From assembly GCA_965644265.1 (NCBI GenBank), contig OZ286465.1:100254001-100318000 (forward strand): a stretch of 64,000 bases of DNA. The letters run 5' to 3'. Under the pieces are notes generated by a model, which made no database searches, was not told the DNA's origin, and saw nothing but the letters and a program-made list of their open reading frames with translations. Below are positions 1-64,000 of the stretch, in pieces. This DNA comes from Glycera tridactyla (taxonomy: Eukaryota). Position 1 is the first letter of the stretch, and every line of letters starts with the position of its first letter. The position numbers were made by a program, and so were the translations under genes.

Positions 1-181
1 TGGTGTTACAGGTAAAATGATGCAGGGAATATATCGAGTCCAGTAATTGTGGACATCTAGGCCTCCTCCTCATCTCATGCTCAGTTTATTTCTAGATTGG
101 ATCTCACAGATGAGAGGAGCCCCAATCTTCTGAGCATGATAAAGTCATTCCACTGACAGTAGCTTGTAAAAAAAGACTCAC

Positions 182-219
182 TGTAACTATAATGGTGATA
201 CAGTGATTTGGTGATCCCA
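182..219 (-). CDS. Candidate 38-nt internal exon of a minus-strand host gene
   Basis: Minus strand reads TTTCATTTACAG|exon|GTGAGT, open in two phases (xGSPNHCITIIVT or GITKSLYHHYSY). Splice motifs only. Confidence 0.45.
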
Positions 220-559
220 CTGTAAATGAAAGATATTCATTTCACACACATCTGGTTAACACAACAAGGTGAAATGTAGATCTGGGGTACCATTCACCAT
301 ATCATGAGAAAATTACTGCCGGAAGTTTTCCATAGAAATTATTTTCTTCGATACAAATATCATCGAATCATGAAAATATATTTCGCGATACATCACTGTA
401 CTGAACAAATTCTCAGAAATCTGCTACAGTCATACCTGTCTATAAAGGCCGCCTCACACACCCAAAGAACACTCATTTTCAAGACATTTTTGAAACTTGG
501 AAGTTGAGGCTTGGCTGAAGCGGTCGCCATGGGGTGCAGGTTTTACCATCTGGACTGAT

Positions 560-870
560 TTATGCGGTGTATGACTCGCAGCAAGTACTAGCAGAAGCCC
601 TGCAGATTCCCAGCTTGTTGAGCAATTGATCTCCACTTCAACTGGCATGTATGGAATAATGATGACACTGGGTGCCTATTGTAGATGCATACAATATTGG
701 CATGGGTGTCATCAGTTGCGACAGAAACTATCATAGCTGGGAATCATTGCTTCAGTCGATGGAACACATGGTTTTCGGTGAAATGGGCCAGTGGATGAGT
801 ATATTTGGTCTATGAATATGGCGGGTCAATCATCTCATAACCATAGTGGTCAATTCAAGATGCTTGGATT
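560..870 (+). pseudogene. Possible decayed PIF/Harbinger transposase fragment
   Basis: GIIASVDGTH at 740-769 resembles the Harbinger G(V/I)IGAIDGTH motif, and QQVLAEAL upstream resembles QQVLxAL. Several stops. Confidence 0.4.
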
Positions 871-998
871 ACCATATTATGTAATAACTCTGGTTTACAT
901 CTAAAATAAATGACTGCTCAAGAAGGAGTGAGAAGCACAAATCATAAGGATCTGTGAAATGGTGCAGGTCCGGTATAGAATGGTGAACCTTGTCCAAT

Positions 999-1452
999 GT
1001 GGCCACCTATCCGAGGAGTAGCCTGGCTCACTGTTGTGAACAGTGCTGCTCAGTTGAGACCCGGAGTAGATTGTCTGCTCCTAACTTTCTACAAGGTGTG
1101 ATCAGAAGGTGTGAGAAGCAGTCATCGAGCACATGAGCTGGTCAGACACCAACGTGGCCACCCATCCAAGGAGGTGCCATGCTCACTGTTGTGAACAGTG
1201 CTGCTCAGTTGATACCAAGAGTAGATTGTCTGCACCTAACTTTCTACAAGGTGTGATCAGAAGGTGTGAGAAGCAGTCATCGAGCACATGAACCGGTCAG
1301 ACACCAATGTGGCCACCCATCTGAGGAGGAGCCCTGTTCACTGTTGTGAACAGTGCTGCTCAGTTGAGTGGAGTATTTGTCTACCAGCTGTCTACAAGGT
1401 GTGATTAGAAGGTGTGAGAAGCAGTCATGGAGCAAGTGAGCAGGTCGGCCAC
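999..1452 (+). repeat. Tandem array, 155-bp unit, about 2.9 copies
   Basis: GTGGCCACC recurs at 999, 1154 and 1309 with highly similar intervening sequence. Confidence 0.95.
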
Positions 1453-3597
1453 TGACCCGCCACTCTCTATTAGAAACATAACAGTGACAGTGATCTTTCT
1501 GACACCCCAACCTGGCGTGACATTCACTCATCAGCGACACTTGACCAGTCAATTGCCAACTTCCTGAGTTTATCAATAGTTGAATATACTGCTTGGGAGG
1601 TTATATCCTCAAATCATTCATGTAAGCGAATACCTGACGTAGATATGAATGCATCCATGCAGACATCCATGTGTGTCCAGATTTCAACAATCACTCTCCC
1701 AAATATTTATTCACTCCTGATTTTTCGCAAAAGTGAAAATTATGCTGAAACTAAAGGGGAAAATCTCATTATGTGTTTTTTTTTTGTGTTTGGTATTCTG
1801 ATTACTACATTTGTAGGTATACAAAGGAATCATGTGGTATTTTGTTGGTGTAGTCAACATTGTGATGATCGACCTTCACATTAGATTTGTCACTTTCTCA
1901 TCAGATCAGAGGGAGTTTGGTCTTTTCACTCTCCCCAAATATAATCCGCTTTCCATGCTACCCCCATTTAGGAGAGTGGCCTAACTTGACTGCATGTGTA
2001 TGTTTGTGTGAGTGTGAGTACATATTTCTTGGGAGTGCAAAACTCGAGAGACTAGTATAATGATAATATGCAAATGGAAATATACTTTTTCTGCAGAAGA
2101 AAAAAAGTAATTGGACGAAACAAAAAGGATCAAAAAGACAATGGGAATACATTTGTTCCAGTCCAATCAGAACTGACCCCTAACTTCAGTCTTGGATAAT
2201 CCTGTCTGCGTTGAAGATACATTAAGCCCAACTGAATCAATGAATCAATCCTACAGAAGACGAATATGAATGCTGTACATTGCTGAATATATGCACAGTG
2301 GGCAAAGGCACAGGCAGGTGCTGTGTGTGTTTATTTGGAACTGAATGTAAGAGAAAACCAATCACAATTTCACCATAAACGTGAAAGAAACACTCACAGA
2401 ATCAATGAATAAAGATGGCAGCTTTTCATTTTTCTGGTATTGACACATGTTCAGGGGTCATCTCTGGTATCCTTGATGAGTAGGCCTATAAGTAGGGGAT
2501 GCACATCTATTCGAGTATGGGCATATATGGCAATATACAGTAGTATAACAGTATAACAAAAAGCTTTATTTAGACAGGCGAAAGCAGTATTACGGACATT
2601 TCAAGTAAGGAAAAATTATATCAAAGAATGGTAGATGTTAGGCCAGGGGCCTACTGTTACACTGCTAACAGTAGCCAAAAGCAGTTGGAAAGAGTCAGAA
2701 CAACTGATAGAATGACTCTCTCACAGGCAGGGCTTTGCACTCCCGTGCTCCTGCATACAATCATAGACCAGATAATGGTCATGTAACAAAGAAACTGTCA
2801 GCCCACGGAAATACCACAGTCATGGAGTGTGGTTTCACAGTCGATATGCTCAAAGGCTAGATGTTCATCTCTTCCAAATTCAATGCAAAATAGAAGGTAT
2901 GAGACCATAAACATTTTTGAGGCAGTGACAAAAACGAGGCTCAATTTGAAGACTGCTACACTACGGGGACTTACATTATGTATACAGCTATAGAGTCATG
3001 TTTTATTGTACACTTTGATGGTCCATGATCTTATATGACCCCCATCATTTCATTATGCATCCATGCAATAAAAACTAGATTCCATCATGAATATAGACCA
3101 ATATTTCCTAATGAGCAGCCAGATATCTTCTTGTTGCGCATCTGTGTCATGCCCTTCTGTCCATTTCGCTATCACTTGATGACAGTACACATTCTTGGAT
3201 AACTGATGGGCACTATATTGTGAATGCACATTGATTGATTATTCCTTCACTTTGAAGGTCATNNNNNNNNNNNNNNNNNNNNNNNNNNNNNNNNNNNNNN
3301 NNNNNNNNNNNNNNNNNNNNNNNNNNNNNNNNNNNNNNNNNNNNNNNNNNNNNNNNNNNNNNNNNNNNNNNNNNNNNNNNNNNNNNNNNNNNNNNNNNNN
3401 NNNNNNNNNNNNNNNNNNNNNNNNNNNNNNNNNNNNNNNNNNNNNNNNNNNNNNNNNNNNNNNNNNNNNNNNNNNNNNNNNNNNNNNNNNNNNNNNNNNN
3501 NNNNNNNNNNNTGTGTGTTTGTATTTGTGTGAGCATATATGTGTGATACCGTATATACTTGCATATAAGCCTTTGTGTGAGCATATATGTGTGTATA

Positions 3598-4615
3598 CTG
3601 TATATACTCGCATATAAGCCTTCTCCGCGTATAAGCCGGGGGTACGATTTCGCCTCTAAAAGTCGGGATTTAGTCATTTATTCGAATATAAGCCTCCCCT
3701 AATTTTGCTGAGTGAACATGGTGACGAGTGCCGTGATATATCAAAGACAGGCATGTAGTGAAGCCAATTTGCGGCTTACCCCGGCTATTGTTTGTTCGTT
3801 TGCACCTCCACACTTCAATGATTCACAGGTACAATCCATGCTGAGGCGATCTCTGCCACTGAAAACCCATGTCTAGGCCAAGTGAGCATGTATTTCGCGA
3901 TAAAAATGAGAGGCTGGCTTCCGCAACATGGATTTGGGTGCCATTGTTATGTCATGTGACGAGGCTGAAGACCCGGATGTATGAACCAAAATACATAATT
4001 TGCATACGGCCTTGACCTCATCACCTTGCCCGAGATGGCGGAACTTTCTCGAATTGTTGTTTCTGATCAATGTTTTCATCACTTTTATGGCGAGATCGTA
4101 TTTTCTACCAAAAGATCATCATTCGTACTGTTTTAGTGTAAATTCGTACATCTGGGACTATCAATATATATCCGGCAGTATTTCGAGAGCGATTGCAGAT
4201 GCAAAAAAACATCGTTTTCAGCATCAGGCTCAACTAGTTCCATGGCGTCTGTACTCGTGTTGGATTCTGTGTTATGAAAGTATTCATTTCTCAAGAACCA
4301 CGCAATGCATTGACTAATGGCTTATGGCATGATAAATAAAACAATATTGCTGACAAATCTCGCGTATGGATAGAATTTTATTTGTTGGGGAATATTGTCA
4401 AATTTGATGATATTTAGACGAGTTTTTGTTGGTTCTTTCGAAATCCAAGATGGCGACCGCCGCGAGCGAAGCCCTCACTTGCTCACGGGTCTTCGTTCAT
4501 GTTGACATTTGGCTATGACGAAAATTCATACTCACATATAAGCCGCCCCCCCCCCCCCTGCTTTCTCCCCAATTTTTGGTCGTCCAAAAATGGGCTTATA
4601 TGCGAGTATATAGGG
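3598..4615. mobile_element. Non-autonomous Tc1/mariner/pogo-type element, about 1.0 kb
   Basis: 23-bp TIR CTGTATATACTCGCATATAAGCC / GGCTTATATGCGAGTATATAGGG (2 mismatches), TA on both sides, subterminal TATAAGCC repeats. Confidence 0.85.
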
Positions 4616-6481
4616 TATTTGTGTGTGAGTGTGTGTGTATGTGTGTGCATGCGTGTATGTCCATGTGGAGGGGGGTCCAATTTCAGTGTCAGCATCATAG
4701 CTGGCCAATAATCATCTCTGTAGGGGCCCACCCAGAGGTTCAACCCCTATAAAAACCTATTGCACATGCATCATGTCATGGAAATATATATTTGATGGAA
4801 ATGGGTGTGTAGGTGTGTGCATGTGTTTGTGATTTTATAATCTCAGTAACATGAGCAGTGAAGGTTGATCAATCAATAATTCAATCAATCAAGTTTGAAA
4901 ATTGACAAAATTATCCCATTTCAAAAGGAATAATCAAATATATAGAACTCATCTTTTCCATCTTTAGACCAGAGAGAGATTGACTCACCTGTAAGAAAAA
5001 AAGACAAAATCAATTAGATATAGATCAAATTTGGCGGGAACTGATGATACCCTTAGGTATCTGCAAGCACATGCCGAAAGTATGCATATTTTTTTAACAA
5101 ATTCTAACACAGTTCTTCTAGGCATGTTTGTTAATGCTATGATGAAGAAAACAATCCCATCATCAGAAATTCATGTATAGTGGAATCTGTCATGAATGAT
5201 CCCCCAATGTGCAACTCCCATTCAAGTTGAGTGACCTCAATCATTATAACACTCACCTCATATATATTTTGCATAAATTACATTGTTATGAATATTTCAG
5301 AAAAGAATGTTACTCCAGGTCAAAAAATGGATTCCTGTCATCTTCCGGTCAATAGGTCCATTCAATCCATAGTGGAAAATATATCACGTTTGATTGACGG
5401 CTGCCAACATGCCAACATATATAACATATATACTAGCTATATAAATCAATCTTATTATGATTGGCCTGTAATTATATTCGAGGCCATTTCGATTGCTTCG
5501 TGCTGAATTGATTCAAATGCCAGGGATGCAATATTCGTCGATCAGCACTCAACAATAGCAGCCATCATGCACCTTGAATGTTACCAGTATCACTGATGTT
5601 ATGGTTTCTATAGGATGACGTAGGTAGAACCAATTGTTACGACTCAACATTCATTGGAGCACATCTGCTATGTTAGTCACAGCTCCTTTACCATCAAACG
5701 TGTCTTCCTGCAGGCAGTGTTCTAAAGAAAAAATATTCCACTACAAATCACATTCTATTTGAGGGAAATCAGGAGTTATATGATATCTTGGAAGTACCAC
5801 TGGGTATAGTCTTACACCTACTAAGCAAATTGAACGTATCAGATGGGAAAGGGCTGAGAATGTTTCACCATTGTGTACCAACTGTTGTGTTGTCATATGT
5901 ATGTTTTGTTAATCTGTTCGATCTCATGCTAGAAAAACAGTCACTCGACTTTCCTATGCAAGCCGAAACAGAGTCTTCAAATCCTAATTCAAAATTCAAA
6001 TGCTTACACAAATGTGATAGCTACTACCCAGTGTGATTCTTGAAGAGAGTTCCTGATACAGAAGAAGTGATGGATGATCACCCAGGTAATTTTATACGGG
6101 TTGTTAAACATCAACCAAAATAAAACATATCTGTGAATTTAAGCGAAAAGCCATCTCGTATCAGGAGCATAATTGACTTGATCAGATGGAAAAGCTACCC
6201 TGAAAAAGTGGTCTCCTATCAGGGCTGGTCTCTCATTGGGGGTCTCTCATTGCAGCTTCTGCTGTATCATAATGTAAGTTTTTGCGCCAAAAGATTGATC
6301 TCAAAAAGTTGGTCGATGCTCGGGAAATTCACAGGTCTCAATCTCTCTCAAGGCACCAGTATAAAGTGAGCTGATGATAAATATCGGCAAACAGATGTTC
6401 TTCTACTCGACTTCAATCTTTGATGGTGGTGTTCCAGGAAACTAACTTACTTTCACCATGAATGTGATGAGGTCCACTCAC

Positions 6482-6618
6482 CTGCCTTCAGGCTGTCAAA
6501 CATGGCCACGTTTCTTTCTCTTCACCTCTATTCCATACCTCTTAGCTCTTTCTTATCTCTACTGCAAAGTGGTCTCAGGTGAAGATAGCTAAAGGTTTGC
6601 CTGTAGTAGATATTGTCA
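6482..6618 (-). CDS. Candidate exon with start codon (MFDSLKA..., ATG at 6503-6501)
   Basis: Acceptor CCCATTTTTTACAG, context GTGGCCATG, donor GCAG|GTGAGT. All three frames are closed upstream of the ATG. Confidence 0.45.
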
Positions 6619-8467
6619 CTGTAAAAAATGGGCACCAGGCACACCAGTCCTGGATTACCAGGGCTGTGACTAGGTTCTCTGGGTTGTGTGATGACATTGC
6701 ACTTTGAGCTTGGGGCAACCATTTTTGTAAAGTTGGTTTGAAGTTGACAGTTCGTAATTGAACACATTGGTTGAGCATTTTCCAAACCTGATGTTTTTTC
6801 TTGTTTCAAGTGCTGCACTTTGCGATCAGGCTCTATCATAAGCTTTCAGATCTTGACCTAGTTAGATATGCCATCAAGAAGTTTCATATGGTTATGTTGA
6901 ACAGGTAGAGGTGCGTCTGAAGTGCCACTACTTCCACTTGGCGATCTCTAGGTTCCCCATTATCTTGTCCAGGGTATGTGCAAGTGATGCCTGCAGGGGG
7001 CAGAACATCAAGCTTTCATTGACCAGGAACCTACAGCATGGATAATCCTCTGGTTTGATACATGCGGTTGAACATCACTCACTCAATCAATCAATCAATC
7101 CATCATGGCATCCACCATCTTTGAAGGGCCCCTTCAGGTCATGAAGAGAACAATGAAGATAATATATAGTTCTCTATCTTTTCCCGATAGTTTCAACCTC
7201 GATTGAGTGTCAATGAGACAATCAATCAATCAATCAATCATCTTCCACCGTGGAGAATGCGTCATCATTTTTCAGGACCATTCTCAGATCATTTGAGTAT
7301 GATGGTTCCAATGCTTCACTCTGTTGAATTCACTTCCAGAGATGAACAAACATGGGAATCTCCTCATACAAACGAATGAAAAACTTATNNNNNNNNNNNN
7401 NNNNNNNNNNNNNNNNNNNNNNNNNNNNNNNNNNNNNNNNNNNNNNNNNNNNNNNNNNNNNNNNNNNNNNNNNNNNNNNNNNNNNNNNNNNNNNNNNNNN
7501 NNNNNNNNNNNNNNNNNNNNNNNNNNNNNNNNNNNNNNNNNNNNNNNNNNNNNNNNNNNNNNNNNNNNNNACATCATCATTTAGGGGAATAAAGAAATGT
7601 AATGCAACCAACATGCAATTGATATTGACCCAATTTCTATATGGTCAAATAAATCTCATCATTCAACTTTTTGTTTTCGTGACCTACTTCCACCCACTCA
7701 AGCCCACGAGATCACGATCAAGTCAAGTGATACCACAGATCGTTCTCCTTAAACTCTTATCACTCATCCCGAATTAACTCGATATATTGTTAAAAAAAAC
7801 GCTTAATAGAATCAACTTTGTTGTCACATCACTTGAGCAAGGCAGAGAACAAATAAAGCTGAGATCTGATTCACAATTTTCTTCGAACTTGTGAAAAGAC
7901 TACCCTCGCATGTTTTCTTTGTAGGATGAGTGAGAGTGTTCGTCCCTGTCCTTACGTTGGTTGCGAGTGCGGGTGAGCTGCGCATGACTTATAAAGAGAA
8001 GCTATAGTAATAGGGTATTAGATCATAAACTGTATACATAATACATGCATAAATGGCTGTACACGATTACGGCAGTTGTTATAAGGCTCGTATATATCAG
8101 AACTCACCCTCTCCTCCCCGACAACCGCTTCTCTAATTGGTTGCGTGAAACGTGGGCAAAAAATTCACCCACACTCCATGCTGATCTCGTTCCTATCACA
8201 AAAACTAAGTAGTTAATGGTAAACTGCAGTGAAAAATTCATGAGTCAATCTGATGTACACTGTTGCTCAGCAACAAGTGATGCAATTGAAAGTGGCGGAG
8301 TATGACAACGGGATGTTTCCAATTTCAATGTTGCTCATGTCCTGATTGAATAATAGCCTCACAACTGTAATACTTCTTTCGTCAGCTGCCGAGTTTTTTT
8401 GAAGAAAATGAAACTTCGATGCATTGTATCAATGTGGATGCATTAGCTTCATGGACAAAAGATATCT

Positions 8468-8481
8468 GCGCCACCTGGTGG
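8468..8481 (-). promoter_or_regulatory. CTCF-type motif CCACCAGGTGGCGC
   Basis: Close match to the bilaterian CTCF core consensus. Confidence 0.6.
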
Positions 8482-8504
8482 AATACATGTTATCTATCTA
8501 GCGA

Positions 8505-8700
8505 ATGAGGTGCAGTCACTTCCGTCCTCAACTGAGCAGCACTTTTCACAACAGTGAGCAGGGCTCCTCCATGGATGGGTGACCATCATGGACAAGGTTC
8601 ACCATCCCATACCAGACCTGCAGCATCACACTGATCTGTATGATCTGCGTTACTCACTAAGTAGGTACTTCCGTGTGGAGGTAACTGAGCGGAGTTTAAA
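8505..8700 (+). mobile_element. Dispersed SINE-like repeat; other copies at about 940-1150, 30130-30375 and 42570-42825 in the opposite orientation
   Basis: Shared blocks AACTGAGCAGCAC, GGATGGGTGACC, GACAAGGTTCACCAT and GACCTGCACCAT. The 30.1 and 42.6 kb copies add CC(C/T)GGGTGT-AATRG-TAC-like sequence typical of invertebrate SINE cores. Confidence 0.6.
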
Positions 8701-9299
8701 GCAAATCAACCTAACTCCAATCTGATTGAAATATTCAACCAACCAATCTATCAATCAATCAATCAATCAATCACACAGTCATCAAAGTGGGAACAGATGC
8801 AAGCATTTTTTAACTCTGTCATGACTGAAGAATTCATAGGTCTCAATTTTTGTTCAACCTGAATCGAATGACAAAATCCTGTTGTTGTTTTCCTGTGGAT
8901 TGATATCATCATAGTTTGAAAAGTTCTTTGACCAGAGTTATCAAGCTCAACATCACTGCAACTACTGTACCATTATCCATTTGCATAATTTATTCATTAA
9001 TCACCATAAGTCTTCATTAACTGGCATGAGTTTATGACTTCATTGGATGCAATATATTGACTTTACTTATTGATATTGCATGCATTAAAATGACATCAAT
9101 AATTAAAAAGAATGATGGAGACTCAATTTTGATGCAATTTACTCAATAGCAACCATAGCACTATTGATGGGAAAAAGATGACATTTTCAGTTGATAGTCT
9201 GATGTGTATTCTCACTCATCTGGACAGATTCCAATATTGAGAAATAAGTCAAAAACTGGACTTTCACACTCACTACAAATGTGACGTTGCGGCTAGAAC

Positions 9300-9545
9300 C
9301 TCTTCAAGCTGTCCCATGACAGACAGCATCTGGGGTTCACCATCACATAAGCAAAGCTGGCCACCAATTTGATGATTCTGAGGAGGTGATATTGGGCAAC
9401 GAGCAACGATGGTATAAGCAAGGGGTCAAAGAAGCAATCTCTGAGAGGATAGAGAAGCCATGATTGAACAAAAGGGGGGCCTACGATTTTCCTTGAGCTG
9501 GAGCTGGGACAGGACATTACAAGGGGTTCCCCCCTCCCTCCCCCA
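9300..9545 (+). mobile_element. Penelope-like element, GIY-YIG C-terminal remnant
   Basis: Translates SGVHHHISKAGHQFDDSEEVILGNEQRWYKQGVKEAISERIEKP*LN, then after a frameshift GGLRFSLSWSW. Confidence 0.85.
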
Positions 9546-9764
9546 CCATCTATGATGTGACAGATCAATTGATTGTCTTGTGGAATTTGGAGGATGCCGT
9601 TCAGGTGTGCCTGTCATATGACAGATGAATACATCTTGAATACTGAGAGTCTCAAATATCAATTTAAGTCAATTCCACTTTTTCAACCTAGTTCCCATGT
9701 GCCCCATCTATTTTCACCATAGTTGGTTGATATACAACTGGCAGATATACCAGATGTCAAAGCA

Positions 9765-9998
9765 CAATGAAACCTGTGACCAGAGACCACCCTAAATGTC
9801 ACCAGAAAGTGGTCTCTCATCGAGGAGGAGGCGAAATGTGCCTCTGCACTCTCCTTCATGAGGATAATAAACTATTTTTTCATTTTTCATTTTCACCGGG
9901 GCCGTATTTGACTATATCAAATAGAAAAGCTGCCCTGAAAAAGCAGTCACCCGTCGGAGGTGGTCTCTCGTCGGGGGTCTCTTGTTGCAGATTCACTG
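9765..9998. mobile_element. MITE family A (CAGTGAAACCTG TIR) with an internal insertion
   Basis: Degenerate TIRs, GAGACCACC/GGTGGTCTC motifs, central TATTTGACTATATCAAATA. Confidence 0.8.
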
Positions 9999-12072
9999 TA
10001 TCGAGAACTGTGACAAAGGCACTTCACATATCTGACCTTGTGCGACATTCCCATCACAGAAGCGCCCTGACATCACACATGCGACTGGTGATGATGTAGA
10101 ACAGCCTCAGCGCACAACTACACTCCTTGAACAATGTCACAAATATCGGGAACCTATCAAACACAACTATTTATGGTTCAGTCATCACTGGAAGACGTTT
10201 CATACACAGCGACCTGTGACTCTATTGTGGCCAGTGTAAGATTCATGCTCTTCAGCACAATTTCTTCTCAATGACATGAATGAAGGGGTAGCATGAAAAG
10301 TTGAATTCATAAAACTCTAATTGCTTGAAATTGTATCTCATACATTCTATGAAACAATGTTGCATCTTTGCCTGTCTAAATGTCTAAATCTATGCTCATC
10401 TCTGATTCTAAATAAAATCCAAAAAGGCTCAAGTCTTTTGCTGGGTGAATTATGCTTCACTCATATAACATACAGTACAATACACAATTGTACATTCTTT
10501 TCTTCAAGCTAAATTGATGCCTTTGTAATTCTGGCACTTGGGTCATCATGGATAAGATATCGTGAAATGCCCAGATCGTCCTTCACACAATAATGAGATT
10601 TCAATGCAAAAATAAATCATCTGCATCTGATCTGAGCATGGAGATCAATAAGACTATTATTGGACACAAATAACTGAAATCATAGTTGATGTAGGATATT
10701 TTTTAATGGATCACTCCATCAATTGTGTGAAAAGAAACACTCAATATAAGTAAGTTGCATAAACAGGCTAAAACCACAAATGATTTGAATAGATTTTGAA
10801 TAGATATCACACCATTAAAGCATTAGCCCAGTGAACATTTCAGGGTGATAATGATAATTTCTTTGTGGAATAAAGATGCATACTGACTTTCTGATGTTTT
10901 TATGATTTCCTCTTACAACAAAACAATACCCTATCTGTGCCTTGCCAATTAACCCTGAGCAATCTCGCGTAAACGGAATGAACTGCTATAAAACTGCAAC
11001 TAATGGAATTGTCAATTTTGTGAGCTGTTTGTTGCTCCTGTGGGAGCAACATACGAATATAACACCACTGCTCAGATACGGCAAACGCCAACGACAGATT
11101 TTCATGATCTCATCTCCGTTGCACTTTCCCTTCGAGAGGGTGGGATTTCCCAGCAACTCAATTCATGTCCAAAATGCCATGGAAAGTTCATTAATTCTAT
11201 ACTTTGAGAAAGAAACGAAAGATGATTACTGAGTGTGCATCCTTTCCATGGAATAAAAACACAAGCTATGAAATGGTAGATGGTAAAATACAAACTGTCT
11301 GCGAATGAATTAGATGAACAGAGAATGAAGAGATTTTCCAGTCACATCATCTTCCACACATTAGTTGACCACCGCTCAACATCAAAGTAGAAGTCAAGGG
11401 TCTATGATAACAAGAACTCACTGCAGTCATTTGCTTGATATCTGTCATTGAGAATATTGTGTGTACACTATCACATTCAATGAGGCATCAGAATCAAGGT
11501 CAAGATCAAGGTCATAGGAGATATTCATAGATCTCACTCTTTTATACAATGACTCAAGCTAGCATTGATGGATATTAACCAAACTGACATAACCAAAGGG
11601 TTGGTTATCTCACTTTTGATGTAGATGACCGTGGGTCAAAGGTCAAGGTCAAGGTTGCATCAGTTTGGTCCAAATGCAGGGACACTAGTTTGAGTTATTC
11701 TGTGAAAGAATCTCAAGTGGAAGTAGCTGACAGTCCAGACACACCTCTACCTACTCAACATAAACATAGTGCACCTATTATGGCATATCTAACTATGTAA
11801 CTGGATGGTGACTGACACTCAAGTCTGATAGAAATGCTTTCTATTAAAGCAAAGCGCAGCATTTAAAACAAAGAAAAGAATGAGGTTTGAAGAATAGTTG
11901 CGAGGGGAAGATGGTGCAAGAAGAGTTAACATCGTGAGTGGGTCATGTTCGTGGAAGCATAGATCAAAGTCATGACTGTTATAATTAGCCGGTGGAAATA
12001 CGACATCTTTCCATCCGCCTTTATCTCGCTATATCACCATCTCCCACATGTCAACATCACATGCTGCGGGTC

Positions 12073-12086
12073 CCACCAGGTGGCGC
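12073..12086 (+). promoter_or_regulatory. CTCF-type motif CCACCAGGTGGCGC
   Basis: Same 14-mer as 8468-8481, in the opposite orientation. Confidence 0.6.
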
Positions 12087-12903
12087 TCTCTCTGACCTAG
12101 TCACGTGCGCCCTTTTACACTGCTACGCACCTCAAATGCCCTCTCCCAGGTGACTCCAAAAATACACAACCCACGCACACATCTTCATGCCTCAATGACT
12201 GATTGACCGAGGCTTAATTTCTCTTTAATCCTGATTGAATAAAACTAGAGGGTTCATCTAATTCTGGAACATATTTTCAGGATGATACTCGGACTGTGGA
12301 AGAAAATATTCAATTGTATTTCATGACTGTTATTTTTACTTGGTTATGGTGACAAAATACTACTGACTGGAGAAAAGAACATTCCTGCAAGTGAAGTTCA
12401 GGTCTTTGAGAAAATTCATAGTTTACATGCATGCAACATAGACACAAACACATATTTGGCATCATCAAACCCTTAAAAGGTGCCTTCTATGTGAATGGAA
12501 TTCTGAAATGATCAGTGTAGACAGCTCACACTGCCAAACTCTGAGGGGAAATATGATTCACCTCAAAATACAATGTTGTTTTGCTTTTATGTCAGATTAC
12601 AATTTTATTGACCAAATCATATGAATTAGCCAAAGAACTATTTTCTCTCCAGCTGCCAAAACTAACCAATCACAGCCCAGCTTTCAGAGTACTACACACA
12701 ACATGACCCCACCTGACCTGTGGAGAAGTTGAGCAATCTTCTACAGTTGAATCCTTCACTCCCTGCTCTCCAATAATGTAGTGAGAGCTTGTATGTATGA
12801 TTACCAAATCATCCTGAATTTCAAATCCTTTCATGATTGATGTACAACTGTTATTTATGAGGCATTGGACATTTCTATGATACTCAATTCAGTGCAACAT
12901 AGT

Positions 12904-13160
12904 TAATGATAATAAAAAACATTTATATAGCTTTTCCTCATTGAGCTCGAAGGCACTTCACATGGATATGTGATAAACAATGGGAGAAACATGGAAATCA
13001 AGATGGTGAGGAGGCAATGTTGAATAAATGTGTTTTCAGTCTAGTTTTGAACTTAATTTTTGAATTAGATTAATTTTTGTGTTTGGAAATGATATCTATT
13101 ATATTTGGAGTAATGGTTTTAGGATGGATTTTGACACGAGGTGGCACTAATTTTCATATA
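12904..13160 (-). mobile_element. L2-type LINE 3' end fragment
   Basis: Minus strand encodes KFKTRLKTHLFN, followed by GTGAAGTGCCTTCGAG...GAAAAGCTATATAAAT and a (TTA)-like tail. Confidence 0.8.
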
Positions 13161-14885
13161 ATCATTTTTCATTCATTATTGGAGCATTTATGAAAGAATA
13201 TGTATATTGATAATTATTATGTCCGTATTGCACTTTATGATGATCATTTTATTAAGAAGAAAAGAGTCATATTGTAGGTGTTGTGATTGGTATAGAGGGC
13301 AGTGCGTACGAAGGCTATATAAGCATACCGAAGATCCAACCACCACCCCTGTTCACCACCAGCTTGGCTCATACTTTAATGATTGATCCATTTATTATAT
13401 GAAAGTGAGTCCCACAACAAGGGAGTGTGTAGTTAGGTGTGTATGATTCAGTCAAAATGACAAAAAAGTGTTGAAGGTAGGAGCAAGTTTGATGTCCAAG
13501 GGCAGTAAATTGTACAGGGATGGGCAGCATGAGCGAAGTTACAGCTAATTCTACCTTTCTGACATGAACATGAATTGAGAGCCAGGAAACATAGGTGGGC
13601 AATCATAGTTGCTTTGAATACAGCTAACTTCCATGGCAGTCATGACTGTACAGCCTCACACCTACTCTGTCATAATTGGCAGCCACATGGCCATTTTCGA
13701 TACGTTTCTTGGAACAAAAGTTGCAGCAGTACGCACATAGAGATTGACATTTTGATGACTTCTCATTCAACCAGCAATGGCCCAAATATATACAGCACCC
13801 TCAGCGAATTTCACATCCTCTTTGAAAAACCTCTTTGGAAAACATAAGTCACAAACAAGTTATTGTCAGGAAACCATTCTGAATTTTATGCACTCAGTGA
13901 CCTTGAAATTCAAGTTTTTGAGTTATCCGCCGGAAAGCATCTTTCAACCACCCACCTACCCACACCGAAGTAGATTCTGAAATATAGTGCCCCTTCAGTG
14001 TTACACACGGTGGGGCATGATCAGCGATAGATGCTGGAGTATGGAGACAGATATTTCATTAGTGATGCTGATTTAATATCTGAGAATGTGGCTCCTGAAA
14101 TTGTCTCTTTGGTCTATGGCATCAACAGTATAAATATTTTATGTTGGATGCAATTGCATCATATCTTGCTATCTGATATCAAAGCTACGTTCAATGCTGT
14201 ATCCCCTGTTACTATTCTATCCAGACATAGGGTATACAAATATGATCTACAGTCTGTTTGTCTTTCTTTGTGGCACCTGTCTTTGGCTGAAAATTCTTTG
14301 GAATGTGCATCCAAGTGAAAGATATTAATGCCGCTACTTACGATGGATATTGTCGCTCATATATCTTCTCAAATTTGACTAATGCCATCTGTGTTGGTGA
14401 GTGGAATCCTAAGTGATAGAAGCAACCTGGGTTTGTTTATCGCTGTAACGTAGCACTTGAAGGTGGTGCAGTACTGCCAACTGGACTATGACCTTGATTA
14501 TGACATCATGATGTGATACATAAACGGGTCATAAGTACAGGCAAGTATCAACTAACCGGAATACGCAGTGGATTTGACTATTCATCATAAGGAACGTAAG
14601 TAATCTGTTCAATTCTATTTAGATAAATGACTACTTCAAATGATGTTTCCCATAAAATCATTAACATTGTAGGACCTGGAGTAGGATTCAAGAAAAACTT
14701 TAGCCCATGATGGTTGATTTTGAACTCCAAGGCCACTTCCGCAGCAAATCTGCAATGCATGATGGTCAATACATGCAACAGAATAGTGAGTCAAATAACC
14801 CCTGCCAAATTTTAAATTGAACCGCAAAAGTTTGAGGATTGTTGATTGATTGGAAATAGGAAAATGGCTACATAACAAGGCACTG

Positions 14886-15020
14886 CAGTGAAATCTGTGA
14901 CGAGAGACACCCGACAAGAGACCACCCTGATGGGAGACCGCTTTTCCAGGCCAGCTTTTCTATCCGGCATAGTCAAATATATCTCTGACGAGAAACGGTC
15001 TCTCGTCACATGTTTCACTG
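14886..15020. mobile_element. MITE family A, short copy
   Basis: CAGTGAAATCTG...ATGTTTCACTG with GAGACC motifs. Confidence 0.8.
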
Positions 15021-15581
15021 CAATCTCCTGATTTCCAAAGCGTCTCAATGCTGTGAACTCAAGTTTGTCAAATCCGAAATGGACAGGTATGTTTCTCATG
15101 TTATGTCCAAAGTTTCAATGGGCTGACAGGGTCTCAACTTTTATACTAACGCATATATATTAAGATGACATTCAAGTCTTACCATAACAAAATGATTGGC
15201 TGAATGCGGGGATAGAGATTGATGCAAATTTGCATTGAATTAAAGTTACTTTGTATATTTCACCACAGAATGCCTAATATGTTTATCTCGAGCTGGTTTC
15301 ACAGCAAGTGCAATAGCCACTTTTCCATCTCTATTTTTCCACATACAAATACTCGCCAATAATGTCAGCGAATTCGCAACAGCATGCAGACTATCTGAAA
15401 CCAATGTTCAATAACTGCCGGACAACCTGTACAATACACTCGTGCCTTTAAGACTCAGATCAGATGAAAAATGGCAAATTCATCATGTGAAATGTACCTG
15501 CTACATTTAGATTTGACAAAGTTCAGTATGTGTGAATTTTTCTGGTCTGTGTGCATGTTGACAATGCTACACTATGCGGTA

Positions 15582-15762
15582 CTGTAAAACCTGTCTTGGG
15601 AGACCACCCCAAATGCCAATGAAGAAGAGTGGTCTCTAAAGACAGGTGGTCTCTCATTGGAGGTATATTTGACTATGTCAAATAGAGAAGAGCCAATAAA
15701 GAGCTGTCTCCCATTAGAGGGTGGTCTCCCAATAGAGGGGTCTCCCAAGACAGGTTTCACTG
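15582..15762. mobile_element. MITE family A, full length, TA TSD
   Basis: TA-CTGTAAAACCTGTCTTGGGAGACC...GGTCTCCCAAGACAGGTTTCACTG-TA; closely similar to 45117-45294 in reverse. Confidence 0.92.
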
Positions 15763-16269
15763 TAGTTGGAAGTGGAGTCCAGAATCTCTTCAGATAAAGT
15801 CTGTCAAGCTCTATCGTGGCAGGTACGTTTTCCGCTCTAGCATCGCGAATTTGCTTCAGATTTAAACGAAACTCAATGACAGACATTGTTGACATCTTGG
15901 ATGATCAATCATGTGAACTCGGCAAGGCCCACATGTATATTTCATCTTAGAACCCATATCTACATTGTTTTACATAGGGAAGACTGGGCAATAATGCATG
16001 TGGATTCGCCCAAAAAATGAAATGATATGACAACGTGAGTCCCTGATGATGTGAGTCCCAGAAACCTGATCTGATGATCGTCAGAAGAACTCCTCAATAC
16101 ATTCGTGCCATTAAAACTGAAATCACACAAGAAATGGCGAAGTTGGCATCTGAAACGCACCCACCAAATTCGGATTTGACAGAGTTTAGCAGTCACGAGT
16201 GGGTATGAGGCCTTCAATTTGCAATGTTGTCAGCTGAGATGATATGGCCTACATGTTCCACCATCTCAC

Positions 16270-16436
16270 CTCTTTTTCTAGATAGAGTTTGTTGCAAATG
16301 ACAAGAGTTCAGATGACAACCCCGCTTCCAATCTTCATCATCTGTTTTCAGGCAGTTTCTACGAAAATTACCATCATGAGATCTCTTTTGCCTCACTTTT
16401 TTCCTATTCCTTGGAGCGCTATCACAATTTTTTCTC
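16270..16436 (-). CDS. Candidate 167-nt exon (RKNCDSAPRN...TLSRKR)
   Basis: CTGTTTTGCAG acceptor and GAG|GTGAGA donor; one open frame; no homology recognised. Confidence 0.25.
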
Positions 16437-16544
16437 CTGCAAAACAGGCTCATGTGTAGATGGCTGACAGTTTGTCTGGCGAAGATGTCACTAAGCACAG
16501 AGCTTTTGCTTGGTACATCAGTTCCGATTTACTGTGGCTGCTAC

Positions 16545-16692
16545 ATCTAAACCTATGGCACGAGATGCTCATATATTTCACCAAAAAATGGTCTCTCAAG
16601 AATGGTGGTCTCTTGTCAGAGGTTCATTCAACTATGTCGGGAGAGAAAGAAGTTATCTCTTGTCAGAGGGGCTCTCATCACAGGTTTCACTG
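16545..16692. mobile_element. MITE family A, degenerate
   Basis: GGTCTCTC motifs and a CAGGTTTCACTG right end. Confidence 0.7.
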
Positions 16693-18026
16693 TTTTAAGT
16701 TGACCAGGGAGTGTGATCACCCTGAACTACAAGACTTGTTCTACACTTGGTTTGAGTTTGAATTTTCAAAACTCGACAATTTGGTTACTCATTTCCTAAA
16801 TCTTATCATCTGGTCATTTTGAATAACGAACTTTTTTTCAAAATCATAGCTAACGGGCTTGAGTGTCAGATTTTGCAATGTACTTCCAATTGACATTTTT
16901 CCGATCCTGATTATTTTGTGGTCAGGTGTGTGAAAGTGAGGCTAGCATGGGCCAATGCATCCCACATTTATTGATCCATGATTTTACCGGATGACGCATG
17001 GTGTTGAAACTTCAATCAGCCATCCAACCAACCAATCACCCGACTANNNNNNNNNNNNNNNNNNNNNNNNNNNNNNNNNNNNNNNNNNNNNNNNNNNNNN
17101 NNNNNNNNNNNNNNNNNNNNNNNNNNNNNNNNNNNNNNNNNNNNNNNNNNNNNNNNNNNNNNNNNNNNNNNNNNNNNNNNNNNNNNNNNNNNNNNNNNNN
17201 NNNNNNNNNNNNNNNNNNNNNNNNNNNNNNNNNNNATACACTTTCAAGGACAAAGATCCACATATAACAGGCCTTATTCCATCATTCTGACAAATACGCA
17301 TTCTATGAAAACCAAGTTGTTCATTGGCACGGTTTCAGCTTCCGGAAATGATCCTTCATGCAGCTACGACAGGCACGTAGTATGTCTGAAATATTTAATG
17401 TAAACATCCTCTCTGGAGACTGATATTATGCGGTGCTTCATCATGACTGGTGAATGATGGATTTAAACATAAGTACATGATAATTGATAGTGACAGGCAT
17501 ATACATACAGTACCACCCCTTCATGCTACAGCTCTTTCTAAATTCACACAATCTATGGTTGATTTCACTGTACTTGTGAACATATTATTCAGAAATATAT
17601 ACACATTTCCAGCATTGATTGAAATAGAATCATCAGTCGCTCCAGATACAAGCATTCGCAGAGATGCTGCAAACATAAACCATCATATTTGAAAAGTTCT
17701 TGTCACTGGTCACATTGTTTATGTATTGATGATGCAATATTCTGCATCATAATCCATCATATCGATATCATCTGCACATTACTTCAAGAACAACATCCTG
17801 ACAAAAAAGAATCGGTCATGAATAAAGTGGAAAAGACAGTAGTCAATTTTAGTGGTCTAGCCACATAGCCTAAATATGATATGTTTATGCAATAGAAATA
17901 GAACTATGAGAAAAAATTATTGTGCAAGATTCATTAATTACAAGTGACCAATATAGTCATATAACTTGCTTATACAAACATGTACGGTTAAACATAGATG
18001 TGCGCAGGTGTGTCACTCGTCCGAGC

Positions 18027-18947
18027 AGCTGTGTACAGGTGTCAGTAGTCCTGGCAACAGTGAACAAGTAGCGTTATCAGTCTTAGCAACTGTGTACCGG
18101 TGTCAGTAGTCCTGGCAACAGTGAAGAAGTAGTGATAACAGTCATAACAACTGTGTACAGGTGTCAGTAGTCCTGGCAACAGTGAAGAAGTAGCGTTATC
18201 AGTCTTAGCAACTGTGTACAGATGTCAGCAGTCCTGGCAACAGTGAACAAGTAGCGTTATCAGTCTTAGCAACTGTGTACCGGTGTCAGTAGTCCTGGCA
18301 ACAGTGAAGAAGTAGCGTTATCAGTCTTAGCAACTGTGTACAGGTGTCAGTAGTCCTGGCAACAGTGAAAAAGTAGTGATATCAGTCATAGCAACTGTGT
18401 ACAGGTGTCAGTAGTCCTGGCAACAGTGAAAAAGTAGTGATATCAGTCTTAGCAACTGTGTACCGGTGTCATTAGTCCTGGCAACAGTGAACAAGTAGTG
18501 ATATCAGTCATAGCAACTGTGTACAGGTGTCTGTAGTCCTGGCAACAGTGAACAGGTAGTGATATCAGTCATAGCAACTGTGTACAGGTGTCATTAGTCC
18601 TGGCAACAGTGAACAAGTAGTGTTATCTGTCGTAGCAACTGTGTACAGGTGTCACTTATCCTGGCAACAGTGAACAGGTAGTGTTATCAGTCTTACCAAC
18701 TGTGTACAGGTGTCAGAAGTCCTGGCAACAGTGAACAAGTAGCATTATCAGTCTAAGCAACTGTGTACATGTGTCATTAGTCCTGGCAACAGTGAACAAG
18801 TAGCGTTATCAATCTTAGCAACAGTGTACAGGTGTCAGTAGTCCTGGCAACAGTGAACAAGTAGCGTTATCAGTCGTAGCAACTGTTTACCGGTGTCAGT
18901 AGTCCTGGCAACAGTGAACAAGTAGCGTTATCAGTCGTAGCTGTGTA
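18027..18947 (+). repeat. Minisatellite, 61-bp unit, 15 copies
   Basis: Unit GCAACTGTGTACAGGTGTCAGTAGTCCTGGCAACAGTGAACAAGTAGCGTTATCAGTCTTA; shifts 1 nt per 60-nt line; non-coding in all frames checked. Confidence 0.98.
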
Positions 18948-19659
18948 AGAGAAGCAATACTCATCCTCATGGCGGGCACTGAGTGCACCTGCACACAGAA
19001 AATTATCTCTGGTTTTGTTTCAATAAAAAAAAAATGTATATGTCAGATGACAGCAGAAGTGAGGACAAAGTGTGACATTTTGAGAAAAAATTAACGATAC
19101 CGGATTTCTCCTAAATCCAAATAGCATGGAGGACCATAATTTTAGATTTTTGCACCATCAAGCACAGGCTGAATCCTGCATGAGGCTCATAATGATGATG
19201 GACTGATCAATTAGAGTGGAATCTGTCAAAGTGGTTGGTCTTTCTGGACTCAAGAGTCTGAGATATCCAGGATTGATCATTGAATGAGCAAGTCCTCATC
19301 ACCTTACAAATCTACAAAATGTACAAATCGAGAAATAGAAATATGGTGCCCTTTCAGAGTGTTCACTACTCTCAAAACATCAATGAAATATTAAGGCAAT
19401 TCAAACGATTTCAGTGTCCATTTCTTGTGAATGATGCAGAAGGAATTCAGGATGAACACCACTATAATGACTATAAATAGCACATTAATCACTGTGACAA
19501 AATTAAATCCAGCAGATTATAAGGCTGGTCAATAGATGACACAGGGCACCTTGAAACCAACCACTAAGAATGCAGGAAGTGTTCAAGTGGGTGTATGGAG
19601 AAAAATGTCCTTCTACAAATTGCTCTACAACTGTCAACCTACTTCAGTAGATTCTGCCG

Positions 19660-19840
19660 GATCTTGATGAATGGAGCTTTTCCAAACCAACATCCATCTC
19701 ACTATGTGCACAATAACAATATATATATATATACATAAATGAGAAATGTGGATCTTTACATATTTCCAAAATCTACAAGGACAACTTCTCATCAACTTAA
19801 GACCTTGACAACTGATGAGGCCTGTGAAGGCCGAAGCGGA
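19660..19840 (+). mobile_element. Penelope-like 3' remnant with a decayed hammerhead core
   Basis: INEKCGSLHISKIY followed by CTGATGA-GGCC-TGTGAA-GGCC-GAAG. Confidence 0.65.
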
Positions 19841-21393
19841 GAACTACACACCACTCCAAAACTCAAATACTGGTTTGGGACTGTAGATTGAGAATCCCCT
19901 GGGGATTTTGGGGAATCCTGCGGCTATCCCTGTGATCTCATTCCCAAAGTGAGGCACCACCGCGATGTCATGCGTCTCCATGATAACAGCGGTTGGTGAC
20001 GTCACAGGCGTGCGCCCGAAGCAACCGCATCATTCTTGGTCTTGCTGGTCGTCATTCAACAACGTGGTCTTGGCCTCGTCTGACATTATATATAGTATAT
20101 ATTTTTTTTTTCATGATGACGTGGCAAAAACGTCTATCTTCGACCTTGGTAAGACTTGGGAAACAAAAATGATATATATATATACATATAAGCCAAGCTT
20201 GACAAACAGGGAACAAAACTCAAGTTTCCCATGGCTTACTAATTCAAACTGAAAAAAAAAACACTTGTGGCTTGCTTATCCTTTAGAATTTTCAACATCC
20301 CATCATGCAGTGAAGGAAAATGAATGATTAATAACAATGCAGCAGAGTATTGAAGAAACTCACTACGATTGAGAACTAAGAAGATATTTGCTCAAAATTC
20401 ATCTGCACTTCTCAGTCAGTCCGCATGCAGTTTAAAAACTACATTGCAGAAAATTACCAAAGACGGATTCTCAGAGGCTGGTATTTCTATCTTTTCATAT
20501 GTTATGTTTGAAATACTTGTGGCATTTCATGAGTTTATTGACAAGATTAACCAAGTAGGCTATCTTGAGAGCAAGATATTTGTGAGAGTATATACCTTAT
20601 CACGAAGTAAATTTGGACTTATCCGTCATGCGATTGACTATCTTAGTAACACCAACCGATTTTTTGCTCAGGTTCATTCTTCAGAATCAAATATCTGCAG
20701 GTATATGCAGTCATCTTAAATGGAATAGGGTTTTTTGTTGTAGGAGTCAAAAGCGAGTTGTTCTCCCTGATCAAATGAAAAATGTACACTCTCCCAGTTG
20801 GACTTTTCACTCACTCAAAACTAAATTCACTCTCCCCGGGATTCGGGAGAGTGGCTAAATTCGAAGACAGGTTGCAATTTTGTTGAATGTGAGCCTCCTG
20901 CATCTTCTTGATTGACATCACTGGCAGGAGAGTGACATTCACCCCAGCTTCAGCATCCAGGAAGTGAGGGGATTATGATGCATATTGAGGAATCACTAGG
21001 TTATGACAAGACGGTGGTCTGGTGTCAGCCCATCAATACCCGGGGGTAATTTATGCCGGTGTAAATGTTTAATACTTCCGTTATTCATGGGAGAAACTCG
21101 ACAAAGCTGCCGGTTCTACTTTGCACTGCATTCTGGGAGATGTAACACTATTTTGCCGCACTGATTAGGTTAACTCTACAATTCCCACATCATCGAAACT
21201 AGAGTCAAAAGTAGCGCCAGACTTGGATCAAGTATTGTTTGTGATGTGGGCTGTTTCACTGCTATCACAGTATACAGAAGTCCATCCACATTAATCTGAA
21301 AATCATGCAAACTTCATATTTCAACAAAACAACCATCAGTGGAATTCACCCCAAGCAAGGTTGTATCATCGCCTTACTTCCTGCAGGCGATTT

Positions 21394-21397
21394 CAGA

Positions 21398-21428
<31 letters not shown>

Positions 21429-21610
21429 GACAAAACTTTATTTTCATTGGCGACAGTAGCAAATTCACAAGTAAACAGTGCATACAATGATCAAGAAGCT
21501 AGTCATACGACTATTTTTGGCTACCACCAAGGTCTAGTTGTTACCAGTTGTCATACTGCATATGTATATGTACATCATATGCATGTTTTAACCATCAAAT
21601 GTGTTCAGCC
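21394..21610 (-). mobile_element. CR1-type LINE 3' terminus
   Basis: Minus strand has AATAAA followed by four copies of (ATTCTGTC), a CR1-like octamer tail. Confidence 0.6.
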
Positions 21611-22694
21611 GACTACCTTCATGGATTGATACATGGCAAATAATAGAGTCTCATGCCATATGATAAGGGAAGAAGGGATGATGACGGACAAGCGGATGAA
21701 GGAAGATGAGAGGTGGTTAAAGAGAGAAAAGAGAAGAAAGAGAAGAAATAGGTAGGTAAGAAAGAAAGAAGAAGAGGAAAGAGAAGAAGAGAACTGTCGG
21801 CTTCAATCATGTATCTCATCATCATTATTTCATTTTTCATTTTTGTTCATCAAAATGTGAAGATGACTTCAGTGAATTCATTTTTGTATCATATATTTGT
21901 GGAATTTAGACCTTATTTGTTTAATTAACTCATGAAAGAAGACGCTTCATGAGTATCTTGATCAATGAGACAATCAGTCCTTAACTAGTAATTGGTGGAG
22001 CCTTGGGCTGCTGGTTATGACAAGTAGTTTTTCTTATCAGGCACGCAAACCAGGGGTCACCTGGTGCTTGGGGCACCTGTCTCCTTCAATCAAGTCAGTT
22101 TTAAAGGAAATGCTACCGTACAGATGGGAATGATTGTATTGGCCAGCTCCTTAGATGTCTCCATAGTGGGTTCACCAATATCAATGCCCTCAAAATAAGT
22201 GAGAAAAATCATTGTGTTCTTTTTATCAGCAAGCAATTGAACCCACGACCTCTGAGTAAGGCACCCACCGCCAGCAACACACTGCCTGTACTCCTTACCG
22301 CTACTCTACAGACACCCAAAACACCCACACACACACAGAAACTCAATGCACACACATACACACATTTCTTTAGTGTTTCAAACGCCCAAATTATTTTTTG
22401 GCTTGTATGTACCTGCCACACACGCACATACACACACACGAGTGCCCCTTACTCTGGAGGACCCACCTTTGGGGGTCGTGTCAAAACCGATTATGCATCC
22501 ATAATTGCGATGTGAATACAAGCATACTAAATACAATCACCAGGGAGAGACTGTATTGTTATGTTGCTACTAGCAAAGCATGGACCTAAAATGTTCCCGT
22601 CCCCAGAGAGCTCACAGATGGTCGGGGTGACCGTCAACCACTCGTCAGTTGAGTGGAGTCGACTTTTACTTTCATTCATGTATTATAACAAGAA

Positions 22695-22930
22695 TATATG
22701 GCCGTGATGTAAAAATGCAATACCAAACAAGGTGTCAATTTTGCCAGCCTTGTGACATCCGGCAAGATTCAAACCAAGTTTGGTGTTGCATTTTTACCTC
22801 ATGGCCATATATTCTTGCTTTTATCACATGGATTAGGAAAGAAATCATCAGAAAGAAGTTCTCATCCAGTTGGGAAGTATCTCACATAATACTCAATACC
22901 TGATACTTCGCTGAAAATGTGATGATAAGA
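22695..22930 (+). repeat. Dispersed palindromic repeat family C, copy 1
   Basis: TATATGGCCGTGA...CAATACCAAAC arm and its reverse complement, then a conserved tail; homologous to 36519-36750 and 48511-48770. Confidence 0.9.
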
Positions 22931-23698
22931 GATACAGGATACTCAATAAATTCATGATAAAGAGCATCTTTAAAATTTTCGTGCAATGGATGATGGTCAC
23001 AATGAGACGATTGAACCTATGATATATACAAATTGGATTATTTCTGAAAATGGAATTTGTTTATTTCAATGGTACATTGTGAAACATAGTTTCATTCCAT
23101 TTTCATATGCCGTCGTTGGAAACCATTTCATAAGGAAATGAAATAAGAAAACCAGTAGACACTTCTCAGGTGACATGCTGCACCATTCCTGGGCCTTGAA
23201 AATCCAATTTGTTGTAGCGATAAGGCTTTTTTCAATAGCAGATATTGTAGAGAAAAATATGATATAGTCTCCAAACTTGTGTCAATCTTATGACATTCTT
23301 ATCAAATAATCATATGCCATTTGCAAAGCTGAGCAAATTGCTCCTCAAGTGATATGGAAATTGCAAATTTCACCTTGCTCTCATAGTAGATGGAAGCTGG
23401 GCAAGCAGCAAATCAGGGTTTGACAAGTTGGTTTTTGCATAAGCTTCGAAGGTGGTAAAATCATGAACATTAGAGTTCAACCAAAAATCATGAGGAGTTC
23501 AGCTAGGAGTCTCCAATGAATATCCAATCCAAATATGAAGTTGATCGCCCTGCAATATTTTGTGTTATTGCAGCCACATACAATTCACAAGGTGAATGTA
23601 ATTTCACCTATTTTGGAACAATTTCTCGAGATGTTTCTCGACATTAGGCTCACTCTACAAGCATTCTTGGTCATATGATGGATCATTAGTGTTGCTTT

Positions 23699-23832
23699 AT
23701 GAACCGGGACCAGAGATACCACCTCCCACCAGTCTATCAGCTCCCCCACAACCTGGGCACCGAGGCAACGCTACTAATCCATCACATCACCAAGACGGCT
23801 TGTAGAGAGTGATTGAAATGTCATGAAATGTC
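23699..23832 (+). mobile_element. Penelope-like 3' remnant
   Basis: MNRDQRYHLPPVYQL matches the PLE C-terminal LNRDxG-YxLPxVY pattern. Confidence 0.6.
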
Positions 23833-24110
23833 TCATTCCAAGTAGGTTTAGCATAGATCAAGAACAATATATTTACAACAGTACACCCGACAGTTAGTCT
23901 CATGCATAATGTCAAGACAAGAACATACTACCGCATTAATGTTCAGACCATGGGGGACAGAAACTTACAGATTAAGCAATCCTTTATGAGACCCATAGTC
24001 ACTTTCTTGCTCTTTTTTAGAGGTCTCTTCACTCTTGAATTGAGAATTGTAAAACTCATATCAAGAATTAATTCTTACCTATGTTACCTGCATGTTTCAT
24101 TTTCCTAGTA

Positions 24111-24272
24111 CAGTGAAACCTGTCTTCGGAGACCACCCTATAATGGGAGACCACTCTCTATCGGCTCTTCTCTATTTGACATAGTCAAACATACCTCCAA
24201 TGAGAGACAACCTGTCATGAGAGACCACTTTTTGTTGGTGTTTGGGGTGGTCTCCCATTACAGGTTTCACTG
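24111..24272. mobile_element. MITE family A, TA TSD
   Basis: TA-CAGTGAAACCTG...CAGGTTTCACTG-TA with the central palindrome. Confidence 0.92.
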
Positions 24273-24747
24273 TACCAATTTTTGCAATGATGAATGAAAT
24301 ATTAAAATGTGACATATTCCTTCTGTTCTGTTCTGTTGGATTCATACAGAAAGCTTCATTATCTGGACTAAGGCACATATCAGAAGGTATGCAGTAAAAG
24401 GTTAACTGCACTTTGCAAGAGCTCAACTTGCCTGATGGCAATTCCCTAGTTTGGTTGATGAGGAGCTGGCAGATGGGTTTCAATCCACCACCTGGTGGAC
24501 AATAGATAAGTACTTATGTTTTTTTACGGCCACACAGGAGAGCAGACCACATACCAGAGGTGCATTAGTTGTTCAATCCTGTAATCCCTCGTCAGTCACC
24601 GGTAAAACACGCATTATTTCCTATACTTTTAAAAATCTTTGTTGGAAGACTGAGTCATCACGCAGCGGACAACAAGCTCTCAAATCTAGATGTGTGGAAA
24701 AGTTGAACTTCATTGTGATGCTGATTGTGCTACTACTCCTGCTATTA

Positions 24748-24924
24748 CAGTGAAACCTGCAATGAGAGACCACACTAAATGTCACCATAAAGCGGTCTCT
24801 CAAAAGAGGTGGTCTCTCGTCGGAGGGATATTTGACTATGTAAAATAAAAAAGATGCCCTTAAAAAGCAGTCTCCCGTCAGAGGTGGTCTCTCGTCAGGG
24901 GGTCTCTTGTCGCAGGTTTCATTG
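24748..24924. mobile_element. MITE family A, TA TSD
   Basis: TA-CAGTGAAACCTGC...GCAGGTTTCATTG-TA. Confidence 0.9.
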
Positions 24925-24929
24925 TACTG

Positions 24930-25025
24930 ATAATACCAATGCTACTACTATTGCTGCTGCTGCTAGTCCTGTCACTGCTACCAATACCACCACCACTACT
25001 ACTACCAAAACTACTACTACTACTT

Positions 25026-25065
<40 letters not shown>

Positions 25066-25255
25066 TACTACTACTACCACCACTACTAATGATAATGAAA
25101 ACAATGATAGTAATGATAATGATGATAATAACATTAATAATAATAATAATGATGATGGTAATAACAAAAGATGATGATTATAATAATAATAATGACAATG
25201 GTGACAGCAACAAAAACGACAACAATGGTGACAACAACAACATCAATTACAATGA
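24930..25255. repeat. Compound trinucleotide microsatellite (ACT)n, (AAT/GAT)n, (AAC)n
   Basis: Directly visible. Confidence 0.95.
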
Positions 25256-25509
25256 CAAACTCAAAATTGAAGCCCCTTTACTATATCAAGCACTGAATCA
25301 ATCTGGATCCTTTTGTTTCGGAGAGTTTCTGATTCAGCACTTCTTCAATGTAGAATTCAACTGGTACATGAGTCTTCCTTTGTAATTTTTTTGAAGGTTG
25401 TAGGTCAATACTACTGAGAGAATCGTTCATACTTGGTACAAAATAACAAACATAGGGAATCAAGCATGACACTAACTAGCCATGAGAAATAACTATGACT
25501 AGATTAGGA

Positions 25510-25870
25510 CACATCAAACCATGTAACACCATCAGAAGTAGACTGGTCCACTCAAAGGATAAGGCAGACAAGAAAGAGAGGATAGGTTCGGTCCACCGCA
25601 TAAAGTGCCAGCATTGTCCAGCCACCTACATCCGGGAAACAGAGGGGCGCTTTGCATATGGATAACGAAATACCAGAGAACAGCAGATGGGTTAAAATGG
25701 TCACACTTTCTCCAAGGATGCCGTCTCTATCCTCTACTAAGGACAGGGGTGGTATAGCCGAGGAGTCACTGAGGCAAATTCATCACCGAGAACAAACCCA
25801 CTCTGAACCGGGACCGGGGCCGGCACACACTCCCTGACATCTACAGGGAGATCCTGTCACATGATCTCAC
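25510..25870 (+). mobile_element. Penelope-like GIY-YIG endonuclease remnant
   Basis: HIKPCNTIRSRLVHSKDKADK...GSVHRIKCQHCPATYIRETEG and NKPTLNRDRGRHTLPDIYREIL, with frameshifts and stops. Confidence 0.9.
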
Positions 25871-26399
25871 CTCCACCACAAGGTCATGAGATGAGAGCAA
25901 CTAGTTGCAATTGCCATGGGTCAATAAAACAGTTTGGATGAACTTTGAAATCTTCCCAATTTACAAGCTTACTGTGAGTACCTGAAATCTTACTTCTATA
26001 GATTGGGACTGATAGTGGAAGTGATGATGATGTCGATTACTAGTGAGTCGATGGAGTCACCTAGCCTCTCTAAGAATATTTGACATTCGAAAATATGTAA
26101 TGTCACTGGTGAAGAATCTAAACTCTACTACATTTCTCTTTAGTTGCTGACATGATAAAAGTTTGGCACACTGGTGTCATCTTACTTTTTCAATCTAAAA
26201 AGATGATATACCTACCAATTAGGATGGAGTCAACCCCCCCCCCCCCCCCCCATCAGGTGGATCAAATGTCACCCAATCATACTGACAGAGAAGAATGGCA
26301 AGACATGAACAAGATGGTCACTTAAGGTCAGATCGTTTCTTTTTTGTGACACCAGGTTCAATGATCGCCAGAAGAGAGATATATTTCATTCATTCATTC

Positions 26400-27140
26400 A
26401 TAGATGATGAGAGTATAAGATGGCAGAGATGATAATGATGAGGGATAGATGAGTGAGGACAGACAAGAATGAGAGGAATATAAATGAGAATATGAGGGGA
26501 TATATGAGAATAATATGTGAATAAGAGGGCTAGAGATGAAAATGAGAGAGGATATGAGGCAAATTAGCGGGGGATAGATGAGGAAAAGGAGGGACTAAGA
26601 TGGAATAAATGAGAAAGACATTAAGAGGGGAATGCAAGAATAGGAGGGGACACATAAGAATAAGAAAGATGATAATGAGAGGTCAACAGGTGAGAATGAC
26701 AGGGGATATATGAGAATAAGAAAGAGAGAGATGGGAATAATATGAGATAGGTGAAAATGAGAAGGGTAAGATGAGAAATAGGAGGGGGGCTTGCAATAAG
26801 AGAGAGATAGATGAGAATAGGAGAGGAATAGATGAAAATAAGTGCAGGGAGGATGAAAATAAGAGAGATAGATGAAAATGAGTGAGGAATAGACGGGAAT
26901 AAGAGAGGGCAGATGAGAATAAGACGGAAATAGATAGAAATAAGAGAAGGGAGGATGAGAATAAGAAGGAATGAGTGACAGTAAGAGAAAGATAGATGAG
27001 ACTGATAAGGTGAATACATGAAGATAACAGCATGGATAAGAAAGAGGGGGATAGATGGAAACAAGAGGGGAGGAGATGAGAATGAAAAAAGTATAAATGA
27101 ACACAGTAGAGAAATACATGAGGATAAGAGAGGGTAGAGA
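26400..27140 (+). repeat. Purine-rich low-complexity tract
   Basis: About 740 bp of GATGAGAATAAGAG-like words with strong strand asymmetry. Confidence 0.9.
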
Positions 27141-28519
27141 AAGGCACAGTCTGATATCAACTTGGCATATCCCATTTTCAATTTTCCCAATGAGAACTGT
27201 ATCAAACTAATTTAATGGGTAAATTTATCATGATTCATATTGCAATTTATATGAAATCCATAGATCTTAAATAAAAAGTCTTCATCACTATTCGAGTATT
27301 GTATATATACCGACTTACTCCCATATAATGACACTCTGATTGCAGTTTCGTTTCGCATTCACTTGACACATCATGGCAGAGATAATTTTGTCCATCCTGA
27401 CGAGATCATGCGATGTCATTTGACTTTTCTATGCTTCGTATAGTGCTGCGATGGAGGGTGATCTCCTTGCCGTAATCTCGTGGGAAAACATGATGTCAGG
27501 ATTACAACGGTCACACCATCTGGTGATATCTCACATGCGGAACAAGGTGGAGACAAGTGTGCCTACTCAACATACAACTAACTATACTCACCTCAAAATA
27601 CACTAAAATCACCCCATGATATCACCTCTCTCATCGCTCCAAATCACATTCAAATATTTCAGAATACAATTTCAAGCAAATGCATAACATAGAATATATG
27701 ACTGCAATGTGCAAGCATTCAATTTATTCACAGCTCATATTTGTAAGCTGTGATTTGATTGGATGTTTGCAAGGCATGCTGGGAGTTTGACGGTGAGTCG
27801 GCGTAAGTGAAGAGGGTGTACGCAGCAACAACGATGCCGCAGCGATGCCGTCTTGATGTATGTCTGCTGCGGGGAATTTGGATGTGGCCCGAACATAAAA
27901 TCTACAATCCAATTTGGTTGGGCCATAAAATGAGCAACACTTGCCCGTGAAGTTAAGCAGGGAATAAGTGACATGGTTAGCCAGCAGATATAGGTCACTA
28001 CCACTGATCTATCCGCCATCAATGGAAATACGATACTCTCCATCACCAGAACGAGATATTATCAAGAATTATCAGTTCAGGGTCACTCTTCCCACTAGAA
28101 ATTGTTATGAGTAACCCTCGATAAATCACAACATATGAAAAGACCACTTTTTTGGGCCCCCTTTCCATTTGACATATTCAAATATGCCGTAAATCATTAG
28201 AGACCACATAGTGTACGACCATCTCTGGGTGGTATCTCATGAGAGGTTCTGTTGTATTCATGTCCACATCCCACACAATGCCTTATGAAATGAGAGTGAA
28301 GTGAAACTTGTCATGAAAGACCTCCCCCTCCCTCCCTTGAAGGAATACCACCTCTGACAGGAGATCACTTTTTATGAATATAGCTTCTCTGTTTGACATA
28401 GTCAAATATGCCTCTAACAAAAGACCACCTCTTCTGAAGTTTCATTTTATTGGTTGATATAATTGTTTCATTCAATTCCAAAGGTGGTGTGCAAACTGGT
28501 CAAATGGGTAGACATTTGA

Positions 28520-28521
<2 letters not shown>

Positions 28522-28609
<88 letters not shown>
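28522..28609. repeat. (GACA)n microsatellite, about 22 units
   Basis: Directly visible. Confidence 0.98.
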
Positions 28610-28978
28610 GAAAAGATAGAATAGCATTTGGCAGGAACAGCAGTTCATTGAATGATATAGAGGTGTCAATATGCTCATGATTGTCCACATATAGTCCTTG
28701 TGAAATGGATACTCGAAATTTGGTGCTCTGTGAGCGATTCCATCATACAGCCATGATCAAACAAACATTTATGAGTTCAAATAAGTAATGGTTGATCACC
28801 TGATATTGTTATGTAGATGTTTTTTGTACATGTAAAGCTGTATATCTGATGAGGATATGATATTATTTGTATAGGAGGGAGCAGTGGAGGGTAGATTACT
28901 CTACCCAAACTTCTGAAGCCTTTTGAGGCCTTACATCAAATTGCTCACTTTCACTCCAGAAATACCATGACGAGTATA

Positions 28979-29154
28979 CAGTTGAACCTACTCTAAAGAC
29001 TACCTCTCTATACACCACCTCTCTATGAAGACCACCCTGAGCTACAACAGTGGTAGTATTTTCAACAGTAAATGACCTATCTATAAAGACCACCTGCCTA
29101 TAAAGACCACTTTTTGATGCGACCGAAGGTGGTCTTTATAGACAGGTTCGACCG
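28979..29154. mobile_element. MITE family B (CAGTYGAACCT TIR), TA TSD
   Basis: TA-CAGTTGAACCT...AGGTTCGACCG-TA with repeated AAGACCACC; homologous to 45417-45577. Confidence 0.9.
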
Positions 29155-32100
29155 TATCTGAGCCATGAATTGTATCTTGCGAATCATGTAATACAAATGA
29201 CATTTCTGTGACAAGTGAAAAAATGAAACAAGTGTTATCTAGGCCGAAACAGACGCCCACGCGCACACGTCCCTTGCTAGCGGGAAGATGAAGAAAATGT
29301 CTCGATGAATATGAGCGCATCATGTTTGATGCGTCTGATTGGGAGTGACCAGTGATTCTAAGCCGATTGCTGGTATTACACGAGCAGATTACATCTGTCA
29401 CATCTGTCACTTCTCTGCTACGTCAAATCCCCCCACGCCCCCTCCCCCTCCCCTTCAAACACCACTAGAGATGGGATGAGGGGCTCTACCAGCTGAAAGA
29501 GATGGAAAGACATTTCTTCATCAGAAGTGAACAAACTCCCTACCGAGGTACGCTTGGCAGTAACCTTGAACAGTTTCAAGAGCAGGGCTATGAAATTTTA
29601 TTCCCCAGGAATTACCTATTTCATTCACCCACTGTATTTGTAGCATATCACCTTGCTTTGTACTGTTATATATTTCATCACTCTCTGTCTTTCTTACATT
29701 TTGTCATTGGATCATGTTTGGATCTTTGTATTGTATGATTTTGCATTCAATGAGAGTGAGATATGAGCCCTTCTTGGTGAGTTGAAATAAAAGCTTCAAG
29801 CTCACTCTCATCCCCAACCCCATGTCGTAACTACTTATAACACTAAGAAAAAAGTTTTCGGATCTCACAATTTGCAGTTGATTATTGGTGTTAGGATTTA
29901 TTCAAACCAATCTTTGAATATCATTGATCAGCAATCCATCAGTGATACACCAATTAACCCTTTTCTATTCCTGACCGACAGATAATAAATCCATAGATGT
30001 AGGGGTTTACAGCCTTTAATCCTTAGCAAATTCTGAACTTTCCTTGGCAGGATAGTTCAAGCTTGAGCCTTTCTCATTTTGGAGGGGAGTAAAGGCCACA
30101 AACACAAAATTATTGCATGGGGTAAGTACTCTACAATCGGCACCCCTGCCAATAGCCAAGTACCTATTTACACCCAGGTGGAGTGGAATGGTGGAGGACA
30201 AGTGGTTCCACCAAGTTATCTCTACACAAGGCTGCCTCTCTGATGATGAGAATCAGAGGTAGAGATCTATGAAATGGTGCAGGTCCAGCTATGGATGGTG
30301 GGGCTTGCTCATTTCGGTCACCCATCTGAGCAGAAGCCCCAGCCATAGTTGTTAACAATTCTGTCCACTCAATAATAGGAGTGACTGCATTAGTTGATTG
30401 TGAGTAGAGTGTGAGGTTAAAGCGTACTTCATCAATCAGTATGTGCTAGTGATGGAGCCCTATCATTGTCTCCCATTATGGCAGGGATGAGATGAAATTA
30501 GCCAAATCTAGCATTCACTCATTACTGCTGATCCCTCTAANNNNNNNNNNNNNNNNNNNNNNNNNNNNNNNNNNNNNNNNNNNNNNNNNNNNNNNNNNNN
30601 NNNNNNNNNNNNNNNNNNNNNNNNNNNNNNNNNNNNNNNNNNNNNNNNNNNNNNNNNNNNNNNNNNNNNNNNNNNNNNNNNNNNNNNNNNNNNNNNNNNN
30701 NNNNNNNNNNNNNNNNNNNNNNNNNNNNNNNNNNNNNNNNNNNNNNNNNNNNNNNNNNNNNNNNNNNNNNNNNNNNNNNNNNNNNNNNNNNNNNNNNNNN
30801 NNNNNNNNNNNNNNNNNNNNNNNNNNNNNNNNNNNNNNNNNNNNNNNNNNNNNNNNNNNNNNNNNNNNNNNNNNNNNNNNNNNNNNNNNNNNNNNNNNNN
30901 NNNNNNNNNNNNNNNNNNNNNNNNNNNNNNNNNNNNNNNAAATATAAGACAAGATGTCATAATCTTGCCCATTTCGATTTATATTGAAATCATTCCATGA
31001 GAGATATGCATTCAGTTCAGGATAGATTTCGCAGAGGTACCACTGTCTATTATTCGCTATGTGGATTTTTACATTATATAATAACAAATGGTTTGACATT
31101 TCTGATTGCATACATTCTCACAATTGCTCCATATACATATAACCATGCACCTTATACCAACCATTCACCAAAAAATAAATAAACAATTCCTAATGCAATG
31201 CCTCGACTTTGTTATTTGTTCTAGGCTTCAGAATCTCTACCTTGTGCAAATCCATTTCCATACGTGGGCTTTGAAAGTTGCCGGGTGCAGATTTCATCTC
31301 AATTTTGGATTTTGGAGTAGAGCATTTTTGGTCCAGAATGTGAGAATGCCTTTTGCACTTTTTAGGATCTTCTTAGGGGTAGCTAAAAATTCCCACTGAT
31401 CCTTGTGTCCCATGTCCATGGGTCGCCTGGAGAGGGTATAATAAATTTCTGATGTATTCTGGTGATTTGCCAAAACTACTTTCATACAGTCCCTTTCTTC
31501 CAATAACCACCATCAATACAACCAATTCCAAAGCTACTGATTCGGTGGACATGATCGATACCTTTCTGAATGATACTTCTGGATTGGAGTGGGCACTATG
31601 CATTAATCAACGTCTGAAATCTTGGGGATAATCTCGCCTGGATGATGATACTTGGTTTGGTTGAGGAGATTACCAGCTGCATAGCTTCTGTACTGATCTG
31701 TTAACTAAACCCACTTGTGTCCACTTGTACCAGGGAGAGACAATACATTCAACCCAGATGGGTCAGGAACAAAAAGGCAGGTGGTGATCAAATGCTCTCA
31801 GAGGGCTAAATTTCAAACTTCAATTTTTTCAATAAACTTCCTTCAGGTGTCGGTACCCTTAGCCTGGAACATCAGGTTTGGGTCGTAGGAACACTGAATC
31901 ATCGTATCCCTCAAACATATACAAGCAATTATCAAAAGTTTGGTGTTGTAACACTTTTTGCCAGTTTGAGAGAAAACAGTTGTGGAAGCTTTAATTATGC
32001 ATTGAGCTACACACTATTTTGATACATTGTAACTTGGTCTCATACGCCAACCTTATGATAGAACCAGCTCTGTAAAAAGATTTTCTTCCTGGATGCATGC

Positions 32101-35100
32101 AAGTCAAAAAGGGTTTTGCAGGAGCACAGGTAGTTAATATGTGTGGACATGATGGTTTTCTTTCATTTGACACCAAATTTGTGGGGTTGTATTGTTCTGA
32201 TGCCAGGATATGATTTTTTTAAATAAAAGAGTTGATGATTGTTCATAAAAATAACCAATTTTAGGGTTATTTTTGCACTTTGACATCTGATAAATGATAG
32301 TTTCCATTGAGATATCATCTTGAAATTCAAGCATATGACTGAAATATATGTTCTGTCTTATTTAGTGAAGAGTTGGTGCAATTATATTCTCATGGTCTGT
32401 AATGGCAGTTGTTTTACTGATTTGGACATTTATCTCAGGCGCGATCACCACCTTTAGAGACAGTACCATATATAATTTTTGTTTTTGTTTTGTTAAATGC
32501 AATCAGATACAACAGTATTCTTCTCCAGGATGACGAACCGATAGAGCATAATATAATGTATATGATACGATGGTAAGGTGCGGGAGGTTGATTGAATGAC
32601 GTGACCTACCTTCTTCCTCCCCCCGTCTGAGAGTTGATTGAATGATTGGTTGGAATTTGATGGTAGGTATTCACCTGATGTATTCAGGGATCTACACAGA
32701 GGGTTGCCCCGCTGGCACACTCAGGCAGATTTGTTGTTAGGGCAAATCTTTCAAGACAATCTCTCAAGCATTCCCAATCTCTGGGAATTTTGAAGAAAAC
32801 TCTGACATTTGTTCTGGACTATAGATTATACATTTTATTTATCTCTGAAATATATTGATTTCAATTTGAGCAAGCACAGTACATTTCAATTTTTCCAACA
32901 ATAGTCAGTACTAGTTCCATTTTTGTAGCTATATCTATTAAAAAACATCTCCTTGTATTATTATATTGACTGGTATAGAACACAGGTAGCAGAGGAAGAA
33001 TAGGCTTATAGCCTAAAAATATTTCTTTGTATTATGTTTGTTTCTAGCTGTATACTACTTTCTGTAATCCACCTGTATAAATGAAGTTTTTGTATCTTGT
33101 ATCTTGTATCTTTATCAGTCTGTCTGCCTGATTGGCAGGTACTTAACCATTACCTAATCTACGATCATATACACAAGGGTAGGTGAAATTTGCAGGTTGG
33201 AAATTCAACTTCATTTGCCCTGAGGACAGCTAAAGAGAAAAGTTAACAAAGTTATTATACATGTTTTGTATTTCAGACCAATAAATTTTGACAGATCATC
33301 GAGGAATGTCAGGTATATATGTTATTGCAATGAAAATGAGTTCTTTCGCATCACTGTTAGAAAGATGGTGCATCAGACAAGGAAGAGTGACTGGACAGTA
33401 TGCGAGCGAAAGCAACACTACAACATTTTCACTTATTATCACTCATTTCAAAATGCTGAAACTCGCCTAGATGAGTTGTTTGTTGTGGCTGCTTCTCATA
33501 ATTTGGGTCGGTTGATGGTCATATTGAACAGATGGTCATTTGTCAGATCTCATTTCTGAGAGAAAAATTTGTAGGCCAAAAATGGTCACAAAGGTAGTAA
33601 CTCATCTGGAGGGGGGGGGGGACATTTGTCATCGGTGTGAGTGGGATTATAAACAACATTTCAGCTGAGGCTGTCTCCCGACAAAGGTACATCAATTTCA
33701 CAGCACAGTTGGCCATTCATAAATACTGCAATTAAGGTCAGTTCTTCCCCTTTTCTTTTTCTCCTCCATGCAGTGAAGAGCAGGAATATATTGTCCATGT
33801 ATGGCACAAGATGTATTATTGTGTGACAGAGTTATGGCCATAGGTTAATTATTCACTCATGCAAATTTACATGCAGATCCTATCACAGATTCCTCTTCCC
33901 AGGATGCACAGCTATAAACTTGCCAGTTTTAATGTCCATGCATTGAGCATGGTAGGTCATATATCTTGTAGTGGCTGTCAAGTTGCCCTCCAACCATTCT
34001 GGCATGTTATAGCAGAGCATGTCCCACAATGCAATTCCCTATCATAAACCCTACACAAATTCTAGGATTCCACTCCAAGGTTGAACAATGTCAGTCACCA
34101 AGGGCAACAGGAAGTAAACACAGGATGCACAACATCAGTGTCTCTAATCCTATTTTCCCCGCCAAAGTCTTGTCATTAATCACATCATACTGATGAGATC
34201 TGATGAATTATGAGACGTCAAATAGGATTAAAGTTGTTGTTCAATCACTAGATAAGCCGTAGATTAAGAAAATGAAGGTGGGCTTCAGTCGCAACATTTT
34301 CAGAGCACTGATTCTAAGAATAAATGACTTTAATAAGGGAATTTCTAGCTCAAGTTTATGCCTCCGCATCCAACTTCTGACAACATCAGATTTCATGGAA
34401 CAAATTTTCCCCTTGTAAAGTGAAGCAAATAAAATGAACTGAAGATCAAACAGCTTTCACCAGAGAAGAAATCAGAGTGACACGCTATAGTAATTTCAGC
34501 CCCTGACCATGACCAAGCAAGTGCAAAGCTGGCATGAATCGAAGCAATTGTTTGTGTCTTCCATATGCAATTTTTCCCATTCCAACTCAACCAAGAGGTG
34601 CTTTGGAAAAATCAAAAGTTGAAAAACAGAAAACATTACAAAGCAACATTCAACATTGAAGTGCAATCTGAATAGTTTAGCAGCAAAGAAAGCTTGCCCC
34701 TGCATAGGCTAGGCGGACAGCGTCATACTGGATATCCAGGTTCAAAGTCACAAGAAATTGGACGTGATTTGTACTCCATGATATATCATGAAACTAATTT
34801 CATTTAAAAATGTCCATGAATTTGTCTAGCCTCATGTGATGTGCATGTAAACATATATATGTTTCCGCCACCCAGCTCCAGTAAGACAGCATGACAGAAT
34901 CATGATTACTAAAGGTTTAGACTTAGAAGTATACAAATGAAAACCAAAATTAAAAGTTTCGAAGTTAGACACAATTGTACTCAATCTGAGCTCAACTGTA
35001 GCAGTTTGAAGTAGTCGACTCTTCCCTGAACAATTTGACACTTTCTTCAAGGTTGAGATCACTCAGATTGAGATGAGACGGTCCGTTCTGTGGACAGCTG

Positions 35101-35472
35101 TCAGAGAGAGATGATCTGCCTGAGGCAATCATCACTCATTCTGATCCACAGTCAGATGTCCCACTTTAATCTTCTCCGTGAAACTTCACACTCACCACCT
35201 TCACCCTAAAGCACATAAATCCATACTCATGCAAATATTTAAGAACATTCACTGGTAAAATGGGAGTGAACATGGAGAGAAAGAAGGGCTGGAGGAGTTT
35301 ACCAGGCATATAAGCCAACACAAGGCTGTCCATGGGGATACATGACCCCCCCCCCCCCAAAAAAAAAAAGTATGAAGAGAAAAAGGAAAAGTTCATACTT
35401 TTTTTCAGAGGGGCTTTGTATCTGCATGGTTCCACCGGCTGTCCTCAAGGAGCTGTGGCTAGAGTTGCATTA

Positions 35473-35615
35473 GAGTCAAGATTCCTTCAATCTTGGCTGG
35501 GCCGCCGGTTCTCCATTCTTCGGGATCTGAGATTTATAGCACCCAAAACCCAAACCTGGTTTTTCACTGATGACCTGCCAAACTCTGCTGCGGTTGTTCA
35601 CAGTTCTGCTGATGG
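35473..35615 (+). repeat. Dispersed repeat; second copy at 59595-59740
   Basis: Both begin GAGTCAAGATTCCTTCAAT and remain alignable to GTTCTGCTGA. Confidence 0.75.
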
Positions 35616-36518
35616 GTTTTTTGTGCTGGATGGTCTGGGTATCCACATGGATTCTAATTCACAACTCCTCCCTCCCTCCCTCCCTCCCTCCCTCCCTCCC
35701 TCCCTCTCTCAAGTTCATATGGATGAGAATCATGATTGTGATCCTTAATAAATACAGGGTGGAGTACTGCCCAAGAGAGGCTGGTTCCCTTCTTCACTAG
35801 ACACACCAAAATGTGAAGATACTTGCCCTCTATGTACATCATGAATCCAGGACTATTTAATGTTGACAAGTGTTTTGTATGTTTTGTATGGTGTTGATCC
35901 CCCTATCATGTGATGGGTTGTTCTACCCCTTTCAATACTCCATTCTAAGTGACCTAATTTTGAAGCCATTCTTTTTTTTTGCAGGATTTATATGACTGTG
36001 ATGGATGGTTCATGGTCTCTTTTTTCCCATTATTTACATCGAGCAAAGAATCCCATCCCATCGTGAGCAGAGAAGGACCACCGCATTCATCTCAGGCTAG
36101 TAGCCAACCAACAGATGCATAGTGCTGTCCCAGCAGTAGTTCTCTGCTACAATATGTATCATAATGTAGAAGATTCACGTTACTCACAGTGGTAGTTTGA
36201 AACTTATTCATAAGCTTTCGGGGATGAAATCAGGCCCCTTTCGTCAACTGATGGCAAATGCTTGTGGTAGCGTCATCACAAGACCTTGTTGTTGGGATCC
36301 TGTCACGTGATGTTGTTAGAATTATAGAATCTCCAGATATATAGGCGGGAGAATATGTCTGATACTATAAGCTTTATTTGGTCAGAGAGTGGGGGGGGGG
36401 GGGGGGGAGAGAGAGGATGTTAGATCTTGATGATAGTTTTGCTTCCAGACCATTTGAGGTCTGCAGGCCTAGTTACAGCTGAGAACCCCAACTTGAAATA
36501 AAGGCAGTATAGCACGAC

Positions 36519-36750
36519 TATATGGCCGTGAAGTAAAAACGCAATACCAAACAAGGAGTGAATTTCACCGAATGTCATGAGGCCGAAGACCGAGTGACAT
36601 ATTGAGAAATTCACACCAAGTTTGGTATTGCATTTTATCACATGGATTAGGGGAGATGTCATCAAAAAAGTAGTTCCCAACAGCTGTGACGTATCACACG
36701 CAATACTCAACACCCAATACTTCACCGAAAATGGCACATTCATGTGATAA
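36519..36750 (+). repeat. Family C, copy 2 (right arm partly deleted)
   Basis: Same 5' arm, central GGCCGAAGACC, same tail. Confidence 0.9.
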
Positions 36751-37559
36751 CAAACTATTTTTGATCATTGATTGCAATGCTTTCTCGCTATGCGCATTAA
36801 ACCTACAGAAGATTTTCGCTTGACTACCTTTCTTGCAGCGACACAGAAATTTCTAGAACCGTGGACTATTTCTATCCACAAGTAAATTGGTATTGATATA
36901 TGATAACATGTTGAAAAATGAGACTCATCCCATCTCAATGGTCACAGAAATGTGCTTGCAATTAAAAAGAAAACCAATTAAAAGATTATTAAATGGCTGA
37001 TATCATCATATTCTTCATTGATGCACTTTCCATACTGATGAGCGTTGCTCTTTTTCAGCGGCAGGCACGGAGATAAAGAATCAAGGACACATCTTTCTTC
37101 ATCAATTCATCGGTAATTATTTTTGAAGAATTTGCTTGCAAATCCTCTTATGGCACCATCGTCAAATCTGCTCTCTGCAATATGTCGGATCACATGGCAG
37201 GATAACTGAATGAAAGGAGACTCATTCAACTCAATCCCCATGCATTCTTAATGGGTGATTCAACAGAAGAATCATGTGTGGGTGATATGTGGAAATAGTG
37301 CTTTGTCAGAGTATGAAAACAGAACCTACTAGTGTTATCCCCTGCCTCCGGGTGGACCGGCACAGCCCACTTGTTCAGGAGGTGGAGCTATCCAAATGCT
37401 TCATCCTTTTTTATCCTCATCACAAAATACCAAACTCACCTGAAACATAAAATAGAATGATGTGAAAATATTCTATAGAAAAAAGAGCAGCAGTGTTTGT
37501 CTGGATGACAAAGGAAAGCAGACATTTGAGGAGCCCTATTCAAACCCCATGAACATCTC

Positions 37560-38135
37560 ACACACTACAGTACTTGGCAGGGAATATGGAAGAATGAAAT
37601 TTATGAAGGACCAATTCAATCATGTCTGGAGTATGCAGCATCAGTGTGCAGCCCGATGAGAATCAAGAATCAAGGAGATAGAAACTGTCAAGGGTGTGCA
37701 GCGTAGGGCAACAAAATTAGTCCCTGGATTGTCTGACCACAGCTATGAGGATAGACTGAGAGCAGTAGAATTACCCACTGTGGTCTTCAGGAGGCTACGT
37801 GGGGATATGATTGAGACTTTCAAGTTCCTGCATGACATATATGACATGTATCACAATGATATGTTACCCCCAGGTGGGGGGGGGCAGAGGAACAAGAGGG
37901 CACCCCTTGAAGAGGGCGAACAAGAGACTGAGAGCACATTTCTTCTCGCAGAGAATAGTGAACCAGTTGGACATGCTCCTAGAGGATTTTGTCACAGTGC
38001 GTCGAATAGTGAACCAGTTGGACATGCTCCTAGAGGATTTTGTCACAGTGCGTCCCGGCACTTAACAATATGCTAGACTCGATATCGGATGATGATGAAA
38101 ATCCTACGGCTACTTATCCTACAAGACAGAGATAT
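37560..38135 (+). mobile_element. CR1 LINE 3' fragment (RT C-terminus, degraded)
   Basis: EYAASVCSP, VQRRATKLVPGL, YEDRLRAVELPT, RRLRGDMIETFK, TRGHPLK, FFSQRIVN. Confidence 0.9.
37953..38054 (+). repeat. Perfect 51-bp tandem duplication inside the CR1 fragment
   Basis: GAATAGTGAACC...CAGTGCGTC occurs twice (37953-38003 and 38004-38054). Confidence 0.95.
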
Positions 38136-39408
38136 AACAAGTGCTATCACAGGCTTAGCTCTTAACCAGGCACCAATATGTTACGCAGGTATCGGAGTAA
38201 AAAGTCGTATTGATGAGCAAAGTCTGGCTATGTGATATCTAACCTCGAAATTGAATGTCAACCAGTTTTTCTTCAAATGTTGGCCTAGCTTTATCCCACA
38301 TAGCAAATTAATGTCTAGAATTTTTGTTGGCTCTTAGGAGGAATTGCATGATTATTCAGAGGTTGCACAAGTTGGGATTAAATTGGGTGGGGTGATTGTT
38401 TGGTTGGCTAGTTGGTTGATTGGTGCTAGCTAGGTAAACTTGACAACATCTTCCAATCCGATGGATTATCCATAAGCAGGACATGTGTTCCTGATCAACA
38501 TGGCTATATACTGCAAGCAATTTTCATACAAATCCTCCATTCATAAGATTGGAAACCAAAAAGTTGATTGTTCAAACACATATGTACCAATATCCCATCA
38601 CACAGATGACCCCCTGGCTGTATAGTTGATGTTTATCAGTTGTACATAGATTATCTCATCATATGTTTTAAATAGGTTTGTGTCAAGCGAAAATCCCACC
38701 TGGGATGACCACACATTGGAAGTGTTTGTGCAAAAGCTGAAATAAATTACAATTATCTCATCTTATCTCATATTCAAGGAGTCGAAATGAAATTCACTTG
38801 ATCAGTAACTCCAGGAATATACTTCAATGGAAGGATCCAATGAATCTTCACGAGCCGCACTGGCCCCCTGTCTGACCAATTCTAGGAGCCAGATCTACAT
38901 TTTGATAGTCAGTCGGGGGTGAGTTATTTGAAATTAGTGGAATGTCAGGTGCAAGCTGGCTCCAAACAATAAATCTCTGGTAGCCAGGGTTGAAATTAGG
39001 TAGCATCTGACTTCCCACAGGTAGCAATGGTAAGCCCTGGATGTTAGTCTGAGCAACTTCAGACAAGACTAAATGGGAATTCAAAATGGCTGTCCTCAAT
39101 CATTATTTGACCAATCACAGGGGCTTTCAACAATATGCTAATAACTGGGATCAGAGATGCAGCGTGGATTTCCCAGGAGTGATCTCTGATTAGGAGCATG
39201 AAATGAGGCGTTTGATGGGAGGTTGGCCCACTTGATACTAATGTACTGGCACAATTCAGCAGATTGGACGGGGAGTGAGGTAAAGGTCAATCAGGTCGCA
39301 TCCACTAAACATAGGGGATCATCTCTTAATCTTGTTCCTCCTTAACTGACTGATCCGTGGCACTTTTACCATGACTAATAAATATATGAGGGGATAAGCG
39401 TCAATTTA

Positions 39409-39584
39409 CAGTGAAACCTGCGACAAGAGACCGCCGTAAATGTCACCAAAAAGCCATCTCTCAAAAGAGGTGGTCTCTCGTCGATGGTATATTTGACTAT
39501 GTCAAATAGAAAAGCTGCCCTGGAAAAGCAGTCTCTCATTGGAGGTGGTCTCTCGTGGGGGGTCTCTCATCGCAGGTTCCACTG
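39409..39584. mobile_element. MITE family A
   Basis: TA-CAGTGAAACCTGCG...CGCAGGTTCCACTG; central TATTTGACTATGTCAAATA. Confidence 0.9.
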
Positions 39585-41951
39585 GGTAACCAGTATACCT
39601 ACAATCGCGAAAGTACCAGTGAATCGCGAAGTTAATCATGCTGATTACAACCATCATGGCGGCTTAATCCAAGATGGTGGACATACATGTACCATTGATT
39701 ATCATCATGGTTCAAGAAATATCCTTGCATGTCAATACCTTGACTGTTTTGATTGTGTATCAAATTCAGCATGATGAGCACTGTGAAGAGGGTCTGCACA
39801 ATTATCCACATGCCACTTATTTCAAGTGAAGTTGGTAAGCAAGCATTTTTGGCATTTTGCTGTGACAAAAGACCCCTTTAAGAGAGACCACCTATCTTGA
39901 GAGACTGCTTATAGGAAGCTCCTCTTTCATTTGGCATAGTTAAATGTACCTTTGACAAGAGACCAATGTGTTTGTGGTTGTATACTTTTCAAGGAGAGGA
40001 GAAATGCTCAAGCTTGAACAGGCCTTCCAAAGATGTGACTCCAGTAAGGTGAGGTTCATAACGGATAACAGTCTGTGAATGGACACAATTATGAATACAA
40101 ACAAGAAGTGCCACTCAAGCACATGAAATAACATGTGATCGTGACATGCTCTCATACACCCAGTGCTTGGGATGGCAGTAAACACTTGACCAAAATGGCC
40201 GCCATGATGGGTCCAGGGTAGAGAAGTCTGAATGACATGTCAACAAACATTGAAGAAAATCTCAATTCATTCACATCATCAGGTGTGCTGAAAAACGTAC
40301 ACCTCTTCTCTGCTGACTGATGGTGGGATTTTGCCATTAAATGTCAACAAAACCAATCTGTGAGTTATCATTCCTGCAGTAGTGACACTGCCTCATTGCG
40401 AGGATGTCCTGCTCAGACCATCTCACGGAAAATTAACAAATCATCCATCAGCAGTATTTGCTAAGTGCTTACTCTACAGACAAGCTTATTTTGTGTTACA
40501 CAAGTTCTAATTACACGTATCTGGTATATTGATTGTATACGCCATAATGGATGACGAGTCACTTGGTCAATTCTGGGCAATCATTGGTTCTCATTGATCA
40601 AGGAACCATCACCAGTTCTGCGGATAATTGTCTAGGTCATCTAAGGTCAATCACAACTCAGGAGAGGTAGGTACATCACCACATATGAGATATGAAAATA
40701 CGTTTTCAGATCCCGGCCAACTAATGGCCAGTGAGCTGACACTATAATCACTGCATAACACAGTGACCAAAATAACCAACCTGATCGAAGCTATGCAAAT
40801 CAATCCCATGTTAACAGGGTAACACCATGGTCAACATTTTTAGTAAAAAAGATGACACCTAGAGTGTCTGTGAATTTTATAAATTCTCCCCTTCTATTGG
40901 GAACCCAGAAAGACAAGTCTTGAATGATTCCACTCATGCCCATCGCATGGGTGTCACAATATAGCACAAACTGATGTGACATCAAACCGAAACCAACCAA
41001 CCAACATTATTTGCTCATGTAAGAACATGATCAATAAAGAGATGAATGGGCCATTATTTTGGGCCCAAGCTCTGACTTAAATGGGAGAATCGAGTGACTT
41101 CATGCTTGGTCCAACCATGAGAAGAAGGAGGTTGTATTGTTGTCACTATTGGTGGATGAATATTCATACAAGTCATATCTGTTTTAATCGGATAATGCTG
41201 AAGGACCCACCTGGCTGATGGACGGATGGACGGACGGACAGACAGAAGGAGACAGACATTTCGGATATATGGCTGTAAATTAGGACACTGACAATTCAGA
41301 TCAAAATCCTGTGCCAAACCTCTCTGCGTGCCATATGCATTCGACTAAAATTTTGAGAAAGCCAAGCACGAAGTGTGGAGCGATATCATTGTTAAATGCA
41401 CTTTGTTCAACTCATACCAGACAAACGAAACGAATCATGTGTGTTTGATACCACATCACCAGGCAAGAGGTTGTCTCAATTTCATGGTATTTTTCAGTCC
41501 AGTACGTCGTGGCTGGCTTGATTTTTAACTGAGTATAAAGACAATCGACACACATCAGACATCTTCTACTTTAGTGATGCTTTATTCAGCAGCTGTTTGA
41601 CTCCCACCAAATGACAAGCTCTAAACAGGCTCAATCTCAACCTTCTCATACTCATATTCACTGAAAATACCCCATGAATATTGTCTCTCTAACATCAATT
41701 CTCACCACGTCAACAAATTTGTATTGACAAAAGAGAGTGGAAATTAACTTGGTATGATTATTCTATACTGGAGATTTTTGAAAGGGTCCAAATATGCACA
41801 AAACTTTGGTGAAGGATTCTTGTATCCATCTCGTGAATGATGGAATGTGAGTGAAGACTTCGAATGTGGTTGTATACCTGTGGAATTGTGTCTAGAAATC
41901 CATCCATCTATCCAGAAGCTGACACCTTTCCGATCAAACATTGTATTAGTA

Positions 41952-42127
41952 CAGCCGAATCTGTGAGGAGAAACCCCCAACAAGAGACGACCTGTGAAAG
42001 GATACTGATTTTTAAGGGCAGCTTTTTAATTTGACAATGTCGAATATTCCTCTGATGAGATACCACCTCTTCTGAGAGACCACTTTCTAGTGACTTATAG
42101 CACATTCTCTGTTTGCAGGTTTGATGG
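41952..42127. mobile_element. MITE family A, degenerate
   Basis: TA-flanked degenerate TIRs and GAGACCAC motifs. Confidence 0.7.
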
Positions 42128-42199
42128 TACTGCATTTATGAAACCAATTCAAGTGAAGAATGAGGCTGGATACACAATGGGAAGCATCAGACAACCAAC

Positions 42200-42374
42200 A
42201 TCCCTGATTTAAAGTATTTTCACTAACTTTGGGAAGAATTTTGAAGACGATTCACGACATCCACAGTGACACAAATCCATCACATGATCAAGGCCACGTG
42301 TAGAATGGTCAAAACGTCGTCAATCGTCTTCAAAATTCGTTCCAAGGTAAGTGAAAATACTTCCGATCATGGAT
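42200..42374. repeat. Foldback element with about 55-bp inverted arms
   Basis: AAGTATTTTCACT...GAATTTTGAAGACGATT pairs with AATCGTCTTCAAAATTC...AGTGAAAATACTT. Confidence 0.85.
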
Positions 42375-43166
42375 CATCTTGGAACCAAGAACAACATATT
42401 TGCCACTGATATCTCATCGTTTCACAAGGATCTATCCCATATCTTCCATGGGTTCAAATCTGTAGACTGCATGCACCACACGGCTCTATATTGAGTATTA
42501 TTTCAACCACCCTTTGGAATATACAACCACAGACACAGACTTGACTGTATAGGCTGACTGCTTCACAAACAACATCACTGCCTATAGCCAAGTAGCCATT
42601 CACACCTGGGTGAAGTGAAGTGGTGGAGTACGGAGGTTCCACTCAGGTACCTCCACACGGAGGTGCCTCCTTAGTGTGATGCACAGATCATATAGATCTG
42701 TGTAATGGTGCAAGTTTGGCCTTGAATGGTGAATCTTGTCCATCCAGGCTACCTACCCAGACAGGAGCCTGCACACATTTATCAACTATGCAGTTCACTT
42801 GAGAACTGAAGTGACTGCACCTAACTCATCACGGCAAGTTGGAGGGTTCTCACTCAACACAATGAAAGTTTGTAGGTAAATTTCTCATCAGTTCCCATGA
42901 AGCCTGTCATGAATTGAGAATGAAAATCAAATGAATCATAATGATTAATACTTCAGTATTATAAGTAACTCGATTCAATCTTGAAACTACATGCAACAAT
43001 GCATCTGTATGAATCTCATCATTCTCCTTCAGTTTTGAAGGCCAAGTTATTCACATTTTCGCAATTGAAATCATCATATTGAAATCATATCAAGCAGCCA
43101 ATTTTTCACAGAGGTTCTCGTCGGTTATATTCATACAGACACAGTTGGACTGACAAGAGTTGGCAC

Positions 43167-43359
43167 TAGTGCTCAGACTGGGTTGCAAATGTGATGATCG
43201 ATTAATCGCACTTGGCAGCGATTGATTATCGAAATTATGCCCTGTATCGAAATTTAGTGACAATGACTTGATCTATTGTCAATTTGCATGATCGTTTAAT
43301 CGAATCGGACCTCTCAACGATGCAATAATCGATATAATCTGGTAATCCTCGCAGCACTA
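43167..43359. mobile_element. hAT-type MITE, 193 bp
   Basis: TIR TAGTGCT/AGCACTA with a perfect 8-bp TSD GTTGGCAC (43159-43166 and 43360-43367); internal CGATTAATCG-like motifs. Confidence 0.9.
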
Positions 43360-44689
43360 GTTGGCACTAAATGTAGATTTTCATGGCATCTTCAACATTC
43401 ACCATGATCAACTGGTTAATTATTTTGGAAAACACAGGTAGAAGCAGAATCCTGTAGGACAGATGCGTGAACCCTGCCCATACAAACAAGGCCTGTATGC
43501 CGCAAAAAAGGATGCCAGATGAGGTAGTGACTGATCATTTGCTTGATTGTTTGGGTTTAAGGCCCTTTAAACCCCAGTCATTTAGGCGGTCGACCATCCA
43601 TCCACCCACTCAAACGCCACCCACCCACCCAAACAATGACCAACTTCCCAGCAACCCACCCATCCACACACCCACCAAGGTTTTTGGCAAATATTCGACA
43701 GATTCTCGAGGTTTATGCTTGAATATAACACAAATTGCTGCTGAGGAATTGATTTGTGCAATCATTTCAACCATTAGTTTGATATTTGTCGTCTTCTTTT
43801 CCATTTCCGTCTGCATGAGGGTGCCTCATTTATCCAGTACACAGCTGATACAAGAGCTGTCTTACTCTCCAAACCTGACCCGAAATATGTAAATCTCATC
43901 TATGAAGGAACAAATGGTGCAATCAAATGCTCAAATGGCTCCCAGGATTAAAATGCTGAAACTTATACACATATAATGCAATAAAACATCAATTTGAAAT
44001 CAATAGAAAAAAGTAGAGGGTATTCATATCATTAGTGGTGTCAAACCTGATGGTGAGCCAGGATCGATCATGAGCTGACAGGAAATTTCTGGAAGTAGGA
44101 GCCATTTTCATGGAAGATATACTCATAAAGAGCTATCCAAGTAATCTATGCAAAGCAGTAAGGCTTTCACAACAACCATACAAGCAAGATCTCATGAAAA
44201 TCGGAGCAGTTTATCACTTTCAATCTTCTACCCTAAATAACACGTTAAAATTTGTTCCATTGTTTGTCATCTAAACTGCAGTCCCAATCGAGAGTGGTAA
44301 GGAAAAGGATGCCCGCAAGGCAGGCATCCTTTAAAATGCACATCTTCCCAAACTCTATCTTCCTGTAAACATGGAAGAAAAATTCCTTATAGCATGCAAT
44401 CATGCAATTGACACAACTACAAAGACTCACAATTTTGAGTTCAATGACATTTGTTCAAGGTCAATGAACTCTCAGAATCACCCTCTATTTTTGTTTTGCT
44501 CTTTACAATATTTCAAATGATTTCACCCTTTTATTTTCAAATTCGAGTATATATGTATCAGTTTATCACTAATCTTGTTACACACATGCTCATAGCAAGA
44601 GAACAGTGGTTGTAACCACGCGACCACAGTATATCTGTATTGATTGAGTGGTCTTGATAATACTAATAGCGTGAATAAAGATGTGCGAA

Positions 44690-44755
44690 TTATTATTGTT
44701 ATTATTATTATTATTGTTATTATTATTATCATTATTATTATTATTATCATTATTA
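44690..44755. repeat. (ATT)n microsatellite
   Basis: Directly visible. Confidence 0.95.
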
Positions 44756-45116
44756 AAAGATCCACTTCCCAGAATTTGAGAAATTTGAAAAGGTGTGAAG
44801 GTTTAAGAAGGAAAACAAGCTGGGACTGTGCTTTTTTGAATAATTAATTGATCAAGACGTAAATTTCAAGTTATTCTTTACATGAGTGGCTATGGAAGTC
44901 CCAAAACACATTTTTGGGCGAGGTTTCGTCCAAATTGTGTTCAGCCATCCTTATACTATATTCATCACATTCTGATCTACTGGAAAATTCAAAGTCTCCC
45001 ATAGAGAGAGTGCGTTTGGTCTTCCACTCTCCCTGGGATTCGGGAGAGTGTTAAATTTGAAGACTGAGGTGCAGAGTGAAAGCTTCCTCGAGAGGGTGAG
45101 GCTTCCTCTGACAATA

Positions 45117-45294
45117 CAGTGAAACATGTCTTGGGAGACCCCTCTTTTGGGAGACCACCCTCTAATGGGAGACCACTCTTTATCTGCTCTTCTCTATTTG
45201 ACATAGTCATATATACCTCCAATGAGAGACCACCTGTCTAGAGAGAGCACTTTTCTTTGGCATTTGGGGCGGTCTCCCAAGACAGGTTTTACTG
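45117..45294. mobile_element. MITE family A, full length, TA TSD
   Basis: TA-CAGTGAAACATG...CAGGTTTTACTG-TA. Confidence 0.92.
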
Positions 45295-45328
45295 TACATC
45301 ACATCCCAGTATGATCATAGTCCTACTT

Positions 45329-45668
45329 CAGTGAAACCTGCAATGAGAGACCCTCCAACGAGAGACCACCTCCAACGGGAGACCACTCTTGCAGGCCAGC
45401 TTTCTTATTTGACATACAGTCGAACCTCCTCTGAAGACCACCTCTGTATAAAGACCACCCCTCTATAAAGGCCACCCTGAGCTGAGACCGTGTCAGTATT
45501 TTCGATAGTGAACGACCTCTCTATTAAGACCATGTTTTGATGCATCTGAAGGTGGTCTTTATAGAGAGGTTCGACTGTAGTCAAATATTCCTATGATGAG
45601 AGACCACCTCTATCGAGAGACCATATTCTGGCAACATTTAGGATGGTCTCTTATCACAGGTTTCACTT
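45329..45668. mobile_element. MITE family A copy interrupted by a family B MITE
   Basis: A-type ends, with the central palindrome split as TTTGACA-TA ... TA-GTCAAATA. Confidence 0.9.
45417..45577. mobile_element. Nested MITE family B, TA TSD
   Basis: TA-CAGTCGAACCTC...GAGGTTCGACTG-TA, perfect 12-bp TIR. Confidence 0.93.
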
Positions 45669-47639
45669 TCCAATATAGTCAAACCTGAGTAACGAGACCA
45701 CTTTCATATCACTGATTCGATTCATACGATTCAATGGACGACTTGACTGCATGAAATTTACTGAGCTTGACAATCTCAAACAAAAAGAAGGATGGGATTG
45801 GAATGATCAAATTGTTTACACCCGTCATGTGAAACTTTGAGTGCTGGTTTCTGTGAGCTGACGGTCCTGTTTCAACTCTTTACTGGACAATGTGCACTTC
45901 CACGAACAGTTTCACTATCATATACGCCTTGATGTTGGTCCTTTGTGTGAATTATCAGGAAGGTTATTAAGCCTGGCAGGGTGGATATGTGTTAACAGGC
46001 TGATCCTGCAGATTAACAATTCCCAGAATACCCAGCAAGATACTCTATCCTATCTTGTCACGTCCCGCTGGGCTACTGTAACATGAGCTGAACACTGCTA
46101 ATCTGGTGAGCCACCAGACACAGAAAATAAGAAGAGATGAGAAAGAAAATAAGAAAAAATCTTTTACTCATGCCTGACCAACTTATTGTCATTTTGAGAA
46201 ATATATTTCAATGATTTTTTGAGTAAGACTCTGGGCTTGTGAACTTACGATGGACAGTTAAGATTATTATCATCCAACACCACATCTAGCAAGTATGTAA
46301 TCACCTCTACTATGCTAGTTCGGAGGCAGGGTATAACTCACGAGGTTATCTGATGTGTGGTATAACCATCACCTGGTCACATGACATGATCTCGCAAAAC
46401 GCTGATTGGAAATAGAATAATCAAGGTCAGAGGTCAACTCACAGCATCGCAGGTTTGAGTTGCCATGAACTAGCATCCAAAGAGACATGTAGACAATCAA
46501 GACTTCATGAGATTCACCATTCTCAGATCATGAAACTTCCAAGGCTTTCAAATGTTGAATCAATATCTCAGATATAAATACCGGATGATGAATACAGAAT
46601 ACCCATCATACCAGGCACAGGCAGGCCATACCTGACTTGTATCCTGTCTCGGGAGGACACTCTTGGCCAATGTGCCTCTAATGTTTCCAGAAGTCATTGG
46701 GCCATTGACGGTTTTTGTTGGGTTTTTTTTTTTTGCTTAGAGGAAGAGTTCTGCATGGGAAATTAGAGAGTGAATGGCCAATAGAGTCTCACCATTACAG
46801 TGAATGTAAAAATAGTTCAAAAATGTACAAGAACATCCCAATTCTTGATCATTTTGTCATGGAATTTGATCATTCAATTCACTACAGTCATGCAGACTGC
46901 AATACTCTCTGTAAGATTTCTTCAAAATGTTGTCCCACTGTGAACATGGGCCTGGCAGTATTTTATTGCTTTGGCTCTGACTGCATGAATCGCACAATCA
47001 CGCTTTTTGTTGTTGTCAACCCTAGACAACGCTATATAACCAGTAAGAGTAGCAGCACAGTCTTATACATCAGGGACTGAGGAAACTCCTAGGGCCTATT
47101 CTTAAAAGTCTTGCTACTTCTCACCTCTGTGCTTGAATTCCTAGCCAGGCATAGATATTAAACAATGTAAAGATTTTCAACACTGTTCCTTGAGACCAGG
47201 GAATCATGAGGAATTCAAGGAGTCTTTATAAGAGTATCTCCCGAGTAACCATCCTGGCATTCGGATCGAAGGATTACACCAGCAAGATTTCGGTCAAGGG
47301 GATGGATGATGGGGCTTTGCAGAAAAAAAGCAGAATATCTCAAATTTCAAAAGTGATTCTATTCAGGGTTGGCAGAGGAAGATTACAGACTTTCCTATAA
47401 ACCCAGTTTATGCCAACTGGGTATCCCAGTTCAGTCACCTTAATGGGAGTCTGTTCTTTATGTATGGGAAAGAACCACTGCCATCTTTAACAAAGATCAG
47501 AGGATTATCCCTGGCACTGGCGCCTCCTTTCTTCAGCATCTTCAGTTCAATATTACCCAGTGGGATGGACGGGATGTTAGACCAGAACAAACATTCCTGT
47601 AATGTAGCACAAAATATGAAAAGAACATAGAGAAGTCAT

Positions 47640-47770
47640 GAATAAGATGTGAGGATCTGCTGATATGTAGGTTCAAACATTCTATGATTGTTCCACATTT
47701 TGTGCTACTGAGTAGCATATAAGAGGAGGATGACCTGGGGTTCATCTTGACCTCAGGAGATGAAGATGCA
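47640..47770 (+). mobile_element. Possible highly decayed CR1 RT fragment
   Basis: EEDDLGFILTS resembles CR1 EExDLGVxxSS. Confidence 0.35.
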
Positions 47771-48174
47771 GAACAAGATGAACCTAATTGGATTATTGCT
47801 GGGATGCTGATTCTGCCTCCTGCATTCCTGGATAGCAACCAGCATCAGCAACAACTACACATACATAAATGAGACACATGTATATATGNNNNNNNNNNNN
47901 NNNNNNNNNNNNNNNNNNNNNNNNNNNNNNNNNNNNNNNNNNNNNNNNNNNNNNNNNNNNNNNNNNNNNNNNNNNNNNNNNNNNNNNNNNNNNNNNNNNN
48001 NNNNNNNNNNNNNNNNNNNNNNNNNNNNNNNNNNNNNNNNNNNNNNNNNNNNNNNNNNNNNNNNNNNNNNNNNNNNNNNNNNNNNNNNNNNNNATGGATA
48101 TGGATATGTACCACAAACAAAGTATCCAAATAACATTATACATTATCGTTACATGTACGCCTACATAAGCATGT

Positions 48175-48241
<67 letters not shown>

Positions 48242-48246
48242 CACAC
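48175..48246. repeat. (CA)n microsatellite
   Basis: Directly visible. Confidence 0.98.
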
Positions 48247-48510
48247 CACTATCATCATCATGTCCTCACTTATTGACAAATCAAAATACAATGCAGAGAA
48301 GTACCCATTTCCTGGAAGTCACCATTTTTGATCAAAACCATGTCAGACACAACCCACAAATTTCCAGTGCCTAATATATGACAGAAAGAAATTTGAACAA
48401 TCACATACATCAAATCACTGTATGCAATCAAGTCATGCCATATACCTGATTGTCATTGACAGTCTTCCCTCTTGATAGATTTAAGTGGCAATTTTTGGGT
48501 ATAGCAAGAC

Positions 48511-48770
48511 TATATGGCCGTGAAGTAAAAACGCAATACCAAACAAGGTGTGAATTTCACAGGATGTCTCAAGGCCAAAGGCCTAGTGACATCCAGAGAA
48601 ATTCCCACCGAGTTTGGTATCGCATTTTTACCTCACGGTCATATAGGCTTGCTTTTATCACATGGATCAGGGGAGAAATCGTCTAAAAGTAGTTCCCATC
48701 CAGCTGTGAAGTATCACACGCAATACCCAACACCTGATACTTCACTGAAAATGGCACATCCATGTGATAA
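48511..48770 (+). repeat. Family C, copy 3
   Basis: Full hairpin with central GGCCAAAGGCC, plus tail. Confidence 0.9.
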
Positions 48771-49422
48771 ATTTTGGTCATGTAATCCTTCAATCCGAGT
48801 GCCAAAATGATTGCTTGTAAAATATTGTTATAAAGACCCTGATAGATTCCCTGGTCTTAAGGAACTGTGTTGAAATCCTTACGTCTGTCCAATACTTTTG
48901 CCTGGCTAGGAACTCAAGCAAACAAGTGACCTCAGAGGTAAGAAATAGCAAGTATAAACTAGGCCCTAGGAATTTCCTCAGTCCCTTTTGTCAAGGACTG
49001 TGCTACTCTTACTGATTAACAAAAACGTTGTCTAGGGTAGACAACAAAAAAGCGTGATTGTGAATAATCTTTCCTCAGGCAACCAACTGTGATTCAAAAT
49101 TCATCTTGTGAAGAGCATGTTTGATTCAGAGACTTGCATTGAAACACGGAACAAATAAGCAACAGATATTGATTTAGATTCATTTATTGCAGTATAATAC
49201 CTCACCTCGCTCCATCACCCTTCTCTTCTTGGTATCGAATAAGAAAATGGAAGTTCAAGCTAGACGGATCTCCAGGTTACTTCAAAGAAGAAGTAATTAC
49301 TTCATCATTCAAACTGAAGCTCACAGATACTCGCACATTCACCCAAATACCTGTTCACAACACACTTGCTGCTCCACATACACTAAAACGGATCCAAGGG
49401 AGAAGTGCACATGGTTAGTGTG

Positions 49423-50821
49423 TGTAACGGGCCAGAAGAATGGATGATGAATGAGGATGAAATGGAAGATCAAAAGATCCCAACTTATCTACCCAAGATC
49501 AAACCAACCCAAGCAGTGCAGATCCTCTGAAATTATTGGCTCCGAAACGATACGCTAACAAGACAGAGAAAACATTTCGGGTCTATGATAACACAGAACC
49601 GAACACGTCATCTCATCTCAGCGAATACCGAATCTAAGCAATTCCCAAGACTACACGAGCGGACGGTGCGATTTAGAGATGATTTACACTACAATAACTT
49701 CGTGGAACCAAGTTCGACTTCGAAACAATCAAGTTCTAACTCCGGGATCAAGCAAGAACTTAAGTCGAAGTGATGCTGGTCACAGAAAAGCGATAATCTT
49801 CATAGCGATGAGCTAGTGAGTGAAAGAAAACACCGGGAGGCGTTCAATGTCAACTGTGAATGCACCTACAAGTCACGCTCCGACTGAAGGAAGCTAAGCG
49901 CTGTAGCACACACAACACACATATCGCTGATTCACCCAAGCATACGGCAGGCCGCTAAAGCTGAAAAGAGTTCATCAGGTAATCGAACACTTTGAAGAAG
50001 AATTTGAAAGTCTATGAAGACGAATGACGCTTCAAGACTAAAGAATTCAATTCAAAAATCAAATTCAAACTTCGAAAGTCTAAATTGAAATTCGAAATCC
50101 AAAGAAGTGTTCAAAGAATAGTGTTCACAGTGTAACACGCTGCAAATTGACTTAAGAGTTCATACTGTAAGAAATATTCCCAAGAGAAGCTTGGATACTA
50201 TCAACCAGGACAAGGGTAGTCACACTCTGTCGGGGACAGTGTCACTCAAATGGGTTCACTACAGTGAACAAAGTCAACCGGTTTTCACCACTGGATTGTT
50301 CATCGGTGAATCTTAAGATGTGACAAGGTGAAACACATTACCAGTTACCATGCAGTGCTGGTCGACTGCAATGCACCAAGCTGCATACCGATTCAGAAGA
50401 TGTCGTAACGTCACGAGATGTCGTCACACGATGTCGTATACAACACACTCACACTGACGTCAGTTATCGCTCGAGCTGAACGAAGGTCATCGGAGGTCAG
50501 TCCATACCAACTATACCGAGCATATCAGCTAAGTCGGGTGACGACGATCGCTCTACTCTACAGGCGACTTCGAACTGCACGAAGGATGTCTCCGGATGAT
50601 GTCATCGAAGATGTCACCGAAGGCAAAACACCTCGTAGCAAGGGAAGGAACCGAAGTATTCTCCCCAAGAAGATACTTCCAAAGAAGAGACTTCCAAAGA
50701 AGATACTTCCGGAGAAGAGAGACTCCCGAAGAAGATCGCCCCGAAGGCCACTCCACGACTTCTAGCACTGGAAACGTTCGGCTGACGACCAGTAAGCCAT
50801 GGCATGCATGCTGCCGCTACA
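49423..50821. mobile_element. Possible solo LTR, about 1.4 kb
   Basis: TGTAACGG...CCGCTACA termini (7/8 inverted match) bracket a CpG-rich block with internal 15-bp repeats (about 50665-50745). No TSD, PBS or PPT seen. Confidence 0.4.
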
Positions 50822-51516
50822 GGAAAAGAAGAAACCCAATTTCCCTCAGCATTCATGTGTGGTATGAAAACTAAGTCAAAATTTTATGTTATATCGTTTA
50901 ATTTGCAATTTTTTTGGTATTTTATATGGTTCCTAATTCATTCGAAGAGACTATAGTTAAGAGAATTGAACATTCCATGTTAAGGCAAAGCTCCATGTAT
51001 CCACTAACTAAATGGCAGACAATGGGTTCTATGTTGTTGATACTAACTCCCTCAATCAGTTAAGACTAACCAGAGTTAAGATAGTTAAGCTCAAAGAATA
51101 TTTGTTGAGCCGAGACTACTTTTAATCAAGTGATTACCCGCAATACTAATGCCATCAACAATCATTCTAACAAAAAAGCACGAAGCTGATTTGCATGAAC
51201 TTTGTTTTGATTCAAGTCAGCATTAGTAGAGCAATAGCCCGAATCAGGATCCGAAAACAGACAATGTTCAACTACGCATCCAGTTGGCATGACTGTGGAC
51301 TGATTCTGCTATTTTTATTTATCGAATTTTGCTAAGTGATTTCACAAAGAAATTGCTTGCAAAATCAAGAAATTTCAATTTCTCAATCAATTGAGTGCCA
51401 TTTCAAAGAGGACTACTCACTATCAATTGCAAGAATTAAATAAATTCCATTGAGAAATAGCAAGTGTCATGATGTTCTAAGAGGGCTATCAATTGTAAAC
51501 AAGTCAAAACTCTCAC

Positions 51517-51608
51517 CTGGCCATACATGGAGGTCCACTGAAGACCACCCACAATGGCAAGCAACACAGTGAATTCCGAATGGAATTCTACAAGTTCACT
51601 ACCTATGC
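51517..51608 (-). CDS. Candidate 92-nt exon (IGSELVEFHSEFTVLLAIVGGLQWTSMYGQ)
   Basis: CACACAG acceptor and CAG|GTGAGA donor; one open frame, phase-compatible with the 59041-59112 exon. Confidence 0.3.
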
Positions 51609-51829
51609 CTGTGTGGCAAGATTTTTCTATCTGTTCTTGTTATTCCATAGCCAAGTACTTCTTGACACAAGAAAAGAAGACAAGGAGGCTATTTGACTGA
51701 AATTGACAAGCTAAATTGGCTAAGATGACTAAAAGCACTACGAGAGCTACAAAGTGTCTTCACGAAATGGAATGGGTGTAATATGTGACTTGGAATTGTT
51801 GTAGATATACTGTGAGGGTTCCTGAAGGT

Positions 51830-53860
51830 CAAAAGTCGAAATTTGAGCGAATCTAATTGAAAACAAGAAATTTCAAGATGGCCGCCAAATATAAAATGGC
51901 CGCTGCAGACCAACTCCAAGGGGATACAAAGCTGGTATTCTCACACACACTATTTGAATCACCAGGCTTTCATTTGAAACGATTTCGAATCGATATGACC
52001 TAAACTCAGAGATTTCAAGATGGCGTCCAAAATGGCCGACCAAAATACCAAAATCGTTCTCCTGAGCTTAATATTGAAGCTAGGAAGTTGAGAAACTCAC
52101 CACTGCTAGATATGAATATTTGTGACTATTTGAGCACATGAAATCAGAGATATCTCGAAAATTGACGAATTTGACTTTTTCCGGAAAATATATTGAATAC
52201 AGGTGAACAGAGTCAATAGCTAGCGAAATCCGTCGCACCTCGAGTTTTCAAGGCAGAGACTTCATATTTCACATCATCACACATGACAGTTGGGCCAACA
52301 AACTTGATCGCATGAATTATAGATACAGTGAATTTATCTATAAACGGCGAATAGTTCAAAAAGGTTACATTTTGGTTGGAAATTGGTTGGGGGGCGAAAT
52401 ATTTCACAAACATGAAATCTGAAGCGCCAAATCAACTGGGGATTTCATAAATACTGCAACATTTATTTTAAACATGGCTGATTGGTGAAATATGAAATTG
52501 GTTCAACAAATTTTGGTTATCCGTGATTGGTTCAGGTTGGTTGGTCTCAAACCTGGACAGATGTATCAGACAAAGCCAGAATTGCCAGAATTCGGTCTAA
52601 ACACATTAGAAATCAACCGTAAATGTGAAAAATCATGGAAAATCACGAATGGTCACAAATTCGAGGTTGGTCTTTCCACAAGGGTCTAAGTTCGAAAAGT
52701 AGGTCACGTGCTTAGGGAACATTTTAGGGCACAGTATATAAACAACCGTGTATGGAATGTTCTATAAACGTGTTCTACGCGGGTTCTAGAGTGATTCTAG
52801 GTGATCTTGATCCCACGGACCAAACACAAACAAGCCTATGTTTACTTTCTAGTCCTGAGAATTCTCGGAACAACATTTCATAGAGATGCGATATATCTAC
52901 ATAGATAATGGTCTCTAACCACTCAAAACGGGTCATATCCCTCTCAAATAGATATTGTATCACAGACGTGTAGGCAAGAAGCTTTCATGACAGCGTGAAA
53001 CTGCAGGAAATGTGATTTTCGGAATTCTTTCGTCTAAATACTTAAAATTGTCTCCACGATGACGGGATTTCACAAAAACAACGTTTGGCTATCAAAAGTC
53101 ACGAAATACTGTGCAATAACAACGTTTTGTGTGAGAAACGTCCAAAAAACAGTGTTTTTGGTAAGATTTGGCTGAGAAACAGTGAAGCGCCTTTTAAAGA
53201 CAAAAACGGTCCGTGAATCTAAACCAGGTCGTGGGAACAATTAACCCAACAAGGCCACACACCGCGCGTCTTTCGATCAGATCCGGCGTCTCGCAGTCAT
53301 GTCAATTTCTGTCTGGAAACCTAGACAACCGTCTGACTTTGAAAGAATACTCTATATTGAGATCAAGTCGTTCACTTTAAAAGAAGCATTCAGGCATGCA
53401 GGACGCTTTTGGAGCGTTCTACATTCAACATTCATGGACTTAACAGCCCCATTCTTCTCAATGCAAATCACGGATATTAGAAATACCGGATAGCACGTTT
53501 TATGAGACAGAATGGATATCTTACTCACTCTTTTTACCGAAATTATGAGTTATAGACCACGTATATCGCGAAAATAGACTATTTCGGACATAATTCGCTT
53601 ATCTCTCAATAACAGACATTTCAAACACAATTGTCGGATGAATTACGGCCTGTGAATGTGGCAATGGAGTCCACGTTCACCGTGCCTTCATCCTTTCACC
53701 AGAAAACATCACAAACCGCGGTCACATGGATGGCTTTCACTCTCACAACCCCCACACACGAATAGTCACGAAATATTAACCGCGAGGACATTTTGGCACA
53801 CAAAACGTATCACGAGGCACAGTAACAATACAAGAACAGTTCCACGGCACATTTCATGAG
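51830..53860. mobile_element. Probable non-autonomous DNA-transposon-derived block, unclassified
   Basis: Repeated CAAGATGGCCGCC / AAAATGGCCG motifs, raised CpG, no ORF; termini not resolved. Confidence 0.35.
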
Positions 53861-55949
53861 TCACACTGTCATTGAAGAGATTCCAGAGAAAGACATGTGT
53901 TTCACAATGGTGAATGCATGGTGGCACATGGGTGGTGGGGTGTTCGTGTACCTATGCTCCTACATTATGCTGCTAACAATTTGTGATGCACCTCACAATT
54001 ACTGACCTGTCAAAGATGTTTAACTCATGTGGTGGATCATGATGGTGGCTTCCCGTGGAGCACTTTAGGAGTAGCGATATCCTAAGGCATCAAGGAGGGT
54101 ATCTGCAAACTTTCTTGCAAGACTTCTGATCCAGTGACAGCGACCTCCGGGGCGAATGTGTCGAAAGTAATCTTCACATTGCAAGTAGCCCAGATATAGG
54201 TGCTGACACCGATCTCTCCTAAGATACCAATGATATCACCAACCACCAATCATGTGTCCGGATTTTATTTACGGTAAACAATTACGTTAGATACGGGCGA
54301 AGGTGTCTTGTGCTCTTTTTAGCAGAGTCTATTTTATCGAGACGGTGACGCTATTTGCAGGAGGGTAGCGAAATTACAATAGACGCAGTGAAGGACTCCC
54401 CTATCGATTTACAAAATGGACTCTTCCACTTTTCTCTCGAGCAGCGGTGGTTCTCCACATGCACGAGATCTCGACGTGCACGAGAACTGCAAGACTCGCT
54501 ACACACCTGTTGCGAGACAAAAGCACCTGTTTGCCTTTGAAGATCTGTTAGATCTTCCTTTGATCTTTAGCCTGCTATAACATTGAAAGTTTTAGGCGCA
54601 GTCCAGTCATACTTTCCGACAGAACGTAGTTTATGTTCACTACATATTCTTTGGGTTCTTTAAAAAAGCGCACCCTAGGCTGAATACACTGCCAACCTAG
54701 TAGCCCTCCAGGGGACGCTACTAGGTCCTCTCTGCTTCCCAGTTGCTACTTTTAATAGCCCCTGATCACAGAGAGCACAGCTCGCACGAAGCTTACTGTG
54801 GCCTGACTGTACATTGAGCCATCTTGAGCATCAGAGTCTTCAAGATGACCGGCTGGTGACCCAGTCGATAGCGATCAGGACATCTCAGTCACCCAAGAGC
54901 CTAACCGACGGTCTGATCCATTGTGGGTTCATACCACCCTATAGATACTGAGCAATGAACTTTGACCGTTTTCACCAGCCTTGCCTGTTCACATACATCT
55001 TACCAACAATTGGACTCATTGAGTTCAAACAATGTATGCTAGGTGTGGACTGTCATCCACGTACCACATGCGACCACTTATCAACATAGCAGGCAGCTCT
55101 ATAAAGCTATATAACGATAAGCTACGAGAAACGTTTTAGTACTACAGTATAGTGCAGTACCAAACACGTAAAAACTCGTTAGCAATATCAGAGCTAATAC
55201 CAGAGAGAGGTGCTAACTAGCAGAACCAAAAACTGATAGCCCTGTGTGAAAGGTGTCTTACCCCACACAGCAGCCTGGAATATTTACCCACTGTCAGTCA
55301 CAAACTACTCTCTGGCAGAGCAACCCACTTTATTGACAGCCCGATCAACATGCCGACTAGACGGTACCACAGTACTGTGTCAATTCACAGTTCGTTAGAC
55401 ACGTGGGCCATTCAGTATCTCCCATGCACTATAGCAGTATAACAGGAGTTTTACGTGCCCCCGGACCCTCGCGGGTCCACTGCCGCCTGTTTATGGAAAC
55501 CTTATAAGGAGCCTATCCCTCTTGAGTTTCCATATAATACTGCAATTCTCTCCGAAAATCTGGAATCCTAAAATACACATTATTTAAATCACCCAAATCG
55601 GAGTTAATTACACAGGCAGAGAATTTAGCTCCCTCTTTTCTGACAAGATCGAATCAGAGCTGCAGTCAGAGCAGGAGTTGTATCTACCTCTCTGTTCAGT
55701 CATATGATCGAGATTATCACTGGAAAGAACATGACGGGCTATATTGAGCCGTCATTGGGAAATTTACTGCCGAAACAACGATTTGTTAGATTTAATTTCC
55801 TCTTCCCATGTAATCCTAGAACTAGGCCTATAGCCATAAAAGGACAGTATTAGACACTCGATTGTGGGACGAGAAGTCACTGTTCCAGGGCTAGACCATA
55901 ATAATTCCATATTACATATCAGATAACATCACGACTTTTTCGTGGTGTT

Positions 55950-58403
55950 ACAGTCATAACGTGGAGAAATGGTCAAATGGAAAGCTTCTGTGATGAGCGA
56001 GACCAACTTAAAAGGACATTTGACAGTAACAAGGGTGAAGCTAACTGGGAGAGGTACAGAAGAGCCAGGAACACAACAACAACTTTGAAACGAAATTTGA
56101 AACGGACTTACTTCACTACTGCCCTGTTACGATACAAGCACGACTATAGAAAATTGTGGGCGACCCTCAGACGACTGTTACCAAATTCACGACTATTGAC
56201 GGAAATGAACAAACTGGGGGATGAGACTGAACCCGAGAAAATTGCTACAGCAGTAAATAACTATTTTTCTGACATCGGGGAAAACTTGGCCTGCAAATTT
56301 CGGAGTGGTATTCAATCAGATATGCCATCAAAAATTCCGGAGGGAGTACTGGGTTTCGATATACAGGAAGTGAATAGCCTTTTTGTAGAAAAGGAACTTA
56401 TGAGTATCGCTGACTCGAAGGCCACTGGTATAGATGGAATTCCTGCACGATTGCTAAAGGGTGCTGCTGAGGTTGTACTTGGCCCTCTGACTCATATTAT
56501 CAACCTGACGATCAGAAATAACCAGATACCAGGGGAGTTCAAGAAGGCAATTGTGTGTCCTATCTACAAAGGGGGGAGCCGCACCGAAATAGGCAACTAT
56601 AGGCCTGTGAGTCTTTTGCCTGTGCTTAGCAAGGTCATGGAAAGAGCTGTCCATAGTCAGCTTTATGATTTTCTTAGGTCTCATGATTTGCTGAGTGGAA
56701 TGCAATCTGGGTTCAGGAAGGGCCACTCCACTAGCACGTGCCTGTTAACTATCTTAGAGGATATTTGGACAGGCATGGATCAGGGACGTGCTACTGGGGC
56801 GGTCTTCCTGGACCTAAAAAAAGCATTCGACACAGTGAATCATGAGACCATACTCTATAAATTATCCAAGTATGGCCTAAAGCCTGATGCCATTGGTTGG
56901 TTTAGGAATTATTTGTCAGGCCGCACTCAAGTGACACGCGTAAGGGGTGAATTTTCTGGGGAACGCAATATTACCTGTGGAGTGCCCCAGGGATCTATCT
57001 TGGGGCCGCTCATGTTCGTTATCTATAATAATGATCTGCCAGACTACATTAAAAGCTGCCAGATAAGAATGTATGCGGACGATACCATCCTGTATACAAC
57101 GTCCAGTGATCCAGACACATTAGAATTGACTCTGCAGTTGGCTATTATTGAAGCTGAGTCGTGGCTACATAACAATAAACTGACTTTAAATGCGTCCAAA
57201 ACTAAATGGATGGTTTTTGGTACTACCCCCAACCTGGTCAAATACCATCATATAACTATGGTCATGGACGGCACAATTATAGAAAGGGTGGAGGAGTTCA
57301 AGTATCTGGGAGTCTACTTGGAGCCGCGACTCAGCTTCAACAAACATGTCGCTTATACTGCCGCGAATTGTACGCAGAAACTATCTATCATTGGGAAAGC
57401 CCGTAATTCAATTGACAAATCCACTGCATTTATGTTGTTCAATGCATTGATATTACCAATATTGGATTATGGGGACTTGGCTTATGGGTGTACGGGGGTG
57501 AATAATCAACTCAGACTTCAGCGGATACAAAATGCGGGCTGTCGCATTGTCCTACAAGCTGAACCTATGACACCCACCCGGGATATGCATCAGCAATTGC
57601 GACTACCCATGCTGTATGAGCGCCGTGATGACCACATGTCAGTCTGTGTATTTAGCTGCATACATGACATCTACCCACCACCACTTAATGGGCTCTTTGA
57701 GAGGAGGGAAGTCAGGGAAGGTCCATTTACAAGAAGTCAGACACAAGGCCTCTTGACGATACCTAGGTCAAATACCATGATGGGAGACAATAGGTTAAGT
57801 GTGAGGGGTGCTAGGGTTTATAATGGGGTACCGTCAATCGTTAAGGATACCAGAAGCCTACCAGCATTCAAAAAGAGAATTAAGGATAGCAGGCAGTCCT
57901 TTTTCATGTTTGCGAACAATTTGGCATGATCAACAGATAGTAGTAGCATTCAGTAACAATATACATGCTGAGTAGTCCTAATATTCTTAATATTCTTTAT
58001 ATCAATATCTCTAGCTCAGGTAATATAAAGGCAAATATCGGCAGTCATTCGACCGTCATCGATAGTGCATTATGTTGTGTTTATTATTGTATGCTGTAAT
58101 GTGATATAGGCGTTCGGTGAATGCAGCCCACTGTCAGCTGGCTAGTACATCATATGTTGATATGGTGTGTGGCGACCCAGGTATTACCCATGCAGTGAGG
58201 GGGGAGAAGTTTTCATAAAGAGCAGTATCAGTAATTGGGAACAGATGAGATTGTAATATGTCATGATTGAATATGTTTCATTTTGCAATTTATAAGTAGT
58301 TAAGTATAAGTGAGTACTCTGTATTTTGGGGTGTATTTTATGTTTTCTGTATACCTGGATGGTGTGGAAATGAGTTGTCTCAGCTCATATCCATTAATAA
58401 AGA
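55950..58403 (+). mobile_element. LINE of the CR1/L2 group with intact 3' UTR and terminal hairpin; 5' boundary uncertain
   Basis: The RT ORF is followed by about 470 nt of T-rich UTR ending GGAAATGAGTTG-TCT-CAGCTCAT (stem-loop) then AATAAA, which resembles L2-group 3' termini. Confidence 0.85.
55977..57929 (+). CDS. Non-LTR retrotransposon reverse transcriptase, CR1/L2 group (L2B/Crack/Daphne-like), 650 aa, uninterrupted
   Basis: RT motifs NYRPVSLLPVLSKVMER, QSGFRKGHST, VFLDLKKAFDTV, GVPQGSILGP, YADD and FKYLGV; CR1/L2-type C-terminus LILPILDYG...LQRIQN...FKKRIK. The ORF starts at the usual post-APE linker; in-frame stop at 55902-55904 and no APE motifs seen upstream. Confidence 0.95.
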   Translation: MESFCDERDQLKRTFDSNKGEANWERYRRARNTTTTLKRNLKRTYFTTALLRYKHDYRKLWATLRRLLPNSRLLTEMNKLGDETEPEKIATAVNNYFSDIGENLACKFRSGIQSDMPSKIPEGVLGFDIQEVNSLFVEKELMSIADSKATGIDGIPARLLKGAAEVVLGPLTHIINLTIRNNQIPGEFKKAIVCPIYKGGSRTEIGNYRPVSLLPVLSKVMERAVHSQLYDFLRSHDLLSGMQSGFRKGHSTSTCLLTILEDIWTGMDQGRATGAVFLDLKKAFDTVNHETILYKLSKYGLKPDAIGWFRNYLSGRTQVTRVRGEFSGERNITCGVPQGSILGPLMFVIYNNDLPDYIKSCQIRMYADDTILYTTSSDPDTLELTLQLAIIEAESWLHNNKLTLNASKTKWMVFGTTPNLVKYHHITMVMDGTIIERVEEFKYLGVYLEPRLSFNKHVAYTAANCTQKLSIIGKARNSIDKSTAFMLFNALILPILDYGDLAYGCTGVNNQLRLQRIQNAGCRIVLQAEPMTPTRDMHQQLRLPMLYERRDDHMSVCVFSCIHDIYPPPLNGLFERREVREGPFTRSQTQGLLTIPRSNTMMGDNRLSVRGARVYNGVPSIVKDTRSLPAFKKRIKDSRQSFFMFANNLA

Positions 58404-59040
58404 TTATGAAGCCTTATGAAGCCACAAACTTCTTTCATGGTCATGCCCTGAGCTGCACAGCACACTTGTCTTGGAGAGGAATCTCTAAGATGACATCTGT
58501 CCATTGGACATTGTCTTTCGGCTGATGGAGACAAGAGCAGGTGGTTGCTAGGTGACTGCCTCAGAATGTAGTGATGCAACCTGATGCAGTCACATCATCT
58601 ATAAATTGCCATCTTTCATGCAATAGTTTGAGGTACATATCAGCAAAGTGAAGGTCAACTCAGACCACAGGATTCACTTCAAAATGGTTTGCTCTAGTCT
58701 AGATGAATAGAGGGGTTTTGTTTGATTTTGTTTGGTTGGTGTTAAAAAGCATGTATCAACCCCGAGGAATTATGCATGCCATATGTTCCTGATCCATGAA
58801 AGTTGGATACCCTGTCACCTTCAGGCATCACTCTCACAAACCTCATACACAAGATGATGGGGAATCAGAAAGTCAGTCAATTGAAAGTAGCTGAGACATA
58901 TGAATACATTATGATCAGTATGACCTTCAATTCATTCACCCAGACAGATTGTTTCTTCCTATCGGTGACTGACTACAAGGATCAGCCTCATTCTGGAGGG
59001 TAAAAAAGAAAAAACGGAATCAAAGAGGATGACAACTTAC

Positions 59041-59112
59041 TTGGTGGTGGAGTAGGAGCTTTGCCATCTGTGCCAAGGACCATTGTAAATTTGCTCACTC
59101 GGAACAAATACC
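59041..59112 (-). CDS. Candidate exon with start codon (MVLGTDGKAPTPPP, ATG at 59083-59081)
   Basis: CTAATTCTATCAG acceptor, CAA|GTAAGT donor, 72 nt, open frame. Confidence 0.4.
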
Positions 59113-60201
59113 CTGATAGAATTAGCTTCATCGTGATCTAATGATAGGTGGGACTTCACTCCCTTTTCTGAACTGAGATGATCTCTCGCCTAATTGGCAT
59201 AGTCAACACTTCAGTCAAGTATAGTCAGTCCCCTCTATGAAGGCCACCGTTGGTTGCATTAAAAAGGAGATCCTCGTTCAGGACATCAAATTGTCTAGTA
59301 GTCATCAGGCTAACAAGTTCTCTGGTATGGGCCTCTCTTTCTTTGATTTTGTGCCCATACTTATTTTCAGAGTGGTGGTGTATTTTTGGTTGGATCCACT
59401 GGCTGTCGTCTAGGAGCTGTGACTGGAGGTGAACAGTAGTCAGTGTGAGCAGGATGTTTGAGGACACATCTCTATCCCTTCAATGATACAAATACTGTAT
59501 TTTCCCTGATTGATGCCTGATCCTCATTTGCAACCTCGCACCATCCCCCCCCCCCCACCAATCGGCCCCCATCACCCCCCCCCCCCCACCCAATGAGTCA
59601 AGATTCCTTCAATTTTGGATGGACCACAAGGTCACCTTTCTTCTTGGGATTGAAATTTAAAGAGACCAAAATCCAGACCTGGAACTTCACTAATGACATG
59701 CCCGGATATGCCTGCGATTCTTCATGGTTCTGCTGACGTGGTCATTGTGCTGAATGAGCGAAACTGACAAGTCACATCTTCTTCATGGTGACCACTGGCT
59801 AAGAGCAAGAAAAATGCATAAATCACATGAATTATATTTGTTGAGGCCTGCAGCAATGTGCACACTGGGATTGCATCATTTATTGGATTGCGAAACCCGC
59901 TCTTCACCAACTTCTGCACGTATCTCATAAAAAAATCTATATAAAATCATCCACAATGATTCGAACACAAGATACCAAGAACAATCACTGAAACCTCCCT
60001 GGTATACTGTCACTGTTGCAACTGCCATCTACATTGGAATCCCTGATTCTAAAATCGAGACTTTCCCTCCAGAGGGACCCAGCTGATTAGCCAACTCTTC
60101 ACGAGTCGTAATTGCATTTTCAAGAGCCGCCAAACTACACTGATTCAGATCCCCCAATTTGAATCTATATTGTAAGCAATTGTTGTGCTAAAAATACTCA
60201 C

Positions 60202-60700
60202 CAGAACCGCTAATAGGATATTTTATTCACAAAAGATGCCATTATGTGTAGCCCACACAACAGTGAAAAATTCCCATCCAATCATCGGTGTGGTTATATT
60301 CTCATGGCAAGTTTAATTTAGTATTCTTCATACTTTGCTTGCAATGAATTTATGTCAACTGCACTTGGCAGTTCTGCCATCGGTTGCAGTGTAGTAAATG
60401 TATTTTTAATTTATTATTGCCAACTGGTGAATATTGATGAAATCCTTCCTACATGAAGCTGGCTGGAGATATTCATCCTGCAATCTACTGCATCCTCAAA
60501 ATTGATACAGAAATGTGGGATACATAGATGGGAAAAAATACTGATTCATTCATCCATCCATCTATTCATTCATTTATCCATTCATTCATTCATCCATTGA
60601 TCAATTAATTCATTCATTCATTTTCCCCTTCATCCATCTGTGTGTCCAACCATCCATATGGCCATGTAATCATCTATCAATCCATCCATCCATCTCTTAG
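60202..60700 (-). other. Candidate non-coding first exon of the minus-strand gene; 5' end approximate
   Basis: CTG|GTGAGT donor at 60201-60196, about 550 bp from the E-box promoter; all frames closed near the donor. Confidence 0.3.
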
Positions 60701-60751
60701 AAATATCATATCGGCACGGAAGATTGTCACTTGAAATGAGATCGTCAAGCT

Positions 60752-60788
60752 GTCACGTGACTCTTCCCCAACTACGGAGTCACGTGAC
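60752..60788. promoter_or_regulatory. Two perfect GTCACGTGAC palindromes (CLEAR / MiT-TFE / USF E-box)
   Basis: GTCACGTGAC at 60752-60761 and 60779-60788, within a 12-bp inverted repeat, in a CpG-richer patch about 40 bp before an ATG and splice donor. Confidence 0.7.
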
Positions 60789-60829
60789 GACGCACAACAG
60801 CAGTTGTCATAGTTGAGAAAAGACGCCGG

Positions 60830-60868
60830 ATGGATATGTCTGAAAGCTCCTGCTTTCCAAACTACGCT
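60830..60868 (+). CDS. Candidate first coding exon of a plus-strand gene (MDMSESSCFPNYA)
   Basis: ATG at 60830, 13 open codons, GCT|GTGAGT donor. No phase-compatible second exon found in the window, so it could be UTR. Confidence 0.4.
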
Positions 60869-61405
60869 GTGAGTAAAGTCTAGACTTCTTCTACAACTTG
60901 AAATGACTATTTTCAGTATACAAAATGTCCACCAGTCAAAACGAGTTACTAGGTCTTCGTTTGAACTCCAATTTCATTCTTGAGTTGATACAAAAGTGGT
61001 GCTTAAGTCACCATTCAAGATCGATCATGTAGACATAATTCGGAGGGCCTACACCTTATCATGGCTGAGCTACTGTAAATCATTGAAGTGTGAAGGTGTG
61101 ATCGGCTCAACAATCACCAACGTAAGGTGTGAAGTGGTATCTCTATGATGGTGCTACTAGTTCATTCCGATCTATTACCTACAGCTCACAAGTGTCCATG
61201 TAGCATCTGAGCATGTACAAAGCTCAGCTTTTATGTGAGTTTTTGATTAAATTCCATCTTGCAAATTTGAAAGCATACGGTCAAGTTTACCTACATTTCA
61301 TTTTATATACATGTATGTGGATGTTAGATTCACAGTCAAACTGTTCATAAGTAGGACATCTACAATACTTTCTGTGCAAGTATTTTTCACCTATCATATG
61401 CAACA

Positions 61406-61598
61406 CAGGGCTCTATTTTGGCCAAAACAGAGCTAGCTTCCTTTGTACCAGTGCAAAATTTTGGTAGCCAATCAGTACATTGTCCATTACAACCTCTCAA
61501 AACTTTAGGGGTGGCTGGCTCCTAACTTTCAAAATATGGTAGTCAGAGGGTGAATTTGGTAGCCATTGGCTACCCACAGGTGGCAATGTAGGGCCCTG
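61406..61598. mobile_element. MITE with CAGGGCYCTA TIRs; related sequence near 38850-39040
   Basis: 9/10 TIR match, CAACA on both sides, repeated GGTAGCCA motifs. Confidence 0.7.
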
Positions 61599-61783
61599 CA
61601 ACAGTTAAGTAACAGACCACTCTTGGGCATTTTCAGATGGATACGACCTGAGGAGGTTGAAACAATGTTAAACTCAAACAAACAAAACTGATTAAAAAGA
61701 TAGAGATCTATGAAGACTGCAGTCTCTACTCTAATGACCTGAGAAACATCCCAGTTTTACTCACAAGGCAGTATGACATAAAT

Positions 61784-61937
61784 TAGTGAAAGCTATTGTT
61801 ACCTCTGACAGGAGACCACTTTCCACAACAGCTTCCCTATTTGACATAGTCAAATATACCTCCAACGAGAGACCACCTCATTTTAAAGACCACTTTTTGG
61901 TAATATTTAGGGCAGTTTCTCATTGCGGGTTTCACTG
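61784..61937. mobile_element. MITE family A; further decayed copies near 6140-6266, 28070-28450, 39855-39960 and 63340-63935
   Basis: Central TATTTGACATAGTCAAATA, GAGACCAC motifs, GGTTTCACTG-TA end. Confidence 0.8.
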
Positions 61938-64000
61938 TATCATGATTTCCATCATGATTTTTAGCTCCCCCCCCCCCCCCTCCAACACACACAACCTCTA
62001 GATTTCTGGTCTGATTGCATATTATTTCTAAAATAGTTACAGAGTTGGAAAGTAGGCAGAGCTGGACAGTAGGCACCATTTCTCCCATCCAGGGTAATCC
62101 AGGATTGAAACTGAGTTGCCCAAACCATCACCTGATGTGTCATTTTGAAGGAAGCTAAGCTCACATTACTACAGCCTATTTCAAGGGTGAGAAGCTAAGG
62201 CGGTCTTTATAGGGGGGTTCAACTGTATTTGTCACTTGAATGCATTTGGATGCCACTGAATAATTATTAGCAAAAACAATGGATGCCACTTGAAGAGGTG
62301 AACCAAGTGTTGGCATCAACCAATCTTATGGAGAAACAGTTTGCAACAACGCCGCCTCAACCATAAAAAGCGGAGGCAAAAATAGACGGATCAACAGTAT
62401 CAAATTGTCCAATCCACAGGCAGATACCTGTGTCATGTGATTCTCCCCCAATTATGGGGTCGCTCGATCCAGCCGCAAGCTGTAACCATTAGTTGAAGAA
62501 ATTTTCAGGAGGAGAATCTGAAAGCTTCTCACCCTTGAAATAGGCTGTAGTAATGTGAGTTTAGATTCCTTCAGTTAGTTCAGAAAACATTGTCATATGA
62601 TCGTATTGATGGGGAGGAATCACGTGGTGTTGTGAGAATGTCCCCAAGGATTGGCGGGAGATCCAGTTGAGCTCATTGTGTAATACCGAGATGTTGTCGT
62701 GGAAAAAGGTGTGTTTTTGATACATCACACCATATTTTGAAGATAAACTTTGCCATTGTGAGAACGTAATAAAGCAGATGAATGAACCATACGATGAATT
62801 CTCTTCTGGTTGATGTTTGTAAAAGAAAGTCACATTAACTGGCAACAGTAGCCTTGAATTTAAAACAATCCCACATTGTGAGAGACAAAAATCACAATTA
62901 CCTGCTGTGACTATGTTAAATTGTAGCCATACATCACCACTAGCTTTTGATGCTGAGAAATACGTACGCATGCCGTAATTGAAAAATGCAATTTGCTTGT
63001 CTGATTCAGCCGTAACCTCTAAGCTGCCACATGGATGGACATCAATCACAATTGTTTCTTACAAGTATCTCACTTTGCTCAAGAACACAAAAAGATTGAT
63101 TTTTTTCAGATTTAGAAAAGCCATGTTGAGACCATACTCCAAAGTTATGCTAAGTTATGCCAAGGGCAAGGTCACATTCATACCTGATAGAAGTTCATCA
63201 ATACATCATGTTGCATCATAATGTGCAATTATGATTCTCTGCATGTCCTTGACAATACTGAAGGAGTTTTAGATCATGTAGCCCCAGGAAAAAGTAACTT
63301 TGTGCTTGACTTCTCCCACATCAAATAAGACAGAGTTTGAGACCAAGTATTTCCAGAAAGACCAGTTGTAGGACTGCTCTCGGAATTTCACCAAAAAGTG
63401 GTCTTAACAAAAGTTGGTCTCTCATCATGAACCAATCCCACTACATCAGATAGAAAATCTTCCAGAAGAGAAGTAATCTCCTGCCAGAGATGGTATATAA
63501 GTAGGGCTCTCTCACTGTTTCCCCTCTAGATAGAACCTCTAGCCCTTATTTCGTACTCATAGTAATTAAAGTAGCCTGAAATATGTGGTCGCCACGGAAT
63601 TAGGGTAATCATCAGGAAACTACAGAAATCCTCACGGAAATATCAGACAGTTGTCTTCAGCCTTTCTAAGAAAAGCTTATCAGGTTCTTCCACGAAATCA
63701 GACACAGTTACTCCAATATTCCTCCCAACAAGAGACAAAGCTGAATGTCACAGAAAAGGCAGTCTCTCATCAGAGAATGAATGTACTACTACAAGACCTC
63801 TCAATGAGAGACCACCTCTGATGGGAGACTACTTTTTAGGGGGGCTTCCCTATTCGACATAGTCAAATATACCTGTGATGAGAGACCACTATTTGGTGAC
63901 ATTTGGGGTGAACACTGGTCGCAGGAATCAATGTACAGTTGAACTTGTCCTGAACAATAAGCCATGGGATGTGATGACGCTGTGAGCTCAGAGCAAGTAC

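Follow-up and report, generated by a model that had tools for sequence, protein, structure and literature searches.

The stretch of DNA analysed here, hereafter the window, is 64,000 nucleotides long and corresponds to C17:100254001-100318000; 200 kb of upstream flank were added to it (L013-L032, window-scale 64001-264000), and bare positions below are on the scale of the window. Read directly, the minus strand from 37472 to 37434 is AATATTTTCACATCATTCTATTTTATGTTTCAG/GTGAGT (the slash marks the junction), with the AG at 37441-37440, the GT at 37439-37438 and TATGTTTCAG/GTGAGT at the junction itself. Consensus 3' and 5' splice sites are juxtaposed here around AG/GT, and they are accompanied by a polypyrimidine tract and a plausible branch point. 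The features on which the argument draws are the following:

37435 to 37449, minus strand: core 15-mer TATGTTTCAG/GTGAG; 37440, the last base of the AG, is followed across the junction by 37439, the first base of the GT
37440 to 37472, minus strand: acceptor half, a pyrimidine-rich tract; the closest preceding AG is at -34
37463, minus strand: branch-point-like TTCAC with its A at -24, as suggested by the yUnAy consensus
37434 to 37439, minus strand: donor half GTGAGT, immediately 3' of the AG, read from the sequence
37329 to 37439, minus strand: possible cryptic recursive-splicing exon, suggested by weak donors
37340 to 37401, no strand assigned: short multicopy unit of about 60 nt, which begins 39 nt downstream of the junction and bounds a repeat-free island on one side
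37599 to 37997, plus strand: 5'-truncated LINE tail that carries a C-terminal ORF and runs antisense to the proposed gene; it bounds the island on the other side
4983 to 4995, minus strand: second candidate site, TCTTACAG/GTGAGT, junction 4989/4988, from sequence reading
137413 to 137700 (L020:3413-3700), minus strand: I-set immunoglobulin exon of 288 nt, phase 1-1 (Pfam E = 3.5e-14)

A sequence-only reading of this DNA had described a strong acceptor directly followed by a GTGAGT donor on the minus strand; the sequence is as described and its 37439/37440 is the identical junction. Its remark that all three frames reach a stop within 39 nt is likewise borne out: the stops after the junction end at nt 39, 4 and 20, and the frame continued from the phase-1 immunoglobulin exon past 37439, checked by script, closes after 6 codons. 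A donor scan downstream of 37439 found no strong donor that would close a cryptic exon. The donors that do occur there, caa/GTGGGC at +70 (37370) and cta/GTAGGT at +111 (37329), are weak (6/9 matches each) and are located in or past the multicopy unit.

The junction is held in a repeat-free island of about 200 nt (37402-37598) that is without match elsewhere in the genome. None of the repeat matches spans the junction; the nearest begin 39 nt from it on the downstream side and 160 nt from it on the upstream side, so the concern that the motif might simply lie inside a multicopy repeat finds no footing at the sensitivity tested. In the genome search, the multicopy unit accounted for 48 matches, all to query positions 160-221; it has many copies of 82-93% identity and forms tandem arrays elsewhere, including one at C11:71.2077-71.2086 Mb with a period of about 83 nt. 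On the other side of the island, the ORF of the LINE tail gave no match in Pfam, and we take it to be CR1-like from inspection of the ORF alone. When ten ORFs of the window were searched against Pfam, reverse transcriptase was the sole match; an Rfam scan of the window returned no match. Two long intact reverse-transcriptase ORFs, one at 55905-57926 on the plus strand (674 aa, with a Pfam RVT_1 match) and one at L016:226-2496 on the minus strand (window-scale 94226-96496, 757 aa), represent young LINE copies within the proposed intron, the former in antisense and the latter in sense orientation to it.

The proposed host gene and its probable intron

A coding-potential scan of the 264 kb singled out one minus-strand ORF, the immunoglobulin exon, which lies 100 kb upstream of 37440 on the same strand. 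Its I-set domain is complete and its splice sites are canonical (acceptor ctgtttccag/GTGAAG, donor GAAG/GTAAGT). The exon opens with GTGAAG directly after ctgtttccag, an arrangement that resembles the 15-mer motif, and on its sequence it looks like an expressed recursive-splicing exon. The closest protein to it is P0142, whose sixth immunoglobulin domain shows 43-45% identity over the exon and which, from inspection of its sequence, we take to be L1/contactin-like. A large protein search with the exon returned generic multi-immunoglobulin proteins only, with at most 37% identity in that table, and its Atlas match is a generic I-set domain. Neither an annotated product nor a close homologue of the host gene was found in the protein collections searched, or by word search. 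When P0142 was compared with the genome, the exon was recovered without neighbouring exons, and better matches were obtained at C17:41.38 Mb; tblastn with 150 immunoglobulin-family proteins, at E < 0.1, detected no further exon in the 264 kb.

The host looks like a minus-strand cell-adhesion-type immunoglobulin gene, seen through a single exon. Because this exon must splice onward, everything below it for 137 kb, the whole window included, is most simply one giant minus-strand intron, and 37440 is probably a sense-strand position within this intron, whose length would be 137 kb or more. The plus strand carries an excess of A over T from 8 to 144 kb, with a CpG observed/expected ratio of 0.3-0.5, and both the base skew and the CpG depletion are in keeping with a methylated gene body on the minus strand; in the 264 kb, neither donor-like words nor poly(A) signals showed a clear strand bias. 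Two premises of the sequence-only reading, a gene on the minus strand and a long intron, thus gain indirect support, the former from an intact I-set exon with canonical splice sites 100 kb upstream, the latter from 264 kb in which no further exon is detectable.

A chain of sites on the minus strand

When the 264 kb are searched for YAG/GTRAG preceded by a pyrimidine tract, six sites are found on the minus strand (228560, 228525, 182746, 93873, 37440 and 4989) and none on the plus strand. Three of them, 37440, 93873 (L015:9873) and 182746 (L024:8746), carry the exact 15-mer TATGTTTCAGGTGAG within 145 kb, while at its genome-wide rate about 0.007 occurrences would be expected in 264 kb of one strand. 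The upstream flanks are pyrimidine-rich at all three; their 300-nt flanks are no more similar than shuffled sequence in anchored and local alignments, and the three sites are therefore not copies of one element. Sites and exon together mark out segments of 45.8 kb (228560 to 182746), 45.0 kb (to the immunoglobulin exon), 43.5 kb (to 93873), 56.4 kb (to 37440) and 32.5 kb (to 4989).

Some local details of the other sites are worth recording. The 4989 site is followed at +37 by AAG/ATGAGT (4947-4955), a donor-like word with A replacing the first G, and the 37440 site by a mere weak GG/ATGAAG at +36. A shared downstream AT pseudo-donor was considered and set aside as unconvincing (GATG after the six sites 6 times vs 2.1 expected, P = 0.02, post hoc). 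The 13-mer TCTTACAGGTGAG of the 4989 site recurs at L029:4525 (window-scale 228525); here, at L029:4525-4560 on the minus strand (window-scale 228525-228560), two YAG/GTGAG sites stand 35 nt apart and delimit a 35-nt cassette that begins with GTGAGT and ends ahead of GTGAGC, with a SINE-like repeat about 30 nt further on. At 6483-6562, also on the minus strand, an acceptor ctttgcag/ is followed by about 80 nt with stops, an ATG in good context (gtggccATGt) and a donor GGCAG/GTGAGT; this stretch may be an exon, non-coding or leader, or a product of chance.

The motif class genome-wide

How much of this could be expected by chance depends on how much of the motif is considered. For YAGGTRAGT, chance predicts 0.92 occurrences per strand in 64 kb, and adding a demand for at least 15 pyrimidines in the 20 positions upstream lowers the expectation to about 0.045 on the minus strand of the window. 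Scaled up, the same criteria give a few thousand chance sites genome-wide, so that the motif by itself is weak evidence. Longer words were counted over the 2.04-Gb assembly and compared with Markov models trained on the 264 kb of local sequence. Among 12-mers, TTTCAGGTGAGT occurs 1050 times vs 580-970 expected (reversed control, 253), TTTCAGGTAAGT 315 times vs about 340 expected, and TTACAGGTGAGT, the class of the 4989 site, 571 times vs 335-435 expected, the last being judged not enriched genome-wide (571 vs 524). The reversed pattern was dropped as a baseline for 12-mers, as unfair after the Markov check. With little or no excess at this level, most plain acceptor-donor pairs in the genome are due to chance.

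The 15-mer behaves differently: TATGTTTCAGGTGAG is over-represented 7- to 20-fold genome-wide (reversed control, 5), and its single-base variants at -3 and +3 are distributed as follows (observed, then Markov-expected):

C at -3 and G at +3 (reference 15-mer): 109 observed, about 15 (10-18) expected
T at -3: 66 observed, about 8 expected
A at -3: 4 observed, about 5 expected
G at -3: about 7 independent loci plus one six-copy tandem array observed, about 14 expected
A at +3: 19 observed, about 5.5 expected
C at +3: 11 observed, about 11 expected
T at +3: 8 observed, about 5 expected

Enrichment for Y at -3 and for R at +3 is the pattern of real YAG/GTR splice sites. The sites are also clustered: in a hand count among the 166 C and T variants listed, 15 neighbouring pairs lie less than 100 kb apart vs 1.35 expected, and the two members are on the same strand in every one of the 15 (for example C32:90.11-90.25, C10:37.48-37.56, C10:117.21-117.26 and C29:92.02-92.07 Mb). 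Over-representation, splice-like substitutions and strand-coherent pairs together give the motif the marks of selection within this genome. The class consensus appears to be about YNTGTTTYAG/GTRAG, with G preferred at +3, in same-strand chains spaced by tens of kb; TG is present at -8/-7 in 32 of 100 sampled TTTCAGGTGAG sites, and this preference, like that for G over A at +3, exceeds ordinary splice-site rules.

The wider TTTCAGGTGAG class is partly repeat-derived: copies prefixed by ACAC sit in a 130-nt tandem array, and CTGA and ATGA are frequent as prefixes. ACACTTTCAGGTGAG is found in a 130-nt array at C1:603327-604126, and TATGTTTGAGGTGAG occurs six times at C4:112461230-112470013 on the plus strand, about 1.6-1.9 kb apart, in a tandem repeat carrying the word.

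Proposed recursive splicing and its alternatives

We read 37440 as a candidate recursive-splicing ratchet point in the giant intron of a minus-strand cell-adhesion-type immunoglobulin-domain gene, with a probability of roughly one half. The proposal of the sequence-only reading, that this long intron may be spliced recursively, is thus supported in part: a non-repeat site, a probable minus-strand gene, a probable long intron and an over-represented, strand-coherent motif class speak for it; against it, an ordinary exon of 33 or 61 nt would also be compatible with the sequence. Under recursive splicing, the transcript would run from higher to lower coordinates, and the donor of the immunoglobulin exon (137413/137412), or that of an earlier ratchet point (93873), would be joined first to TATGTTTCAG/ at 37440, which would remove about 56 kb as a lariat. 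GTGAGT would now abut the exon and recreate a donor, to be joined in turn to the next acceptor, that of a real exon beyond the start of the window or possibly the 4989 site. As in flies, a short cryptic exon, closed by the weak donor at +70 or +111, may be needed for recognition; since GTGAGT is a stronger donor than either, this exon would be skipped every time and, if included, would lead to an immediate stop codon.

The same junction could instead be the edge of an ordinary or poison cassette exon, sometimes included, either one of 33 or 61 nt that ends at the CAG and uses GTGAGT as its donor, or a short one that starts with GTGAGT. Two further good acceptors precede the junction, catccag/ at -61 and tctatag/ at -33; of the three frames of the 61-nt version two are open, among them the one that continues from the immunoglobulin exon. 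Weak donors are present at +70 and +111, and the 15-mer class statistics would equally fit conserved exon edges. However, the three local sites have the 15-mer alone in common and nothing in the putative exon bodies, a 61-nt exon shifts the frame, and any exon starting with GTGAGT stops within 39 nt. We consider a cassette exon unlikely, bearing in mind that it overlaps with the recursive model, given that cryptic exons are part of the fly and vertebrate mechanism (PMC8605326). The strictness of the consensus (TG at -8/-7, G far above A at +3) goes beyond what splicing needs and the GTAAGT version is without 12-mer enrichment, which would fit a sequence-specific element that only resembles splice sites, for example either a DNA-protein site (the core contains the E-box CAGGTG) or the site of an RNA-binding factor, with an orientation preference in domains. 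This has a small probability in our view: T for C at -3 is equally enriched while A and G are not, a substitution that breaks the E-box and keeps the 3' splice site, and the three local sites have pyrimidine-rich upstream flanks. Moreover, neighbouring pairs keep to one strand over tens of kb in 15 of 15 cases and the local sites share their strand with the coding exon, which together point to a function read along the transcript.

A functionless chance motif, already graded as unlikely, would account for a plain polypyrimidine-YAG/GTRAGT, of which thousands are expected genome-wide, and for a 12-mer near its Markov expectation; it hardly accounts for a 15-mer found 7- to 20-fold above expectation or for the presence of three identical copies in 145 kb of a single strand, and we regard it as very improbable. 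Scarcely any weight is left for the remnant of an old or short-ended mobile element that shares the word, with the orientation bias typical inside genes. It is true that the wider TTTCAGGTGAG class consists in part of clear repeats, that a six-copy tandem array is among the loci with G at -3 and that transposon fragments come within 39 nt and 160 nt of the junction, but no match covers the junction itself and the flanks of the three sites align like shuffled sequence.

Intronic ratchet points, or recursive splice sites, were reportedly described in Drosophila by Burnette in 2005 and by Duff in 2015. Flies have several sites per intron, placed so as to divide introns (Pai 2018, PMC6110457), with GTGAG in 65 cases vs GTAAG in 92 (supplementary table of PMC6110457), and their ratchet-point motifs are ultraconserved while the cryptic exons are not (Joseph and Lai 2021, PMC8605326). 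The 37440 site is comparable in that a strong acceptor and a strong donor are juxtaposed around AG/GT, on what appears from sequence to be the sense strand of a very long intron, with several candidate sites per gene tens of kb apart, a fixed motif and free flanks, a frequent GTGAG, and any cryptic exon either out of frame or stopping at once. In contrast to Drosophila, the acceptor side of the candidate class seems stricter (YNTGTTTYAG), G is preferred at +3 rather than the A of flies, a cryptic exon has no clear donor downstream to define it, and the plain GTAAGT pair is without genome-wide excess. The scheme of a skipped cryptic exon proposed here is the fly and vertebrate model (PMC8605326, PMC5126111). 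Vertebrate recursive-splicing exons belong to long neuronal genes (Sibley 2015; cadm2a is mentioned in the review PMC5126111), and the likeness here extends to what looks like a cell-adhesion-type immunoglobulin host with giant introns, and to a premature stop that inclusion of a short exon would bring. Ratchet-point motifs are enriched in long introns of sea urchin (8.2-fold) and fruit fly (21.7-fold) (Shepard 2009, PMC2773006), and vertebrates are without a genome-wide excess of such motifs (PMC2773006); unlike in vertebrates, a subclass is over-represented here and occurs in chains. A mollusc is not among the species studied in PMC2773006. Our strand-specific acceptor-donor excess in a probable long intron is computational, as were those predictions in insects and sea urchin (PMC2773006), but the comparison of sense and antisense is here that of one locus (6 vs 0). 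A literature search for recursive splicing in molluscs found no paper, and the sequence-only reading's remark that it knew of no record of the process in the lineage holds as far as checked. To our knowledge, experimental proof of recursive splicing is limited to flies and vertebrates.

In molluscs with 2-Gb genomes, introns longer than 50 kb are numerous, and their accurate removal matters both for the annotation and for the understanding of long neuronal genes. The result reported here is a defined word, TATGTTTYAG/GTGAG, that is over-represented, shows splice-like substitutions and occurs in same-strand chains, and not one motif alone; the chains could let annotators predict transcription units and their strands. 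A broader, tentative and rather doubtful proposal is that a lineage-specific rigid ratchet signal of about YNTGTTTYAG/GTGAG cuts giant introns into pieces of about 30-60 kb. Its sites would number at least about 170 when those with a TATG prefix are counted alone, and their total might exceed a thousand. A dedicated factor, in addition to the general splicing machinery, might be required for its recognition and would account for TG at -8/-7 and G at +3. If this were true, a third animal lineage would have recursive splicing as a major, sequence-defined part of the way it removes introns; if the class is not used in splicing, it is an unexplained strand-specific genomic signal worth separate study. 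Elsewhere in the genome, on the minus strand of C10, TATGTTTCAG/GTGAG is followed 620 nt downstream by TTTCAG/GTAAGT on the same strand (C10:101369883 and C10:101370504), which could represent two stepping stones or else a unit of exon size.
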